In this document: positions 1 to 64,000 of the stretch, piece after piece
How the letters are laid out: each line of letters opens with the position of its first letter
How positions within the stretch are numbered: position 1 is the stretch's first letter
Source: an uncultured Christensenella sp.
GTDB taxonomy: Bacteria; Bacillota; Clostridia; Christensenellales; Borkfalkiaceae
Assembly (NCBI GenBank): GCA_910586065.1
Contig: CAJUGI010000001.1
Location: 229,616 to 293,615, forward strand
Direction of reading: 5' to 3'
Length of the DNA: 64,000 nt
Notes under the pieces: model-generated
What the model saw: only the letters and a program-made list of their open reading frames with translations
Database searches by the model: none
Told to the model about the DNA's origin: nothing
Program-made: the position numbers and the translations under genes

Positions 1-2232
1 TATGCGTTCTCTTCCAGCAAACTCGCTTCGGGTGTTACAACAATTAATCTCGCCGGCGTGGAAAAAATTGGCGAAGGCGCGTTTGCACACCTCAACATTA
101 CAAGCGTTACGATTCCTTCCACGGTTACGGAAATAGCTTTGCACGCGTTCGAGGACACGGCGCTTGTCAAACTCGTTGTTCCGGCTAACGTCAAATTCAT
201 CGGCAACTACGCTTTTGCCAATTGCGTTTCTTTAAACGAAGTTACGTTTGCGGCGGGCTCGCAGCTCACCGAAACGGGCGACGGCGTCTTTGCGGGATGT
301 ACTTCTCTCACTTCGGTAACTCTTCCCGAAAACCTTAAAATTATGGGAAGCTTATCTTTCAGCGACTGCGCAAACCTTAAAACCGTTTCTTTCCCCGCGC
401 TTACGGCGCTCGGTTCCGAAACGTTTGCGGGTTGCAAAAAGCTTGAACAGGTAACCTTTGCCGAAGGCGCAGGTACTGTTGGTACCGCTACGTTCGGCAG
501 ATTGATTATAACTTCGACAGGTTCTTTGGTATACGACGGCTGTACTGCGCTCAATACGGTTATTCTCGGCAAAAACGTTAAGGAAATAGGCGCGTTTACG
601 TTCGCAGGTTGCACGTCGCTTACAAACATTGATTTAAGCGGCGTAGTTTCCGTGGGAATGTATGCTTTTGCCGGTTGTTCCAACCTTTCGGGCTTGACGG
701 GGCTTGATAAAATCGTTATAATAGAAGAAGGTGCTTTCATAAATTGCTCCGGACTTGCAGATTTGAATCTTGCGTCCGCTCAATATATAGGCCACGTCGC
801 ATTTGCCGGCGTAGGATTTACTTCGCTTAAGCTTGACAGCGTCGTTTCAATAGGTTCCGAAGCGTTCCGCGACGGCAATGCGGTTACGGTTAATCTTCCC
901 GCAAGTCTTGCCTCAATCGGCGACGGAGCGTTTGCTCATTCGGTTAACTTAAGGAGCTTTACCGTTGACGAAGGCAACAAAATATTCTTTGCCGAAGACG
1001 GAGTTCTTTACCGCAATTTGGCAGGTCAGAAGGGTTCGTACGAATTGTGCGCTTATCCTTCCGCAAAGGTAATGAGGCTTCTTGACGACGGAGTCCGCAC
1101 TTACGAAATTAAGGAAGGAACCGTTTCTGTTCAAAGCTACGCTTTTGCGTTGCTCAACGATAACACGGTTACCAAAGTTAAACTTCCTTACAGCGTAAAA
1201 GTTTTGGGCAGCGGCGCGTTCAATATGAGCGGAATAACCGAATTGCACTTCGAAAGCATAAATGCGCCTGTCCTTATAACTGAAGTTGACTTCGGCGAAG
1301 ATAACCAGTCTTATAGCCTTTATTACAGCAACTTCAATGATAATTTCCTCAATCATTACAACCCCGGCGTCGGTCCCGTAGCGGGCGGCAGCGCAATGAA
1401 AATTTACAGACCTACGAACGGTTTGGGTTACGATAACTTAATCTACGGCAATTATTTCTCGTCGGTAGAGCTCCTCGGCGAACTTATGGAGGACGCAACC
1501 CGCAACCTGAAAACAATGATAAACGGTTTCGAATCTCCCGAAACGGTAGCGGGCTGGCTCAACCTCGGCGTAACTCCCGAAAACACGCAAATGATAACCG
1601 ATTTCTCCGAACAGGTAAAGGAAGCGCACCGCGCTTACAACAACATTCGCAGTGAAGGTCAGCTTGCGTTACTCGGCGCTGAGAATGTAGAAAAACTGTT
1701 TGCTATCGAAACGGCTCTCAAACCTGTAAAACTTAAGTTCAACATTCCTTTCAGCATATCTTCGCTTACGGTAAGCGCCGATTCAACCTATAAAACGGAA
1801 TACAGAGAAGGCGAAAGGTTCAATCCCGCAGGGCTTATCTTAATAATCACATACGACGATTATTCAACCGAAGTCGCCGATATGTCGCAGGTTACGCTTT
1901 CGTCGGCTTACGACAGAGCTCTCACATATCTCGACAGGTACGTAGAGTATAGCGGCTACGGACAGAGTGTAAGGGTTCCCATAACGGTTACAAAGAGCGA
2001 TAACGGCGGCAATACCCAAGGATTTAATCCGGCTGTAATTTACGGACCGATAATCGGCGTTGTAGTCGTTGCGGCGGCTGTTGCGGTAACGTTGATACTT
2101 CTCAAAAAGAAAAATACCCGTCACGCTGGCGGAACTTCCGCAAAAGCTCAACCCGAAAACGGCGGAACAGTTTCGTCGGATGAGACGGCGGACGGCAACG
2201 ACTTACAGTCTACGGACAAAACCGAAAAATAA
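1..2232 (+). CDS. BspA-type leucine-rich-repeat surface protein (5' end outside window) with C-terminal Ig-like module, TM anchor and short cytoplasmic tail
   Basis: The frame of ORF 58..2232 stays open back to nt 1 (YAFSSSKLASGVTTINLAGV precedes the first Met). It has ~22-25-aa repeats of the type 'vtIPxsVxxIGxxAFxxCxsL'. The C-terminus has 'YKTEYREGERFNPAGLILIITYDD', then the helix IIGVVVVAAAVAVTLILL followed by KKKN. Confidence 0.85.
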   Translation, partial: YAFSSSKLASGVTTINLAGVEKIGEGAFAHLNITSVTIPSTVTEIALHAFEDTALVKLVVPANVKFIGNYAFANCVSLNEVTFAAGSQLTETGDGVFAGCTSLTSVTLPENLKIMGSLSFSDCANLKTVSFPALTALGSETFAGCKKLEQVTFAEGAGTVGTATFGRLIITSTGSLVYDGCTALNTVILGKNVKEIGAFTFAGCTSLTNIDLSGVVSVGMYAFAGCSNLSGLTGLDKIVIIEEGAFINCSGLADLNLASAQYIGHVAFAGVGFTSLKLDSVVSIGSEAFRDGNAVTVNLPASLASIGDGAFAHSVNLRSFTVDEGNKIFFAEDGVLYRNLAGQKGSYELCAYPSAKVMRLLDDGVRTYEIKEGTVSVQSYAFALLNDNTVTKVKLPYSVKVLGSGAFNMSGITELHFESINAPVLITEVDFGEDNQSYSLYYSNFNDNFLNHYNPGVGPVAGGSAMKIYRPTNGLGYDNLIYGNYFSSVELLGELMEDATRNLKTMINGFESPETVAGWLNLGVTPENTQMITDFSEQVKEAHRAYNNIRSEGQLALLGAENVEKLFAIETALKPVKLKFNIPFSISSLTVSADSTYKTEYREGERFNPAGLILIITYDDYSTEVADMSQVTLSSAYDRALTYLDRYVEYSGYGQSVRVPITVTKSDNGGNTQGFNPAVIYGPIIGVVVVAAAVAVTLILLKKKNTRHAGGTSAKAQPENGGTVSSDETADGNDLQSTDKTEK

Positions 2233-2251
2233 TTTCTTTAAAGAGGAATAA

Positions 2252-3595
2252 ATGAGTAAGAGAACTAAATTCAAACTGTTGATACTCGCTGCGGTATTAT
2301 GTTTTTCCGTATCGCTGTTTGCGGGGTGTGTCGGCGAACTGCACGTAAACGACTTTTTAAACCAGAACAACGCTTTAAATCAGCAGGTAACGTATTACAG
2401 CAACGGCGGTTACTTCGACGGCACGAACAACATCGTTGAAAAAAATGTTTATTATCACGTGAACGATATAGTCATAACCAATTTCGACGCGATACAGGGC
2501 AAGTCGATAAGGCGCGAAGATTTCGTTTTTGCGGGATGGTATTATGCGGAGCTTACCGACAAGCTCGACGAAGAGGGTAACCCCGAACTCGACGCCGACG
2601 GAAATCACATTTTAGTGCCGGTTTTCGAAGACGAGGAAAAGAAAATAGTTAAAAGCACTACGCGCCGCCTCGAAGATAATCTTAAAATTCAGCAGAACAC
2701 GCATCTTTATGTTTGCGCTCACTGGGAAAAGGATGTCGAACTGCAATTCGTACTTGTCAGTGACGGTCCCGTAACGTTAAAATCGGGTGAACGGGTCAAC
2801 CCCGGCGAAGTTATCGCAAGCAAGCGTTTTGTGAGCGGTTCGGCTTCGGTCGGAACCGCGGCGCCTGCGGAAAGCACGGATTTCACGTTCCTGCAATGCT
2901 ATTCCAATCCGGAATGCACAATTCCCGCACCGTATTCGGTTTCCAAACCTTCGGGCGAAGACGCGCAGGCAAGGGCAACCGTTTACGCAAAATATATCGA
3001 AGGCGTCTGGACGGTCGTAAGAAACAAGAGCGACGTAGGCAGAATGTTCTTCAACATTTATACCGATACTAAATTCTATATTTTAAACGATATTGACTGC
3101 TCGAACGAAAGATTTAATCCGCAGCCGCGTACAAGCAGTTCCAACTGCTATATAGAGGGCAACGGCAAAACACTTTCAAATCTTAAGTTCGAATACCCCG
3201 TAGGTACGGGTATAGACGCCGGCGGCACTTATTCGATATTCGGAACTTTCGGTGAAAACGCCGAAATAAAGAACCTTGTTATGGATAACGTAACCGTGTC
3301 CTACACAACGCGCGTAAACGTAAACGGACTTTACTTCTTCTGTGCGGGCGACAACGGCGCAAAGTTTGAAAACTTTACTTTAAGAAACGTTTCAATGGAA
3401 GTGGATTCAGCCAATACGGTGCCCAACATCCAGCTTATCGACGGCGTTTACCAAAGCGGAAGCTGGCTGTTCGGAAACGTTAGTACCGATGCGGAATATA
3501 CAAAGACCGGCACGGGTAAACTCGTAATCGAAGGTAAAAAGCTTATCGTGCAGGGCGTGGTTGTGGTAGACGAACCCGCAACCGGCGCGCAGTAA
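2252..3595 (+). CDS. Lipoprotein of unknown function with a Listeria/Bacteroides-type repeat motif
   Basis: Signal peptide with lipobox SLFAGC. 'FVFAGWYY' resembles the GWY core of the Flg_new/List_Bact repeat. A GAGG ribosome-binding site lies upstream, and the gene starts 19 nt after the LRR gene. Confidence 0.7.
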   Translation: MSKRTKFKLLILAAVLCFSVSLFAGCVGELHVNDFLNQNNALNQQVTYYSNGGYFDGTNNIVEKNVYYHVNDIVITNFDAIQGKSIRREDFVFAGWYYAELTDKLDEEGNPELDADGNHILVPVFEDEEKKIVKSTTRRLEDNLKIQQNTHLYVCAHWEKDVELQFVLVSDGPVTLKSGERVNPGEVIASKRFVSGSASVGTAAPAESTDFTFLQCYSNPECTIPAPYSVSKPSGEDAQARATVYAKYIEGVWTVVRNKSDVGRMFFNIYTDTKFYILNDIDCSNERFNPQPRTSSSNCYIEGNGKTLSNLKFEYPVGTGIDAGGTYSIFGTFGENAEIKNLVMDNVTVSYTTRVNVNGLYFFCAGDNGAKFENFTLRNVSMEVDSANTVPNIQLIDGVYQSGSWLFGNVSTDAEYTKTGTGKLVIEGKKLIVQGVVVVDEPATGAQ

Positions 3596-3628
3596 AATTA
3601 ATTGAGGAAATTTCAGGAGGTTTAATCT

Positions 3629-6334
3629 ATGAATAAATTTTTTAAAGGAGCGTTAGCGGTCGGAATCGGTTGCACAATGCTTGCTACCACGGCGCTTACG
3701 GCTTGCGGAGGACAGCAGCTCGACCCCGAAACGCGCCCTTTGATGCTTTCGACGGGTGCGCTCGACGATAATTTCAATCCGTTTTTCTATTCGTCTTTAA
3801 ACGACGGCGAAATGGTTTCGATGACGCAGATTTCAATGCTTACAATCGACGGCGACGGTGAAATCGCATGCGGCGACGACTGGCCCACGGTAGTGCAGGA
3901 TTATAATATGACGATGTACGACACAAAGCAGGTCGGCACCGGCAATCCCGTTACCAACGGCAACGAAAACGGCAGAACGGAATATGAATTCCTCATTAAA
4001 AACGGCATCAAATTCAGCGACGGAACGCCGCTCACAATCAAGGACGTGCTCTTTAACCTGTACGTTTATCTCGACTACGCCTACACCGGCTCGTCTACAA
4101 TGTATTCAACGGATATACAGGGCTTAAAGGCTTACCGCACTCAGGACCCTTCGCTTAACGACGACAGCAACACACAGTTCGGCGCAACGTTCCGTGCAAA
4201 CGCACAGCAAAGAATTACCAATCTCAAAAACTGGTCCCAGCGTAAAACCGAAACTTACGACGCGAACGATTTAAAAACCGTTCAAGACCTTTTTCTGGAA
4301 GAAATCGAAAGCGACTGGAACACTCTTTCCACAAGCTGGAAAGAAACGTATAAGCACGCTTACAGCTTTGACGAAGTATGGCAGGCTTATCTCTACCAGG
4401 AGGGCATAATCGAAGTTCAGGAAAAAATCGGCAGCAACGGCGCAATGGTACAGATATTTAACGACAAAAACAACAACGGCAAACGTGACGACGATGAAAA
4501 AGACCCCGCGCAGAGTGAGAAGTATTACACTACTATCGACCCCGATATGACTAATCCCAATAACCCGGGCGTTATACGCGACCAGCGTTTAATCGATTCG
4601 GCTATGGACGCGGTCACTCCCGACAAAATCGCGCAGTACAAAATCGACAATGCCGAAGAGGGCGTAACGATAACCGACCAAATGGCAAAAGAAGGACTTT
4701 GGAAAGAATTCTGTATCGACCGCGTATATACGACTTACACTGCAAGGTCCGAAATTGCCAACGTACTCACGTACTGGGCAACGGCTTCAAAAGTTCTCGA
4801 AGAATTTACGGGCGAAGAAAGTACAAAATATTTCCAAACCCACAAGGGCGTTGACAGTATTTCCGGTGTAACTTACAAAACCGACGTTTCTTCATTCAAA
4901 GGAAAAGAACTCGGCGAAGAACATTCCGTATTAAAAATAGTAATCAACGGTATCGACCCCAAAGCTATTTTCAACTTTGCTTTCACGGTAGCGCCTCTTC
5001 ATTATTATTCCGGCACCTGGACTAATCCCGAAACCGGAGTTACAAAAAACTACGTTGAAGAATTCGACGGCGTTAAAAATTTCGGCGTGGAAGTAGGCAA
5101 CAGCAAATTTTTCAGTCAATGTCTCGGCTCTCCCGAAAAGAATGCGCTTCCCATCGGCGCCGGCGCTTATAAGGCTACTAATCTCAACGGCGACGACAAT
5201 ATAACGGGCGGCTTCAAAACCGGCGACAATATACTGCGTTTTAAGCGTAACGAACACTTCGAAAGCACCGGTAAAAATATAAACAATGCAAAAATCAAGT
5301 TCGTAAACTTCAAAGTTTATAACGACGACCAGATAATGGAAGCGCTTACTACCGGCGAAATCGATTACGGTATGCCCAACGCAAGCCTTACAAACAACAA
5401 CATTGTTTCGCAGCATCAGGATAAACTTACCGGCGTAAGTTACAGAACCGGCGGTTACGGCTATGTGGGCATCAACCCCAAATTTATTCCCGAATACAAG
5501 GTAAGGCAGGCTATAATGAAGTCTATGAACACTTCAATAGCAATCGATATGTACGGACCGAGTCTTGCCGAACCGATTAACAGACCTATGTCCGCAACTT
5601 CGTGGGCTTATCCTCAGGGCGTAGGCGAATACGAATCGATTGCGTACACAACCAACATAGACGAAATTAAAAAACTTGTAACCGATTCCGGCTACGAAAT
5701 TCAGGGCGGCGTTCTCACAAAAGTCAGAAACGCTCAGGGTATGTCCAACGCGGCAATCGGCACAAAGTTAGACTTAAAGTTTACGATTGCCGGCGAATCT
5801 GCTCTTGAACATCCTTCTTACAGAATGTTCCTCGACTCGCAGGAAGTATTAAACTCAATCGGTTTTAAAATTACGGTTTCGGCAGACCCGCAGGCTTTAA
5901 AACAGCTTTCAAGCGGTAACCTTGCGGTTTGGGCGGCTGCGTGGTCGTCTTCGGTTGACCCGGATATGTATCAGATTTACCACAAAGATTCCAAGGCGTC
6001 CAACGTAAACAACTGGAACTATCCCAACATTTTAAACGATACTTCAACGTGGCGTTATGAATACGACGTAATTACCGAACTCAGCGAAAATATCGACCAG
6101 GCAAGAAAAGTTATGGAAAAGGGCGACCGTATTCCTTATTATCACGAATGTCTCGATTTGGTAATGGACCTTGCGGTAGAGTTCCCCGTATATCAGAGAA
6201 ACGATTTGTGCGTTTACAATAAAAACGTAATCAACGGCAACACGCTCGTAAGCGGAAAAACCCCCAAAGGCGAAGATTTACCCAACCACAATATGGGGCT
6301 GTTCTCTAAAATCTGGGAAATTAACTACGTATAA
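3629..6334 (+). CDS. ABC transporter substrate-binding lipoprotein, family 5 (Opp/Dpp/Nik type), unusually large (901 aa)
   Basis: Lipobox ALTACGG. Family-5 core motifs are present ('GIKFSDGTPLTIKDVLFNL', 'YGYVGINPK', 'AAWSSSVDPDMYQIY'). It is followed directly by two permease genes and two ATPase genes. Confidence 0.85.
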   Translation: MNKFFKGALAVGIGCTMLATTALTACGGQQLDPETRPLMLSTGALDDNFNPFFYSSLNDGEMVSMTQISMLTIDGDGEIACGDDWPTVVQDYNMTMYDTKQVGTGNPVTNGNENGRTEYEFLIKNGIKFSDGTPLTIKDVLFNLYVYLDYAYTGSSTMYSTDIQGLKAYRTQDPSLNDDSNTQFGATFRANAQQRITNLKNWSQRKTETYDANDLKTVQDLFLEEIESDWNTLSTSWKETYKHAYSFDEVWQAYLYQEGIIEVQEKIGSNGAMVQIFNDKNNNGKRDDDEKDPAQSEKYYTTIDPDMTNPNNPGVIRDQRLIDSAMDAVTPDKIAQYKIDNAEEGVTITDQMAKEGLWKEFCIDRVYTTYTARSEIANVLTYWATASKVLEEFTGEESTKYFQTHKGVDSISGVTYKTDVSSFKGKELGEEHSVLKIVINGIDPKAIFNFAFTVAPLHYYSGTWTNPETGVTKNYVEEFDGVKNFGVEVGNSKFFSQCLGSPEKNALPIGAGAYKATNLNGDDNITGGFKTGDNILRFKRNEHFESTGKNINNAKIKFVNFKVYNDDQIMEALTTGEIDYGMPNASLTNNNIVSQHQDKLTGVSYRTGGYGYVGINPKFIPEYKVRQAIMKSMNTSIAIDMYGPSLAEPINRPMSATSWAYPQGVGEYESIAYTTNIDEIKKLVTDSGYEIQGGVLTKVRNAQGMSNAAIGTKLDLKFTIAGESALEHPSYRMFLDSQEVLNSIGFKITVSADPQALKQLSSGNLAVWAAAWSSSVDPDMYQIYHKDSKASNVNNWNYPNILNDTSTWRYEYDVITELSENIDQARKVMEKGDRIPYYHECLDLVMDLAVEFPVYQRNDLCVYNKNVINGNTLVSGKTPKGEDLPNHNMGLFSKIWEINYV

Positions 6335-6362
6335 TTAACCGATATAATCGGAGTAAACTTTA

Positions 6363-7361
6363 ATGACAAAATATATTATTAAAAGAATACTTTTGTCCGT
6401 TGTAATTTTGTTTTTCGTTTCGCTTATTCTCTATTTTCTTATAAGGTGTATGCCTGTAAGCTATATTGAGAATAAGTTTAACGAAGCGAATGCTAACGGC
6501 GCAAATCTGACTGAAGAGGACTTAAAACGACTCCTCGCCATTTACGGGTTGGAAGACAGCAGTTTCGGCGGCATAATAAAAGGCTACTTCGGCTGGCTCG
6601 GCAACTTTTTAAAGGGCGATATGGGCACGTCGTTCAAGTACGGCAACCCCGTAAACCAGGTAATAAGCGATTCTATGGGAATTTCTTTTGGAATTTCCTT
6701 TGTCGCGCTCATTCTCGAGCTTATCATCGCTATACCCCTCGGCATCAAGTGCGCAACCAACCAGTACGGTAAATTCGACTACACGGTTACCGTGCTGTGT
6801 ATGGCGCTTATGGCGTTTCCGTCGTTCTTCCTCGGCAATATATTTATTAAAATATTTGCCGTTGACTTAGGTTGGTTCGAAATCGGCGGTTTAAATACGG
6901 GGTCGTTGCAGGGCGTTTCGTTTATAGTAAAATTCTTCGATATGTGCTGGCACCTCGTTTTGCCCATTCTCGTAATGGTGCTCCTCGATATAGGACCTAT
7001 GATGCGCTATACAAGGACGAATACTCTCGAAGTTTTAAACGCCGACTACATAAGAACGGCGCGCGCAAAAGGACTTTCCGAGGGCAAAGTGGTCTATAAG
7101 CACGTTTTCAGAAACACGCTTATCCCGCTTATAACGCTCTTGTCGTCAACGCTTCCCATGCTTTTCGGCGGTGCAATGATTACCGAAACGGTTTTCGCTA
7201 TTCCGGGTATAGGACATACGGCGTACGAGGCGCTTAAAGTGGGCGATATTCCGCTTGCAATGGGCTATAATATGTTTATTGCAATATTAACCGTAATCGG
7301 CGTTTTGCTCGCCGATATAATGTACGCGGTTGTAGACCCTAGAGTTAAATTAGGTAAATAG
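6363..7361 (+). CDS. ABC transporter permease (OppB/DppB-like)
   Basis: Multi-TM protein with the binding-protein-dependent transport motif 'YIRTARAKGLSEGKVVYKHVFRNTLIPLIT' and the C-terminal 'VVDPRVK' typical of OppB. Confidence 0.9.
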   Translation: MTKYIIKRILLSVVILFFVSLILYFLIRCMPVSYIENKFNEANANGANLTEEDLKRLLAIYGLEDSSFGGIIKGYFGWLGNFLKGDMGTSFKYGNPVNQVISDSMGISFGISFVALILELIIAIPLGIKCATNQYGKFDYTVTVLCMALMAFPSFFLGNIFIKIFAVDLGWFEIGGLNTGSLQGVSFIVKFFDMCWHLVLPILVMVLLDIGPMMRYTRTNTLEVLNADYIRTARAKGLSEGKVVYKHVFRNTLIPLITLLSSTLPMLFGGAMITETVFAIPGIGHTAYEALKVGDIPLAMGYNMFIAILTVIGVLLADIMYAVVDPRVKLGK

Positions 7362-7369
7362 GTGTTGCT

Positions 7370-8500
7370 ATGGAAGAAAACAAAAAGGCAACAGGCGTTG
7401 AAATAACTCCGGCTGCGGATGAAGCAAACCTCGGTGAAAGCGTTGAAATAACTGTTACCGAAAAGGAAAACTTCAACGATAACCTGCACGGAGAAAATCT
7501 TACCGAAAGAGCAAAAGTGCTTTCGCCCGGAATGACCGTCTTAAAAAGGTTTTTCCGTTCAAAGCTCTCAATTGTCGGGCTTGTAGCTATTATATTATTG
7601 TTTGTATTTTCGTTTTTCGGACCGCTGTTTTCGCCGTGGAGCGCAAACGGCGGCACCGTAAGGGATTATGATACGGTAAATATTTTAGGTACCTATTCCG
7701 CAATCGAATATGTAGGTCCGGACGGCAATACATATATTGCCTACGACGTTACTATAGAAGGCGATTTATTGAATTATAACAGCCTCGGCGGCATTTCCGG
7801 CAATCACTGGCTGGGAACCACGTTGGAAGGCTACGACGTCTTCACAAGACTTATGTACGGCGGAAGGGTTTCTCTTACAATAGGTTTTGTGGTAATTATT
7901 CTCGAAACTTTAATAGGCGTTATTTTAGGCGGACTTGCCGGGTACTTTGGCAAGTGGGTTGACCAGTTGATAATGCGTATAGTGGACATATTAAGCTGTA
8001 TACCGTCGTTGCCGATAATGCTTATACTAAGCGCCGTGTTCGAAGCCGCAAATATTGTAGACATATCAAGGCTGTATTATATGATGGCGATTTTGTGTTT
8101 ACTCGGTTGGACGGGCACTGCCAGACTTGTAAGGGGACAGATTCTGTCGCTTAGAGAGCAGGAATTTATGCTTGCCGCCAAGTGTTCGGGTCTGTCTACG
8201 GGTAAAAAGATATTCAAGCACTTAATCCCCAATGTAATTCCGCAGCTAATCGTTTCGATGACGCTGGGACTCGGCAGTATAATTCTTATGGAAGCGACTT
8301 TGGGCTATTTGGCGATAGGCGCGCCTGCAGATACTGCAACCTGGGGCACTATGATAGAACTTGCTTCAAGGGCAAGATACAGAAATTACTATCCCAATCT
8401 TTGGCTGGGTGCAGGTATATGCATAACGCTTGCCATACTTGCATTCAACTTTGTCGGAGACGGTCTGCGCGACGCATTCGACCCTAAAATGAAGAGGTAA
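7370..8500 (+). CDS. ABC transporter permease (OppC/DppC-like) with N-terminal extension
   Basis: 'GTTLEGYDVFTRLMYGGRVSL' and 'FMLAAKCSGLSTGKKIFKHLIPNVIPQLIV' are OppC-type motifs. The gene starts 8 nt after the previous gene. Confidence 0.9.
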   Translation: MEENKKATGVEITPAADEANLGESVEITVTEKENFNDNLHGENLTERAKVLSPGMTVLKRFFRSKLSIVGLVAIILLFVFSFFGPLFSPWSANGGTVRDYDTVNILGTYSAIEYVGPDGNTYIAYDVTIEGDLLNYNSLGGISGNHWLGTTLEGYDVFTRLMYGGRVSLTIGFVVIILETLIGVILGGLAGYFGKWVDQLIMRIVDILSCIPSLPIMLILSAVFEAANIVDISRLYYMMAILCLLGWTGTARLVRGQILSLREQEFMLAAKCSGLSTGKKIFKHLIPNVIPQLIVSMTLGLGSIILMEATLGYLAIGAPADTATWGTMIELASRARYRNYYPNLWLGAGICITLAILAFNFVGDGLRDAFDPKMKR

Positions 8501-8502
8501 AA

Positions 8503-9810
8503 ATGGCGGACAACAAGACACAGGACAAAAAGAAACATTATATATCGCGTTCCGAATCCAGACAGATTGCCAAAGAAAACTCCAAGGCGATAAAGTTTTA
8601 CGAAAAGCAGAAAAAACGCAAGGTTAAGCCCGAAGATTACACAACCGAAATGAAAGACGATAAAAATATCGTCGAATTCGAGGATTTACACACTTATTTC
8701 TTTTCGGACGCGGGCACAGTTAAGGCGGTGAACGGTGTGTCTTTCTCTGTTCCCGCAGGCTCTACCGTGGGTGTAGTCGGCGAAAGCGGTTGCGGAAAGA
8801 GCGTCACTTCGCTCTCTTTAATGCAACTCGTACAAGCCCCCAGCGGACAGATTGTAAAGGGTTCCATACGCTTTAAGGCGGACCTTTTCAAACGCGATTC
8901 GCGCGGTAAAAAAATTCCCGTTTACGAAACCGAAACGGACGAAAACGGCGAAGAAAAAGTCAAACTCAACGAAAAGGGCAAACCGATAATAAAGAAAAAC
9001 GCGCTCGGCGGCAATATGTACGAAATGGAAAGTCGCGTGGTTGATATCGCAAAGATGCCTACCGAGGCGATGCGTTCAATCCGCGGCAGGGAAATATCCA
9101 TGATATTTCAGGAGCCGATGACCTCTTTGAATCCCGTATTTACGATAGGCAACCAGCTTGACGAAGTAGGCAGACTGCATATTGAGGGCATTTCCAAACA
9201 GCGCGTAAAAGCGCGCAGTATCGAGATGTTAAAGCTCGTAGGAATCGCCGACCCCGAGGGCGTTTACAAAAAGTACCCCCACGAACTTTCAGGCGGTATG
9301 CGCCAGAGAGTTATGATAGCTATTGCTCTTCTGTGCAATCCCAAGCTTATCGTTGCGGACGAACCTACTACCGCGCTCGACGTTACCATTCAGGCGCAGA
9401 TACTCGACTTATTGCGTGAAATAAAAACAAAAATCAACGGCTCTATAATGCTTATTACGCACGATTTGGGCGTCGTTGCCGAAATGGCGGATTTCGTAGT
9501 GGTTATGTATGCCGGAAAGGTAATAGAAATGGGCACCGCGGAAGATATTTTCGACCATCCCATGCATCCTTACACAATCGGCTTGCAAAAGAGCAAACCC
9601 ACGGTAGATTCGCAGGTTGACGAACTCTATTGCATTCCCGGTTTTGTGCCCAATCCCATTAATATGCCCGATTATTGCTATTTCCGCGACAGATGCGAAA
9701 AGTGCCTTGAAAAATGTGCGGGCGAGTATCCCGGACTCATAAAGGTCAGCGATACCCACAGTGTCTCCTGTTACCTCTATGACGGCGCGGAGGTGAAAAA
9801 TAATGGTTAA
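8503..9810 (+). CDS. ABC transporter ATP-binding protein (OppD-like) with N-terminal extension and an internal insertion
   Basis: Walker A GESGCGKS, signature LSGGMRQR, Walker [14 protein letters not shown] ~55-aa Lys/Glu-rich insert ([15 protein letters not shown]...[10 protein letters not shown]) sits between Walker A and the Q-loop. Confidence 0.9.
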
Positions 9811-11392
9811 TGAAGAGATAACCGAAATAAAAACGGCCGAAACCGGCAAAGACGCAAACCCTTCAACCGAAGTTGAAACGTTAACTGCCGAATCTCACGA
9901 CAGCTTTCTCGAAGTTGACGGACTTTGCAAATATTTTACCGTAGATACCGACATTATCGGCAGACCTACAAAATTTTTAAAGGCTGTTGATAACGTTTCA
10001 TTTAAAGTGCAAAAGGGTAAAACTCTCGGCATAGTCGGCGAAAGCGGCTGCGGTAAAACCACGCTCGGCAGAACCATTTTAAGGCTCTACGACGTAACCC
10101 GCGGCGACGTCTGGTTTAAAGGTCAAAAAGTAACCGACCTTAAAAACCGCGAATTTGATAAGCTCCGTCCCAATATGCAGATGATATTTCAGGACCCTTA
10201 CGCAAGTCTGTCTCCCAGAATCACCGTTGGCGAAATCATAGGCGAGGCGGCGCTTCAGCATAAAATCGTTGAAAAAAGCGCATATCACGACTATATCTTA
10301 AGCGTAATGGATATGTGCGGACTTCAGCCTCACTATTTCGAAAGATATCCGCACGAGTTCTCAGGCGGTCAGAGGCAAAGAATTTGTATTGCCCGCGCGC
10401 TCGCGTTAAAGCCCGAGCTCGTCGTCTGCGACGAACCGGTATCCGCGCTCGACGTTTCTATTCAGGCGCAGATAATCAATATGCTTATCGAACTGAGAAA
10501 GACTCTCGGTTTAACCTATCTTTTTATTTCTCACGACTTGTCTGTAGTAAAACATATTTCCGACGAAGTCGGCGTAATGTACCTCGGCACTATGATGGAG
10601 TACGGCAGTAACGACGCCATATTCAATCACACGTTGCATCCGTATACGCGTGCATTGTTTTCTGCGGTTCCCGTGCCTAATCCGCACGTGAAGATGAACA
10701 GAATAATCCTCCGCGGCGACATTCCCTCGCCCGTCAATCCGCCCAAGGGCTGTAAGTTCCATACGCGTTGCGAAAACTGTATGGATATCTGCACCAAGGC
10801 GGCGCCTCCTTTCAAAGAGGTTGAAAAAGGACATTTCTGCGCTTGCCATCTTTACACTACCGAAGAGGAGCAACAGCAACTTTTAATTAAAGCCGAAGAT
10901 GAAGAAAAAAAGCTTGCCGAAGAGGAAGCTAAAAAAATCACATTTAAAAAGGTGTGGGGAACGGTAACCGAAAAGGTAAAGGACGTAATCAAAAAGGACA
11001 AACCCGAAGAGTCAAAAGCTGAAAACTCTTCAAATCAACCTGCCGAAACGGTTTCCGCAAATAAAGAGGACGTAACGTCCGAACAGGTTGCCGAAGTTCC
11101 GGCTCCCGCAGTGGTTCCCGTTGCGGAAATTGCAACCGAAAAACCTGCAGCCAAAGCTCCCGCAAAGGAGCCCGCACCTCAAAAAGTTTCTTCGGATAAA
11201 ACCGAAAAACCCGCAGTAAATAAATCTGCACCGGCAAGAAAGACGTCGGCGTCTGCAAATAAAAAGCCTGCGCAGAATTCTTCGCAAAAGGGTACAAAAG
11301 TGGCAAAAGCGGCGCCTGCAAATAAATCAGGCTCTGCCGGAGCTAAAAAGCCCGCTGCGAAATCCGAGGTAAAAGATGCCGAGGAAAAATAA
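9803..11392 (+). CDS. ABC transporter ATP-binding protein (OppF-like) with ~178-aa disordered Lys/Ala/Pro-rich C-terminal tail
   Basis: GESGCGKTT, FSGGQRQR, LVVCDEPVSALD and the Opp C-terminal motif 'PPKGCKFHTRC...GHFCACHLY'. A low-complexity tail then runs to the stop. The gene overlaps the previous gene by 8 nt. Confidence 0.9.
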   Translation: MVNEEITEIKTAETGKDANPSTEVETLTAESHDSFLEVDGLCKYFTVDTDIIGRPTKFLKAVDNVSFKVQKGKTLGIVGESGCGKTTLGRTILRLYDVTRGDVWFKGQKVTDLKNREFDKLRPNMQMIFQDPYASLSPRITVGEIIGEAALQHKIVEKSAYHDYILSVMDMCGLQPHYFERYPHEFSGGQRQRICIARALALKPELVVCDEPVSALDVSIQAQIINMLIELRKTLGLTYLFISHDLSVVKHISDEVGVMYLGTMMEYGSNDAIFNHTLHPYTRALFSAVPVPNPHVKMNRIILRGDIPSPVNPPKGCKFHTRCENCMDICTKAAPPFKEVEKGHFCACHLYTTEEEQQQLLIKAEDEEKKLAEEEAKKITFKKVWGTVTEKVKDVIKKDKPEESKAENSSNQPAETVSANKEDVTSEQVAEVPAPAVVPVAEIATEKPAAKAPAKEPAPQKVSSDKTEKPAVNKSAPARKTSASANKKPAQNSSQKGTKVAKAAPANKSGSAGAKKPAAKSEVKDAEEK

Positions 11393-11627
11393 AAAAGACG
11401 ACCTCGATATGGAAACCAGCTTTGCGGATATGAACGTGGAAGGCTTCCGCTGGTACGACCCGTATGCAAAAAAGAACAACGGTGTAAAGCAGGTTAAGCA
11501 AAAGATTTCCCGCAAGGAATACTGGGCGATGGTGCGCGGCGCGTTTGCGGCAATGCTCCCTATGATAGGATGCATTGTTCTGGCAATGGCGGCGGTTGTC
11601 GCCATAGCTTATCTGTGGCTCGGTTAA
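11376..11627 (+). CDS. Small single-pass membrane protein (83 aa), unknown function
   Basis: The ATG lies 6 nt after GAGGT and overlaps the 3' end of the OppF-like gene. There is one C-terminal hydrophobic helix (AAMLPMIGCIVLAMAAVVAIAYLWL). Confidence 0.55.
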   Translation: MPRKNKKDDLDMETSFADMNVEGFRWYDPYAKKNNGVKQVKQKISRKEYWAMVRGAFAAMLPMIGCIVLAMAAVVAIAYLWLG

Positions 11628-11640
11628 ATTAACAAAATCG

Positions 11641-11670
11641 GGGGACGAATATTTTCGTTCCCCAGTTCTT
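11641..11670 (+). terminator. Putative intrinsic terminator of the ABC operon
   Basis: Hairpin ggggacgaa-tatt-ttcgttcccc (one bulged base) followed by a weak T-rich stretch. Confidence 0.45.
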
Positions 11671-11691
11671 TAAAAAAATAAGGAGGCGGAT

Positions 11692-12495
11692 ATGAAGGAA
11701 AAAACCGCAAAAACGGTACGGCTTGTCAGCGGAATTGTGCTCAGCGCAATGACCGTTATTCTCGCCGCGCTGTTTATATGGCAGGTTCTCGATATCCTCG
11801 CCGTCGGCACTTCCGAAGGATATGAAGGTTTCATATTCACAAGGGACGACGTAGCCGCAAGGCTGTTCAGGCTTTTGCCGGCAATCGTCATATGGATAGC
11901 GCTCATTATCGCGGGTTTCGTTTTATGGGAAGTTTTCCCCGTCAAGCCCGCCCGTGCTAAAAACGATAGCAGTTATATTTTAAAACGCTATAAAAAGCGC
12001 ATTCCCGCGGCTGTGCCCGAAGAACTTAAAGGCTCGCTGCAATTCATAAACGGTGAAGAAGAGAACTTAAAAATCATCCGCATTATCGCGGCTGTGATTT
12101 GCGGCGTCGGGGTGCTCTGCGGAGTAATTTATCTTTCCAATCCCTCAAACTTTCCCAAGGATGACGTAACTGCCGAAATGGTAAATATGGTTAAAAACGT
12201 ATTTCCTTGGGCTGCCGCGGCGCTCGTTTTATGGTGCGGCGTAGCAATTTATGAAGAGATTTCTTCAAAAAAGCAGCTCGAACACGCAAAAAAGCTCGCT
12301 GGCAAAATGAAAGTTGAAATTTACCACGGAAAAATCTATGCTTTCTTAAATCACAAATTTTTCCTTTTGGGCGCAAGAATCGTGCTCGGCGTGCTTGCCG
12401 TTGCGTTCATAATCGCCGGCGTTACCGGCAATTCTTTGCACAGCGTTCTTATAAAAGCAATAAATATCTGTACGGAGTGTATCGGTCTTGGCTAA
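11692..12495 (+). CDS. Polytopic membrane protein ending in a CXXC tail (KAINICTECIGLG)
   Basis: AGGAGG ribosome-binding site. There are about five hydrophobic helices. The C-terminal ...ICTECIGLG resembles, from memory, the CD1871A-type CXXC family that sits next to 4Fe-4S genes in clostridia. Its stop overlaps the start of the next gene. Confidence 0.7.
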   Translation: MKEKTAKTVRLVSGIVLSAMTVILAALFIWQVLDILAVGTSEGYEGFIFTRDDVAARLFRLLPAIVIWIALIIAGFVLWEVFPVKPARAKNDSSYILKRYKKRIPAAVPEELKGSLQFINGEEENLKIIRIIAAVICGVGVLCGVIYLSNPSNFPKDDVTAEMVNMVKNVFPWAAAALVLWCGVAIYEEISSKKQLEHAKKLAGKMKVEIYHGKIYAFLNHKFFLLGARIVLGVLAVAFIIAGVTGNSLHSVLIKAINICTECIGLG

Positions 12496-14224
12496 GGTAA
12501 AAAATTTCTTTATAAAAACCGGACAGTGGTTCAAAAATCACGCTCCGTCCAAGCGCCGTATCATTCAGGTATATGCGGCGTTATTGACAAACGCAAACAT
12601 AAAGGGTTTCGTAACCGGCAGAATTTACCGCGGCGGCACAAAAAATCTTTGCACGCCGGGATTGAACTGTTATTCCTGTCCGGGCGCGGTCGGCGCGTGT
12701 CCTTTGGGCGCACTGCAGGATTCCCTTGCAAAATCCGGCACAAGTTTCCCATATTATATATTGGGTATTTTAGGGCTTTTGGGACTTCTGTTCGCAAGAA
12801 CAATTTGCGGTTTCTTCTGTCCGGTAGGTTTGGGGCAAGAACTTCTCCACAAAATCAAAACTCCCAAACTGAAAAAAAGCCGTTTCACCCGCGTGCTTTC
12901 GTACTTAAAATACGTGCTGTTGGCAGTTCTGGTAATAGCAATCCCCATAATTTATCAGGGAATACCGGCATTTTGCAAATACGTTTGTCCCGCAGGCACG
13001 TTCGGCGGCGCGGGAGGACTGCTGATTAATCCGGGCAACGCCGATTTCTTCGATATGCTCGGTTATTTGTTCAGCTGGAAGTTCGTGCTCCTCGTCATAT
13101 TCATCGTTGGCAGTATATTTATTTACAGGTTCTTCTGCCGTTTCTTCTGTCCGCTCGGCGCAATATACGGTTTCTTCAACAAAATCGCTCTTATGGGTGT
13201 GAAATTAGACGAAGAGAAGTGCGTTGACTGCGGCTTATGCATACAGACGTGTCAGATGGACATAAAGCACGTCGGCGACCACGAATGTATCAACTGCGGA
13301 GCGTGCATAAAGGTCTGCCCCACGCAGGCAATAAGCTGGAAAGGCTCGCAAATCTTTTTGCATTCTAATATGGCAACCGCCTCCGCGGCGGCAAACGAAG
13401 CCGAAAAGATAAATCTTCTGGCGGTAAATTCAAATAATCAATCGGCAACAATGTCAACGCCCAAAGCGGTTACAACCCAAACGGCACAAGAAACAGTAAA
13501 GGCCGAAACGGTAATTCATCCCGTAGAGGAAGAGGGCAAAATTCAGCCCACGGCAACCGGCAACGCAATAAAAGCCCCCGCAATGGTAAAAGTTAAGCGT
13601 CCTCCGAAGGGCAGGCGCTACTGGCTTGAATTTGCCGCGTGGATAGCGGCGGCGGTTGTGCTCTTAACGGCGCTCGTGTATTACAACTTTCTGGCTCCTA
13701 CGGCTTCAACGGTGGCTTACGGCGTTGGCGACAAGTGTCCCGACTTCACGCTTACTCTCTACGAAAGCGAGGGCAGCAAAAAGGACGGCGGCTATTACAA
13801 AAAGGTTTCTTCAAACGTAATTGCGGACGACACAATTTGCAGTAAAGATAAAGTAACCGTAATAAATTTCTGGTATACCGACTGTGACCCCTGCAAGGCG
13901 GAACTTCCGTACTTTGCAAAGGTAAAACAGGAATACGGCGACGAAATTTTAATGATAACCGTTCAAACCGACCCTTATGCGGACGTACAGGAATTTATCG
14001 ATACGACGCTTGACCCCACGGATAATGCGACGCATTGGAGGGACTGGGGAATAATCTTTGCCGAAGAAGACCCTTCGCTCGATACCTACGGTATGTTCGG
14101 CGGCAAGTCTGCTTACCCCACGACGGTAATAATCGACGCCGACGGCGTAATAAGTTTCTACCGCGACGGCTCTCTTCCCGAAGCCACCCTGCGCGAGGAA
14201 ATCCAAAAAGCGCTCAAAAAATAA
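12488..14224 (+). CDS. Membrane polyferredoxin (NapH/MauN-like 4Fe-4S protein) fused to a C-terminal TlpA/ResA-type thioredoxin domain
   Basis: The TTG start overlaps the upstream stop. N-terminal motif: 'CTPGLNCYSCPGAVGACPLG'. TM-embedded CP motifs: FFCPVGLGQ, YVCPAGTFG and FFCPLGAIYG. Two ferredoxin motifs: CVDCGLCIQTC and CINCGACIKVCP. These are followed by an Ala/Thr-rich linker, an extra TM helix (WIAAAVVLLTALVYY), and then 'VINFWYTDCDPCKAELP...YPTTVIIDADGVI'. Confidence 0.85.
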   Translation: MAKVKNFFIKTGQWFKNHAPSKRRIIQVYAALLTNANIKGFVTGRIYRGGTKNLCTPGLNCYSCPGAVGACPLGALQDSLAKSGTSFPYYILGILGLLGLLFARTICGFFCPVGLGQELLHKIKTPKLKKSRFTRVLSYLKYVLLAVLVIAIPIIYQGIPAFCKYVCPAGTFGGAGGLLINPGNADFFDMLGYLFSWKFVLLVIFIVGSIFIYRFFCRFFCPLGAIYGFFNKIALMGVKLDEEKCVDCGLCIQTCQMDIKHVGDHECINCGACIKVCPTQAISWKGSQIFLHSNMATASAAANEAEKINLLAVNSNNQSATMSTPKAVTTQTAQETVKAETVIHPVEEEGKIQPTATGNAIKAPAMVKVKRPPKGRRYWLEFAAWIAAAVVLLTALVYYNFLAPTASTVAYGVGDKCPDFTLTLYESEGSKKDGGYYKKVSSNVIADDTICSKDKVTVINFWYTDCDPCKAELPYFAKVKQEYGDEILMITVQTDPYADVQEFIDTTLDPTDNATHWRDWGIIFAEEDPSLDTYGMFGGKSAYPTTVIIDADGVISFYRDGSLPEATLREEIQKALKK

Positions 14225-14234
14225 TTAAGTTTGT

Positions 14235-14272
14235 AAAGGCTCCCTTTAAACTAAAAGGGAGCCTTTGATTTT
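14235..14272 (+). terminator. Intrinsic terminator after the polyferredoxin gene
   Basis: 12-bp stem aaaggctccctt/aagggagccttt with an 8-nt loop, followed by gatttt. Confidence 0.7.
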
Positions 14273-14289
14273 CAGTTAATATAAATAAA

Positions 14290-14322
14290 TTCCTCTCAGG
14301 ACTTTTCCTGAGAGGAATTTTT
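14290..14322 (-). terminator. Terminator hairpin for the convergent lipoprotein operon (T-runs on both strands)
   Basis: Stem ttcctctcagg/cctgagaggaa. On the minus strand it is followed by tttatttat, and on the plus strand by ttttt. Confidence 0.65.
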
Positions 14323-14337
14323 ACGCTTAAATTATTA

Positions 14338-16461
14338 TTAGTTAACAGGCGTTACTTTTACGTATAACGATGCTTCTAAAACGTTGTTCGCACAATAGAA
14401 GTACAACAAATCGCCCTTATTTAACGTTACGTTAACGGTAAAGTTATTTGACTGGTTAAATTTCAGTTCCAACGCCGTGGGGCCTTCGCCAACATAAGCA
14501 GTTATTTCCTGACCGTAAATTCCCATGCCGGATGAAATTTCAATAGTGTAAGTGCCGTTATCACCGATAAATTCAACTTCCGTCTCGTTGGCTTCGATAA
14601 GTTTTACTTCCAACTCCTCACCGACTTTCAGCTTGTTGTTATTTTCGTTTTCGGTTTTATTAAGCGTAACGCTATAGGTCTCACCGTATATTGCTTCGTT
14701 CTCGTCGAAATAGAATATTACGTTATATACTTTGCCGGCTTCGACCTTGAATGCCGTGCTGGTTTTATTATAAGATTCAAAAACGTTGTTGCCGTCAACC
14801 GTAATTCGCTCTATTTCTACGGGAACAGCGCCTTCAAATATATACCATCCGTCTTCCTGAACCGTAAATGAGAAGTAAAGGTCTTCGCCTTCATATGTCA
14901 GATTAGCCGTTCCGGGATTAATCTGAGTGTTGCTTTCGGCGTAATATACACAGGGAAGTAACCAGTTGTTTTCTTTGTTGCTTACCGAAGCTCCCGCAAA
15001 TCTGTCTGCAAACGTCTGAAGGAATTTATAAAGGTCTTCATTCAAACCGTAAACGCCGTCTGCGTTAACAAAGAACGTATAAAAGTTTATCAGTCCTTTA
15101 TAATCGTAAACTTTATTGTTTTCTTCGTCGGATATTAAAGCGTTGGTCCAGGTATTAATCGCGTCGCCTATTCTGTCGCCTACAACGTCGGTTTTAGTGA
15201 GCATAACCGCAATAATTTTGCCGTCTTTGCTGTTCATATGATAATATCCGTCGTCTCCCAGAACAGCCTTAACCGAGCCGTCTACAGGCACAGCCGTAAG
15301 ATTTTTCTCCTTTGCGAATTCCGGGGGGTTCATAGTCGAAGGCTGAACTATTTCCGTATCAATTTCCCCGCGCGATGTTGCTTCGCCTGTTCTTTCAACG
15401 GTTATACTAACCGTGCAGTCCGTTGCGGAAGTAACGTAAAAATAATAGCTTGCCGCAGATTTTGTTAAATCCAAATCGAGTTCGATATAATCGGTTCCTG
15501 TATATTTATCGTCCGAGCCGTTACCGGTAATCGCCAAAATCTGAGTAGGACGTCCGTTTTTGTCTACGGGAGTATAGCCGGGGCTTGCATAAAAATGTCT
15601 CAAAACAGGCGTGGCGGAAGCGGTGGTGGTGGAAATGGTAAGCTTATACTTGCCTGTCGCCGCAAGAGTGGACATATTTGTAATTGCAACGCTTATCGCG
15701 CTCGCCTCGTCCGGCGTATAGGGAAGCCCGGTATCGGGGTTAATATCGGTTGTTCCAACGGTTCTGGGGTTTTTAAAAGTCGAAAAATCGAAATAGCTAA
15801 TCTCTCCCGCCTTAACGTTAAGCTGCAAAACTTTATCCGCGCTCTCTTTAAACGCCGCTTCGGGGTTATCCAGCGAATTCTGTCCGTTGTATGCAAATTC
15901 ACGGTAATAGGGGTGTAATGGTCTTTCCGAATAATAAAAGTGTTCGGGTACGTAGTCGAACTCAACCTTGGCGCTCTTTTCACCGTCAAAACCGAAATAG
16001 GTTATGGGCAGATGCGTAACTTCGTCGTTTACCGTGTGCAGAATGTAGTTGTAAGGAACAGCTCTGTCGTTTGCCGTTTCACCGCTCTGCGCCACTTTAA
16101 CAAAGTATTCTGCGCCGGCAACTGGTTTAAACTCGCCGAAAGGAATGGGAGTATTTGATGTGGCAACAAATTTTACCACGCCGTTTGCGTCGGTTTTTGC
16201 TCTCGTCAGCGTTTCCTGAACTATATAAGTTTGCCCTACGTCTTCAGGGTCAACGTTTTCTCCGCCTTCAACTGTTTTGGTTACATTGTAAAATAATTCA
16301 ATCCAAACGTTTGCAATAGGCGTTTTGGCGTCGGTAGTGTCGGTTACTGTTACTGTATAAGTTTCGCCGTCGTTTCCGCCGCAGGCTGTAAGCCCCAGCG
16401 CAAACGCAACCACGCAAACAACACTCAAAAGCGTAATCAGCAGCTTTTTGCATTTAGTCAT
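14338..16461 (-). CDS. Large lipoprotein, unknown function, with an N-terminal transthyretin/carboxypeptidase-regulatory-like beta domain
   Basis: Lipobox GLTACGG. I prefer the second ATG (MTKCKK...) because GGAGAA lies 5 nt upstream of it; the ORF track starts 12 nt earlier, at 16473. The 'FADRFAG...NNWLLPCVYY' segment resembles the C-terminus of the 957-aa neighbour. Confidence 0.75.
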   Translation of the reverse strand: MTKCKKLLITLLSVVCVVAFALGLTACGGNDGETYTVTVTDTTDAKTPIANVWIELFYNVTKTVEGGENVDPEDVGQTYIVQETLTRAKTDANGVVKFVATSNTPIPFGEFKPVAGAEYFVKVAQSGETANDRAVPYNYILHTVNDEVTHLPITYFGFDGEKSAKVEFDYVPEHFYYSERPLHPYYREFAYNGQNSLDNPEAAFKESADKVLQLNVKAGEISYFDFSTFKNPRTVGTTDINPDTGLPYTPDEASAISVAITNMSTLAATGKYKLTISTTTASATPVLRHFYASPGYTPVDKNGRPTQILAITGNGSDDKYTGTDYIELDLDLTKSAASYYFYVTSATDCTVSITVERTGEATSRGEIDTEIVQPSTMNPPEFAKEKNLTAVPVDGSVKAVLGDDGYYHMNSKDGKIIAVMLTKTDVVGDRIGDAINTWTNALISDEENNKVYDYKGLINFYTFFVNADGVYGLNEDLYKFLQTFADRFAGASVSNKENNWLLPCVYYAESNTQINPGTANLTYEGEDLYFSFTVQEDGWYIFEGAVPVEIERITVDGNNVFESYNKTSTAFKVEAGKVYNVIFYFDENEAIYGETYSVTLNKTENENNNKLKVGEELEVKLIEANETEVEFIGDNGTYTIEISSGMGIYGQEITAYVGEGPTALELKFNQSNNFTVNVTLNKGDLLYFYCANNVLEASLYVKVTPVN

Positions 16462-16545
16462 AATTTTCTCCATACTATTATTATTTTTTGTAAAAGCGCG
16501 GAAAAGTTTTCACACTATCCCGCGCTTTTTTTAAGTTTTATCGGG

Positions 16546-16938
16546 TTAATTTGTTTTTGTAAGGGTGTAATTCACTGTCCCGAACCCTGTTGCATACTGC
16601 TCGGCACCGTAAGAATAACCTGCGGGCACCTTGTTGAGCTGAACGTGGAACGACTGTCCGCCTTCAAGTGCGGGTAAATCTACGTTGCAGGTTGCTTCTC
16701 CGTTTGCGTCAAGTTTAACGGGAGTACCGTAGCATTGAATCGTTTCCTGCTTATCGGCCGATACAAGACACCACTGAACGGTAATCTGCGTATAATCGAA
16801 ACCTTCTTCCGCACAGACAACCTTAACGGAATACGCCGTTGCGCCGTCTCCGCCGCACGCGGGCATAAACGCGCAGGTCAGCGTTGCGGCAACGGCAACA
16901 AGCAAACCTATTACCAAAAGTTTTAAGTTCTTTTTCAT
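16546..16938 (-). CDS. Small lipoprotein (130 aa) consisting of one transthyretin-like beta domain
   Basis: Lipobox FMPACGG. 'YSVKVV...LDANGEATCNVDLPALEGGQSFHVQLNKVPAGYSY' parallels the N-terminal domains of both neighbouring lipoproteins. Confidence 0.7.
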   Translation of the reverse strand: MKKNLKLLVIGLLVAVAATLTCAFMPACGGDGATAYSVKVVCAEEGFDYTQITVQWCLVSADKQETIQCYGTPVKLDANGEATCNVDLPALEGGQSFHVQLNKVPAGYSYGAEQYATGFGTVNYTLTKTN

Positions 16939-16962
16939 ATTTGTCCTCCAAAATATTTTAAA

Positions 16963-19836
16963 TTAAATGTTGTAATATTCGTAATAGCACGCAAACATCT
17001 TCCATGCGCCGGTATTAAGTCCGTCGCCTGCAAAATTGCTGTTAAAGTTCTGAATGAAGTTTGCAAGCATATTTACAAGTTCGGACGAAGCTTCAAGCAG
17101 TCCGTAATCGGGGTCGCTCTTACGTTTTCCCTGTTTGGACTTTGAAAGGAACTCTTTCATTTTCGACGTGTTATTACCAAAATAATTGTTGTTTATCAAC
17201 CATTCAAGCGAGTGGTTTTGATTGTCAAAGTAGTTGCCGTGTACAAAGTCGATATATATTTTCGAACCGTAGGAGTTGTTGTCGTTGTAATAATATATAC
17301 CGTCCTGACCAAGAACCGTGGGTACTGCAAGATAATATATAAAGCCGTCAAGGGTATAAGTCCACATACCTTCCGCAGTCGAGCAAACCTTAATCATATT
17401 AATTGAAGTTTGAGGTAAACGCTCGATTTTTACGTTAAAATTACCTTGGTCGTTAGGAACTGCGGTGTCGCATTGCAAAAAGTACGTTCCGGCTTCCAGT
17501 ACCTGATATTTAAAGATGTTCGAATTTTCGTAAGAATTCCGTGTAAACTTGTCGTAACGCAAATCAGTGGTTTCATCAAAAATTATTTCACCGACGCTGT
17601 TATTATTTTCGTAATAAAGAGCAAGTCTGGGGTCCGTGTTGTTATTGTTAATAGTAGTGGTAAAGTGATAAATACCTTTTGCCGGCAAAGTAATTTTATA
17701 CCAGAGTCCGCCGCCGTAATCGGTCATCATTATTTTGGTTTTGTTTACCGTAAACTGATACGAGTTTCCGGGAATGTTAATCGCAAAAGCGTTTTCCGCA
17801 ATAAGCCCTTTTACAGGGTCTTTATAACTGAAGCAGTTGTCTTTGTCGGCTTCGGCGCTTGCCTGCGTATCGTGTCTGAATCCGTAATGGCGGTAGAAGT
17901 AGCACATTTCAAGCCACTGGTCCTCATAGTAACCGTACTTAGCCTTGTCGCCGTCGTTTTTATGCTCTTCGGCGTAAGCTTTCGTAAACTCTATAATTGC
18001 GTTTTTCAGATTTTCCGTTAAAGGCGTAAGCTGATTATCCGAAAATTCCTGAAGATAATAATTCCTGATAATCGTATCCGTCATTTTCTGGTCGCCGTAA
18101 GTAAATTTGAGTCCGCCGTCTTTATCGGCCGTCTCACGGTTTGACATATACCAGTAAGATATGCGGTAAAGCGAAGAGGGCTGGGTGGAAACTCCGCTTA
18201 TAGGAATAAACGTATCCGCGCCGAAGTGTTTTTCCGTCCAGGGTGAAGCCTGGTTGATATTCGCAAGCAACAAATACTTTTCGCCGTTATCGTCCGAATA
18301 GTAATAATATCCGTCTTCCTGGTTTATCGTAAGTCTATCCGATATTCCGTAAGAACCGTTCGAAAGCGTTTCGCCGTCTATTACCGAAACGCGCTGGTCT
18401 ATAGCCGTTTCGCTCTTTGTTACGTCGGTAATCGTAATGTTTCTTATCGAAGCCGTGTCGGTGCCGTCGTCTTTAAGAGGGTCCTTAATGTATATAAACG
18501 AAAGGGTGAGGTTAACCGTATGGTCCGCAACGTAAACTCCGTAATTCTGCACCCAGCCGTTATTACTGCCTGCGGTGCCGGTCGAATTTCCGCTGTGTTC
18601 GCCGACTATCTGTCCGTTAATAAGCGCAAACAGAATGTCGTTACCCGCCTCGGTGTCCACTTTGTATTCATAAGAAAGCGCGTCGCCGCTCTGAAGCGTC
18701 AGGTCAATATAAACGGTGGCGTAGGAATAAGGCTTTTTACTGTTGGATGCGGTCATATACCCGCCACCCTCGCCTATTATCCAGGGCCAGGTATAAGGAA
18801 CGTCTTTTTCGTTCGTTTCGGGGCTGAAATCGCCTATTTTACCATCTGTGCCCTCGCCGAGAACGTTTGCTTTGAACACCGAAGACGCGGGCATTTCAAC
18901 ACTTCCGTCAAACTTCGTGCGTTCTGTGGGCGTTTCGTTATTATCAGAATCAGAAGGGTCGTCCTGCGTGTAATCGTCGGAAGCATATTTATTGAAAAGC
19001 GCTTTCCAAGCCGATTCCTGAGGTATGCTCGAAACGTGCACTTCCGCAATTACGCCGTATCTGTCAATAACGACGGTGGTGGGGAACGCGGTTACGCCGA
19101 ACGCGCCGGTTATTCCCGCATTGTCGCGCGCGCAGTGGAAAGTAAGTCCCCAGTCGCTTTGGAATTTCGCTATTTCGTCTGCGCTGTCAGTCGAGTCAAG
19201 CGCAACTACGCTCACGGTATCCGCATAAGCCTTATAAGCTCTTTCAAGCGCGGGGAACTCCGTTTTGCACGCCGAGCATTCGGTGTACCAGAAGTTAAGA
19301 ACAACCGCTCTTTTCGTCTTAAAAAGTTCCTCAAGCGTCAACTGAATGCCGTAACTGTTCGTAAAGCTGAAATTGTGCATTATATCGCCTACGGAATATC
19401 TCGTACCCGAAGTCATCGTCTGCGAAATTACTTTCGAAGAAATAACAACTTCCGCGTTTTCCTTGTCGGCGGTGGTGGTAAAGGAAGTGCCTGCGGGCAC
19501 ATAGTAACCCGCGGGGAGTTTTTCCTCGTCTACAACCAATTCGTATTCGCCTGCCGGTAAACCGAATTCGATTTTACCCTCGTTCGAGGAAATACCGGTT
19601 GCAATTTCGTTTCCGCCCTTTTTAGCAGTAACGGTAATGTTCGAAAGCGCCAGACCTCCGATTGATTTAACAGAAATTACATATTTGCCTCTGTATTCGC
19701 TTCCTTCGTCCGTCGTACCGGGGTTTCTGAAGTTGGGCGACATATTCTTGCCGCCGCAAGCGGCAACCGCAAACGCTACGCACACCGTAAGGCACGCAAG
19801 TAACACGGTTATCAATATTTTTCTTAATTTACTCAT
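16963..19836 (-). CDS. Lipoprotein with a beta-sandwich domain, a TlpA/ResA-type thioredoxin domain and a ~650-aa C-terminal region of unknown function
   Basis: Lipobox AVAACGG. 'GKIEFGLPAGEYELVVDEEKLPAGYYVP', then 'VVLNFWYTECSACKTEFP...FPTTVVIDRYGVI'. The protein ends 'GAWKMFACYYEYYNI'. Confidence 0.8.
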   Translation of the reverse strand: MSKLRKILITVLLACLTVCVAFAVAACGGKNMSPNFRNPGTTDEGSEYRGKYVISVKSIGGLALSNITVTAKKGGNEIATGISSNEGKIEFGLPAGEYELVVDEEKLPAGYYVPAGTSFTTTADKENAEVVISSKVISQTMTSGTRYSVGDIMHNFSFTNSYGIQLTLEELFKTKRAVVLNFWYTECSACKTEFPALERAYKAYADTVSVVALDSTDSADEIAKFQSDWGLTFHCARDNAGITGAFGVTAFPTTVVIDRYGVIAEVHVSSIPQESAWKALFNKYASDDYTQDDPSDSDNNETPTERTKFDGSVEMPASSVFKANVLGEGTDGKIGDFSPETNEKDVPYTWPWIIGEGGGYMTASNSKKPYSYATVYIDLTLQSGDALSYEYKVDTEAGNDILFALINGQIVGEHSGNSTGTAGSNNGWVQNYGVYVADHTVNLTLSFIYIKDPLKDDGTDTASIRNITITDVTKSETAIDQRVSVIDGETLSNGSYGISDRLTINQEDGYYYYSDDNGEKYLLLANINQASPWTEKHFGADTFIPISGVSTQPSSLYRISYWYMSNRETADKDGGLKFTYGDQKMTDTIIRNYYLQEFSDNQLTPLTENLKNAIIEFTKAYAEEHKNDGDKAKYGYYEDQWLEMCYFYRHYGFRHDTQASAEADKDNCFSYKDPVKGLIAENAFAINIPGNSYQFTVNKTKIMMTDYGGGLWYKITLPAKGIYHFTTTINNNNTDPRLALYYENNNSVGEIIFDETTDLRYDKFTRNSYENSNIFKYQVLEAGTYFLQCDTAVPNDQGNFNVKIERLPQTSINMIKVCSTAEGMWTYTLDGFIYYLAVPTVLGQDGIYYYNDNNSYGSKIYIDFVHGNYFDNQNHSLEWLINNNYFGNNTSKMKEFLSKSKQGKRKSDPDYGLLEASSELVNMLANFIQNFNSNFAGDGLNTGAWKMFACYYEYYNI

Positions 19837-20005
19837 TGTCTGCCTCCTTTAATTCGTTTAAAATTCTATTCCATATTATTTTAATATATTTATAATCTTA
19901 AATCAAGTAAATTGTCGATAAAAATACAAATTTTATTCAGTAACAATCAAAAATTTTTTAAAATTTTATAATTATGCGTATAAAACAACAAAATGAATAA
20001 AATCC

Positions 20006-20034
20006 TTGACATTAGTTTGACTCAAAGATATAAT
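20006..20034 (+). promoter_or_regulatory. Consensus sigma-A-type promoter for the aminopeptidase gene
   Basis: TTGACA (20006-20011), a 17-nt spacer and TATAAT (20029-20034) in an AT-rich divergent intergenic region. Confidence 0.7.
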
Positions 20035-20063
20035 ATTAACCGAAAAATCAAAAGGAGAAATAT

Positions 20064-21437
20064 ATGGATTTAAAATACGAACGCAAGAACGTCTACAAGC
20101 AGGCGGACGGCAAAGAACTCAAAAAAATTTACGACTTTGCAGAAGGTTATAAAGACTTTTTAAATAACTCAAAAACCGAAAGGGACGCGGCTTTGACCGC
20201 CAAAAAACTCGCCGAAGAAAACGGTTTCAAGCCCTTTTCTTTTTCCGAAAAATTGAAGGCGGGGGACAAGAGATATTTCATCAACCGTCATAAAAACGTA
20301 TTTCTGATTTCCGTCGGTACCGAGGACGTTTCAAAAGACGGCGTAAGAATAATGGTTGCGCACGTCGATTCGCCCCGTCTCGATTTAAAGCCCAACCCCG
20401 TTTTTGAAGAATCCGGACTATGCTACCTTAAAACCCACTACTACGGCGGCATAAAAAAATACCAGTGGACGGCAATCCCTCTCGCGCTCCACGGCGTGGT
20501 GATGCTCCCCGGCGGCAAGCGTCAAGAAGTCTGCGTGGGCGAAGACGAAAACGACCCTGTTTTCTATATAACCGACATTCTTCCCCATTTGGGCGCCGAG
20601 CAGGCGGCAAAACCCCTTGCAAAGGCAATCGACGGCGAAAGCTTAAACGCGGTAATCGGCGGACTTCCCGCAGTTGCCGAAGACGGCGAAGAGGAAAAGG
20701 AAGCGGTTAAATCGCAGATTTTAAGGCTTTTAAACCAAAAATACGGCATAACGGAAGTGGATTTCCAGTGTTCCGAACTTTGTTTTGTTCCCGCGGGCAA
20801 GGCTCGCGACGTCGGTTTCGACAAAGCGCTTATTTCGGCTTACGGTCACGACGACAAGGTTTGCGCTTATCCCGAAATGCGCGCGGTTTTCGAAAGCAAC
20901 TCCAAACATACGGTAATCGCAGTGTTCGCCGATAAAGAAGAGGTGGGTAGCGACGGCACCACGGGTATGCAGAGCAAAGTCATTTCCGACGTAATCGAAA
21001 CCGTCGCGGCATCCTTTAAAGTCAACCCCATAGAAGTTCGTTACAACAGCAAATGCATCTCCGCGGACGTAACCGCTGCGTACGACCCCGCGTATTCTTC
21101 GGTGTTTGAAAAGCGCAACACAACTTTTATCTCGTGCGGCGCTGCGGTAAGCAAATATACGGGCGCCCGCGGCAAATCGTCCACAAACGACGCCGACGCC
21201 GAATATATGGGCTGGATTAGGGATATTTTCGACGCTAACGGAGTAACGTGGCAGGTCGGCGAACTTGGCGCAATCGACCAGGGCGGCGGTGGAACCGTTG
21301 CAAAATTCATTGCAAATTTAGGTATCGATACCGTGGACGTTGGCGTTCCCGTGCTTTCGATGCACGCCCCTTACGAACTCATTTCCAAGGCGGATATTTA
21401 TTCGCTGTATTTGGCTTGTCTGGCGTTTTGCAAGTAA
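20064..21437 (+). CDS. M18-family aminopeptidase (aminopeptidase 1 type)
   Basis: 'VAHVDSPRLDLKPNP', 'HYYGGIKKYQW', 'FADKEEVGSDG' and 'LSMHAPYE' are characteristic of clostridial M18 aminopeptidases. GGAG ribosome-binding site. Confidence 0.85.
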   Translation: MDLKYERKNVYKQADGKELKKIYDFAEGYKDFLNNSKTERDAALTAKKLAEENGFKPFSFSEKLKAGDKRYFINRHKNVFLISVGTEDVSKDGVRIMVAHVDSPRLDLKPNPVFEESGLCYLKTHYYGGIKKYQWTAIPLALHGVVMLPGGKRQEVCVGEDENDPVFYITDILPHLGAEQAAKPLAKAIDGESLNAVIGGLPAVAEDGEEEKEAVKSQILRLLNQKYGITEVDFQCSELCFVPAGKARDVGFDKALISAYGHDDKVCAYPEMRAVFESNSKHTVIAVFADKEEVGSDGTTGMQSKVISDVIETVAASFKVNPIEVRYNSKCISADVTAAYDPAYSSVFEKRNTTFISCGAAVSKYTGARGKSSTNDADAEYMGWIRDIFDANGVTWQVGELGAIDQGGGGTVAKFIANLGIDTVDVGVPVLSMHAPYELISKADIYSLYLACLAFCK

Positions 21438-21588
21438 TTGCGGCTCGGCTTATAAACTTTTAGCAATCCTGAGTTAAACGGCGCGCGCTTTCGGTACTAC
21501 TTATTTGTACGCCCTTTCGCCGGCGCCGTTTATCTTGCTCGTTTATGAGCAGGGACGTAAAAGAATAACTGAAATAATAAAAAATCAC

Positions 21589-21610
21589 GGCGGTCGCAGT
21601 TGCGGCCGCC
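21589..21610 (-). terminator. Terminator-like hairpin downstream of the 448-aa minus-strand gene
   Basis: GC-rich stem ggcggtcgca/tgcggccgcc with one G-U pair, followed on the minus strand by gtgattttt. Confidence 0.5.
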
Positions 21611-21639
21611 GCTTAAATTATATCAAAATTTCAAAAATA

Positions 21640-22986
21640 TTATTTTCCGCTTAAATCCTCGTGGGGAACAAAGCTGTAAACTTCCTTTAAAACTCTGCGC
21701 ACAAACAGCTTGTATTGTCTTGCGCCCGATTCGAACAACACGTAAACCCTGTCGCCGGAAACGCACAACCCTTCCGACATAGAGGGAACGGAATATTTGT
21801 TAAGCATACTTCCGCCGTCTATAAAGTAAACCCTTAAAGAACTTAAATTCAGATTGTTTTCCGTTGCTGGCGCGTTGGATTTAGTGGTAACGCCGCGGTA
21901 TTCAAAGTATTTTTCGTCCTTGTTGAAGTTGCGGTAAGTTTTATAATTGCTGTTCTTGGATATGACGGACCAGTCGTAAAAATACAAATTCGAATTCTTT
22001 AAACCGTAACTTTGCGAAAGCACCAGCTTATCGTTTAGTTCGGTGGTGGTTTCACCGTTGGAATTGGTTACCTGTTTTGTACCGTGAATGCGCGCAAAAC
22101 CCTGAATTTCAGCGGGAATGGAATAAATATTCTGAACCTGCGGAACCCTGTTCGAATAAGCCGGGTCCAGTCTGTCTGAATAAACGCAGTTCAAACCCGT
22201 CAAGTTGCTTTCGTTCGTCATATTGGTGGAGGTGTTAACGCTGTATTCATAAACGAAAGCGGTGTTATAATCGCCTGCGGGCGTTTTACCCTTGTGCGTG
22301 TCGTCCGTCTGATATTTTCTTCCGCGTTCAAATTCGCCTACGTACAGCTTGTCGCCCTGTAATTCGTTATAAGACTGGTTATATCTTCCGTCGCGGTAAT
22401 AATAGAGGAATGAAGCCTTTCCGTTCGCGTTGAACTTCGAAGTAAACTGAATTTCACCGTTTTCGTGCGCCTTTGCAACGATTTCACGTCCTATTTTATA
22501 GTCAAAAGACTTGTCCGTCGTCTTTGCGCAATAAACGTAACCCTCGTCGCCTTCGTTCGAGCAAATCCACAAAAAGTAACCGTTTGTGGCAATTCCGCCG
22601 CAATGTCCGTTATAATAACCTTCGCCGTCCGCGTTTTTAACCGTTACGTATCCCACGTAGCCGGTGGTTTTTCCGGTGACGTAAATGCGGGAGGGTGCGC
22701 CTTTTAAATAAGAACTTATAAAAAAGTACTCGTCGCCTTCGTAATCAACCGAAGTTTTATTGCCGTCTTCGCCTTCGGTTTCAACTTTAAAAGCGTCGGT
22801 TTTCCAGTTCGTAATACCCTGCGGCGTAGCTCCGTCCGCAAGTCCGGGTATGCCGAATTCCGCGTTAAAAGTGCCGTCAAACTGCGGATAGGTGTCTCCC
22901 CAGTACCATAAGAGTAAAAAGGTTGCCAGCACCACAACCGCCGAAAAAATTACTATTCCCGTTATAAACAGCTTTTTGCTTTTCAT
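21640..22986 (-). CDS. N-terminally membrane-anchored extracytoplasmic protein, unknown function
   Basis: 448-aa ORF with a single N-terminal helix (LFITGIVIFSAVVVLATFLLLWYW). The rest is beta-rich and rich in Tyr, Gly and Asn. I recognise no family. Confidence 0.65.
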   Translation of the reverse strand: MKSKKLFITGIVIFSAVVVLATFLLLWYWGDTYPQFDGTFNAEFGIPGLADGATPQGITNWKTDAFKVETEGEDGNKTSVDYEGDEYFFISSYLKGAPSRIYVTGKTTGYVGYVTVKNADGEGYYNGHCGGIATNGYFLWICSNEGDEGYVYCAKTTDKSFDYKIGREIVAKAHENGEIQFTSKFNANGKASFLYYYRDGRYNQSYNELQGDKLYVGEFERGRKYQTDDTHKGKTPAGDYNTAFVYEYSVNTSTNMTNESNLTGLNCVYSDRLDPAYSNRVPQVQNIYSIPAEIQGFARIHGTKQVTNSNGETTTELNDKLVLSQSYGLKNSNLYFYDWSVISKNSNYKTYRNFNKDEKYFEYRGVTTKSNAPATENNLNLSSLRVYFIDGGSMLNKYSVPSMSEGLCVSGDRVYVLFESGARQYKLFVRRVLKEVYSFVPHEDLSGK

Positions 22987-23115
22987 TTCCGCTGCTCCAA
23001 AATAATATTCAAACTAATTTTACCAAATTCGTTCGGTAAATGCAAATAAAATGACGCAAGATAAAAAATTTTGCCGCAACGTGCGGAAATTTCCGTTATG
23101 TTGCGGCCTTAATAT

Positions 23116-23475
23116 TTATCCGAAAAGTCTCTTTAAAATCACGCCGAAAATAAAAGTTGCCAACGCGCCGATAAAAGCCAGAAAAATTTTAAAGGAAATA
23201 TCACGCTGTTTTTGCTTTGCCGTGCGTTTAAACGCAAATCCGCTCTCTTTCAGGTTAATAACGTACATCTTTTCGCCCTTGCGTTCCGAAGAGATAATGT
23301 CAAAATAACCGTCGCACTTCAGCGCGTACAAAATGTCTTCAAGTCTTTCGGCGGTATATTTGTGTTTCGAGGGCAAAATGGACAGTATGTCTAGCGGCGA
23401 AACAAGGCACCCCTCCGTGCCGTCGCAAAGCGAGTATACCGCCGCCATAACTTCGTTTTCGTATCTGTTCAGCAT
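23116..23475 (-). CDS. Small winged-helix-like protein with a C-terminal TM helix (paralog 2)
   Basis: The start is trimmed to MLNRYENEV, where the ATG overlaps the upstream TGA (ATGCTGA). The C-terminal helix is IFLAFIGALATFIFGVIL. Architecture parallels 23469..23888. Confidence 0.6.
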   Translation of the reverse strand: MLNRYENEVMAAVYSLCDGTEGCLVSPLDILSILPSKHKYTAERLEDILYALKCDGYFDIISSERKGEKMYVINLKESGFAFKRTAKQKQRDISFKIFLAFIGALATFIFGVILKRLFG

Positions 23476-23888
23476 CCGAACGCCGCCGAAATTATTCCCG
23501 CAACCAAACTTCCCAGAACGCCGCCCGCAAAAGCCGCCAAAAACGCAAATATATAAATTTTCTTTTCGGGCGGTTTCAAAGCGCAAACGGTTTCCGTTCT
23601 CACTTCGGGTGAGGGGATATGTTCCGGTGCCGGTTCATATTTTTTTAGCGGCGCCGCACAGTATAAATCCCCGCTCGAATATCTCAAATCGATAAATCCG
23701 TTCGATACGAGCGTCCGCAACGCCTTTTTCAGCTCCGCTTCGTTTTTATCCGAGTCGTCTGGAAAATTCTCAAAAAACTCATCCTCGGAAATAATAACGT
23801 ATCTGCCCAAAGACGCAAGCGAACAAATTTTTTCAAGCACCGCATTGCAAATTCTGTCCATCATTAAAATTGTGGCAACTTTTTGCAA
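23469..23888 (-). CDS. Small winged-helix-like protein with a C-terminal TM helix (paralog 1)
   Basis: The N-terminal ~70 aa (ICNAVLEKICS...LRTLVSNGFIDLRYS) are followed by a linker and the helix IFAFLAAFAGGVLGSLVAGIISAAF. Confidence 0.6.
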   Translation of the reverse strand: MQKVATILMMDRICNAVLEKICSLASLGRYVIISEDEFFENFPDDSDKNEAELKKALRTLVSNGFIDLRYSSGDLYCAAPLKKYEPAPEHIPSPEVRTETVCALKPPEKKIYIFAFLAAFAGGVLGSLVAGIISAAFGC

Positions 23889-23898
23889 TTTTTATACT

Positions 23899-24264
23899 TC
23901 AACCTTTCGCGGCTAAGGAAGCGTAAATTATCCCGCCTATAAAAAACGCAATAAAAACGGCAAGCAGTACGTATGCGGCTATGGTAACGTATAAAACCGC
24001 CTTAAAATTATTTTTCTTTTTCTGCGTGTTCAAAAACGAAAGGGAGGCAAGCGAACATAAAACCGCCGCAATTAATCCGTAAACCCCCAGTATATGGGGT
24101 ATGCACAGTGTAAGCACAAACAAAACAAGTCCTGCCGCCGAAGCCGCGGCGCCAACCCAAAAAAAGGTGGTGGAGTCGCTTTGCGGCTGCTCTCCGTTTA
24201 AATTACTCGGCTCGTTTTTCTTATTTTCGTTTTTATCGTTTTCCATATTAAACACTCCGCTCAA
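23899..24264 (-). CDS. Small membrane protein (3 predicted helices), unknown function
   Basis: 121-aa ORF whose start overlaps the rqcH stop by 4 nt. Three hydrophobic segments. Confidence 0.55.
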   Translation of the reverse strand: MSGVFNMENDKNENKKNEPSNLNGEQPQSDSTTFFWVGAAASAAGLVLFVLTLCIPHILGVYGLIAAVLCSLASLSFLNTQKKKNNFKAVLYVTIAAYVLLAVFIAFFIGGIIYASLAAKG

Positions 24265-25964
24265 TTTTCGTCTTTCAAAAGCTCGCCGTGCCCGTCCGGT
24301 TCGGCAAGCAAAGTTTTGTAATCGGTGTAAATAACGAATCCCGCGTTTGACTTCGGCGGTTTTTTAACGGACTTTCTCCGGCAGTAATCCACCGGCACCT
24401 TACTTGCGCCGCGCCCGTCGGAATAGTAAGCGCAAATCTCCGCCGCTTTTAAAACAACTTCTTCCGGCGCCGTCTTTCCCTCAGTAACAATAACAACGTG
24501 GGAGGAGTGGTAATTCTGCGTATGCAGCCATATATCCTGCGGCGAAACGCTTTTCAAAAGTCTGTCGTTCTGCAAATTGTTTCGTCCCGCCAAAATTCTG
24601 AACCCGCCGCATAAAAACTCGCGGAAAGGCGAAATCTTTTGCGTTTTTTTCTTTTTTACGTCCTCTTTCAAAAGCCCGCAAATTTTAAGTTCTTCCTCGG
24701 TCTCCTCAAGGTCCAAAAGCGTTTCGGCGGCGCATATGTGCGCCTCAATGCTGTTTAAGTAATCAAGTTTCTCTCCGGTTTCGCGCTTTTGTCCGCTCAC
24801 CGAAGCAAGCGTTCTTTTAAGTTTGGCGTATTTTTTATAATATCTTTGCGCGTTTTCCGCCGGCGAAAGCGATTTGTCCAGCGCAATCTTTATCGTTCCG
24901 CCCTTTTCGTCGTAATAATTCACCGCCTCAAAGCTGTCGCAACCGCGTTTAACGGCATATATGTTGGCGGTAATCAGTTCGCCCTTCAGTTTTACAAGTT
25001 CCATGTCGCGGCATTCAAAAAGTCTTGCGTCAAAAGTTGCAATCCGTTTTTCCAGTTTCTTTATCGCGGAAAAAACCGTACCGTAAAGTCTGCGCTTCAC
25101 TTCTTCAAACGTTTGCTTTTGCGTGACGTAAGCATAATATGCTGTCTGCGCTTCCAGAACCGTGGGATAAATCCGCTTATCGGCGCTTACGCTTTTAACC
25201 TTAAAATCATTCGGCTCTCCGTTCAAAAACGTCACGCAAGGTTCGGTTATACCCCCGCATATATAGCGGTTTACGTCGTGTGCCGTCGGTTTTTGGTTAA
25301 ATTCCCCGCATATTTCCAGAGCGGTGGAATAAGCTACCCCCAAAACTCTGTCCGCAATTAATTTTGCAAAGTCTCCCGAAAAACCTTTAAAAACCTCTTC
25401 GAGCGCGTTCAGGTTTTCGGGGTTCACTTTGTCCTGCGGCGCGGGCAAAACGTACTTCGCGCCGGTAAAAAGCACGCGCCTCGTGCTCTCGCCGATGGCG
25501 GTGGTTTTAAGCGCTCCCGCAATAATCCCGTTTTCGCACAGCACCGCGTTGGAGTATTTTCCCATCAGCTCGCAATAAAGGCTCATTTCTTTCAGTTCGA
25601 ATTCTGAATTGCACAAAAAATCAAACCGCACTATTCTTTCGCCGTCCGTTTGTTCAACGCGTTTTATCTCCGCATTCTGCAGATGTTTTCTCAAAAGCAT
25701 GCAAAAAGCCGGCGCAACTTTGGGCGCAGGCGTCTCCGTCCTGCACACGTTCAAACGGCATCCTTTTGCCGAAAAACACGTTTCCAGTTTAACCGTGCCC
25801 TTTCGGGTGTATATAATAAACGTGAGCATATCGCGGTTCTGCTGCGTGATTTTGGAAATTTTTCCGCCGGCAAGCAATTCTTCAAGCTCTTTCGCAACGT
25901 ATTTAATTGTAAAAGCGTCCTGCGGCACGGAAAACGCCTCCCGCCGAAAAATTTTGTGTAACAC
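24261..25964 (-). CDS. rqcH: RqcH / FbpA-family (NFACT) ribosome quality-control protein
   Basis: NFACT-N-like N-terminus (FTIKYVAKELEELLAGGKISKITQ), a coiled-coil middle, and a DUF814/NFACT-R motif 'GRNNLQNDRLL...DIWLHTQNYHSSHVVI'. Confidence 0.85.
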   Translation of the reverse strand: MLHKIFRREAFSVPQDAFTIKYVAKELEELLAGGKISKITQQNRDMLTFIIYTRKGTVKLETCFSAKGCRLNVCRTETPAPKVAPAFCMLLRKHLQNAEIKRVEQTDGERIVRFDFLCNSEFELKEMSLYCELMGKYSNAVLCENGIIAGALKTTAIGESTRRVLFTGAKYVLPAPQDKVNPENLNALEEVFKGFSGDFAKLIADRVLGVAYSTALEICGEFNQKPTAHDVNRYICGGITEPCVTFLNGEPNDFKVKSVSADKRIYPTVLEAQTAYYAYVTQKQTFEEVKRRLYGTVFSAIKKLEKRIATFDARLFECRDMELVKLKGELITANIYAVKRGCDSFEAVNYYDEKGGTIKIALDKSLSPAENAQRYYKKYAKLKRTLASVSGQKRETGEKLDYLNSIEAHICAAETLLDLEETEEELKICGLLKEDVKKKKTQKISPFREFLCGGFRILAGRNNLQNDRLLKSVSPQDIWLHTQNYHSSHVVIVTEGKTAPEEVVLKAAEICAYYSDGRGASKVPVDYCRRKSVKKPPKSNAGFVIYTDYKTLLAEPDGHGELLKDEN

Positions 25965-26112
25965 GATTATACAGCAAAAAAATTGAAAAGTAAATTTATT
26001 TACTTCATTAAAACGCTTTTCAAAATTATAAGATTGTGTTAAAATAAAAAACGGTTGCGTTTTAAAAAATGCGCCCGATTCAATTCAAAATCATTATTTT
26101 TAGGAGAAACAT

Positions 26113-27528
26113 ATGAACTACACACAGGCAGTCGGTGAAAAGAGTACGGTAAAACTTACGATTACCTTTACCGAAGAAGAATGGCAGGACGCAATAAACA
26201 AGGCTTATGCAAAAACGCGCGGCAAATATTCCGTGCCCGGTTTCAGAAAGGGCAAGGCGCCCAAACCCGTCCTTGAAAATTATTACGGCAAGGGCGTGTT
26301 CTTCGACGAAGCGTTCAATTTACTTTACGGCGAACATTACTACGCTATTATCGAAAAAGAAAAGGACAATTTCACCGCAGTCGGCGAACCGTCGCTTTCC
26401 GTCGAGGATATGACCGAAGGCAAGGGAGTAACGCTCTCCGCGGTCGTTCCCGTTAAGCCCGACGTAACAATCGAAGCTTACACAGGTTTAAAAATCAAAA
26501 AGTATGAGTATAATGTTACCGACGCCGATGTGGAAAACGAAGTAAACAAACTTGCCTCCCGCGATGCAAAAGACGTTCCCGTCGAAGGCAGAGCCTGCAA
26601 ATCCGGCGACACTGTCAACATCGACTTTTCCGGCAGTGTAAACGGCGAAAAATTTGCTGGCGGAACTGCGGAAGACTACGACCTGGTACTTGGCAGTCAC
26701 AGCTTCATCCCCGGTTTCGAAGAGCAGGTCGAGGGTATGAAAATCGGAGAAAACAAGGACATAACCGTAACTTTCCCCGAAGATTATCAGGCTGATAACC
26801 TCCGCGGCAAGGACGCCGTTTTCGCAATCAAACTCAACAAAATAACCGAAAAGCAGTATCCCGAGCTTACCGACGAATACGTTAAAAAGCACGCGGGTGT
26901 CGAAACGGTTGAAGATTACAAAAACAAAACGCGCGAAAAGCTTCTCAAAAACGCCGAAAACCGCTCTCGCGACGATACCGAAAACAGCATCGTCAACGAA
27001 ATCTGCAAACACGCTGCGGCGGAAATTCCCGACGCCATGTTGGAGAGCGAAATCGACAGAATGGTTCAGGATTTCTCCTACCGTCTTATGTATCAGGGAA
27101 TTAAACTCGAAGACTACGTAAAATATATGGGGCAGACAATGTCCGAGTTCCGCGAACAGTTCCGCGAACAGGCTCGTCCCAGAGTTTTATCCCAGCTCGT
27201 AGTCGAAAAAATCGTAAAATCCGAAAACTTCAAAGCGGAAGACGGCGAAATCGACAAAAAGATAGAAGAGCAGGCGCAGTCTGTCGGCAAAACTTTTGAA
27301 GAATACAAAAAGAATATCGACCCCAGACAGCTCGAATATATTTCAAACGATATAATAATAACCAAACTTTTCGACTTCCTGTCAAAGAATAACGAGCTTT
27401 ATACCGAAGACGGCGAACCCGCCGCAAAGCCCGCAAAAAAGCCCGCGGCAAAAAAAGCAACGGCTGAAAAAGCGGAAGGAGAACCCGCAAAAAAGCCTGC
27501 GGCTAAAAAAACCACTAAAAAATCCTGA
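26113..27528 (+). CDS. tig: Trigger factor with a Lys/Ala/Pro-rich C-terminal tail
   Basis: 'SVPGFRKGKAPKPVLE' and the FKBP-type PPIase segment 'VNIDFSGSVNGEKFAGGTAEDYDLVLGSHSFIPGFEEQVEGMK'. The tail reads EPAAKPAKKPAAKKATAEKAEGEPAKKPAAKKTTKKS. Confidence 0.95.
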   Translation: MNYTQAVGEKSTVKLTITFTEEEWQDAINKAYAKTRGKYSVPGFRKGKAPKPVLENYYGKGVFFDEAFNLLYGEHYYAIIEKEKDNFTAVGEPSLSVEDMTEGKGVTLSAVVPVKPDVTIEAYTGLKIKKYEYNVTDADVENEVNKLASRDAKDVPVEGRACKSGDTVNIDFSGSVNGEKFAGGTAEDYDLVLGSHSFIPGFEEQVEGMKIGENKDITVTFPEDYQADNLRGKDAVFAIKLNKITEKQYPELTDEYVKKHAGVETVEDYKNKTREKLLKNAENRSRDDTENSIVNEICKHAAAEIPDAMLESEIDRMVQDFSYRLMYQGIKLEDYVKYMGQTMSEFREQFREQARPRVLSQLVVEKIVKSENFKAEDGEIDKKIEEQAQSVGKTFEEYKKNIDPRQLEYISNDIIITKLFDFLSKNNELYTEDGEPAAKPAKKPAAKKATAEKAEGEPAKKPAAKKTTKKS

Positions 27529-27549
27529 AAATTTTAAGGAGGATACCTT

Positions 27550-28146
27550 ATGTTCAACGAAAAAAGCGCGCTCGTACCCTACATTGTCGAACAGACTTCT
27601 CGCGGGGAGCGCTCCTATGACATTTACAGCCGTCTCTTAGAGGACAGAATTATCTTTTTAAGCGGCGAAATCGACGATGCGGTGGCAAACACCGTTGTAG
27701 CTCAGCTCATTTATCTGGAAGCAAAGGACCCCTCCAAAGACATATCGCTCTACATCAACAGCCCCGGCGGCTCTGTTTCCGCAGGACTTGCCATATATGA
27801 TACGATGAACTACATCAAGTGCGATGTTTCCACAATCTGTATAGGTATGGCGGCGTCTATGGGCGCGTTCCTTCTTTCCAGCGGACAAAAGGGCAAACGC
27901 TATGCGCTCCCCAACAGCGAAATTATGATTCATCAGCCCTTGGGCGGCGCTCAGGGGCAGGCAAGCGACATAAAAATCGCCGCCGAGCACATCTTGAAAA
28001 CCCGTCAGAAGCTGAATACGATTCTCGCGCAGAACAGCGGCAGAACGCTTGCCGAAATCGAGCGCGACACCGACCGCGACAATTACCTTTCTGCACAGGA
28101 AGCGCAAAATTACGGGCTTATCGACAAAGTATTCTTTAAGAGGTAA
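27550..28146 (+). CDS. clpP: ATP-dependent Clp protease proteolytic subunit
   Basis: '[18 protein letters not shown]', active-site context '[11 protein letters not shown]' and 'MIHQPLGG'. Confidence 0.97.
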
Positions 28147-28226
28147 CCGCATATAAGTTCGGCGCGGCTTATAATTTTTAAATACTTTACCGCGCCCATT
28201 ACATAACTAAATCGAGGTAACTTTTT

Positions 28227-29453
28227 TTGAAGGAGCAAAATTATTGTTCATTCTGCGGCAAGGCAGAAGAATTTACTAAAAAATTAATAAGAGGAAAATC
28301 CAACGGCGCATATATCTGCGACGAGTGTATAGAAATCTGCGCGGATATGTTGCGCGACATCGACGAAACTGGCATTGAACCCGTCCCCCTTAAAACGCCC
28401 GCCGAAATTAAGAACGAGCTTGACAACTTCATTGTAGGTCAGCACGAGGCTAAACGCGTTTTATCCGTTGCGGTATACAACCATTACAAGCGTATCAACC
28501 ACCTTGCGGAAAACAAGGGCGATACGGGAGTAGAGATTGAAAAGAGCAACATTCTTTTGCTAGGGCCAACGGGTTGCGGCAAAACCCTGCTTGCACGAAC
28601 GCTTGCAAAAATTCTCAACGTTCCCTTTGCAAGTTCCGACGCAACCACGCTCACCGAAGCGGGTTACGTCGGCGAAGACGTTGAAAACATTCTTTTAAAA
28701 CTCATCCAGAACGCCGATTACGACATCGAGCGCGCGCAGCGCGGTATAATTTACATCGACGAAATCGACAAAATCGCAAGAAAGGGCGAAAACGTTTCAA
28801 TCACCCGCGACGTTTCGGGCGAGGGCGTTCAGCAGGCGCTTTTAAAAATAATCGAAAGCACCGTTGCAAACGTTCCCCCGCAGGGCGGCAGAAAGCATCC
28901 CCAGCAGGAGTGTCTCCGCATAGATACGACCAACATCTTATTCATCTGCGGCGGCGCCTTCGTCGGGCTTGACAAAATCGTACAAAAGCGCAGGGACAAC
29001 ACGTCTCTCGGTTTCGGCGGCAGCGTAAAGCAGACCGAAGAAAACGTTTACGAAATGCTTTCCGACGTCAAACCTCAGGATTTAACGAAATTCGGCTTAA
29101 TCCCCGAATTTGTCGGCAGAATCCCCATCGTCGTAAGTCTGCATCCCCTCGACGAGGCGGCTCTGGTAAATATTTTAACCGAACCTAAAAACGCCATTAT
29201 CAAGCAATATCAAAAGCTTATCGAAATGGACGGCGTAAAACTTACGGTAGAGGACGGCGCTGTGCGCGAAATCGCAAATACGGCAATCCGCTTAAAAACG
29301 GGCGCAAGAGGATTAAGAACTATAATCGAAAGTTTTATGACCTCCGTTATGTATAAAATTCCCTCCGAAAAGAACGTAAAAGAGGTAATCGTAACAAAAG
29401 AGTGCGTAACCGACAGGGCGGAACCCAAAATAATCTATAAAGAAACGGCTTAA
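28227..29453 (+). CDS. clpX: ATP-dependent Clp protease ATP-binding subunit ClpX (TTG start)
   Basis: Zinc-binding 'CSFCGK...CDECIEIC', Walker A '[15 protein letters not shown]' and '[10 protein letters not shown]'. The ORF starts at a TTG 9 nt after GAGGT. Confidence 0.95.
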
Positions 29454-29481
29454 AAAAGCGGACAATTAAAACTGTTTTATT

Positions 29482-29512
29482 CGCGCAATTTCATAAGGGA
29501 ATTGCGCGTTTT
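29482..29512 (+). terminator. Hairpin plus T-run between clpX and lon (terminator or attenuator)
   Basis: 9-bp stem cgcgcaatt/aattgcgcg with a 9-nt loop, followed by tttt. It lies 23 nt upstream of the lon start. Confidence 0.55.
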
Positions 29513-29534
29513 GGTAAAAACGGAAGAGGTAAAA

Positions 29535-31844
29535 ATGGCAAGAACTACATCACAGTCGCTGCCTTTGGTGGCGCTGAGAGGGCGTGTAATATTTCCCTCT
29601 GCAACAGTAAGCTTCGACGTGGGCAGGCTTTCCTCGCTCACTGCGGTTAAAAGCGCGACGGACGGCGATTCGCGCCTTTTCGTCGTTACGCAAAAGGATG
29701 CGGATAAAAACGAAATAACTCCCGCCGACGTTTACGACGTCGGCACGGTAGTGCGCTTAAAACAGGTTACCCGTCTCCCCGGAAACAATATAAGAATAAC
29801 GGTGGAGGGTCTTTTCCGCGCCGCCGCAAGAAGCATAGAAGAAGCCGAGCATATGCTCGTTGCCGAAGTTGACGAAATCAAAACGGTTCACGGCGAAAAA
29901 TCGCTCGAAGAAGCGTATTTCAGAACTGCAAAAGATATAATGCACGAAATCTCGCAGGGCGAAACCCGCATTTCCAAGGACGTCGTTGCCGCTTTGGAAC
30001 GTTGCACCGACCCCGACGAATTCGTCAACCTCGCGGCAAACAGCATAAAATGCAAGCTGGAAACCAAGCAGCAGCTTTTAGAAAACCCCCGCCTTATCGA
30101 AAGGTTGAGGGATTTGGACAAGGTTTTAAACGAAGAGCTTGAAATTATGCGTTTAGAGCGCAAAATCAACAATATGGTGCGCGCCGGCATAGATAAAAAC
30201 CAAAAGGAATATTACCTCAGAGAGCAGTTAAAGGCAATCCATACCGAACTCGGCGACGACGAGGAGGAGCGCGACGAGCTTGAAAGAAAAATAAAAGAAA
30301 AGCATATGCCGCAGGAAGTAGAGGAAAAAGCTTTAAAAGAGCTTTCCCGCATGTCTAAAATGCAGACTTCCTCTCCCGATTACAATGTTTTAAGAATGTA
30401 TCTCGACTGGCTTTTGGATATCCCCTGGACTGAAAAAACCGAGGATACCGAAAACTTAAAGGACGCGGTTAAAATTTTAAACGAGGACCACTACGGGCTT
30501 GAAAAAATAAAGGAAAGAATAACCGAATATCTCGCCGTGTTAAAGCTCACAAACGGGCTTAACGCGCCCATACTGTGCCTTGTAGGGCCTCCCGGAGTCG
30601 GCAAAACTTCAATCGCAAGCTCGGTTGCGCGCGCCCTCGGCAGAAAGTTCGTAAGAATGAGCCTTGGCGGCGTAAAGGACGAAAGCGAAATCCGCGGACA
30701 CAGAAAAACCTATATCGGCGCGCTCCCCGGCAGAATTATCGCGGGCATGAAAAACGCCGGCTCCGTAAACCCCGTTTTCCTTCTGGACGAGGTGGACAAG
30801 CTCTCTTCGGATATGCGCGGCGACCCCGCCAGCGCCCTTTTAGAGGTTTTGGACCCCGCCCAAAATTCAACCTACCGCGACAGATATCTCGAAGTGCCTT
30901 ACGATTTAAGCAAGGTTTTGTTCATAACCACCGCCAACGAGCTTTCAACCATTCCCCGTCCGCTTTTGGACAGAATGGAGGTTATCGAGCTTTCGGGCTA
31001 TACCGAGGTTGAAAAGCGCGAAATAGCAAAGCGTTATCTGGTTCCCAGAAAGAGCGCCGCAAACGGTCTTAAAGAGGGAGAAATAACCTTCGACGACGCG
31101 GCTATCGACGAAATTATTTCCGGCTACACCTTAGAAGCTGGCGTGAGAAATTTAGAGCGCGAAATCGACGCGGTTTGCCGCAAGGTTGCGGTTAAACGCG
31201 CCGAAGGCGAAAGTAAAAGCGCAAAAATAACCGCAAAAAAAGTAACCGAACTTCTCGGTGCAAGGCGCTACGACAGAGATAACGCCTTGGACGGCGACGA
31301 GGTCGGCGCGGCAACGGGCTTGGCCTGGACGGCAGTCGGCGGCACTACGCTCACAATCGAAGTTTCGGCAATGCACGGCAAGGGCGATATTCTCCTTACG
31401 GGCAAGCTGGGCGACGTAATGAAGGAGAGCGCCCGCGCCGCAATAAGCTACATCCGCTCGCACAGCCAAAGCTACGGCATCGAAAACGAGGCGTTCGAAA
31501 AAACCGACGTGCACATTCACGTGCCCGAGGGCGCAACACCCAAGGACGGACCCAGCGCGGGCATAACTATGGCTACTGCAATACTTTCGGCGTTCACTAA
31601 AAAACCGGTCAAAAAATCGGTTGCAATGACTGGCGAAATAACACTCCGCGGCAAGGTTCTGCCCATTGGCGGGCTTAAAGAAAAGGCGCTTGCCGCCTAC
31701 CGCATAGGCGTTAAGGACGTAATTATTCCCGCCGAAAACAAAAAGGATTTGGAAGAAATTCCCGCGCCCGTCCGCGAAAAACTCAATTTTATTCCCGTAA
31801 CCGACGTTTCCGCGGTTTTCAAAACAGCTATAATAGGCATTTAA
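29535..31844 (+). CDS. lon: Lon protease (LonA type)
   Basis: The start is trimmed to the ATG preceded by GGAAGAGG ([16 protein letters not shown]). Walker A '[15 protein letters not shown]' and catalytic '[14 protein letters not shown]'. Confidence 0.95.
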
Positions 31845-32288
31845 GTGAAAAAGAAAAAGCTTTTTTATGGTCCGTTGGGTTGAGTCGGTTCAGCCGGACT
31901 GATTATCGGTGCGGGGCTTTTGGCGTTTTCGTTCTGGTTTCTTTCAACCACGGTGTTAAAGGATATCGGTTACGTCCGCACGGAGGCGACCGTCGTAGAC
32001 TTTGAAGAAAGGCGCGACTATATCGGCGGCTCTTACCGCCACGTTTATACCGAAGTTGTGGAATAAGAAGTCGACGGCAAAACGTACAGAACGAATAATA
32101 CATTATATTCAAACTTTCCGCCCGATAGCGTAGGTAGCAAAATGACCGTTTGCTACGACCCCGAAAACCCGCAGGAATGCTTTTTTCCTTCGTCAAACTA
32201 TTCGTTCGTGCCGGTTTCCTTCGTTTTAACGTTCGGCTTTTTGGCGGCGGGAATTTATTTGATATGTCTTGACGTAAAGGAAAAAAGA
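31845..32288 (+). pseudogene. DUF3592-like membrane protein gene disrupted by two in-frame stop codons
   Basis: One frame reads VKKKKLFYGPLG*VGSAGLIIGAGLLAFSFWF...TEVVE*EVDGKTYRTNN...MTVCYDPENPQE...FVLTFGFLAAGIYLICL. Stops are TGA at 31881 and TAA at 32064. The layout (TM, beta domain with 'V.YDP.NP', TM) matches DUF3592. Confidence 0.7.
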
Positions 32289-32888
32289 ATGAATAAATAC
32301 GCAAACGCAAAATTTATTACGAGCGCCGCAGGTCCGCAGCAGTTTTTAAAGACGGATAAGCCCGTAATAGCCGTAAGCGGCAGGTCAAACGTGGGCAAAT
32401 CAAGCTTTATCAACCTTCTTGCGGGGCGCAAACAGCTTGCAAGGGTTTCAAAGGAGCCGGGGCGCACCCGTCTTATCAATTACTTTGATTACGGCGGCTT
32501 TATCCTTGCCGACCTCCCCGGTTACGGCTACGCAAAGGTCAGCAAGGAAGAAAAATTAAAATGGGCGCGTCTTTTGGACGAATTTTTTGCCGAAGAGGGG
32601 CACATATGCCACGTTTTGGCGCTTGTCGACTGCCGTCACGAGCCCACCGCCGACGATATTCAGATGGTGGAGTTTCTCTATTCAAAAATAATCCCCTTTA
32701 CGGTTATCGCCACCAAGGCGGACAAAATTTCCAAAGCCGAAGGGGCGCGCAGCAAAATAAGAATAGCCGCCGCTTTAAAGTGCGGAGCGGACGACGTGAT
32801 TGTAACTTCGTCGCAAAAGCGCACGGGGCTTGAAAGCGTAATCAAAAGAATACAAAACGTAATTACATACGGAGAAGAAAATGCCTGA
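32289..32888 (+). CDS. engB: Ribosome-biogenesis GTPase EngB/YsxC
   Basis: The start is trimmed to MNKYANAKFITSA, with AAAGGA upstream. G1 'GRSNVGKSSFIN', 'DLPGYGYAKVS' and 'TKADK'. It lies downstream of lon, as in Bacillus. Confidence 0.93.
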   Translation: MNKYANAKFITSAAGPQQFLKTDKPVIAVSGRSNVGKSSFINLLAGRKQLARVSKEPGRTRLINYFDYGGFILADLPGYGYAKVSKEEKLKWARLLDEFFAEEGHICHVLALVDCRHEPTADDIQMVEFLYSKIIPFTVIATKADKISKAEGARSKIRIAAALKCGADDVIVTSSQKRTGLESVIKRIQNVITYGEENA

Positions 32889-33603
32889 ATTTTTAAAAAC
32901 CCCGGCGGGGCACGCATTACTCGGCGTAATAATCGCGGTGGTGCTCATAATTTTTATAGACCTCAATTACAAGTTCTTCATGAAGGCGGTTTTAGACTTT
33001 TTCTTTGCGCTTATTATAGCGGCAATCCTCTTATTCCCGCTTATTATTCCCCTTTCGATAATCTCTAAGGTAAGGGCGGGGCAAACGTACGAAAGTACGC
33101 CGTATATGGGGGTTAAAGGAAAAATAATCCGCCTTAAAACCTTTGCCGGCGTAAAGTGCGGCTTAAAATATATTCCACGGCTTTTCGATATTATGGCAGG
33201 CAAACTCAGTTTTGTCGGCGTAAAACTCTTAAACGTTTCCGACGGCGCTTTAATTGACGACGATTATCTTTCGCGTTTCAACGCCCGCCCCGGGCTCGTG
33301 TGCCATTTATCGCTTAAAGGCGACGAAGGTTTAACTTACGAAGAGATGTTCGCCTTGGACGAACGCTACGCAAAAAAGCGCGAACTGTTCACCGACTTAT
33401 TCGTTTTATTAAAATCCGCCGTTTTAAAAATCCGCGGCGAAGGCAAAAGTTATTTTGGCGAAGCCGCAAAAATGAGCTACGGCGAAGCGCTGTTAGTCCG
33501 CGGCGAAATCAGTAAAGAAGATTTTGAGCAGGCGAAGGAATACGGCAACGACGCCGTTGCCGAAGCGGACAAAACGACGGATTTCCGTAAAAAACGCATA
33601 TAA
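32881..33603 (+). CDS. Divergent bacterial sugar-transferase (PglC/WbaP C-terminal domain)-like membrane protein, probably non-canonical
   Basis: N-terminal re-entrant-type helices. 'RLKTF', 'YIPRLFDIMAGKLSFVGV' and 'RPGLVCHLS' align with KFRTM, DELPQLxNVLxGxMSxVGPRP and PGxTG, but the Asp-Glu of DELPQ is replaced by KY. Confidence 0.55.
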   Translation: MPEFLKTPAGHALLGVIIAVVLIIFIDLNYKFFMKAVLDFFFALIIAAILLFPLIIPLSIISKVRAGQTYESTPYMGVKGKIIRLKTFAGVKCGLKYIPRLFDIMAGKLSFVGVKLLNVSDGALIDDDYLSRFNARPGLVCHLSLKGDEGLTYEEMFALDERYAKKRELFTDLFVLLKSAVLKIRGEGKSYFGEAAKMSYGEALLVRGEISKEDFEQAKEYGNDAVAEADKTTDFRKKRI

Positions 33604-33760
33604 GCTGCGCATAACTTTGTTGCGCTGCGGCAAATTTCAGTCAATTACGCTTAGTAAGCTCCTTCATGTTTTGCTCGCGAGTCTCGTTCTGCCTGCTTCT
33701 CTGCGTTTTAGGGGTTGCGTAATCGCTCCCGCAATTAGCTCTACAATAAATAATTTAAGG
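33604..33760 (+). repeat. Conserved intergenic element, copy A (fills the whole intergenic space upstream of the SGNH hydrolase gene)
   Basis: About 80% identical by eye over ~130 nt to 45458..45590, with one 1-nt indel. The shared blocks are listed in the finding at 33604..33760. Confidence 0.75.
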
Positions 33761-33768
33761 TAAATAAT

Positions 33769-34920
33769 ATGTCGAAGTGGGTAACCTTTTGGGGCAACGC
33801 AACTTCTGTTGCCGACCGCCGACCCGAAACGTACGCAAAAAACTTAACCTTGCGATATCCTATAAATTGCCCTTTCGGCGGCAATACATTAAGGCTTCAC
33901 TTTTCCAACTTCTGCGGAACGGAGCCGGTAACCTTGTCGCAAGTCACGGTTGCCCCCACAATATCCCGCCGCGAAATCAATTTAAAGGACGCGGCTTTGG
34001 TCACTTTCGCCGGTAATGAAAGCGTAACTATCCCAGCGGGCGAAGAAATTTTTTCGGATGAAATCAGTTTCCGCGTAAAGCCCCTCGGCACGGTTTCCGT
34101 AAGTATCTATTTAAAGGACTTCACTCAAATGCGCTCGGCGGTGGTAATAACCGGTCCGCTTTCGGGCGGTTTTTATTCCGTCGGCAATCAAACGCTTACC
34201 TCGGTTCTGCCTTTAAACGAAACGCGCACCACGCAAACTTACTACTTTTTTACTGGCGCCGACGTGTTTACAGAAGATAACAATCGCGCGGTAATCTGCT
34301 ACGGTGATTCCATAACTTCCCAAAACTGGCCTGATGAATTACAGCTTTTATGCAACGCCGACCCCTACAACCAAACGGCAATAATCCGCCGCGCGGCAAG
34401 CGGCACGCGGGTTTTGCGCGAGTACAGCTGTATCACCTACGAAAGTTACGGGCTCTGCGGCAAACGTCGTTTCGAGCGCGAAATTTCCACCGTGAGCGGC
34501 GCGGTCGCCGTCATAATCCAGCAGGGAATAAACGACGTAATCCACCCCGTAGGCACGGAAGTAAATCCTTTCCGCCCCATGTCGGATTTACCGACGGCAC
34601 AGGAGTTGGAAAACGGTTTAAAGTTTTATCTCGACGTGGCGAAAAAGCATAATTTAAAAACTTTCGTCGGCACGCTTCTGCCAATTTTCGGTTGGCGCAC
34701 TTACGCGCCTTTCCGCGAAGATTTAAAAGAAGAAATAAACGCGTGGCTCCGCGGCAGTTGCGGAGCGGACGGTTTAATCGACTTCGACAAGGCTTTGCGC
34801 TCCGAAAAAGACGCGCGCGCCTTCAAACAGGGTTTTGACAGCGGCGACCATCTGCACCCGAGCGAGTCCGCCTACAAACAAATGGCTTTAACCGCCTTCG
34901 ATAAAATAAAATTTATATAA
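33769..34920 (+). CDS. SGNH/GDSL-family hydrolase with an N-terminal beta domain
   Basis: Block I 'ICYGDSITSQ', block III 'QQGINDV' and block V 'DSGDHLHPS'. Confidence 0.85.
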   Translation: MSKWVTFWGNATSVADRRPETYAKNLTLRYPINCPFGGNTLRLHFSNFCGTEPVTLSQVTVAPTISRREINLKDAALVTFAGNESVTIPAGEEIFSDEISFRVKPLGTVSVSIYLKDFTQMRSAVVITGPLSGGFYSVGNQTLTSVLPLNETRTTQTYYFFTGADVFTEDNNRAVICYGDSITSQNWPDELQLLCNADPYNQTAIIRRAASGTRVLREYSCITYESYGLCGKRRFEREISTVSGAVAVIIQQGINDVIHPVGTEVNPFRPMSDLPTAQELENGLKFYLDVAKKHNLKTFVGTLLPIFGWRTYAPFREDLKEEINAWLRGSCGADGLIDFDKALRSEKDARAFKQGFDSGDHLHPSESAYKQMALTAFDKIKFI

Positions 34921-34932
34921 ACGAGGTTAAAA

Positions 34933-35853
34933 ATGCAGGATATTTTTTACCCTTCCAAGGACGGAAAGAACGTCGTTCACGCCGTAATATGGCAGCCGGA
35001 GTGCGAGCCTAAGGGTGTAATCCAGATTATTCACGGAATGTGCGAATACGCCGCGCGCTATGCGCCCTTTGCCAAATTTTTAAATTTAAACGGTTATATC
35101 GTCGTTGCCGACGACCACCTCGGTCACGGCAGGTCCGCAAAAACCGAAAACGACCTCGGCTACTTCAACGACGCTCACGATTACTCAATCGTGGTTGAGG
35201 ACATTCACGAGTTAAAGCTCACCGTTCAAAAAACTACGGGCGGTTTGCCTTGGTTCGTCATCGGTCACAGCATGGGTTCGTTCTTCTGCCGCAAATATAT
35301 TTCTCTTTACGGCTCCGAGTTCAAAGCAGCTGTTATAATGGGTTCGGGCTTTAAGTCCAAAGCAACCTTAAACACGGCGCTTTTTGCGGTTAAGTTAAAC
35401 GCTCTTTTCTGCGGCTGGCGCAACCGTAGCAAGCTTATCAAAAAGCTTGCTTTCGGTTCCTACAACAAAAAGTTCAGTCCCGCAAAAACCGAAAACGACT
35501 GGCTTTCAAAAGACCCTGCAAACGTAACGGCTTACGAAGCCGACCCTCTGTGCGGATTCAGCTTTACGAATAACGGCTATTATGTTCTGTTTTCGGCCAT
35601 TAAACAGGCGTGCTCCAAAAAGGTAATTAACGCCGTCCCCAAAAATCTGCCGGTATTTTTCGTCGCGGGCGAAGACGACCCCGTCGGCGACTACGGCAAG
35701 GGAGTGAAAAAAGCGTACGAAAAGTTTAAAAAGGCGGGAGTTGAAAGCGTAAGCATCGCCCTTTACGAAGAGGGCCGCCACGAAATTTTAAACGACTTCT
35801 GCAAAGAACAGGTCCAGTCTGATATAATAGAATTCATAGAAAGCAATTTGTAA
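34933..35853 (+). CDS. Alpha/beta hydrolase (lysophospholipase/monoglyceride-lipase type)
   Basis: 'IIHGMCEYAARY', nucleophile elbow 'GHSMGS' and C-terminal 'GRHEILND'. Confidence 0.85.
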   Translation: MQDIFYPSKDGKNVVHAVIWQPECEPKGVIQIIHGMCEYAARYAPFAKFLNLNGYIVVADDHLGHGRSAKTENDLGYFNDAHDYSIVVEDIHELKLTVQKTTGGLPWFVIGHSMGSFFCRKYISLYGSEFKAAVIMGSGFKSKATLNTALFAVKLNALFCGWRNRSKLIKKLAFGSYNKKFSPAKTENDWLSKDPANVTAYEADPLCGFSFTNNGYYVLFSAIKQACSKKVINAVPKNLPVFFVAGEDDPVGDYGKGVKKAYEKFKKAGVESVSIALYEEGRHEILNDFCKEQVQSDIIEFIESNL

Positions 35854-35959
35854 AATAAGGCGCGGTCTACAAACTGCGCATAACTTTGTTACGGCTCCGT
35901 TTTACTCGTTTCTAATCCGCGGAGCGCATAGCTCCCGCGATACGCGATATTTTATTACT

Positions 35960-36724
35960 ATGGTTCAAAGATTTTCCGTTACAATTCCCGCGCTCACAGG
36001 CGAAAATGAGCGCACCGCTTACGTTTACCTTCCGCAAGGCTACGGTGAAACGGAAAAGCGTTATCCCGTTATATATATGTTCGACGGACACAACCTCTTT
36101 TCGGACGAAGAAGCCGCTTTCGGCAAATGCTGGGGGCTTGAAAACTATCTCGACGATACGCGCACGCAGGTTATTGTCGCCGCCGTCGAGTGCAATCATC
36201 GCGACCATGAACGCTTAAAGGAATACACTCCCGAAAGTTTCACTTTCAAGGACGGTTCTTTCATAAAAGCCAAGGGCAAAAAATATATGGACTGGCTCGT
36301 AAAAGAATTCAAGCCCTACATAGACGAAAATTATTTAACTTTGCCCCAAAGGGAAAACTCCGCGATTGCGGGCAGTTCTATGGGCGGACTTATGACGCTT
36401 TTCGCCCTCTGCAAATACGGTAAATACTTTTCCCGCGGCGCCGCGCTTTCTCCCAGTTTGTGGGTAAACGGCGGAGCCACGTCAAACGCGTTTATCGAAA
36501 AGGCGAAATTTACAAACGACGTAAAAATCTATCTGGATTACGGCAGTAAAGAATTTTCCAACCGCACTGACCGGAGGGAAACGTTTGCAAACACGTGCGC
36601 CGCTCTCATAAAAAAAGGCGCAAACGTAACCTGCCGCGTTGTCGAAGGCGGCACCCACAGCGAAGCCTCGTGGGAGCGTCAAATTCCTTATTTTATGTCG
36701 GCTTTGGGTTTCTTTCCCGTCTAA
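35960..36724 (+). CDS. Putative esterase (esterase-D / enterochelin-esterase-like alpha/beta hydrolase)
   Basis: 'AYVYLPQGYGETEKRYPVIYMFDGHNLF' and nucleophile elbow 'AGSSMGG'. Confidence 0.8.
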   Translation: MVQRFSVTIPALTGENERTAYVYLPQGYGETEKRYPVIYMFDGHNLFSDEEAAFGKCWGLENYLDDTRTQVIVAAVECNHRDHERLKEYTPESFTFKDGSFIKAKGKKYMDWLVKEFKPYIDENYLTLPQRENSAIAGSSMGGLMTLFALCKYGKYFSRGAALSPSLWVNGGATSNAFIEKAKFTNDVKIYLDYGSKEFSNRTDRRETFANTCAALIKKGANVTCRVVEGGTHSEASWERQIPYFMSALGFFPV

Positions 36725-36795
36725 TCCGCATATAATTTTGCCGGCACGGCACTAAAAGCTACAAAATTCATTATAATAAACTCGGAGGGTTTATC

Positions 36796-37983
36796 ATGAA
36801 AAACTTTATATTCATTTCCCCGAATTTTCCCGAAAACTACTGGAAATTCTGCCGCGAACTCAAAAACAACGGGTTCCGTGTGCTCGGTATAGGCGACTGC
36901 CCTTACGACAATCTCACCTATGAGCTTAAAAACTCCCTGCACGAGTATTACAGGGTAAACTCGTTGGAAAATTACGACGAAGTTTACCGCGCCGTCGCAT
37001 TCTTTTCGTTCAAGTACGGCAAGATAGATTTTATCGAAAGCAACAACGAATACTGGCTCGAGCGCGACGCCGCATTACGCACCGAATTCAACGTCGAAGG
37101 TTTCAAAAACAAGGACGTCAAAAAAATCAAACTTAAATCGCAGATGAAGCGTTACTACAAAAAAGCGGGCGTGCCGGTCGCTCGCCATTACGTGGTAAAA
37201 TCTCTTGCCGGATGCAAAAAATTTATCGATAAAGTCGGCTATCCCGTAATCGTCAAACCGGATAACGGCGTTGGCGCCAACGATACGCACAAGTTGAAAA
37301 ACGAGGAGGAGTTAAAAGCTTTCCTCAAAAACAAACTTTCCGTTTCTTATATTATGGAAGAGTACATAGACGGCGAAGTGGTAACGTACGACGCGATAAT
37401 CGACAGTAACGGCAACGCGATTTTCGAAAGCGGCAACATAACTCCCCGTTCCTTAATGGACGTGGTAAACGACAACGGCAACTGTATGTTCTATATAGTA
37501 AACGGGCTTTCCCCCGATATCCGCACGGCAGGCGTAAAAACCGTTAAAGCCTTCGGTGTGAAAAGCCGTTTCGTCCACTTCGAATTTTTCCGTCTTTTAT
37601 CAGACCAGCATATCGGCAAAAAGGGCGATATAGTCGCGCTCGAAGTAAATATGCGCCCCTGCGGCGGAATCGCGCCTGATATGCTCAACTATGCAAACAG
37701 CACCGACGTTTACAAAATCTGGGCGGATATGTGCGCGTACGACAGTACGCTCGTGCCTTCGGGCGAAAAATATTTCTGCGGTTTTGCAGGACGTCGCGAC
37801 GGCAGAGAGTTTTTCTATCACGAACAGGATATAGTCGATAAGTACAAAAACAATTTAAAGGCTGTCGGCAGGGTTCCGCAGGTTCTTTCCGGCGCAATGG
37901 GCAACGTAATGTATATTGCCAATTTCAAAACCGAAGAGGAATTAAAAGCCTTCTATTCCGACGTCTTAAAAGAAAAAGATTAA
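36796..37983 (+). CDS. ATP-grasp domain protein (carboxylate-amine ligase type), substrate unknown
   Basis: 'GYPVIVKPDNGVGANDTHKL', 'IMEEYIDGEVVTYDAI' and 'ALEVNMRPCGG' fit the ATP-grasp fold. GGAGGG ribosome-binding site. Confidence 0.8.
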   Translation: MKNFIFISPNFPENYWKFCRELKNNGFRVLGIGDCPYDNLTYELKNSLHEYYRVNSLENYDEVYRAVAFFSFKYGKIDFIESNNEYWLERDAALRTEFNVEGFKNKDVKKIKLKSQMKRYYKKAGVPVARHYVVKSLAGCKKFIDKVGYPVIVKPDNGVGANDTHKLKNEEELKAFLKNKLSVSYIMEEYIDGEVVTYDAIIDSNGNAIFESGNITPRSLMDVVNDNGNCMFYIVNGLSPDIRTAGVKTVKAFGVKSRFVHFEFFRLLSDQHIGKKGDIVALEVNMRPCGGIAPDMLNYANSTDVYKIWADMCAYDSTLVPSGEKYFCGFAGRRDGREFFYHEQDIVDKYKNNLKAVGRVPQVLSGAMGNVMYIANFKTEEELKAFYSDVLKEKD

Positions 37984-38009
37984 AACGCACATAAGCTGCA
38001 TATAACTTT

Positions 38010-38047
38010 GCCGCCCGCGCCTTTCAAACGCGGGCGGCGTTTTTTTG
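38010..38047 (+). terminator. Intrinsic terminator after the ATP-grasp gene
   Basis: 10-bp GC stem gccgcccgcg/cgcgggcggc followed by ttttttt. Confidence 0.85.
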
Positions 38048-38212
38048 CGCTTTCGCAATAATTTCCCCTAAAATTCACCTTGCGGTTTTTAAAAATACAA
38101 ATTCCCGCGCTAAAATAATAACAAGTAAACGCAAAATAAAATCAAAGCAAAGTTCTAAACGCAAATTCTTTGCAATAAGTTATTATACACATAGATTTTG
38201 CGGAGGCGGATA

Positions 38213-39688
38213 ATGCTTGATTACAACGTTTACGAGGACATCGCCCAAAGAAGCGGCGGAGATATCTACATAGGGGTGGTGGGGCCTGTCCGTACGGGCA
38301 AATCCACGCTTATAAAAAAGTTTATGACTGAACTTGTCATTCCCAACGTGGAGGACGGCAATTCCAAAAAGGTAATGACGGACGAACTGCCGCAGTCCGG
38401 TTCCGGCAAGTCGGTAATGACTACCGAACCCAAGTTCGTGCCCGCAAAGGCAGCGCACGTCAAAATCGAAAACGCTTCGGCAAACGTAAGATTCGCCGAC
38501 TGCGTGGGCTTTATAACTAAGGGCGCAAACGGTTTCGAAGAGGACGGAAAACCCCGTCTGGTCTCCACGCCGTGGAGCGAAAAACCATTGCCCTTCACCG
38601 AAGCTGCCGAACTCGGCACCGAAAAGGTGATATCCGAACATTCCACAATCGGGCTTTGCGTTACTACGGACGGCAGTATAGCCGACATCCCGCGCGACGG
38701 CTACGTTGAGGCGGAAGAGCGCACGGTCTCCCGTCTTAAAAGCTCCGGCAAACCTTTCGTAATCGTCCTTAACTGCGTCGAGCCGGAAAAGGCTCCCGCA
38801 AAGCGGCTTAAAGACGAACTCGAGGCAAAGTACGGCGTAACCGTGCTTGCAACCAACTGCGAAAAACTCGACGCGGCGGCGCTTTTAAATATTCTCAAAG
38901 CCGTGCTGTTCGAGTTCCCCGTAACCTGTTTCGACGTTGACGTTCCCGACTGGACGCGCTTTTTGCCGCCCGACAGTTCGGCGGTTTGCGAACTTCTGGA
39001 AAGGGTAAAAGCCGCCGCCGCAAATATCTTTAAAATGAAAGACTGCGCCGTGTTCGACGATATGCTTTCGGACTGCAAATACTGGAAGAGGGAACTTTCG
39101 GTAAACTTAAGTCTCTCCGACGGCAAAGCAAAGGTTACTGCAAGCGTTCAGGAAGGAATATTCTTTGCGCTGCTTTCCGAAATCGCGGGCGATGAAATAA
39201 CCGACGAATATACCCTGATGCGCTATGTAAAGGGCAGTTCCGAGGCAAAGAAAAATTACGACAAAATCAAGGACGCTTTCGAGTGCGCCAAAGTCAACGG
39301 CTACGGCATAGTCCAGCCCGACGACACGGATATGAGCCTTGAAGAGCCTAAAGTAATCCGTCAGGGCGGCAGTGTGGGCATAAAGCTCCGCGCAACCGCG
39401 CCCAGCTACCACATCGTAAAAATAGACGTAACCGGCGAGGTCAGCCCCATAATGGGAAGCGCCGGACAGAGCGAGGGCATAGTGCAGGGAATGATGCAGG
39501 GCTTCGAAAAAAATCCCGACGATATGTGGGATACGAATGTGTTCGGCAAGTCTCTCCGCGGAATGGTAAAGGAAGGGCTTTCAGGCAAAGTAACCTGTAT
39601 GCGCGACGAAACGAAAACCAAAATGCGCCGCGCTATATCCAGAATCGTCAACGAAGGACGCGGCAGCGTCATATGTATAATACTGTAA
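38213..39688 (+). CDS. spoIVA: Stage IV sporulation protein A (spore-coat morphogenetic ATPase)
   Basis: The start is trimmed to MLDYNVYEDIAQRSGGDIYIGVVGPVRTGKSTLIKKFM, which parallels B. subtilis SpoIVA, with GGAGG 7 nt upstream. The full-length similarity pattern runs to the C-terminal '...RIVNEGRGSVICIIL'. Confidence 0.95.
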   Translation: MLDYNVYEDIAQRSGGDIYIGVVGPVRTGKSTLIKKFMTELVIPNVEDGNSKKVMTDELPQSGSGKSVMTTEPKFVPAKAAHVKIENASANVRFADCVGFITKGANGFEEDGKPRLVSTPWSEKPLPFTEAAELGTEKVISEHSTIGLCVTTDGSIADIPRDGYVEAEERTVSRLKSSGKPFVIVLNCVEPEKAPAKRLKDELEAKYGVTVLATNCEKLDAAALLNILKAVLFEFPVTCFDVDVPDWTRFLPPDSSAVCELLERVKAAAANIFKMKDCAVFDDMLSDCKYWKRELSVNLSLSDGKAKVTASVQEGIFFALLSEIAGDEITDEYTLMRYVKGSSEAKKNYDKIKDAFECAKVNGYGIVQPDDTDMSLEEPKVIRQGGSVGIKLRATAPSYHIVKIDVTGEVSPIMGSAGQSEGIVQGMMQGFEKNPDDMWDTNVFGKSLRGMVKEGLSGKVTCMRDETKTKMRRAISRIVNEGRGSVICIIL

Positions 39689-39772
39689 CGCGTGCAGCAT
39701 GGGCTGCATATTATAATAGGGGAGTGGCGCCGTTTGCGGAAAATTCGCGCGGGCGGCGGCTTCCGGTAAATC

Positions 39773-39806
39773 CGCGGGCGGGAACTTTTAAATAAGTTCC
39801 CGCCCG
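39773..39806. terminator. Strong hairpin between the convergent spoIVA and small minus-strand ORF (no clear U-tract)
   Basis: 14-bp perfect stem gcgggcgggaactt/aagttcccgcccgc with a 6-nt loop. Confidence 0.5.
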
Positions 39807-39870
39807 CGCCAAGTTTACGGATTAGAAAAATATTTACCGCCACGGAATATGCGGGTTTTCTGCAAAAAGT

Positions 39871-40026
39871 TTATCTGTTTTCTTCCTCTTCCTTTACTTG
39901 CGTAAAAGTTTCGGGAACAAGTAAATTTCCTTTGGAATCGAACAGCGCCGCGTCGTTTTTAAGTCCGGCAATGTAGGCAAGGTACTGTTCGTCGGTCAGT
40001 TTCCTTATTTTTTTCTTTTTTCCCAT
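39871..40026 (-). CDS. Small protein (51 aa), unknown function; below the cutoff of the ORF track
   Basis: The reverse complement reads GGAGGCttttttATG, then MGKKKKIRKLTDEQYLAYIAGLKNDAALFDSKGNLLVPETFTQVKEEEENR, then TAA. Confidence 0.5.
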   Translation of the reverse strand: MGKKKKIRKLTDEQYLAYIAGLKNDAALFDSKGNLLVPETFTQVKEEEENR

Positions 40027-40365
40027 AAAAAAGCCTCCGGGTCCGTTTTTTAATATTATGCCCCCCGCGCCGGCGTTTTATTCCTGACTTTTCGGCGGTT
40101 GTTCGGGCTTAAACGCCTCGAAAAATCGTCAAAACAGCGCAAAAATTGCCCCAAAACACCTAATATTCCCGCTTGAACGAAATCAGCGGCAAAGGGGTGT
40201 ATTTTAAATTGCCCCCCACATATGCCGTGCTTTTTGTTAAATTTTTTTTAAAAAAAGCCAAAAATCTCCGTAATTGTATTTACTTTTTTAAATTTTTGGT
40301 GTAAACTGTTATTAAGTAGCGGCAAAACCGCTTTATTTTCGGCTAAATACTCAAGAGGTGGAATT

Positions 40366-43300
40366 ATGGCAAAAAACGTTTACGATGACGACGAATCTAT
40401 GGAATATCGTCCCCCGAAGAAGGCGGACGTTATCCTCAAAATGGAGCGTGAAATCTCCGCAAGACAGGCTCAGATGCAAACCGAAATTCAAAATTCGGCA
40501 AAGCAGATAGAGGCGGTGCTTGCCGAGCTTCAGAACATCAGAAAGGATTCCGAAGAAGCCGCTAACAAAAACGGCGAACTTATCGGCGCCGTTCAGGGCG
40601 ACAACACGTCTTTAAAGCGCGAAATCAAATATCTCGCCGTTCAGAACGAGAGTATTTTCAATTCGCTTTCCGAAAGAATCAACAAGCTTGAAGAAGCGCT
40701 CGGAAACATTAACGCGGCGGAACCCGTTGCGCAACGGGAAGAAAAGAGCGTTTCTGCCGAAATCGATTACGACGTTCTGGCTGATAAAGTTGCCGAAAGA
40801 ATCGTCGTTCCCGCACCCGTCGTTCAGAGCGACGGCGCACCCGTGGTATATCAGACCGAAAGGCAAGAAGTGGATTACGACCTTCTCGTCGATAAAATCG
40901 TTGCAAGACTGCCTGTACAGGACGATGCTCCTTTATCGGCGAAAGCGGATATCGACGTGGAAGAACTTGCAAGAAAGGTTGCCGAGAACGTAAGCGTTCC
41001 CGCACCCGTATACGCCGAGGCGGCGCCCGCATATGCCGGAGCTGTTCCTGCGGCTCAGGCGGTTACCGTAAGCGCCGAAATAGACTACGACTGCCTTGCC
41101 GAAAAAGTCGCAAGCCGTATTCCCGCACCCGAAGTCCACACAGTATATTCCGAAGCCGCACCCGCGGCGGTTCCCGTTACCGCGGAAATCGATTACGAAG
41201 AACTCGCCGAAAAGGTTGCAAGCAAAATTCCCGCGCCTCAGGTTCAGGCGGTTTATTCCGAAGCCGCACCCGCGGCGGTTCCCGTTACCGCGGAAATCGA
41301 TTACAACGAACTGGCAGATAAAGTTATTTCCCGCATTCCTCTGCAGGAGGCGGTTTCACCCGATTACGTAGCGGCTAAAATAGCCGAGCAGATAATACTT
41401 CCGCAGGCTCCCGAAGTTAAGTTCGACTATGATGAGCTTGCAGGCAAGGTTGCCGAAAAGATAACGTTGCCCCAAGCTGAAGTTCACGCCTATGCCGAAG
41501 CTGCTCCCGCGGCGGTCGCTGCGGAGCTTGACTATGACGCGCTTGCCGAAAAGGTTGCCGAAAAGGTTTCCCTTCCCGAAAACGCCGTCGATTACGAACT
41601 TCTTGCAGACAACATTGTTGCGCGTATTCCCGTACAGGAGAGCATTTCTCCCGAATACGTCGCTTCCCTTATTTCCGAAAATATCCCCGAACGCGAAATA
41701 GTGACCGCGGACGGACAAATCGATTTGGACGCGCTTGCCGGCAAAATAGCGGAACGCATCCCCGCGCAGGAAGCGCAGGCGGTTTATTCCGAAGCCGCTC
41801 CCGCGGCGGTCACTGCGGAGCTTGACTACGACGCGCTTGCCGAAAATATCGTTTCGCGTATTCCCGCACAGGAAACGCAGACGTTTGAAAACGTTGAAAT
41901 CGACTACGAAGCGCTCGCTGAAAAGCTTGCCGGAAGAATTCAACCCTCCGGCGGCGTTGTTGACGAAGAAGAGCTTTCCGACAGAATCGCGTTAAAAGTC
42001 GGTTCACTCAAAGCGGACGACTTCGACGTGCTTGTTGACGACGAGGGTTGCGAATCAATATCCAGAACGATTGCCGAAAAACTCGACTACGAACTTATTG
42101 CGTCGGCGGTTGCCGAAAAACTCCGTGCAGAGCTCGACCCCGCCAATGCGGAAGAAACCGATTACGAGGAAATGGCAAACCGCATAAGCGAAAAGATAAC
42201 GGTTGCGGGCATAAACGAGGATGCAATCGCGGATAAAGCCGCTGCGGCGCTTTCAAATTATCTCCCCGAAATCGACGCAGACGAAATTGCGGATAAAGTT
42301 GCAAATCAGGTAATCAGCGCCCTGCCTTCGGTAGATAACGAATATATCTCGTCATCAGTTGCCGAAAAGATTATAGAAGCACAGGCTGAAAAAGACTTCG
42401 ACGTAATTATCGACGAGGAAGGCGTTGAAACAATTTCCGAAAGACTCGCCGAAGTTGCAGGCAACGATAACACGACCGAACGTTTTAACAGCGTAGATAA
42501 CGACCTTGCCGAAATCAAGGCTCTGCTTGCAAACGGAGCATATGTCGTTCACGAAATCGAAACCGTTCCCGCAGAGGAACAGCCTGCAATCGAAGAGCCC
42601 GAAGACGAACCCGAGGAGACTCTCGTTACCGTCAGCGACATAGTCGAAGAGGTTGAATCAGGACAGGATGAAGAGGAAATAACCGAAGAACAGCCCGAAG
42701 AAGAGGTTGTTGAGGAAGTTCCCGAAGAGACCGAAGAACCCGTTGAAGAAACGGTTGAAGAGGTCACCGAAGAGGAAATAACCGAAGAACAGCCCGAAGA
42801 AGAGGTTGTTGAAGAAGTTCCCGCCGAAACTCAGGTTGAAACCGCCGAAACTGAGGAAAACTCCGAAGAAGACGGCGACGTTGAAGAATTTACTTTGGAC
42901 GATTTGACGGACGGACAGGGCGAAGGCGGCGTAGACTTTGCAAATATGATGCGCTACAACCGCAGTTTCATTGCAAGGATTATCCAGAGCACCGACGACC
43001 AGAAGGGTTATTACGGCGAAGTAAGAAACGCGCTGTTAAGCTACAAAAAGGTCAACTCAAATATTGCCTGGGGCGCAGAACGTTTCCATAAGGGCAGAGA
43101 AACCATTGCCCGCTTTAAAATCCGCGGTAAGACTCTTTGTCTGTATCTTGCGCTCAATCCCAAGGAACACGAGTATTCGGTTTATCATCATAAAGACGTT
43201 TCCGGCGTGAGAATGTTCGACGGTACGCCTATGATGATAAAGGTTCAAAGTCCCCGCGGCGTAAAGAAAGCAATAAGACTTATCGATGAAATGCTCGAAG

Positions 43301-43416
43301 CCCGCGGAGGAATTAAGAGGAACGTTCCTCAGCGTGATTACGCGGCTATGTATCCTTACGAAACTATCGAAGAGCTTATCGAAGACGGACTTGTAAAGGA
43401 CGTAAACAAAAAGTAA
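40366..43416 (+). CDS. 1016-aa acidic repeat protein: N-terminal coiled coil, ~18 'DYxxLAxKVAxxI' repeats, Glu-rich tract, C-terminal globular domain
   Basis: GAGGTGG ribosome-binding site. The repeats and the C-terminal ~150-aa non-repetitive domain are listed in the finding at 40366..43416. Confidence 0.85.
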   Translation: MAKNVYDDDESMEYRPPKKADVILKMEREISARQAQMQTEIQNSAKQIEAVLAELQNIRKDSEEAANKNGELIGAVQGDNTSLKREIKYLAVQNESIFNSLSERINKLEEALGNINAAEPVAQREEKSVSAEIDYDVLADKVAERIVVPAPVVQSDGAPVVYQTERQEVDYDLLVDKIVARLPVQDDAPLSAKADIDVEELARKVAENVSVPAPVYAEAAPAYAGAVPAAQAVTVSAEIDYDCLAEKVASRIPAPEVHTVYSEAAPAAVPVTAEIDYEELAEKVASKIPAPQVQAVYSEAAPAAVPVTAEIDYNELADKVISRIPLQEAVSPDYVAAKIAEQIILPQAPEVKFDYDELAGKVAEKITLPQAEVHAYAEAAPAAVAAELDYDALAEKVAEKVSLPENAVDYELLADNIVARIPVQESISPEYVASLISENIPEREIVTADGQIDLDALAGKIAERIPAQEAQAVYSEAAPAAVTAELDYDALAENIVSRIPAQETQTFENVEIDYEALAEKLAGRIQPSGGVVDEEELSDRIALKVGSLKADDFDVLVDDEGCESISRTIAEKLDYELIASAVAEKLRAELDPANAEETDYEEMANRISEKITVAGINEDAIADKAAAALSNYLPEIDADEIADKVANQVISALPSVDNEYISSSVAEKIIEAQAEKDFDVIIDEEGVETISERLAEVAGNDNTTERFNSVDNDLAEIKALLANGAYVVHEIETVPAEEQPAIEEPEDEPEETLVTVSDIVEEVESGQDEEEITEEQPEEEVVEEVPEETEEPVEETVEEVTEEEITEEQPEEEVVEEVPAETQVETAETEENSEEDGDVEEFTLDDLTDGQGEGGVDFANMMRYNRSFIARIIQSTDDQKGYYGEVRNALLSYKKVNSNIAWGAERFHKGRETIARFKIRGKTLCLYLALNPKEHEYSVYHHKDVSGVRMFDGTPMMIKVQSPRGVKKAIRLIDEMLEARGGIKRNVPQRDYAAMYPYETIEELIEDGLVKDVNKK
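41146..41304 (+). repeat. Intragenic tandem repeat, 108-nt period
   Basis: The 51-nt block tattccgaagccgcacccgcggcggttcccgttaccgcggaaatcgattac occurs identically at 41146 and 41254. Related copies lie near 41491 and 41779. Confidence 0.85.
42670..42830 (+). repeat. Intragenic tandem repeat, 99-nt period, in the Glu-rich tract
   Basis: gaagaggaaataaccgaagaacagcccgaagaagaggttgttga is repeated at 42670 and 42769, encoding EEITEEQPEEEVVEEVP. Confidence 0.85.
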
Positions 43417-43431
43417 ATTAAGGCACAACGC

Positions 43432-43461
43432 GCGGGGGTTGATGGTTTTGTCAACCCCCGC
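43432..43461 (+). terminator. Terminator-like hairpin after the repeat-protein gene
   Basis: 11-bp stem gcgggggttga/tcaacccccgc with an 8-nt loop. The U-tract is weak. Confidence 0.5.
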
Positions 43462-43486
43462 ATTATATGTAAACGGAGTAGTAAAT

Positions 43487-45439
43487 TTGGAAAGAGAAAA
43501 TTCAAGCACGGTTTCACAAAAGAACAGACGGCGCACGGGCAATTCAAACGGAAACAATTCAAAAAACAGCGGAGCAAAATCGCCCGATACCGTAATGGTA
43601 AACGTTAATCACGGTTCGCAACGCGGTCAAAAACCTCATTCCGCAGTCGCACAAAAGCGCTCCCGCGGGCAAAAATCAACCCGCGAGGTAAATCAGCGGA
43701 CAAGCGCTCAAAAGCAAAAGCAGTCACCGCAATCCGCCGCACCGCTCTTAAAAGCCGTAAAACAACCTCGTAAAAACGTCAGGCAGAACGATAAAAAGAC
43801 GGTTAAAATAGTATTTTTAGGCGGCGTCGGCGAAATCGGCAAAAATATGACGGCAATCGAATGCGGCGACGATATAATAATAATCGACGCGGGTGCGATT
43901 TTTCCCACCGAGGAAACCCCGGGTTTCGACCTTATTGTTCCGGACATTACTTATTTAATAGAAAACCGCAAAAAAATCCGCGGTCTTTTACTCACACACG
44001 GTCACGAGGACCACATAGGCGGAGTACCTTATCTTTTAAAGGAGCTTAAAGTTCCCGTAATCGGCACGCGCCTTACCTTGGCGCTCGTCGACAACAAACT
44101 CCGCGAGCACCGCATAAACGACGCAAAAGAAATAACGGTCGAACCCGGTCAGATAATTCAGCTCGGTTGTTTCAAAGTTCGGGCAGTAAACGTAAATCAT
44201 TCCATAGCCGGCTCTCTTGCTTTTGCCGTTCAAACTCCGCAGGGCGTAATATTCCACAGCGGCGACTATAAAATAGACTTAACGCCCGTTGCAGGCGAAC
44301 CCATCGATTTAAAGACCATTTCCGATTTCGGAGCGTCCGGAGTTCTTTTGTATATGGGCGAAAGCACCAATATCGAGCGCGCGGGTTTCACCATGAGCGA
44401 AACGGTGGTAGGCACTACTCTGGACAGGCTTTTCGGCGAAAATTTAAAACGCAGACTCATTGTGGCGACCTTTGCCTCAAACGTCCACAGACTTCAGCAG
44501 ATAATCGATTTAGCCGTAAAATATAAGCGTAAAGTCGCGCTTTCGGGCAGAAGTATGCTCAACGTAGTTGAAGCCGCCGAAAAAATCGGTGAAATCAACA
44601 TTCCCGACGGTGCAATCGTAGACGTCTCCAAAATCAGGAATATGCGCGACAGCGAAATAGTAGTCGTTTCAACCGGCAGTCAGGGCGAACCGATGAGCGC
44701 GCTTTCCCGTATGTCCAACGGCGACAATCAGTTCGTAACCGTCGGCGACAACGATACGGTAATAATTTCCGCTTCTCCAATCCCCGGCAACGAAAAACTC
44801 GTATACAGGGTAATAAACAATCTTTATAAGTTGGGCGCGGAAGTCGTTTACGAAAGTCTTCAAAATATCCACGTTTCGGGGCACGCCTGCAGGGAAGAAC
44901 ACAAAATTATGCATCATCTCTTAAAGCCCAAATTCTTTATCCCCGTGCACGGCGAATACAGACATCTTAAAAAGCACGCCCAGCTTGCCGAAGAACTCGG
45001 CATGCAGTCCGGACGCATAATAATTCCCGACATAGGAAATTGCGTTCTTTTAACGGCGCACGGTATGAAACTCGGCGAAAGCGTGCCTTCCGGCTCGCGC
45101 TTAATCGACGGCGAGGGTATCGAGGACGAAAAGGCAAGCACGGTAATAGAGGACAGGCGCCAACTTTCCGAAGAGGGCTTGTTCATAGTTTCCATAACGG
45201 TTTCGGGCGGCGTTGTTCTGGGCGAACCGGCAATCAATTCGCGCGGATTTGTGTTCGATTTCCACCGCGATTACGACAGGGAAATCCGCTCGGTTATAAA
45301 CCGCGCAATCGACGGTTACGACCTCTCTCTGGGCACAGTAGACGAATTAAAACGCACCATAAAGCGCTCGCTTGCAAATTATTTGTATAAAAAGACCAAG
45401 CAGTCCCCTATGATTGTGCCGGTAGTAGTAGAACTTTAA
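43487..45439 (+). CDS. rnj: Ribonuclease J with a basic, low-complexity N-terminal extension (start uncertain)
   Basis: Core 'IVFLGGVGEIGKNMTAIE', 'LLTHGHEDHIGG' and 'HVSGHACREE'. I prefer TTG 43487, which lies 9 nt after GGAG and downstream of the hairpin. The ORF track starts at 43439. No start codon lies close to the core, so an extension of at least ~65 aa is real. Confidence 0.9.
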   Translation: MERENSSTVSQKNRRRTGNSNGNNSKNSGAKSPDTVMVNVNHGSQRGQKPHSAVAQKRSRGQKSTREVNQRTSAQKQKQSPQSAAPLLKAVKQPRKNVRQNDKKTVKIVFLGGVGEIGKNMTAIECGDDIIIIDAGAIFPTEETPGFDLIVPDITYLIENRKKIRGLLLTHGHEDHIGGVPYLLKELKVPVIGTRLTLALVDNKLREHRINDAKEITVEPGQIIQLGCFKVRAVNVNHSIAGSLAFAVQTPQGVIFHSGDYKIDLTPVAGEPIDLKTISDFGASGVLLYMGESTNIERAGFTMSETVVGTTLDRLFGENLKRRLIVATFASNVHRLQQIIDLAVKYKRKVALSGRSMLNVVEAAEKIGEINIPDGAIVDVSKIRNMRDSEIVVVSTGSQGEPMSALSRMSNGDNQFVTVGDNDTVIISASPIPGNEKLVYRVINNLYKLGAEVVYESLQNIHVSGHACREEHKIMHHLLKPKFFIPVHGEYRHLKKHAQLAEELGMQSGRIIIPDIGNCVLLTAHGMKLGESVPSGSRLIDGEGIEDEKASTVIEDRRQLSEEGLFIVSITVSGGVVLGEPAINSRGFVFDFHRDYDREIRSVINRAIDGYDLSLGTVDELKRTIKRSLANYLYKKTKQSPMIVPVVVEL

Positions 45440-45457
45440 TTACAAACCTTATATACT

Positions 45458-45596
45458 TCACATAACTTTGTTGCGCTGTGGCAACTTTCATTCATTTACC
45501 GCAAAGTAAACTCCTTCAAGTTTTTCTCTCGCGTCTCGTTATGCCCGCATCTCTAAGGTTTAAGGTTGCCGTAATCGGTTACCGCAATTATAATTT
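45458..45596 (+). repeat. Conserved intergenic element, copy B (fills the intergenic space upstream of the O-methyltransferase gene)
   Basis: Paralog of 33604..33760 in the same orientation. It also runs from just after one gene's stop codon to the next gene's start. Confidence 0.75.
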
Positions 45597-46259
45597 ATGG
45601 AATTCTCTTACGCACACAAAAACACAAGCTGCGGCGAGCGTCAGACAGCAACCGCGCAGTTCAACGTTCCGCGGTTAAGCGCGCAAGTTCAGGAACTTCG
45701 CCTTGCGGCTTTCGAACGGGAAATTCCCGTATCCGACGATGAAACGCTGTGCCTTCTTAAAACTCTGCTTACCGCAAAGCAGCCGCAAAATATCCTTGAA
45801 CTCGGCACCGCCGTGGGAATATCCGCCGCAGTTATGCTTTCAGTATGCCCTAACGCTAAGGTTACCACAATCGAGCGCGACGAAAATTTTTATAGCGAAG
45901 CGTTAAAAAACTTTAAAAGTCTCGGCATATCCCAAAGTGTAACGGCAATCGCGGGCGACGCCGGTGAAGAAATCCAAAAGCTTGACGATAAGTTCGACTT
46001 CATTTTTCTCGACTGCGCTAAGGTGCAGTACGTAAAATATCTTCCGTGTCTGAAACAGCTCTTAACAAAAGGCGGCATTCTAGTTGCGGACGATATTCTG
46101 TTGTTCGGCTACGTCACGGGCGAAAAGGAAGTTCCCAAAAAGCGAAAAATGCTTGTCGAGCACGTAAAGGAATATATAACCGCCGTAACAACGGATAACG
46201 AACTTCAAACCACAATTTTGAACGTCGGCAACGGCGTTGCGTTATCGGTAAAATTATGA
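45597..46259 (+). CDS. Class I SAM-dependent O-methyltransferase (YrrM/TrmR-like)
   Basis: 'ILELGTAVGISA', 'DFIFLDCAK' and 'GGILVADDILLFG'. It is followed by a U32 peptidase gene, as in the B. subtilis yrrM-yrrN-yrrO locus. No obvious ribosome-binding site precedes ATG 45597. Confidence 0.8.
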   Translation: MEFSYAHKNTSCGERQTATAQFNVPRLSAQVQELRLAAFEREIPVSDDETLCLLKTLLTAKQPQNILELGTAVGISAAVMLSVCPNAKVTTIERDENFYSEALKNFKSLGISQSVTAIAGDAGEEIQKLDDKFDFIFLDCAKVQYVKYLPCLKQLLTKGGILVADDILLFGYVTGEKEVPKKRKMLVEHVKEYITAVTTDNELQTTILNVGNGVALSVKL

Positions 46260-46387
46260 AAGCGCCTTACCTGCGCAAAATACGTAATCCGCGCCGAAGT
46301 CACGGATACGGACGGAAACGCGTTGCAAAAGCTTTATGTTAAAATTGACGGTTTTCCGCAATCAAAAGAAATATTGGATAAATTGTT

Positions 46388-47581
46388 ATGAAGGCAGAAC
46401 TTTTAGCCCCCGCCGGCAACTTTTCAAAATTAAAAACTGCAATTTACTATGGCGCGGACGCGGTTTACGTCGGCGGCAAGGATTTTTCTTTGCGCTCTTT
46501 TGCCGATAATTTCACGCGTGATGAACTTGCAAACGCAATCACCTACGCTCATAACCTCGGCAAAAAAGTTTACGTAACCGCAAACATATTCGCAAAAAAC
46601 GCCGATATGCCCCTTTTGGAGGACTATTTCAAGTTTCTCGAAAGCGCAAATGCGGACGCGGCTATAATATCCGACAGCGGGGCGGTTTACGCCGCCAAAA
46701 AATCCGCTCCCAAGCTCAACATACATATTTCCACGCAAGCTAATTTAACCAACAAATACGCGGTTAAATTCTGGCGCGAGCAGGGCGCCGCGCGTGTGGT
46801 TCTCGCCCGTGAGCTTTCCTTAAAAGAAATTAAAGAAATTCACGAATTCGTGCCGGAAATCGAGCTTGAAGCCTTCGTTCACGGCGCAATGTGTATTTCA
46901 TATTCGGGGCGGTGTTTGCTTTCAAACTACCTCGCAGGGCGCGAAAGCAACCGCGGCGAGTGTGTTCAGGCTTGCCGTTGGAATTATCAGATACGCAAAA
47001 AGGACAACCTTTCCGACAGCGGCTGGCTCGATATCGAAGAGGATGAAAGGGGCGCTTACATTTTAAATTCCAAAGATTTGAATATGAGCGCACACTTGCA
47101 GGAGCTTGAAGATTCAGGCGTAAGCTCCTTCAAAATCGAAGGCAGAATGAAGTCGGAATACTACCTTGCAACAGTAATAAACGCTTACCGCCGCTGTATG
47201 GACGCAGGTTTTAGCGACGTAACCGAGCGCGAGCTTAAAACGGCTTTTCACCGCGATTATACGCAGGCTTACGCCTTCGGCGAAAATAACAAAACGGTAA
47301 ATTACGACGACAGTCAGGCTAAGGGCGACTGCGATTATATCGCAAACGTAATTTCTTCAAACGGCAAAACGGCTGTTGTTGAAATGCGCGGCAGATTTAA
47401 AGTCGGCGACGCGCTCGAAGTTTTGTCGCCGAACGCAGATTTCGGCAAGTCGTTTACGGTAAAAACCGCCAAAACTAGCGCGGGCGAAGACGTAACCGAC
47501 TGCAAGCTCGTGCAGGAAAATTATACAATAAACTGCCCGTATAAGTTAAATTGCGGCGATATTTTGCGCCGCAGAAAATAA
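46388..47581 (+). CDS. Peptidase U32 family protein (YrrO/TrhP-like)
   Basis: 'ELLAPAGNFSKLKTAIYYGADAVYVGG' and the U32 signature 'EAFVHGAMCISYSGRCLLS'. Confidence 0.88.
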   Translation: MKAELLAPAGNFSKLKTAIYYGADAVYVGGKDFSLRSFADNFTRDELANAITYAHNLGKKVYVTANIFAKNADMPLLEDYFKFLESANADAAIISDSGAVYAAKKSAPKLNIHISTQANLTNKYAVKFWREQGAARVVLARELSLKEIKEIHEFVPEIELEAFVHGAMCISYSGRCLLSNYLAGRESNRGECVQACRWNYQIRKKDNLSDSGWLDIEEDERGAYILNSKDLNMSAHLQELEDSGVSSFKIEGRMKSEYYLATVINAYRRCMDAGFSDVTERELKTAFHRDYTQAYAFGENNKTVNYDDSQAKGDCDYIANVISSNGKTAVVEMRGRFKVGDALEVLSPNADFGKSFTVKTAKTSAGEDVTDCKLVQENYTINCPYKLNCGDILRRRK

Positions 47582-47604
47582 ATTCGAATATTCGGGAGAA
47601 GAAA

Positions 47605-48090
47605 ATGAGTTTACCTTATAAAAGCTGGTCGGGAATGAAAAAACAACTCGAAGAACGGCTTGCAGATTGCTTAAAAGGCAAAATTACATATTATTTTACA
47701 AGCTACGACAAGTGCGGCAGGGCTGCGATACTTTATAACAATAAAGAGCTGTTAAAGTGTGCTACAGCGGATAGCTTTAAGCAGTCCGACTTGAAATACG
47801 AATGTGCTTACGGCGCGGAATACGAAAAGGCGTTCAATGAAATTTACTGTCCTGCCGGAGCAATAACCGAGCTCAATTTTTTGCACTATGCCGCCGTATT
47901 TTTTAATACGGACGTTTTTGCCGCGCTCGACTCCGAAAATCTACTTTTAAGAATTTTTGCGGTTCTCGACGGACGCGTCGGCAAAAGAACGCTTAAAAAA
48001 CTTTACGATGAGGGAAATTACAAAAATTTGCCCGATTCGGTTAAGCAGTTTTACGAATTGAGATTCAAAGAAGAAGGTATAGCTCCGTGA
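47605..48090 (+). CDS. Conserved hypothetical cytoplasmic protein (161 aa)
   Basis: The start is trimmed to MSLPYKSW, with GGGAGAAG upstream. The stop overlaps the aroA GTG (GTGA). The 'LDGRVGKRTLKKL...FYELRF' tail looks familiar but I cannot name the family with confidence. Confidence 0.6.
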   Translation: MSLPYKSWSGMKKQLEERLADCLKGKITYYFTSYDKCGRAAILYNNKELLKCATADSFKQSDLKYECAYGAEYEKAFNEIYCPAGAITELNFLHYAAVFFNTDVFAALDSENLLLRIFAVLDGRVGKRTLKKLYDEGNYKNLPDSVKQFYELRFKEEGIAP

Positions 48091-49343
48091 ATTATATTAT
48101 TAAAAACGTTTACGGTAAAACGAACGGTAAAAAAATAAGCGTAACCGTGCCCGGGTCAAAAAGTATAACAGCCCGTGCATTGCTTATTGCGGCGGTTGCC
48201 AAAGGCGAAAGCACTCTTTACGGCGCGCAGTTTTCAGACGACTGCGCAACTTTTTTAAATTGTTTAAATAAATTGGGCATAAAGAGCGAAGTAAACGGCA
48301 CAACGGTTAAAATTCTGGGCTGTAACGGCGTTCTGCCCGAAAAAAACGCTGAAATATACGTTGGGAGCGCGGGAACGGCGGCGAGGTTTATACCCGCCTT
48401 GCTTGCATTTCAGTCTGGTAAGTACACTTTAACTTGTTCGGACCAGATGAAAAAACGCCCCGTAAAGCCTTTGATAGATACGTTAAAGGCGCTTGGTGCA
48501 AGGTTTGAATTTCACGAAAAGGAAAATTCTTATCCGTTTACGGTTTACGGCACGGCAAATCCCGCAGAAAAAGCGGAAGTGGATATAACCGAAAGCAGTC
48601 AGTTTTTATCGGCTCTGTTGATTTCGGCGGTATGCGCGGGTAAACGGCTTAAAATAACCGCCCGCGGCAGCCACGGTTTGGACTACGTTAATATGACTGT
48701 GAAAATGATGCGTGAGTTCGGCGCAACCGTAAAAACGGAAAAACCGCAAAAAAATTTGCAAAAGAACGGCAAAATCGAAAATAAATACGTGGTTTTTGGC
48801 AATTACGAGGCAAAAACTTACAGAGTGGAACCGGATTTTTCGGCGGCGTGCTATTTTTACGCAATGAACAAAATTTTAGGCACACGCGTTTTTGCGGAAG
48901 GCGTAACCGAAAACGGATTGCAGGGCGATTACAAATTTATTAAACTTTTGCAGAATTTTGACGGCGGAAAGATTGATATGAGCGAATTTTCGGACCAGGC
49001 GCTGACTCTTGCCGCAATTGCTCCGTATTTTAAAAATCCCACCGAAATTCGCGGAATAGAGCATATTCGCAGGCAGGAATGCGACAGAATTGCCGCAATT
49101 GTCTATAATTTAACCGAGATGGGCGTAAAATGCGAGGAATTTGCGGACGGAGTTAAAATTTTTCCTTCGCAGCCTAAGCCAGCGAAAATTAAAACTTTCG
49201 GCGACCACAGAGTTGCAATGAGTTTTGCCGTTACCGGTTTGCGCGCGGACGGAATTGAAATTGAAAACTGCGAAGTTTGCGCAAAAACCTTTGCAAATTA
49301 CTTTGAAACACTGGACGAAACGGTTAAAAAAGTGACCGAATAA
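48087..49343 (+). CDS. aroA: 3-phosphoshikimate 1-carboxyvinyltransferase (EPSP synthase)
   Basis: 'VPGSKSITARALLIAAVAKGESTL', 'GSAGTAARF' and 'DHRVAMSFAV'. GTG start. Confidence 0.9.
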   Translation: MNYIIKNVYGKTNGKKISVTVPGSKSITARALLIAAVAKGESTLYGAQFSDDCATFLNCLNKLGIKSEVNGTTVKILGCNGVLPEKNAEIYVGSAGTAARFIPALLAFQSGKYTLTCSDQMKKRPVKPLIDTLKALGARFEFHEKENSYPFTVYGTANPAEKAEVDITESSQFLSALLISAVCAGKRLKITARGSHGLDYVNMTVKMMREFGATVKTEKPQKNLQKNGKIENKYVVFGNYEAKTYRVEPDFSAACYFYAMNKILGTRVFAEGVTENGLQGDYKFIKLLQNFDGGKIDMSEFSDQALTLAAIAPYFKNPTEIRGIEHIRRQECDRIAAIVYNLTEMGVKCEEFADGVKIFPSQPKPAKIKTFGDHRVAMSFAVTGLRADGIEIENCEVCAKTFANYFETLDETVKKVTE

Positions 49344-49469
49344 ATATAGATTTTTATGGACAAATCAGACCTTTTTATGTAATTTTCAGACATCGGGCTT
49401 TTTAAAAAACGTCATTAAAACGTATTTAATTTTGAAAAAACGTAAAAAACCATTAAAAACGGCAGAGGT

Positions 49470-50780
49470 GTGAATACGGAACGCATAATTATTCATTCGG
49501 ACTTAAACAACTTTTACGCTTCGGTTGAGCGCAAGCTTCATCCGGAGCTTTGCGGCGTGCCTGTTGCCGTTTGCGGCAGCAAGGAAGAGCGCCGCGGGAT
49601 TGTGCTTGCAAAGAGCGAGGAAGCAAAGCGCGCGGGAGTTAAGACGGGCGACACGGTGTGGCAGGCAAAGAGAAAGTGCCCCGATATTGTGTGCGTGCCG
49701 CCGCACTTTGACGAATATATGAAACACTCGCGGCTGGTTAAAAAAATTTACGCACGGTATACCGATTTGATTGAAGGTTACGGCATAGACGAATGCTGGC
49801 TGGACGTAACTAAATCCACGAAAATTTTTAAAGAGTTTTCGCCTATGTACACGGAGGTTGAAGGGGTAAGATATTTTACCGACGCTTATCTTACTTTTTT
49901 GGGGGACACTATAAGGGAGGAAGTTAAAAGCGAAATAGGCGTGACTGTGAGTTGCGGAGTTTCGTTTAACAAGGCGTTTGCAAAGCTGGGCTCCGATTTA
50001 AAAAAACCGGACGGCACTTCGGTTATATCAAAACTGAATTTTAAGTCGGTGGTGAACGGTTTGCCCGTGGAAGATTTGCTGCTTGTGGGCAGGGCTACAA
50101 AGGATAAACTTTACAGAATGGGGCTTTCGACAATAGGCAGGCTTGCGGCGGCGGACGATAATTTAATTAAGACGGAGTTCGGAAAATTCGGCGAAACGCT
50201 TTTAAGGTACGCGCGCGGCGAGGACAATGACGAAGTGAAGCATATGGACGATAAGCGCGAATATAAGTCCATAGGCAATTCGTGCACTTATCCGCAGGAC
50301 GTTACGAGTTTTGAGAGGGTGGAAAGGCTTTTGTACGTGCTTGCGGAATCTGTTGCGGCGCGGCTGAGGGAGAGCGGACAGGGGCTTGCAGACACAGTGC
50401 ACCTGTGGGTGCGGTTTGATAATTTAAGCGATTTTTCGGTGCAGAAAAAAGTGCGGCATACAGCGCTTTGCGGCGAGATAGCAAGGAGCGCGTTCGAGCT
50501 CTTTAAAGCAAACGTGGCGCCGCCTTTTAAAGTGCGCGCACTGGGCGTAACCGTTTCGGGGTTCGATAACGGAACTTCGCAGATTACGCTTGACGAAGAG
50601 TTCGGGAACTACAAAAAGTTTGAGGCGCTTGAAAAATGCGTGGACGAAATCCGCAAAAAGCACGGATACGATAAAGTACAGCGAGCGAATGTTGCGGCGG
50701 AGCCTTCGCAGATGCGCAATGATATAAAAAATTCGCACCTTATTAAGCCTGCGAACTTCGAGGACAGGGAAAACAAGTAA
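49470..50780 (+). CDS. dinB: Y-family DNA polymerase IV
   Basis: 'IIHSDLNNFYASVE', 'GIDECWLDVT' and 'SCGVSFNKAFAKLGSDLKKPDG'. GTG start after GGCAGAGG. Confidence 0.9.
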   Translation: MNTERIIIHSDLNNFYASVERKLHPELCGVPVAVCGSKEERRGIVLAKSEEAKRAGVKTGDTVWQAKRKCPDIVCVPPHFDEYMKHSRLVKKIYARYTDLIEGYGIDECWLDVTKSTKIFKEFSPMYTEVEGVRYFTDAYLTFLGDTIREEVKSEIGVTVSCGVSFNKAFAKLGSDLKKPDGTSVISKLNFKSVVNGLPVEDLLLVGRATKDKLYRMGLSTIGRLAAADDNLIKTEFGKFGETLLRYARGEDNDEVKHMDDKREYKSIGNSCTYPQDVTSFERVERLLYVLAESVAARLRESGQGLADTVHLWVRFDNLSDFSVQKKVRHTALCGEIARSAFELFKANVAPPFKVRALGVTVSGFDNGTSQITLDEEFGNYKKFEALEKCVDEIRKKHGYDKVQRANVAAEPSQMRNDIKNSHLIKPANFEDRENK

Positions 50781-50796
50781 AAATAAGTGACGTAAA

Positions 50797-50825
50797 GCCG
50801 CCCGCGCAGGTGTTGCGCGGGCGGC
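50797..50825. terminator. Bidirectional terminator hairpin, copy 1 of 3 identical copies
   Basis: gccgcccgcgc-aggtgtt-gcgcgggcggc. It serves dinB (+) and the first HTH gene (-). Identical copies lie at 51621 and 52421. Confidence 0.8.
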
Positions 50826-50838
50826 TTGCTGATTTTGT

Positions 50839-51306
50839 TTAAGTTTCTCTGCCGAGGAGACCGTCGATGGTCATTTTTAAATATTTGGAAAGGATTATCG
50901 CCTTATCCAGCGACGGCGTAAATTTTCCGTTGTACCAATCGTCAAGGCGGTTTAATGAAATGCCTGTTTCCTTACTTATTTTATAGCGCGTTAATTTGTT
51001 GTCTGAAAGAATTTGTTTAAATCTTTTATCAAACGGCGGGGTTTTGTTAAACACTGTCTCTTCGGGGAACGGGATAAAGCCGAGTAAAAAATCAATAGAA
51101 TAATTATAGCAATCTGCGATTTTTATTAAGTTTGAAAGTTTTGGCAGGTATATCTTGCGTAAATATCTGTAAACCTCGGAAAAAGCTATGTCAACCGATT
51201 TTGCAAAATCTTCTACCGTAATTTTTTTGTCATCGATAAGTTCTTTGATATTGTCGCCGAAATCAGATAAAATATCCATAAATTGCTCTCTCGGATTTTT
51301 TATCAT
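50839..51306 (-). CDS. Transcriptional regulator with two tandem XRE/Cro-type HTH domains (copy A)
   Basis: Two HTH units are present ('ITVEDFAKSVDIAFSEVYRYLRK...LIKIADCYNYSIDFLLG' and 'LTRYKISKETGISLNRLDDWYNGK...LSKYLKMTIDGLLG'). The protein ends LLGRET, like copy B. Confidence 0.8.
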   Translation of the reverse strand: MIKNPREQFMDILSDFGDNIKELIDDKKITVEDFAKSVDIAFSEVYRYLRKIYLPKLSNLIKIADCYNYSIDFLLGFIPFPEETVFNKTPPFDKRFKQILSDNKLTRYKISKETGISLNRLDDWYNGKFTPSLDKAIILSKYLKMTIDGLLGRET

Positions 51307-51331
51307 TATTCCCTATTACTTACAAAATTAC

Positions 51332-51360
51332 TTGCTTTTTGAAGTAGTAGGGTATATAAT
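51332..51360 (+). promoter_or_regulatory. Promoter of small gene A with overlapping imperfect palindrome
   Basis: TTGCTT-N17-TATAAT. The inverted repeat CCCTATTACTTACAAA (51311-51326) / TTTGAAGTAGTAGGG (51338-51352) brackets the -35. Confidence 0.6.
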
Positions 51361-51399
51361 TTCATTACACGAAATGCAAAAAAATTAAGGAGTTTTGGA

Positions 51400-51612
51400 A
51401 TGGATAAAAGACAAAAGCAAAATCACATATTTGTAAAGGACAGCGGAGTGGAGGCGTTGGACGGCAGAACGGACAGTTTGAGTTTGCTGTTGGACTTGAA
51501 AGTTCTGATTAAGGAATATTACACTGCAACGTTTACGGCGGACGAGAGGGGGCTTGTGATAGGTTTTAACAACGGTCAGAAATTTAAAATATCGGTGGAA
51601 GAAATAAAGTAA
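51400..51612 (+). CDS. Small acidic protein (70 aa), unknown function (copy A)
   Basis: AAGGAG ribosome-binding site. 61 of the last 64 residues are identical to copy B. Confidence 0.7.
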   Translation: MDKRQKQNHIFVKDSGVEALDGRTDSLSLLLDLKVLIKEYYTATFTADERGLVIGFNNGQKFKISVEEIK

Positions 51613-51620
51613 CTTAAAAA

Positions 51621-51649
51621 GCCGCCCGCGCAGGTGTTGCGCGGGCGGC
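51621..51649. terminator. Bidirectional terminator hairpin, copy 2
   Basis: Identical to 50797..50825. The 63 nt from 51621..51683 equal 50797..50859. Confidence 0.8.
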
Positions 51650-51662
51650 TTGCTGATTTTGT

Positions 51663-52100
51663 TTAAGTTTCTCTGCCGAGGAGTTCGTCTAATGTGCAGT
51701 TAAAATATTTTGCGAGTTTAATTAAGTTGTCAACGGTAGGAAACCGTTTGCCGTTGTACCAGTCGTCAACGCTCTGTTTTGCAAAATGAATTTCCTGACG
51801 GAACTTATATCTTGTTAAATTTTTATCCTTCAATAGATGCCTGAACCTTTCAGAAAACGGCGGCGTCGGTTTGAGCGTTATATTTTGATTTTCGGACAAC
51901 CCCAAAATGAAGTCTATTGAACACTTAAAATAATCCGCAATCAAAACCAGATTTGGTAAAGTCGGTAAAATTTCTTTGCGTAAATATTTGTAAATAACCG
52001 AACGGTCAATTTTTGTTTCATCGGCAAACGCTTTGGGCGTTAAATCATTGTCAAAAATCAATTCGGATAAATTTTCACCAAAACTTTCTACAATTTCCAT
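51663..52100 (-). CDS. Transcriptional regulator with two tandem XRE/Cro-type HTH domains (copy B)
   Basis: Same architecture as 50839..51306, with roughly half the residues identical by eye. The last six codons (LLGRET) are identical. Confidence 0.8.
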   Translation of the reverse strand: MEIVESFGENLSELIFDNDLTPKAFADETKIDRSVIYKYLRKEILPTLPNLVLIADYFKCSIDFILGLSENQNITLKPTPPFSERFRHLLKDKNLTRYKFRQEIHFAKQSVDDWYNGKRFPTVDNLIKLAKYFNCTLDELLGRET

Positions 52101-52147
52101 AACGTACTCTCTTAAATTAATTATTCCTTACGTTTGCCTAAAAATAC

Positions 52148-52176
52148 TTGCAATAGGCAAACATTAGGCTTATAAT
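52148..52176 (+). promoter_or_regulatory. Promoter of small gene B with overlapping perfect 8-bp inverted repeat
   Basis: TTGCAA-N17-TATAAT. TTTGCCTA (52133-52140) and TAGGCAAA (52154-52161) flank the -35. Confidence 0.6.
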
Positions 52177-52208
52177 ATAAGTACACAAAATTAATAAGGA
52201 GTCTGTAT

Positions 52209-52412
52209 ATGAAGAAACAAAATCACATATTTGTAAAGGATAGCGGGGTGGAGGCTTTGGACGGCAGAACGGACAGCTTGAGTTTGCTGTTGGATTTAAA
52301 AGTTCTGATTAAAGAATATTACACTGCAACGTTTACAGTGGACGAGAGGGGGCTTGTGATAGGGTTTAACAACGGTCAGAAATTTAAAATAACTGTGGAC
52401 GAGATAAAGTAA
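52209..52412 (+). CDS. Small acidic protein (67 aa), unknown function (copy B)
   Basis: AAGGAG ribosome-binding site. About 92% nucleotide identity to copy A by eye. Confidence 0.7.
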   Translation: MKKQNHIFVKDSGVEALDGRTDSLSLLLDLKVLIKEYYTATFTVDERGLVIGFNNGQKFKITVDEIK

Positions 52413-52420
52413 CTTAAAAA

Positions 52421-52449
52421 GCCGCCCGCGCAGGTGTTGCGCGGGCGGC
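52421..52449. terminator. Terminator hairpin, copy 3
   Basis: Same hairpin, here followed by tttttatt. Confidence 0.85.
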
Positions 52450-52529
52450 TTTTTATTATTGTTTTTATCTGCAATACGGCGACAAAGGAGATTATGCGGC
52501 TTTGCCGCCCTTTGAAAGGACAGAGGTGA

Positions 52530-53402
52530 TTAGTATTTTATGGAGACGGCGCAGGCGAGCGCTCCCGGACCTATGTGGCAGGAAACGCTTAACGACAGGG
52601 GGTCGATATAAGAAAATCCGATATCGGGGAACGCCGCTTTGAGCTCTTCGCGGAATTTTTCGGCTTCGGTAAAGTTTTGCGTGTGGGCAACGGCAAGAGT
52701 TAATTTGCCGTCGGCGCGGAGCTGTTTGAAACGCGTTTCCACGTCCTTTTTAATTGCGTTTATCATAGTGGTCTTTGCGTCGGTAAGTTTTCTTACCTTT
52801 GCGTACTGGTCTAACTTTTCGCCCTGAATCTGTAAAACGGGCTTGATTTTTAAAAGCGTGCCAATCGCGGCGACGGCGGGGGTGAGACGTCCGCCTTTTT
52901 TGAGATATTTGAGGGTGTCAACCATTATGTAAATGCTCGACTGCATTTTTGTGTCCATTAAAAAGGCGTAAATTTCTTCGGCGGGTTTGCCTTCGTTTGC
53001 CATTTTAATAGCGTCGATTACGCTCTGGCGCTGGGTTATCGAAATTCTTTGGTTATCCACAACGTAGACCTTGCCCTTGAACTGCGGTTCGGTTGCCGCG
53101 TAGTGCTGAAGGGTGTGGCAGGTTTCGGAAAGTCCGCTGGACATAGGTATGTAAATTACGGCGTCGTTATCCTTTAAGGCTTTTGCCCAGTATTCGCCGA
53201 CGTCTACGGGGTTGGGCTGTGAAGTCGAAACCTGAGCGTCGGCTTCGAGCTTTTCGTAAAATTTTTCCTGAGATAAGGTTAAATCCTCGAAATAGAGTTC
53301 TCCGTCTATAAGGACGGGCATGGGGACGACTTCGATTCCCATTTCCCTTGCGAGGCTTTGCGTAATGCCGCTGTTGCTGTCGGTCATTATTGCGGTTTTC
53401 AT
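52530..53402 (-). CDS. DegV-family fatty-acid-binding protein
   Basis: 'MKTAIMTDSNSGITQ', 'VSTSQPNP', 'IPMSSGLSET' and 'GPGALACAV'. Confidence 0.9.
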   Translation of the reverse strand: MKTAIMTDSNSGITQSLAREMGIEVVPMPVLIDGELYFEDLTLSQEKFYEKLEADAQVSTSQPNPVDVGEYWAKALKDNDAVIYIPMSSGLSETCHTLQHYAATEPQFKGKVYVVDNQRISITQRQSVIDAIKMANEGKPAEEIYAFLMDTKMQSSIYIMVDTLKYLKKGGRLTPAVAAIGTLLKIKPVLQIQGEKLDQYAKVRKLTDAKTTMINAIKKDVETRFKQLRADGKLTLAVAHTQNFTEAEKFREELKAAFPDIGFSYIDPLSLSVSCHIGPGALACAVSIKY

Positions 53403-53530
53403 ATTATTCTCCTTTTTTAACGAAAGCGTATTAAAATTCTATTACAAATTATAGTATCTGCGTTGTGTGTTGTCAAATAATTGCGCGCGGGTAGCGCGCA
53501 TACGGCGGAGGGAATTGAGCGGATTTTTGT

Positions 53531-53560
53531 AATTTGTGTACAAAAACCGTCAATTTGTGT
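53531..53560 (+). promoter_or_regulatory. 9-bp direct repeat with 12-bp spacer (LytTR-box architecture) just upstream of the GH3 promoter
   Basis: AATTTGTGT at 53531-53539 and 53552-53560. The second copy ends 8 nt before the -35. Confidence 0.45.
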
Positions 53561-53568
53561 CATTATTA

Positions 53569-53596
53569 TTGAAAAACAGCTGTTTGCCGTTATAAT
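53569..53596 (+). promoter_or_regulatory. Putative sigma-A promoter of the GH3 gene
   Basis: TTGAAA-N16-TATAAT. Confidence 0.55.
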
Positions 53597-53644
53597 GGGA
53601 GCAGATTTATAATTACCAAAAATATTGCTTGTAAGAGGAGAATA

Positions 53645-56041
53645 ATGGACAGTAAAACGATTGAAAGACTGACTTTAAGGCAAAAGGCCGACCTGTTGAC
53701 GGGAAAGGATTTTTGGGAGACGCTTGATATTGCGGAAGAGGGGATACCTTCTTTATTTTTGTCGGACGGTCCTCACGGACTGAGGAAACAGGCGGCAAAG
53801 GCCGACCATCTTGGATTTAACGCGAGTATTCCCGCAACGTGTTTTCCCACGGCGGCGGCAATGGCGAACAGCTGGGACGACGCTTTGGGTGAAAAACTGG
53901 GAGAGGCGCTGGGCGAAGAGGCGGCGTCGATGGGAGTGAATATGCTGCTGGGTCCCGGCGCTTGCATGAAGAGAAATCCGCGCTGCGGAAGGAACTTCGA
54001 ATACTTTTCGGAGGACCCCTATCTTGCTGGAAAGATGGCGGCGGGGTACATACGCGGCATACAGAAGAGCGGCGTTTCGGCATGCGTAAAGCATTTTGCC
54101 TGCAACAGTCAGGAAGAGCGCAGAATGGTTTCGGATTCGGTTGTGGACGAAAGGACGCTGAGGGAAATTTATCTGACCGCGTTTGAAATAGCCGTTAAAG
54201 AGGGCGGCGCGAACGCGATAATGTCTTCTTACAATAAAATAAACGGCACGTTCGCCGATGAAAACGAGCATTTACTCAAAGATATTCTCCGCGGGGAATG
54301 GGGATTTGACGGCGTTGTGGTTTCGGACTGGGCGGGGTGCAACAACAAGGTTGCCTCGACCAAAGCGGGAAGCGATTTGGAAATGCCCGCGTGCAGGTAC
54401 GGCGCGGACGATATAGTTAAGGCCGTGGAGAACGGTTCTTTAGATATAAAATACGTTGACGAATGTGTGGCGCGTGTTTTGAAACTGATTGAAAAGACCA
54501 CTGCGCACGAGGCGGGAAAGCCGTTTGACAAGGAGGCGCACCACGCTCTTGCGAGGGAGTGCGCGCGTGAGAGCATAGTACTTTTGAAAAACGACGGCGT
54601 ACTGCCTTTGAATAAGGATTTGAAAATTGCCGTAATAGGAGACTTTGCGGATAAGCCCAGATATCAGGGGGCGGGGTCTTCGGTTGTTAACCCCACCAGA
54701 CTGGACACCGTTCTGAACGAAATAAAGGCGAACGGAGTTAAGATTTCGGGCTATTGCAAGGGGTTTGAAAGATACGGCAAAAGAAATAAAAAACTCCTTA
54801 AAAAAGCCGTTAAGCTTGCAAAGGAATCGGACGTTGCGGTGCTGTTTATGGGACTGGACGAATTCAGCGAAGTGGAAGGGCTTGACAGGGAACACATAAA
54901 ACTGCCTTATAATCAGACCGAGTTGTATCACTCGGTAACGGCTACGGGTAAAAAAGTGGTTGTGGTGCTTTCGTGCGGGAGCGCGGTTACCACGGACTGG
55001 GCTCAGAGGGCGAACGCGATAGTATACGCGGGGCTTTCGGGGCAGGCGGGCGCGGGCGCCGTTTGGGACGTGCTCGAAGGCAAAGTGAACCCGAGCGGAA
55101 AGCTTGCGGAAACTTTCCCTTCGCCGTACGACCCGTGCGCTTCGGCTTCGCATTTCCCCGGAAAGGAGATGACGGTTGAATACCGCGAAGGCATTTACAT
55201 AGGTTACAGATATTTTTTGACTGCGGGCGTAAAGGTTGCGTATCCTTTCGGGCACGGACTTTCGTATACTACGTTTGAATATTCAGGTTTAAACGTATCG
55301 GACGGCGGAGTTTCGTTCATAATTAAAAATACCGGCGGAGTTGACGGCGCGGAGATTGCCCAGCTTTATCTTGGGAAAGACAACGCTAAAGTTTTCCGCC
55401 CCGCCAAAGAACTTAAAGGATTTAAAAAGGTTTTTATAAAAGCGGGAGAGAGCGTGACGGTAAATATTCCGTTCGACGACAAAACTTTCAGATATTTCAA
55501 CATTTTAACGGATAAATGGGAAACAGAAGGCGGGGAGTATAAAATTTATATAGGCGCGAGCAGCGCGGATATAAGACTGGAAGGCGAAATAACCCGCGAG
55601 GGAACGACGGAACAGTATCCGTATTCTCCCGAAAAACTGCCCTCTTATTACAGCGGCAAAGTGAGCGCCGTAAAAGACGAGGAGTTTTCGGTTCTTCTGG
55701 GCTGTGAAATACCGGAATCCGGTTACGATTTTTATAAGAAAAGACGAATGGTTATTACCGAAAACAGCACGGTTGCGGATTTGAGATATTCGCGCCGCTG
55801 GGTGGGAAGAGCCTTTTCGGGAATAATAAGATTTGCTATTGCTTTCTGTTATAAGACGGGGCACAAGGTAAACGCCAACACTATGGTTATGGGCGTTTTG
55901 CACCAGCCCGTGCGCGGACTTGCAAAATACGGCAGGATGAGCCGCAGAAAGATGGAAGGGCTTTTGCTGATGTTCAACGGGCACTTCTTTAAGGGACTTC
56001 ATTATTACTGTTCCAAAGAAAAGGTTAAGAAAGCAAAATAA
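53645..56041 (+). CDS. Glycoside hydrolase family 3 beta-glucosidase (canonical domain order)
   Basis: 'GRNFEYFSEDPYLAG', 'KHFACNSQEERR', 'GFDGVVVSDW', 'KVNPSGKLAETFP' and the Fn3-like 'YPFGHGLSYTTFEYS'. Confidence 0.92.
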   Translation: MDSKTIERLTLRQKADLLTGKDFWETLDIAEEGIPSLFLSDGPHGLRKQAAKADHLGFNASIPATCFPTAAAMANSWDDALGEKLGEALGEEAASMGVNMLLGPGACMKRNPRCGRNFEYFSEDPYLAGKMAAGYIRGIQKSGVSACVKHFACNSQEERRMVSDSVVDERTLREIYLTAFEIAVKEGGANAIMSSYNKINGTFADENEHLLKDILRGEWGFDGVVVSDWAGCNNKVASTKAGSDLEMPACRYGADDIVKAVENGSLDIKYVDECVARVLKLIEKTTAHEAGKPFDKEAHHALARECARESIVLLKNDGVLPLNKDLKIAVIGDFADKPRYQGAGSSVVNPTRLDTVLNEIKANGVKISGYCKGFERYGKRNKKLLKKAVKLAKESDVAVLFMGLDEFSEVEGLDREHIKLPYNQTELYHSVTATGKKVVVVLSCGSAVTTDWAQRANAIVYAGLSGQAGAGAVWDVLEGKVNPSGKLAETFPSPYDPCASASHFPGKEMTVEYREGIYIGYRYFLTAGVKVAYPFGHGLSYTTFEYSGLNVSDGGVSFIIKNTGGVDGAEIAQLYLGKDNAKVFRPAKELKGFKKVFIKAGESVTVNIPFDDKTFRYFNILTDKWETEGGEYKIYIGASSADIRLEGEITREGTTEQYPYSPEKLPSYYSGKVSAVKDEEFSVLLGCEIPESGYDFYKKRRMVITENSTVADLRYSRRWVGRAFSGIIRFAIAFCYKTGHKVNANTMVMGVLHQPVRGLAKYGRMSRRKMEGLLLMFNGHFFKGLHYYCSKEKVKKAK

Positions 56042-56077
56042 ATTAAAACACACATTTTTCATTTTTCTCCTCAAAGT

Positions 56078-56120
56078 GAGTCCGCGCGGATTAATAAATA
56101 TTTTAAAAATCCGCGCGGAC
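56078..56120 (+). terminator. Long hairpin after the GH3 gene
   Basis: 14-bp stem agtccgcgcggatt/aatccgcgcggact with a 15-nt AT loop. The U-tract is weak. Confidence 0.5.
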
Positions 56121-56135
56121 TTCATAATTTACCTC

Positions 56136-56164
56136 TTGAAAAAACAAAATAAAAGTGGTAAAAT
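56136..56164 (+). promoter_or_regulatory. Putative promoter of the LytTR two-component operon
   Basis: TTGAAA-N17-TAAAAT, with TGg immediately upstream of the -10. Confidence 0.55.
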
Positions 56165-56225
56165 AGAGGAAGCCGGTTTTACGGCGGAAATTTTTGCGCA
56201 TTTCTTTTAAAGGAGGGAAACCGAA

Positions 56226-56936
56226 ATGATATTTAACGTTGCTATCGTGGAGGACAGCCCCGAGGAAATGCAGCGGCTTGCGGCGTATTTTAAACGCTAT
56301 GAAAGCGAAAACCCCGACGTGGGATTCAAGATAAGCAAATTTACGGACGGCGACGAAATCTGTGAAAATTACCAGTGCAGTTACGACGTGATTTTAATGG
56401 ATATTCAGATGAAGAGGCTTGACGGAATGAAAGCCGCGGAATATCTGAGAAATTTCGACGACCGTGTGGAAATTATTTTTGTTACGAACTGCACGCAGTA
56501 CGCCATAGGCGGTTACAAGGTGCATGCGTTCAATTACATTTTAAAACCGATGACTTATGCGGTTTTCAGCGCGGAGGTAAAGAGATTTACCGCGTCGATT
56601 GCGAAAAAGAAAGAGGAATACATTCTTATTTCTATGCGCAACAACTCCGTAAGGCTGGCGCTGAGCGAGATTATTTACGTTGAGAGCGTAAAGCACAAGA
56701 TTATCTTTCACACCAAGGACGCGGAGTATGAAATTTTCGGGACGATGCGCGATTATGAGAGCCGTTTGGAGAAAAATAATTTTTTCCGCTGTAACAGCGG
56801 GTATCTGATAAACCTTATGATGGTTAAGGGCGTAAAGGACGATATGGTGAACGTGGGCGGGCACGAACTTAAAATAAGCCGTCCCCGCAAAAAGCAGTTT
56901 ATGGAAAGACTTGCGGGTTTTTACTGCGGAGGTTGA
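56226..56936 (+). CDS. LytR/AlgR-family response regulator (receiver + LytTR DNA-binding domain)
   Basis: Receiver 'DVILMDIQM'. LytTR 'IIYVESVKHKIIFHTKDAEYEIFGTMRDYESRL...FFRCNSGYLINL'. Confidence 0.92.
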   Translation: MIFNVAIVEDSPEEMQRLAAYFKRYESENPDVGFKISKFTDGDEICENYQCSYDVILMDIQMKRLDGMKAAEYLRNFDDRVEIIFVTNCTQYAIGGYKVHAFNYILKPMTYAVFSAEVKRFTASIAKKKEEYILISMRNNSVRLALSEIIYVESVKHKIIFHTKDAEYEIFGTMRDYESRLEKNNFFRCNSGYLINLMMVKGVKDDMVNVGGHELKISRPRKKQFMERLAGFYCGG

Positions 56937-56939
56937 CGT

Positions 56940-58247
56940 ATGCCCGATGAAGTAATGATGGATATACCCCGCGTTTACACGGCTGTTGCCGAATGGCTTG
57001 CGTGCGTGGTTGTAATCGTTTTTGCGGACAAAAGATTTTCCAAAGTGCAGACGGTTGCGCTTGTTGCCGCCGCTCTTTTGATATTTGCCGCTTATCATCT
57101 TATAGCCGAGCTTTTGCCGATAGGATTCTGGATACCGTGTATGATTTTGGCGGTTATGATGATGTGCGGCTTTATATGGCTGACGGTTAAAAGAAACGTG
57201 AAAGTTGCGTGCTATCTGGGCGTTCAGGCATTTATCGTTGCGGAATTTGCGGCTTCCGCCGAGTGGTGGCTTTATTACTTTTTTGCGCAGAACTTTCCCG
57301 CGGTGGCTTCGGTTGCCGGAAACGCGTTGTTTGCGGCGTTTATTTTTGCCGCGATTTTTACCGCTCTGTTTTTTATCGAACGGCATTATAACCGCAGAAA
57401 ACTTGTTTCGGTTACGTTGAAGGACCTGTTTACGGCGGTGGTGATAGTGGTTACGGCGTTTTTGATAAGCAATATAAGTTTTATTCACTGGAATACGCCG
57501 CTTTCGAGCAAGTACGCTCTTGAAATATTTTATATCCGCACTATTGTGGATTTGTGCGGACTGCTGCTTTTATACAGCAACCGTCAGATTAAAAACGCGG
57601 GCAGCGCGGAGGCGGAGCTTACGCAGATAAGACTGCTGCTTGCAAGACAATACGAGCAGTATTGCATTACAAAGGACGCGATAGATTCGGTAAACAGGCG
57701 TTATCACGATTTAAAGCATCAGGTTGCGCTGATACGCGACAAGGGAACGGACGCGGCGGCAAAGCTTGTTAACGAAATCGAAAACGAAACGCGGCTTTAC
57801 GAAGTAGTTTATGACACCGGCAACGAAATTTTAAATACTATTTTAATGTCGAAGAGCGTGCTGTGCGTGCAGAAGGGCATTACGTTTACCTGTGTGGCGG
57901 ACGGCGACGCGCTTAATTTTATGAGCGATATCGATATTTGTTCGCTGTTCGGAAACGCGCTTGACAACGCGATTGAGAGCTTTGACGGAAGCGCGACGGA
58001 AGCGAAGCTTATTAAACTTGCAGTTTATAAGAATAACGGGCTTGTTATAATAAGGTGCGAGAACACGTTTGACGGCGAGTTGAAAATACGCGACGGAGAA
58101 CTTCAGACGACGAAGAAAGAGAGGCAAAACCACGGTTACGGAGTGAAGAGTATTAAGACGGTTGCGGAAAAATACGGCGGCACAGTGAACTTTGCGGTGA
58201 ACGACGGAATTTTTGCGCTTGGCGTGGTTATACCGCTGAAAATATAA
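56940..58247 (+). CDS. AgrC/HPK10-type GHKL sensor histidine kinase with a 6-TM sensor domain
   Basis: Six N-terminal helices, H-box 'RRYHDLKHQVALI', N-box 'FGNALDNAIE' and G-box 'NHGYGVKSI'. Confidence 0.9.
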   Translation: MPDEVMMDIPRVYTAVAEWLACVVVIVFADKRFSKVQTVALVAAALLIFAAYHLIAELLPIGFWIPCMILAVMMMCGFIWLTVKRNVKVACYLGVQAFIVAEFAASAEWWLYYFFAQNFPAVASVAGNALFAAFIFAAIFTALFFIERHYNRRKLVSVTLKDLFTAVVIVVTAFLISNISFIHWNTPLSSKYALEIFYIRTIVDLCGLLLLYSNRQIKNAGSAEAELTQIRLLLARQYEQYCITKDAIDSVNRRYHDLKHQVALIRDKGTDAAAKLVNEIENETRLYEVVYDTGNEILNTILMSKSVLCVQKGITFTCVADGDALNFMSDIDICSLFGNALDNAIESFDGSATEAKLIKLAVYKNNGLVIIRCENTFDGELKIRDGELQTTKKERQNHGYGVKSIKTVAEKYGGTVNFAVNDGIFALGVVIPLKI

Positions 58248-58256
58248 TATGCTTTT

Positions 58257-58296
58257 AAAGCGGCTGAAACGCATGTGCGTTTCAGCCGCTTTTTTA
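58257..58296 (+). terminator. Intrinsic terminator after the kinase gene
   Basis: 17-bp stem aaagcggctgaaacgca/tgcgtttcagccgcttt followed by a T-run. Confidence 0.85.
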
Positions 58297-58616
58297 TTAT
58301 GCGCATAGCAGAAAATGTATAAAATATTACAGAATATGTAATGTATAAACATTTTTCGACAAAGTTTGATATGCTGAAGAAAAAATAAAATAGGCGAATT
58401 GAAGGGGTACCCCTTCTTCGTGTGTTTCACACACGAAGAAAACAAATTGTCTGTTAAAAAGCGCAAGCCGCTTAAAATAATCCGCCGCGGGCGGAAAAGG
58501 AGGAAAAGGGAAAAAAGAATTAACGTTTCACCGCACCCGCGTGCTTAATTTTAAGCGCCGCCGCCCGAAAGGGAAAACAAATTAAATTAACGTAAACAAA
58601 AATAAGGAGATCTTTA

Positions 58617-59840
58617 ATGAAAAGCAAATTAAAAAAGATCGTTGCAGCGGCAATGGCTATTCTTACGCTTTCCGTAGGATTTGCCGGAGCCACGGGTTGC
58701 GGCTATTGCGCCCACAGTCTTGAAACAATAGAAAAGGTACCTTCGACGTGTCTGGAGCACGGCCACGGGTATTCTTATAAATGTAAAAAGTGTAACAAGT
58801 TGTTCGCTTATAACGAAGAAGACGGGCTTTATGAAATAGAAGAAGCGGAGCAGCTTCCTTTAAGCGGGCATACGTTGCCGGAAATCGCGAATCTGGGCGA
58901 CAGTCTGGGCGTGAGACTTAAGGACGGTAAAGAGACCGCCGACTCGATATGGGATTACGAAGTTACGTATAAATGCGCGCTTTGCCACGAGGAACACGCC
59001 GTTCCCGGCGAACATCTCGGAGCAATCGTTCCCCCCAACATAAATAAGACTCAGCAGGGAGGCTCGGGCGACGCTTACAGAGGAACTTACGGTTACGACA
59101 ACGGCGATAAGGAAACGGGAAGACCTTATACGATGATAGAGTTCCTTGCGGGCGTAACCCCTAACGCTTATATAGAGCTTGACCCTTACAGGTATGTAAA
59201 GACTACTACGGGAAAGGTTGACCCCACCAAATATTATGCGGATAAGTACGAGTGGGTTGACTCTTCGAACATAGGCGCGTATCAGCGTTTTCCTTTGTAT
59301 ATTCCCTTTAACGTAAACGAGACGAGATACGTCTTTTACGTAATAAAGAATACGACTACAACGACGACGGACCCCTTGAAAATAGAATGGAGCATAGACG
59401 GCGACGAGTGGGCGAACGTTACGGTTAATCCCGGCGAAATAAAGGTGTTGCCGGTGAAGGCGACTTCGCGCAGTAATATAAACGTTCAGGCGCAGTTTAT
59501 TAAGGTGAGCAACCCCAACAACGCGGCGAGACTCGGCAAAAAAATGAGCATTGAAATTGCCGGACAGTTTTATATAGCCGGCGAGGTTGCAAAGCTGGAC
59601 ATCGACAATCAGCCCGTTAAAACCGAGTATACCGCGGGCGAAATTTTCGACCCGACGGGATTGAAAATTTACGCGACGTACACGGACTACTGTCTGGGCA
59701 AAACGCTGAGAATCGAAGATATGGAGTTCAGTTGCGGAGACAGACCTCTGACTGCGGACGATACGAAAGTTACCGTTTCGTACGGCGGAAAGAAAGTTTC
59801 GATGAATATTACCGTTACGGAGGGCGCGAACAATGGATAA
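58617..59840 (+). CDS. Lipoprotein with a Cys/His-rich N-terminal region and a C-terminal Ig-like module
   Basis: Signal peptide with ...GATGC. 'CAHSLETIEKVPSTCLEHGHGYSYKCKKCNKLF' and 'YKCALCHEEH'. The C-terminal 'YTAGEIFDPTGLKIYATYTDY...VTVSYGGKKVSMNITV' matches the module in the LRR protein. Confidence 0.8.
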   Translation: MKSKLKKIVAAAMAILTLSVGFAGATGCGYCAHSLETIEKVPSTCLEHGHGYSYKCKKCNKLFAYNEEDGLYEIEEAEQLPLSGHTLPEIANLGDSLGVRLKDGKETADSIWDYEVTYKCALCHEEHAVPGEHLGAIVPPNINKTQQGGSGDAYRGTYGYDNGDKETGRPYTMIEFLAGVTPNAYIELDPYRYVKTTTGKVDPTKYYADKYEWVDSSNIGAYQRFPLYIPFNVNETRYVFYVIKNTTTTTTDPLKIEWSIDGDEWANVTVNPGEIKVLPVKATSRSNINVQAQFIKVSNPNNAARLGKKMSIEIAGQFYIAGEVAKLDIDNQPVKTEYTAGEIFDPTGLKIYATYTDYCLGKTLRIEDMEFSCGDRPLTADDTKVTVSYGGKKVSMNITVTEGANNG

Positions 59841-60315
59841 GGTTAAGAGCTTTTTGAGGAAAGCGTGGAATTATCTGAAAACCCGCTGGATAGGTTTTTA
59901 TCTGCTTTTGCCCGTAGTTTTACTTTCGTTTATAACGGCGTTTGTTTATCTGTCCGCTTATAAAGATATGGAAATGGGAAGATATTACAGCACAATCGCT
60001 TTCGTTTTGCCCCTTTTGGGCTGTGCGGCGTTTGCAACGGCGTTCTTTAAGTACACCGAAAGATATACGGCGGTGATTATATTTGCGTTTATGCTTGCAG
60101 GTTTGGGCATGTTTGCAAATTCGGTTTATTACCACGTTGCCGACGTAGCGTTTAAGGGCGGACTTCAGGGACTGGAAACGGGTTTCTGGTTTGTTGCTGT
60201 GGCTTATATTCTGAACATAGTTCTCTGTTTTGTTGCGGCGTTCTTTAAAATTTCGAAGGACGGTAAAAAGACGGCGGAGCCTGAGCCTGCCGAAGTAGCG
60301 GAGGTGCAGTCGTGA
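59833..60315 (+). CDS. Four-helix membrane protein, unknown function
   Basis: 160-aa ORF that overlaps both neighbours (ATG within the upstream stop region, and GTGA with the downstream gene). Four hydrophobic segments. Confidence 0.65.
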   Translation: MDKVKSFLRKAWNYLKTRWIGFYLLLPVVLLSFITAFVYLSAYKDMEMGRYYSTIAFVLPLLGCAAFATAFFKYTERYTAVIIFAFMLAGLGMFANSVYYHVADVAFKGGLQGLETGFWFVAVAYILNIVLCFVAAFFKISKDGKKTAEPEPAEVAEVQS

Positions 60316-63300
60316 AAAATAAAGTAAAGAAAATTTTGTTGCCCGTATCAAAGGGTATGGCGCTTACGTTTACGCTGGCTTTCGGCGTGCTGACGGTAGG
60401 AACGACGATTGCAAACGCAAATGCGAGCGTAATAACTTCCTATTTGGGCGGCGGCGGAACAAACATAGTTTATATCGACAACGGGGAAGTTTCGACGGAT
60501 AACGATTATTACAAGTCGGAATATTCTTCCGTAAAGGAAGTGAGAGGCGCGGGTATAGACTTTACCCAGACGACAATGGAAGAAGGCGCGGTGCTTTTGA
60601 GAAACGAAAACAACGCTTTGCCGCTTTCTTCGACTGATAAGGTAAGTTTGTTTTCGGCGTCTTCGGCAAAATCGGTTGTATCCGGTTACCGTGAGTCGGG
60701 CAAGGGCAATGACGCGGTGAGCTTTAAAGACGCGTTCAAAGACGCTGGCATAGACGTTAACGAAGACTTATATAACTGGTATGCAAACAGTTCTTACGGC
60801 AGAAAATCCGTTATGGGACACACAGGATTTGCAAACGTATATGCGATTGGCGAAGCGCCCTGGTCGGCGCTGCCCGAAAGCAAGACGGCGGCGGGATATA
60901 ATACCGCGGTGTTTGTGGTTTCGCGTATTTCGGGCGAGGCTTCGGACGTGCAGTTAAGAGACCTTGGAGAAAGCCGCTATACTTCGCATGCGGTTTTCGA
61001 CGGGAAGAACGGCAACTATCTGTTGCTTTCCGCAGAGGAAGAGGACGTTTTACAGAACCTTAAAGCCGAAAAGGATAAGGGAACGTTCGATAAAATCGTC
61101 GTGATTTTAAACACTACAAATCAGGTTGCGTGCGACTTTGAAGATAAGTACGGCGTGGACGCGCTGCTTTACACCGGTTCGACCGGTTCCGCGGGCACCA
61201 GAGGTATTGCAAATCTTTTAAAGGGAAGCGTGAATCCTTCGGGCAAGCTTTCGGATACGTTCTGGAAAAACCACTATCTCAATCCCGTACTTGCAAACTG
61301 GGGCGCTTACGGCTTTAACAGCGGCAACTCGGGCGCGCCTTATTCGGCTTATCCCTACGCGAACAATACCGGTTATGCGGCGGTTGTTTATCAGGAAGGA
61401 ATTTATTCCGGTTACCGTTACACGGAAACAAGATACGAGGATAAAATTCTCGGCACCGCGGGAGTGGGCGAATTCAATTACGGCGAAGTAGTTGCCTATC
61501 CTTTCGGTTACGGACTTTCTTACACGAACTTCAATTACGGGGATATGGCTATAAATTACGACGCCGAAACCGATAACTTTGAAATTTCGGTTAAAGTAAC
61601 GAACGCTGGCGGCGTTGCCGGCAAGGAGAGCGTTCAGCTCTTTTTACAGAAGCCTTATACCGATTACGACAAGGAAAAGGGCATAGAGAAGGCTTCGGTA
61701 GAGCTTGTGGATTTTGCAAAGACCGCAAAGCTTGAAAGCGGCGCGGACGAGACGATTAATTTCACCGTTGCAAGGCGCGAACTTGCGTCCTATGATTCTT
61801 ACGGTGAAAAGACTTATATCGTTGAAAACGGCGATTACCGTTTTGTTGTGGGGCACGACGCGCACGACGCTGTGAACAACATTCTTGCCGACAAGGAAAA
61901 GACGGGTATGACCGATATTTCCGGCGCAACCGTTGCAGGCGACAAAGCCCTTGTTAAAACCGTGACCGTAGGGGACGGCGACAACCTTTATAAGGCTTAT
62001 GCAAAATCGGCGAACGGCACGGATATAACAAACCGGTTCGACGACGTTGATTTGAAGCTTTACGAACATTCCGGCGACAAAGAAAAACTGAATTATATTA
62101 CCAGAAACAACTGGTCGGGTACGGTTAAACTTGGATTTAACGCCGACGGAACGCAGATTTCAGACAGCTATTACAGACCGACGATGACGGCGGGAATGCT
62201 TGCGGCGATGAATCCCAACCCCGACGCTCTTGCGGTAGCGGGAGATTTGCCGGTTATGGGTTCAACCGAAACGGCGTGGCAGCTTATCGATATGATTCAG
62301 GACGAAGAGGGCAACAGAGTTGACATCCCTTACGGCGACGAAAAGTGGGAACAGCTTTTAAACCAGCTGACTTACGCCGAAATGGCGGAATTTTTGAGCG
62401 ACGCTTACGGATTTACGTATGAGATAAATTCGATAAGCAAACCCAAAACCACCGACCAGGATTCGGACCTCGGCGTAATTAACGCATACTCTTTCGGTTC
62501 GAGCGGACTTGCAAACAAGCTTGCAGACCCCGACAAGGACCTTTACCCCGCGGCTTACGTGGACAACGGCATTGTTGCCGCAACGCGCAACCCCGAACTT
62601 TTATACGAATACGGTCTGCAATGGGGCGAGGACTGCCTGTGGGCGGGTTACTCCGGTTTGTACGGCACGGGCGGAAACATTCACCGCAGCCCTTACGGCG
62701 GACGTAACTACGGTTATTACAGCGAAGACCCCGTTCTGATGGGCAAATGCGTTTCGCAGATTAACGTCGGTATGGAAGAAAAGGGCTCGTTTATGATGAT
62801 GAAGCACTGTATGCTCAACGAGCAGGAGGCAGGGCGCATCGGTATGAGCAGCTGGGCAAACGAGCAGACTATAAGGGAAGTTTATTTAAAGCCTTTCCAG
62901 ATTGCGATAGAAGAAGGCGGCGTTCAGGGCGTTATGACTTCGCTGAACCGTTTGGGTACTCTGGCGGCTCCCCATCATCCGTTTATGAACACGGTGCTCC
63001 GCGGCGAGTTCGGAATGATAGGTTATAACGTAACGGACAGCTGGATGCCTTATAACGCTAGCAAGCCTTCGGAAGGACATATGGAACTTATATCCTGCCT
63101 GATTGCAGGCAACGATTTGCCTTTGGGCGGTGCGAGCGTGCTGAAGAACAACGAGGCTAAGTACAACACGCGCGAATATGCGAACGTCGTATGGGCAATG
63201 CGCAACGCGACTCACAACGTGCTTTACTCGGTAGTTCATTCGAACGCAATGAACGGTATGTCGAAAAATACCAGAATAATCACTTTCCAGCCCGAATGGC

Positions 63301-63479
63301 AGTACTATCTCGACAGAATAAATCCCGCGGTTGCGGTTCTGTTCGGAATAAGCGTTGCGTTCTTTGTGGGAATGGAAGTATGGAGTTACTTCGGCAACGG
63401 AAAGAAAGCGGCAAAAGCCGGCGAGAGCGACGGCGAACCCGAAAAGACCGGCGGCGACGCGCCCGACGGTGAGAATTAA
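60312..63479 (+). CDS. Membrane-anchored GH3 glycosidase with circularly permuted domain order
   Basis: The alpha/beta-sandwich domain comes first ('GAVLLRNENNALPL', 'SVNPSGKLSDTF'). Next is the Fn3-like 'YPFGYGLSYTNFNYG'. The catalytic barrel comes last ('GRNYGYYSEDPVLMG', 'KHCMLNEQEAGR', 'GMIGYNVTDSW'). There is an N-terminal signal/anchor and a C-terminal helix AVAVLFGISVAFFVGMEVW. Confidence 0.85.
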   Translation: MKNKVKKILLPVSKGMALTFTLAFGVLTVGTTIANANASVITSYLGGGGTNIVYIDNGEVSTDNDYYKSEYSSVKEVRGAGIDFTQTTMEEGAVLLRNENNALPLSSTDKVSLFSASSAKSVVSGYRESGKGNDAVSFKDAFKDAGIDVNEDLYNWYANSSYGRKSVMGHTGFANVYAIGEAPWSALPESKTAAGYNTAVFVVSRISGEASDVQLRDLGESRYTSHAVFDGKNGNYLLLSAEEEDVLQNLKAEKDKGTFDKIVVILNTTNQVACDFEDKYGVDALLYTGSTGSAGTRGIANLLKGSVNPSGKLSDTFWKNHYLNPVLANWGAYGFNSGNSGAPYSAYPYANNTGYAAVVYQEGIYSGYRYTETRYEDKILGTAGVGEFNYGEVVAYPFGYGLSYTNFNYGDMAINYDAETDNFEISVKVTNAGGVAGKESVQLFLQKPYTDYDKEKGIEKASVELVDFAKTAKLESGADETINFTVARRELASYDSYGEKTYIVENGDYRFVVGHDAHDAVNNILADKEKTGMTDISGATVAGDKALVKTVTVGDGDNLYKAYAKSANGTDITNRFDDVDLKLYEHSGDKEKLNYITRNNWSGTVKLGFNADGTQISDSYYRPTMTAGMLAAMNPNPDALAVAGDLPVMGSTETAWQLIDMIQDEEGNRVDIPYGDEKWEQLLNQLTYAEMAEFLSDAYGFTYEINSISKPKTTDQDSDLGVINAYSFGSSGLANKLADPDKDLYPAAYVDNGIVAATRNPELLYEYGLQWGEDCLWAGYSGLYGTGGNIHRSPYGGRNYGYYSEDPVLMGKCVSQINVGMEEKGSFMMMKHCMLNEQEAGRIGMSSWANEQTIREVYLKPFQIAIEEGGVQGVMTSLNRLGTLAAPHHPFMNTVLRGEFGMIGYNVTDSWMPYNASKPSEGHMELISCLIAGNDLPLGGASVLKNNEAKYNTREYANVVWAMRNATHNVLYSVVHSNAMNGMSKNTRIITFQPEWQYYLDRINPAVAVLFGISVAFFVGMEVWSYFGNGKKAAKAGESDGEPEKTGGDAPDGEN

Positions 63480-63505
63480 GGGTAAAAACAAAACTTAATT
63501 AAAAG

Positions 63506-63531
63506 CCCTGCCGGCGGCAACGGCGGCAGGG
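63506..63531 (+). terminator. Hairpin after the permuted GH3 gene
   Basis: Stem ccctgccg/cggcaggg. No clear U-tract. Confidence 0.4.
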
Positions 63532-63598
63532 AAATAAATTAAAAACTTTATATTATTTCATAAAACAAAACAAAAAAATTACGGAGGTTAAAAATTTT

Positions 63599-64000
63599 AT
63601 GAAAAAATTAAATAAAGTGCTTGCAATTTTGTGCACGAGCGCAATTGCGGTAAGCGGCGTTGCCGCATTCACAGCCTGCGGAGGCGACGGCGGTCACGAC
63701 CATAACGCTCATTTAACCTATGTGAGCGACGGCGCGACACAGCACCACGGCGAGTGTTCGGAAGACGATTACAAGACTGAAAAAGAAAACCACACCTGGG
63801 GAACCAACAACAAGTGCACGAAGTGCGGCGAAGACAAACCCGCGGAAGTATCTTTAACACTTGACAAGACGACGGCTTCGGTAGAAGTGGGCGAGACGGT
63901 GACGATTACCGCAACCGTAACCGGCAGTACCGCGGCGGTAGAGGCAACTTCGGGCACGCCCGCAAACGCTACCGTTACGGTAAACGGAAAGGTTGTAACA
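63599..64000 (+). CDS. Lipoprotein with a Cys/His-rich N-terminus and a Big_2-like Ig domain (3' end outside window)
   Basis: GGAGG ribosome-binding site. MKKLNKVLAILCTSAIAVSGVAAFTACGG, then 'HDHNAHLTYV...HHGECSEDDY...NNKCTKCGEDKP', then 'LDKTTASVEVGETVTITATVTG'. The frame is open to nt 64000. Confidence 0.8.
   Translation, partial: MKKLNKVLAILCTSAIAVSGVAAFTACGGDGGHDHNAHLTYVSDGATQHHGECSEDDYKTEKENHTWGTNNKCTKCGEDKPAEVSLTLDKTTASVEVGETVTITATVTGSTAAVEATSGTPANATVTVNGKVVT

Follow-up and report, generated by a model that had tools for sequence, protein, structure and literature searches.

A probable strain-variable array of XRE regulator/small-protein cassettes between dinB and degV

In the 64-kb stretch of DNA analyzed here (the window), the Y-family polymerase gene dinB (Pfam IMS and IMS_C) on the 5′ side and the DegV gene degV on the 3′ side enclose a locus that is probably a strain-variable array of self-contained regulatory cassettes, and not the product of one duplication. 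Each cassette runs in the order terminator, regulator, operator/promoter, and small gene, and the window contains three identical 29-nt hairpins, two XRE regulators with a double helix-turn-helix (HTH), and two small proteins, so that the repeated unit reported in an earlier note on this DNA is real; the spacing from hairpin to hairpin is 824 and 800 nt. The same note had called the locus a tandem duplication, which does not describe it well, since the regulators R1 and R2 belong to separate old lineages and other strains carry further regulator alleles (R3 and R4) and other numbers of cassettes. Its concern that the repeat might be a misassembly can be set aside because the two-cassette layout recurs in at least nine independent assemblies. 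The locus thereby defines an apparently obligate two-gene module, formed by two-HTH regulators (at least 889 clusters) and an unannotated family of small proteins (254 clusters), for which no function has been described.

Layout of the array and its uneven divergence

Conspecific assemblies carry two or three cassettes, apart from one doubtful low-coverage contig that has one. The window and at least nine other assemblies share the order R1-R2, one locus (L029) has R2-R3, and two (L039 and L043) have R1-R2-R4. The single cassette, with R2, is that of L033 (about 5x coverage), where the assembler could have jumped over the 64 nt of identical hairpin and tail. The genes flanking the array are 97-100% identical between strain loci.

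Identity between the two units of the window changes abruptly along their length. In 40-column windows of the alignment, it is 100% at the start, falls to 40-65% through regulator and intergenic region, and recovers to 90-95% in the small gene; the block from 51415 to 51664 matches 52215 to 52464 with 92% DNA identity, in agreement with the value of about 92% given earlier for the small genes. The perfect match at the start extends over 63 nt (50797-50859 and 51621-51683) and takes in the hairpin and, beyond a spacer, the end of the regulator gene with its stop codon and six final codons (LLGRET), just as had been claimed for the hairpin and the six codons. The hairpin, GCCGCCCGCGCAGGTGTTGCGCGGGCGGC, has exactly three copies in the window (at 50797, 51621, and 52421) and none elsewhere in it. 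Together with its flanks, it folds on either strand into a 14-bp stem with about −31 kcal/mol, and its form, a perfect GC-rich stem with a T tract, is that of a plain terminator; a terminator scan rated it terminator-like on both strands. Hairpin 1 (50797-50825, an exact 29-nt copy that is terminator-like on the plus strand) would be a terminator common to dinB on the plus strand and R1 on the minus strand, at the left edge of the array. It adjoins the first copy of the conserved tail (50826-50859, minus strand), which consists of 13 nt of spacer and the end of R1 (its stop codon and final six codons) and is 100% identical to the second copy (51650-51683, minus strand), with the corresponding parts of R2. 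Hairpin 2 (51621-51649), also an exact copy, reaches −31.6 and −30.7 kcal/mol on the two strands and is the predicted bidirectional terminator for the small gene S1 (plus strand) and R2 (minus strand). No tail follows the third exact copy (52421-52449; −35.6 kcal/mol), where we place the likely terminator of the small gene S2 and the right-hand limit of the array. Scanned for Rfam families and tRNAs, the 64-kb window gave no match, and so there is no sign of a known RNA in the conserved block.

Evidence on how this pattern came about lies in the synonymous sites and in the population. S1 and S2 differ with a dS of 0.42 and a dN of 0.025, and at a dN/dS of about 0.06 the small gene is clearly under strong purifying selection, whereas R1 and R2 are saturated (pS 0.74-0.79) with a dN of 0.47. 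Among strain loci, the small gene occurs in nine DNA haplotypes with 40 variable sites; the version of its 5′ block goes with the regulator upstream, and that of its 3′ block with whether the cassette is last or internal in the array, the 3′ half of S2 being the version always found in the last cassette, beside degV. As far as sequence comparison can, these haplotypes establish the small gene as a recombination mosaic with crossovers inside the gene, and homologous recombination as what keeps the small gene near-identical, along with the hairpin and the final six codons of the regulator. The earlier note had remarked that the mosaic is unlike a single duplication and had offered gene conversion or selection on the small gene as causes of its uniformity. 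The gap in dS and the recombinant haplotypes bear out the mosaic and speak for recombination, and the low dN/dS agrees with selection as well. The same mosaic is seen in a locus of another taxon (L068). Conserved small gene and terminator would together act as a recombination handle for the gain, loss, and exchange of cassettes, and, if they do, the locus shows neatly how a coding gene with its terminator can play this role in cassette turnover between strains.

Regulator alleles and their predicted operators

R1 (50839-51306, minus strand) has 155 aa from the first ATG; its alignment with R2-R4 indicates that it probably starts at Met10 (51279), which gives 146 aa as in its relatives. R2 (51663-52100, minus strand) has 145 aa. 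In both, two XRE-type HTH domains were found in one chain, as the earlier note had read them: R1 matches Pfam HTH_3 with 61.6 bits (cut-off 23) and HTH_26 with 53.2 bits (cut-off 22), R2 matches HTH_26 with 66.9 bits and HTH_3 with 65.1 bits, and each does so in two separate stretches above the Pfam gathering score, which places them among the XRE (Cro/C1-type) HTH proteins. Assignment to the RstR family of phage repressors (NF041951) was rejected at 63.7 and 70.5 bits, below the curated cut-off of 80 and over a single-HTH part only. Among solved structures, the regulator matched only single-HTH proteins (3op9 and 7t8i, the latter an ICEBs1 Xre-family regulator), so that no two-HTH relative with a solved structure came up, and PADLOC-DB 2.0 returned only generic HTH matches for the regulators (capH, RmrA, and control protein, at 13-34 bits). 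R1 and R2 share 68 of 146 residues (47%), close to the “about half identical” stated before, and the four alleles R1-R4 are pairwise 29-56% identical. At the DNA level R1 is the same in 17 loci, that of the window included; such invariance within each regulator allele may reflect no more than a recently shared segment, since degV is almost invariant between strains too. Members of the wider family are very uniform in length (about 142-147 aa). Over 121 family sequences, the scaffold helices are the conserved part (entropy 1.1-1.3), and helices 2 and 3 and the linker are the most variable (1.9-2.2), with helix 3 of the second HTH as an exception (1.5).

Every allele from R1 to R4 is paired with its own inverted-repeat arms of 15-19 nt, which constitute its predicted operator. 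In the operator/promoter region of cassette 1 (51307-51360), the arms TATTCCCTATTACTT (51307-51321) and AAGTAGTAGGGTATA (51342-51356) accompany a −35 box TTGCTT (51332-51337) and a −10 box TATAAT (51355-51360). In that of cassette 2 (52126-52176), the arms CCTTACGTTTGCCTA (52126-52140) and TAGGCAAACATTAGG (52154-52168) accompany TTGCAA (52148-52153) and TATAAT (52171-52176). The promoter of the small gene is near consensus, with a conserved core, CTTGC(A/T)(A/T)-17-TATAAT; the arms lie to both sides of its −35 hexamer, take up its 17-nt spacer, and keep a constant position relative to this core. From cassette to cassette, both promoter boxes and the RBS (AAGGAG upstream of 51400) are conserved but the arms are not. 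A divergent promoter region had been claimed for each unit. For the second, a sigma-70-type promoter scan agrees, as small gene 2 is the one small gene for which it made a call (TTGCAA-17-TATAAT, 52148-52176); for the first, there is a matching TTGCTT-17-TATAAT at the counterpart position, which the scan did not call, and it called no promoter for a regulator gene. The right arm of predicted operator 1 occurs a single time in the window, and no operator copies were found elsewhere in the 64 kb.

Our model is that each regulator would repress its own copy of the small gene, and probably also its own gene, with one double-HTH monomer on each arm and the two arms clamping the −35 box. Repression rather than activation is suggested only by the position of the operator and the quality of the promoter, and in cassette 1, where the −35 box TTGCTT is weak, the regulator could instead activate. 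Precedent comes from the Clostridioides difficile phage protein phiCDKH01_17, a two-HTH XRE repressor that binds to the neighboring control region, where it represses a divergent promoter (PMC11172241). The alleles would moreover be mutually orthogonal; naturally orthogonal repressor/operator pairs on one scaffold, if that is what they are, could be used to study the evolution of HTH specificity and to build synthetic circuits in anaerobes.

The R2 lineage reaches well beyond this locus. R2-type regulators of other species and genomic contexts are 58-70% identical overall, and relatives in other species (P0177 and P0232) have identical recognition helices. A near-identical R2-type operator lies beside R2-lineage regulators in five loci (L084-L088), with a variant in L089, and P0177 and P0232 have it in unrelated genomic contexts, even without a small gene. 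On the evidence of these alignments, the R2 lineage keeps its recognition helices and its operator across species, which indicates that the R1/R2 split predates the array and that the regulators are old lineages brought together by homologous recombination in the conserved small gene, hairpin, and tail. Diversifying selection acting in place on the regulators, as the earlier note had considered, is hard to reconcile with two separate old lineages, one of which is kept in other species. We also noticed that R3 and R4 are identical in their C-terminal 25 aa and that a variant of R1 has an R2-like end (…DELLGRET), both of which look like further signs of recombination.

The small-protein family and the distribution of the module

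S1 (51400-51612, plus strand) has 70 aa and S2 (52209-52412, plus strand) has 67 aa. They agree in 62 of 66 residues (94%), so that the near identity reported earlier stands while the count of differences is four and not three (of 64). Nor are the two proteins acidic, as had been stated: their pI is 6.55, near neutral, although the family is mostly acidic with a median pI of 5.0. This family, in 254 representative clusters, comprises unannotated proteins of 60-75 aa with a helix and three strands. As the earlier note had found the protein unfamiliar, so did the databases, with no match to a described family in Pfam, NCBIfam, PHROGs, or PADLOC. A PDB profile search gave only a short strand match (“FdNGQqF”) to 2l6n_A at an E-value of 0.003, and Foldseek with a model of the small protein (pLDDT 81.5) found nothing at E ≤ 0.001 in PDB and BFVD. 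Its weak match was to HicA, chain B (58 residues) of 5yrz, a toxin-antitoxin entry from S. pneumoniae; a relationship to HicA was rejected, as hhalign against E. coli HicA gave a probability of 0.9%. tblastn searches of 50,697 deposited phage genomes and of deposited plasmids returned no match. Because the family is mostly acidic and lacks an HTH, we think that the small protein does not bind DNA. Our best guess, by analogy with phage modules that pair a transcription factor with a small open reading frame (TF-smORF), is that it regulates by binding a protein partner, in the manner of an anti-repressor or switch; it is a guess because no family, fold, or defense match guides it.

In every evaluable locus, a divergent XRE regulator adjoins the small gene, and reverse searches that start from arbitrary regulators lead back to the small protein; judged by this co-occurrence, the two form an obligate module. 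It is widespread in chromosomes of gut Clostridia, in MAGs of the Christensenellales type, and some of their phages carry it too; a metagenome scan added only nine further loci. The phage copies, from IMG/VR, lie between genes for a methyltransferase, MetK, and a sigma factor and the gene for the large terminase, upstream of the latter, with the small gene first in the rightward operon. Some relatives have two to four tandem regulators with a single small gene.

Origin and possible roles of the array

A single old tandem duplication followed by unequal selection, with the small gene held by purifying selection and the regulators diverging in place, would account for two units of the same gene order and similar length and for the dN/dS of 0.06. 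Selection at the protein level, however, leaves the synonymous gap between the small genes (dS 0.42) and the saturated regulators unexplained, and likewise the perfect match over 63 nt, which takes in non-coding spacer and hairpin. The presence of the R2 lineage with its operator in other species makes the R1/R2 split older than the array, R3 or R4 sits in the same slots in other strains, and the small-gene haplotypes are recombinant, so that this account is already largely refuted and, to our minds, highly improbable. Tandem cassettes parted by an identical palindromic element also bring to mind an integron-like site-specific array with the hairpin as an attC-type site, which is almost certainly wrong: the 4 kb or so to each side of the array contain no gene for an integrase or other recombinase in any strain, the hairpin has the perfect stem of a terminator, the exchange points fall inside the small gene as expected of homologous recombination, and every cassette bears its own promoter. 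The units accordingly do not qualify as integron gene cassettes, which call for attC sites with an integron integrase or at least for imperfect attC-type palindromes and cassettes that lack promoters.

Taking the locus as an array of self-contained cassettes turned over by homologous recombination, we can ask what the repertoire of regulators is for. The roles proposed in the earlier note, a regulator-controlled effector, an anti-repressor-like pair, or an immunity-type module, are all conceivable. As captured copies of phage repressors, the chromosomal regulators might confer immunity by acting in trans on incoming phages or other mobile elements that have a matching operator before their late or packaging operon, each added regulator protecting against another element, hence the turnover of the array. 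In favor of this doubtful but conceivable reading are the position of the module in IMG/VR phage contigs, ahead of the large terminase gene, the two to four tandem regulators per small gene in relatives, as if the regulators were the payload, the variation in regulator number and alleles among sister strains, and one locus (L087) in which the module stands beside conflict-system-type genes that are absent from L088. On the other hand, IMG/VR holds no close relative of R1 and only 35%-identical ones of R2, and stricter patterns for the R2-, R4-, and R1-type operators had no matches in its 2.9 million viral contigs. A loose R2 dyad matched 11 times, about the number expected by chance on our own rough estimate, never with the native 13-nt spacing. 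Chromosomal loci of different species, moreover, preserve the R2 lineage together with its operator. The phages of these mouse-gut taxa may be under-sampled. It is tempting to speculate, with a good deal of doubt, that gut Clostridia maintain a recombination-driven library of orthogonal repressors that act in trans to silence particular phages or mobile elements invading the cell, with the small gene and terminator as portable homology arms for collecting, stacking, and exchanging these repressors and the small protein as a common component or output of the switch. Such a library would be an immunity array at the level of transcription, formally like conserved repeats between variable specificity units. 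If the arrays are devices for immunity or prophage control, phage-host biology would gain a new layer in a section of the gut microbiota that has had little study. Alternatively, though this is unlikely, the small protein could be an anti-repressor of another repressor, for instance that of a resident prophage, with its XRE neighbor setting the timing. The TF-smORF modules work in this way, the phage factor activating a smORF whose product inactivates the cI of that same phage (Silpe, Duddy & Bassler 2023, Nature; PMC10432266). The layout is equal, an XRE-type factor divergent from a domain-less protein of <100 aa, found here in all evaluable loci, and an acidic family without an HTH fits a protein-binding role. 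Further likenesses are that a few recognition-helix residues set promoter specificity in those modules, that they occupy several phage loci, one published pair lying beside late genes, and that co-resident modules are mutually orthogonal (PMC10432266). The published factors nevertheless activate their smORFs, whereas the position of the predicted operators here, over the −35 box and spacer of a promoter close to consensus, suggests repression. The published smORFs are also mutually unrelated and each specific for its own cI, whereas ours form one conserved family that is near-identical between cassettes; our regulators have two HTH domains each, the arrays are chromosomal and tandem, and no prophage or cI-like target was seen in the 64-kb window. 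Still less likely, in fact very much so, is a toxic or abortive-infection effector that harms cell or phage and is silenced by the regulators until a trigger arrives. The strong promoter and the tight-looking operator placement would suit it, and several independently controlled copies of one product would form an OR gate; several regulators with one small gene do not fit such a gate, and no PADLOC, toxin, or defense model matched, HicA included. A type II toxin-antitoxin system with an XRE antitoxin (HigA, HipB, or HicB type) was rejected as well: the genes are divergent and not in the typical operon, the small protein matches nothing in Pfam, NCBIfam, or PADLOC, and HigA scores 17-18 bits against a cut-off of 47.7. 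PADLOC-DB 2.0 likewise offers no known anti-phage defense system, with generic HTH matches for the regulators only.

Set beside known phage regions, the array recalls the heteroimmune lambdoid phages, in which divergent repressor and operator alleles lie between conserved flanks and are exchanged there by homologous recombination. Both have discrete, deeply divergent repressor-plus-operator alleles swapped via conserved flanks, but our locus lies outside a prophage and has several alleles side by side in one genome, and, whereas the divergent partner in lambda is Cro, here it is the conserved part and not a co-varying operator-binding protein. The Xre repressor of PBSX, a defective prophage of Bacillus subtilis, is divergent from a lytic operon that leads, via a sigma-like factor, to the terminase genes. 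It is comparable as an XRE repressor divergent from an operon of a phage-like element; PBSX Xre differs in its single HTH, its lack of a small-protein partner of this family, and the absence of arrays. R2 itself is weakly similar to phiCDKH01_17 (35% identity over 61% of R2, E-value 2e-7), a protein of 181 aa from a lysogeny module beside an integrase, where the divergent operon encodes KilAC-type anti-repressors (PMC11172241), whereas the 50,697 deposited phage genomes gave no relative of our small protein. Expanded sets of host-encoded XRE paralogs with phage relatives are also known from Caulobacter and phage phiCbK, where radiating clusters comprise single-HTH proteins that have overlapping functions and act as heteromers on one shared regulon (PMC10688885); here, by contrast, the operators differ by allele and the regulators have an apparently obligate small-protein partner.

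Strain-level variation at the dinB-degV locus

The earlier note had described, at 50797-52449, two units with identical hairpins, double-HTH regulators and small ORFs, and this layout was borne out. The 29-nt palindrome GCCGCCCGCGCAGGTGTTGCGCGGGCGGC occurs there in three exact copies (50797, 51621 and 52421; spacings of 824 and 800 nt), the only ones in the whole 64 kb. Together with two flanking pairs, it folds into a hairpin with a 14-bp stem (~-31 kcal/mol on either strand), and a terminator scan found it to be terminator-like on both strands. The minus strand encodes the regulators R1 (50839-51306; most likely starting at Met10, judging from alignment with the other regulators) and R2 (51663-52100), each with two separate XRE-type HTH domains scoring well over the Pfam cut-offs, and the plus strand encodes the small proteins S1 (70 aa, 51400-51612) and S2 (67 aa, 52209-52412). 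Described earlier as acidic, S1 and S2 are in fact near neutral (pI 6.55). According to Pfam, the array lies between a Y-family polymerase gene of the dinB type and degV. The 15 nt from the dinB stop to the first hairpin (50781-50796) resemble the small-gene 3' end (AAATAAGTGACGT-AAAGCC vs AAATAAAGTAACTTAAAAAGCC) and may derive from a small-gene copy that once stood at the left array edge.

Dozens of independent assemblies from this species encode proteins identical to S1 and S2, which argues against the assembly artefact considered in the note; among these assemblies, the flanking genes dinB, degV and GH3 are 97-100% identical. The same slot holds different arrays across assemblies: [R1-S][R2-S] in the window and at least nine others, [R2-S][R3-S] in L029, [R1-S][R2-S][R4-S] in L039 and L043, and [..][R3-S] in L011, L037 and L038, where R3 and R4 are further regulator alleles and S is the small gene. 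Thus, the repeated units proposed as a tandem duplication are real, but the locus is neither an artefact nor a plain duplication. A single cassette, [R2-S], was found on one contig (L033) with ~5x coverage, and this state may reflect an assembler jump over the identical hairpin and regulator tail. The four alleles are 29-56% identical in pairwise comparisons. Each shows 0-1 DNA differences wherever it is present, an invariance to which we give no weight because degV is also almost invariant.

Exchange points within the cassettes

As had been noticed, divergence between the two units is very uneven. R1 and R2 share 47% identity and S1 and S2 match at 62/66 residues; at the DNA level, the small genes are 90-95% identical, the regulator plus intergenic region 40-65%, and the hairpin together with the tail (spacer, stop and last six regulator codons, LLGRET) is identical over 63 nt. 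For the small-gene pair, synonymous divergence is 0.42 (dN 0.025, ratio 0.06); for the regulator pair it is saturated (pS 0.74-0.79, dN 0.47). The low ratio agrees with the suggested purifying selection on the small gene; however, protein-level selection alone is insufficient to explain the pattern, given the synonymous gap and the perfect identity of 63 nt through non-coding sequence.

Recombination or gene conversion in the small gene, the latter put forward at the outset, gains support from this gap and from the population haplotypes, since all nine small-gene DNA haplotypes are mosaics. Their 5' end (MDKRQKQ, MGKKQKQ or MKKQ) always tracks the regulator and promoter that lie upstream. The 3' end depends on position: ..TVDERG..KITVDEIK without exception marks the last cassette, adjoining degV, whichever regulator comes before it, and internal copies end in ..TADE(R/K)G..KISVEEI(K/R); intermediate recombinant haplotypes (d6, d9) are also present. 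On the regulator side, the C-terminal 25 residues of R3 and R4 are identical and one R1 variant carries the R2-type ...DELLGRET end. Taken together, the mosaic haplotypes and shared regulator tails place exchange points within the small gene and at the tail of the regulator. An array from an unrelated taxon (L068:95-1087), in which one regulator lies between two small genes whose proteins have identical C-terminal and unrelated N-terminal halves, displays a mosaic pattern that, at the sequence level, matches that of the window. We propose that the conserved segment (small gene, hairpin and tail) serves as a substrate for homologous recombination, which would add, delete or swap the variable segment formed by regulator and operator.

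Operators and regulator lineages

All four control regions share a conserved core, in which CTTGC(A/T)(A/T) and TATAAT are separated by 17 nt and AAGGAG forms the ribosome-binding site. Each of the R1, R2 and R4 regions has its own 15-19-nt inverted repeat, which surrounds the -35 hexamer and occupies the spacer, with arms CCCTATTACTT / AAGTAGTAGGG, CCTTACGTTTGCCTA / TAGGCAAACATTAGG and TGTCCAACAATATGTATTT / AAATACATAGAGTTGGACA, respectively. An inverted-repeat search of the R3 region returned none, and inspection by eye revealed at best a weak 8-nt dyad with one mismatch in the matching place. The -35 hexamer TTGCAA (at 52148-52153 in the window, and likewise in the R3 and R4 cassettes of L011 and L039) is a perfect palindrome in the middle of the operator dyad, and promoters on either strand might in principle use it; the analysis identified none for the regulators.

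The strongest evidence obtained that these repeats are operators is their covariation with the recognition helices. R2 relatives (58-70% identical) are encoded in other species, in different genomic surroundings. Where the recognition helices (..IDRSVIYKYLRKE.. and ..FAKQSVDDWYNGKR..) are unchanged, the operator is almost the same too (L084-L086), while in L089 helices and operator are both slightly altered. L087 and L088 retain the operator but no longer have a small gene between their two tandem regulators; at L087:2826-3000, what remains is the R2-type operator CCCTTACGTTTGCCTAAAAATACTTGCAATGGGCAAAC. This conservation of R2-type helices and operator across species shows that the R lineages are older than the array. 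Across 121 family members, the conserved scaffold comprises helices 4-5 of both domains, the PPF linker motif and the LGRE end; the most variable parts are first-domain helices 2 and 3, second-domain helix 2 and the linker, the second-domain recognition helix being less variable (entropy 1.5).

We infer that the regulators act as repressors, because the operator overlaps the -35 box and spacer and because a promoter so near to consensus would be expected to work without an activator. Judging by its length, each operator arm may be bound by one double-HTH monomer. The regulators belong to the XRE superfamily; assignment to the RstR family fell below the NCBIfam cut-off. Their nearest characterised protein, with weak similarity, is phiCDKH01_17, a two-HTH repressor of a C. 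difficile phage that represses a divergent promoter (PMC11172241), and no two-HTH relatives were found among solved structures.

A widespread module and its possible role

The small protein was not recognised initially, and it has no match in Pfam, NCBIfam, PHROGs or PADLOC, nor in deposited phage genomes or plasmids. Its AlphaFold2 model (89-sequence alignment) has a confident core (pLDDT 81.5), with a disordered N-terminus, one helix (residues 26-38), a three-stranded sheet and an invariant ..F-N-N-G-Q-x-F.. motif at the last turn; Foldseek against PDB and BFVD gave no significant hit, and a lead pointing to HicA did not survive testing. Since the family at large is mostly acidic and lacks an HTH, the protein probably does not bind DNA.

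Single-sequence search yielded only 11 relatives, and exhaustive profile search 254 representative clusters, nearly all of 50-100 aa; a profile of the regulator recovered at least 889 clusters, almost all of 142-147 aa. A divergent XRE regulator adjoins the small gene in every locus that could be evaluated; it is usually double-HTH and, in one orthologous group, a 70-aa single-HTH protein. In reverse, three of three regulators identified independently of the small protein (P0240 and P0259, two of the most abundant, and the R2-like P0177) lead back to a small-family member. By this genomic association, the pair is an obligate, widespread and unannotated module. Its hosts are Borkfalkiaceae, Christensenellaceae and other Clostridia MAGs; the one contig labelled otherwise, from a Corallococcus (myxobacterial) MAG (L020), may be a binning error. 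Arrays elsewhere comprise four tandem regulators with one small gene (L015, L016), three vs two tandem double-HTH regulators in sister strains (L078 vs L079, about 3100-4441), two regulators (L013, L020, L087) or two full cassettes (L005, L068). On phage contigs, the module lies between methyltransferase/MetK/sigma-factor genes and the large terminase gene, and the small gene heads the rightward genes.

In the best-supported model, each cassette would be an autonomous repressor/operator/small-gene switch with mutually orthogonal regulator alleles, the conserved small gene and terminator doubling as homology arms for cassette turnover. Alternatively, the arrays could form an immunity repertoire, in which host copies of phage repressors act in trans. 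While the occurrence of the module in phages and the regulator-only arrays fit this idea, 2.9 million viral contigs contained no cognate operator of the R1, R2 or R4 type, and searches with R1 and R2 recovered no R1 relative and R2 relatives only 35% identical. An analogy to TF-smORF pairs (PMC10432266) fits in layout, but neither in the predicted sign of regulation nor in small-protein conservation. Less likely are a repressor-held toxic effector, an integron-like mechanism and a simple old duplication. The logic does resemble that of phage TF-smORF pairs and of the swappable immunity regions of lambdoid phages; unlike these, the module has a regulator with two HTH domains, a small partner from one conserved family, and stacked chromosomal arrays with strain-level turnover. 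The finding defines a large uncharacterised module together with a clear, testable recombination mechanism.

Several neighbourhoods deserve mention. Downstream of the module, L087 (AAA_14/DUF4143, CTD7 and MC3 domain proteins, which are typical of conflict systems) and L088 (small ORFs and another HTH gene) carry different genes, suggesting a variable island next to it. L005:6260-11914 contains a further cassette-like unit, in which a 165-aa double-HTH regulator accompanies a different 104-aa protein; a 1565-aa DUF5724/DUF4132/DUF7737 protein comes next. In L078/L079, one 59-aa small gene lies beside the tandem regulators, with a Y-family polymerase gene ~4 kb away, echoing the window's dinB. 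Upstream of their large terminase gene, module-bearing phage contigs (L023-L028, L071-L073) have in common a block with C5 and N6/N4 DNA methyltransferases and SAM synthetase (MetK); this block includes a 177-196-aa ORF, sigma-factor-like by eye only, in L023 and L025-L026, and an Amidoligase_2 and GGACT pair in L071/L072, which ORFs of L025, L027 and L028 match in size and position only. Elsewhere in the window, 678 nt devoid of ORFs of ≥60 aa (39689-40365) precede a 1016-aa ORF (40366-43416) with two sets of in-frame tandem repeats, one with a 108-nt unit (2.5 copies, 41058-41324) and one with a 99-nt unit (2.1 copies, 42670-42872).
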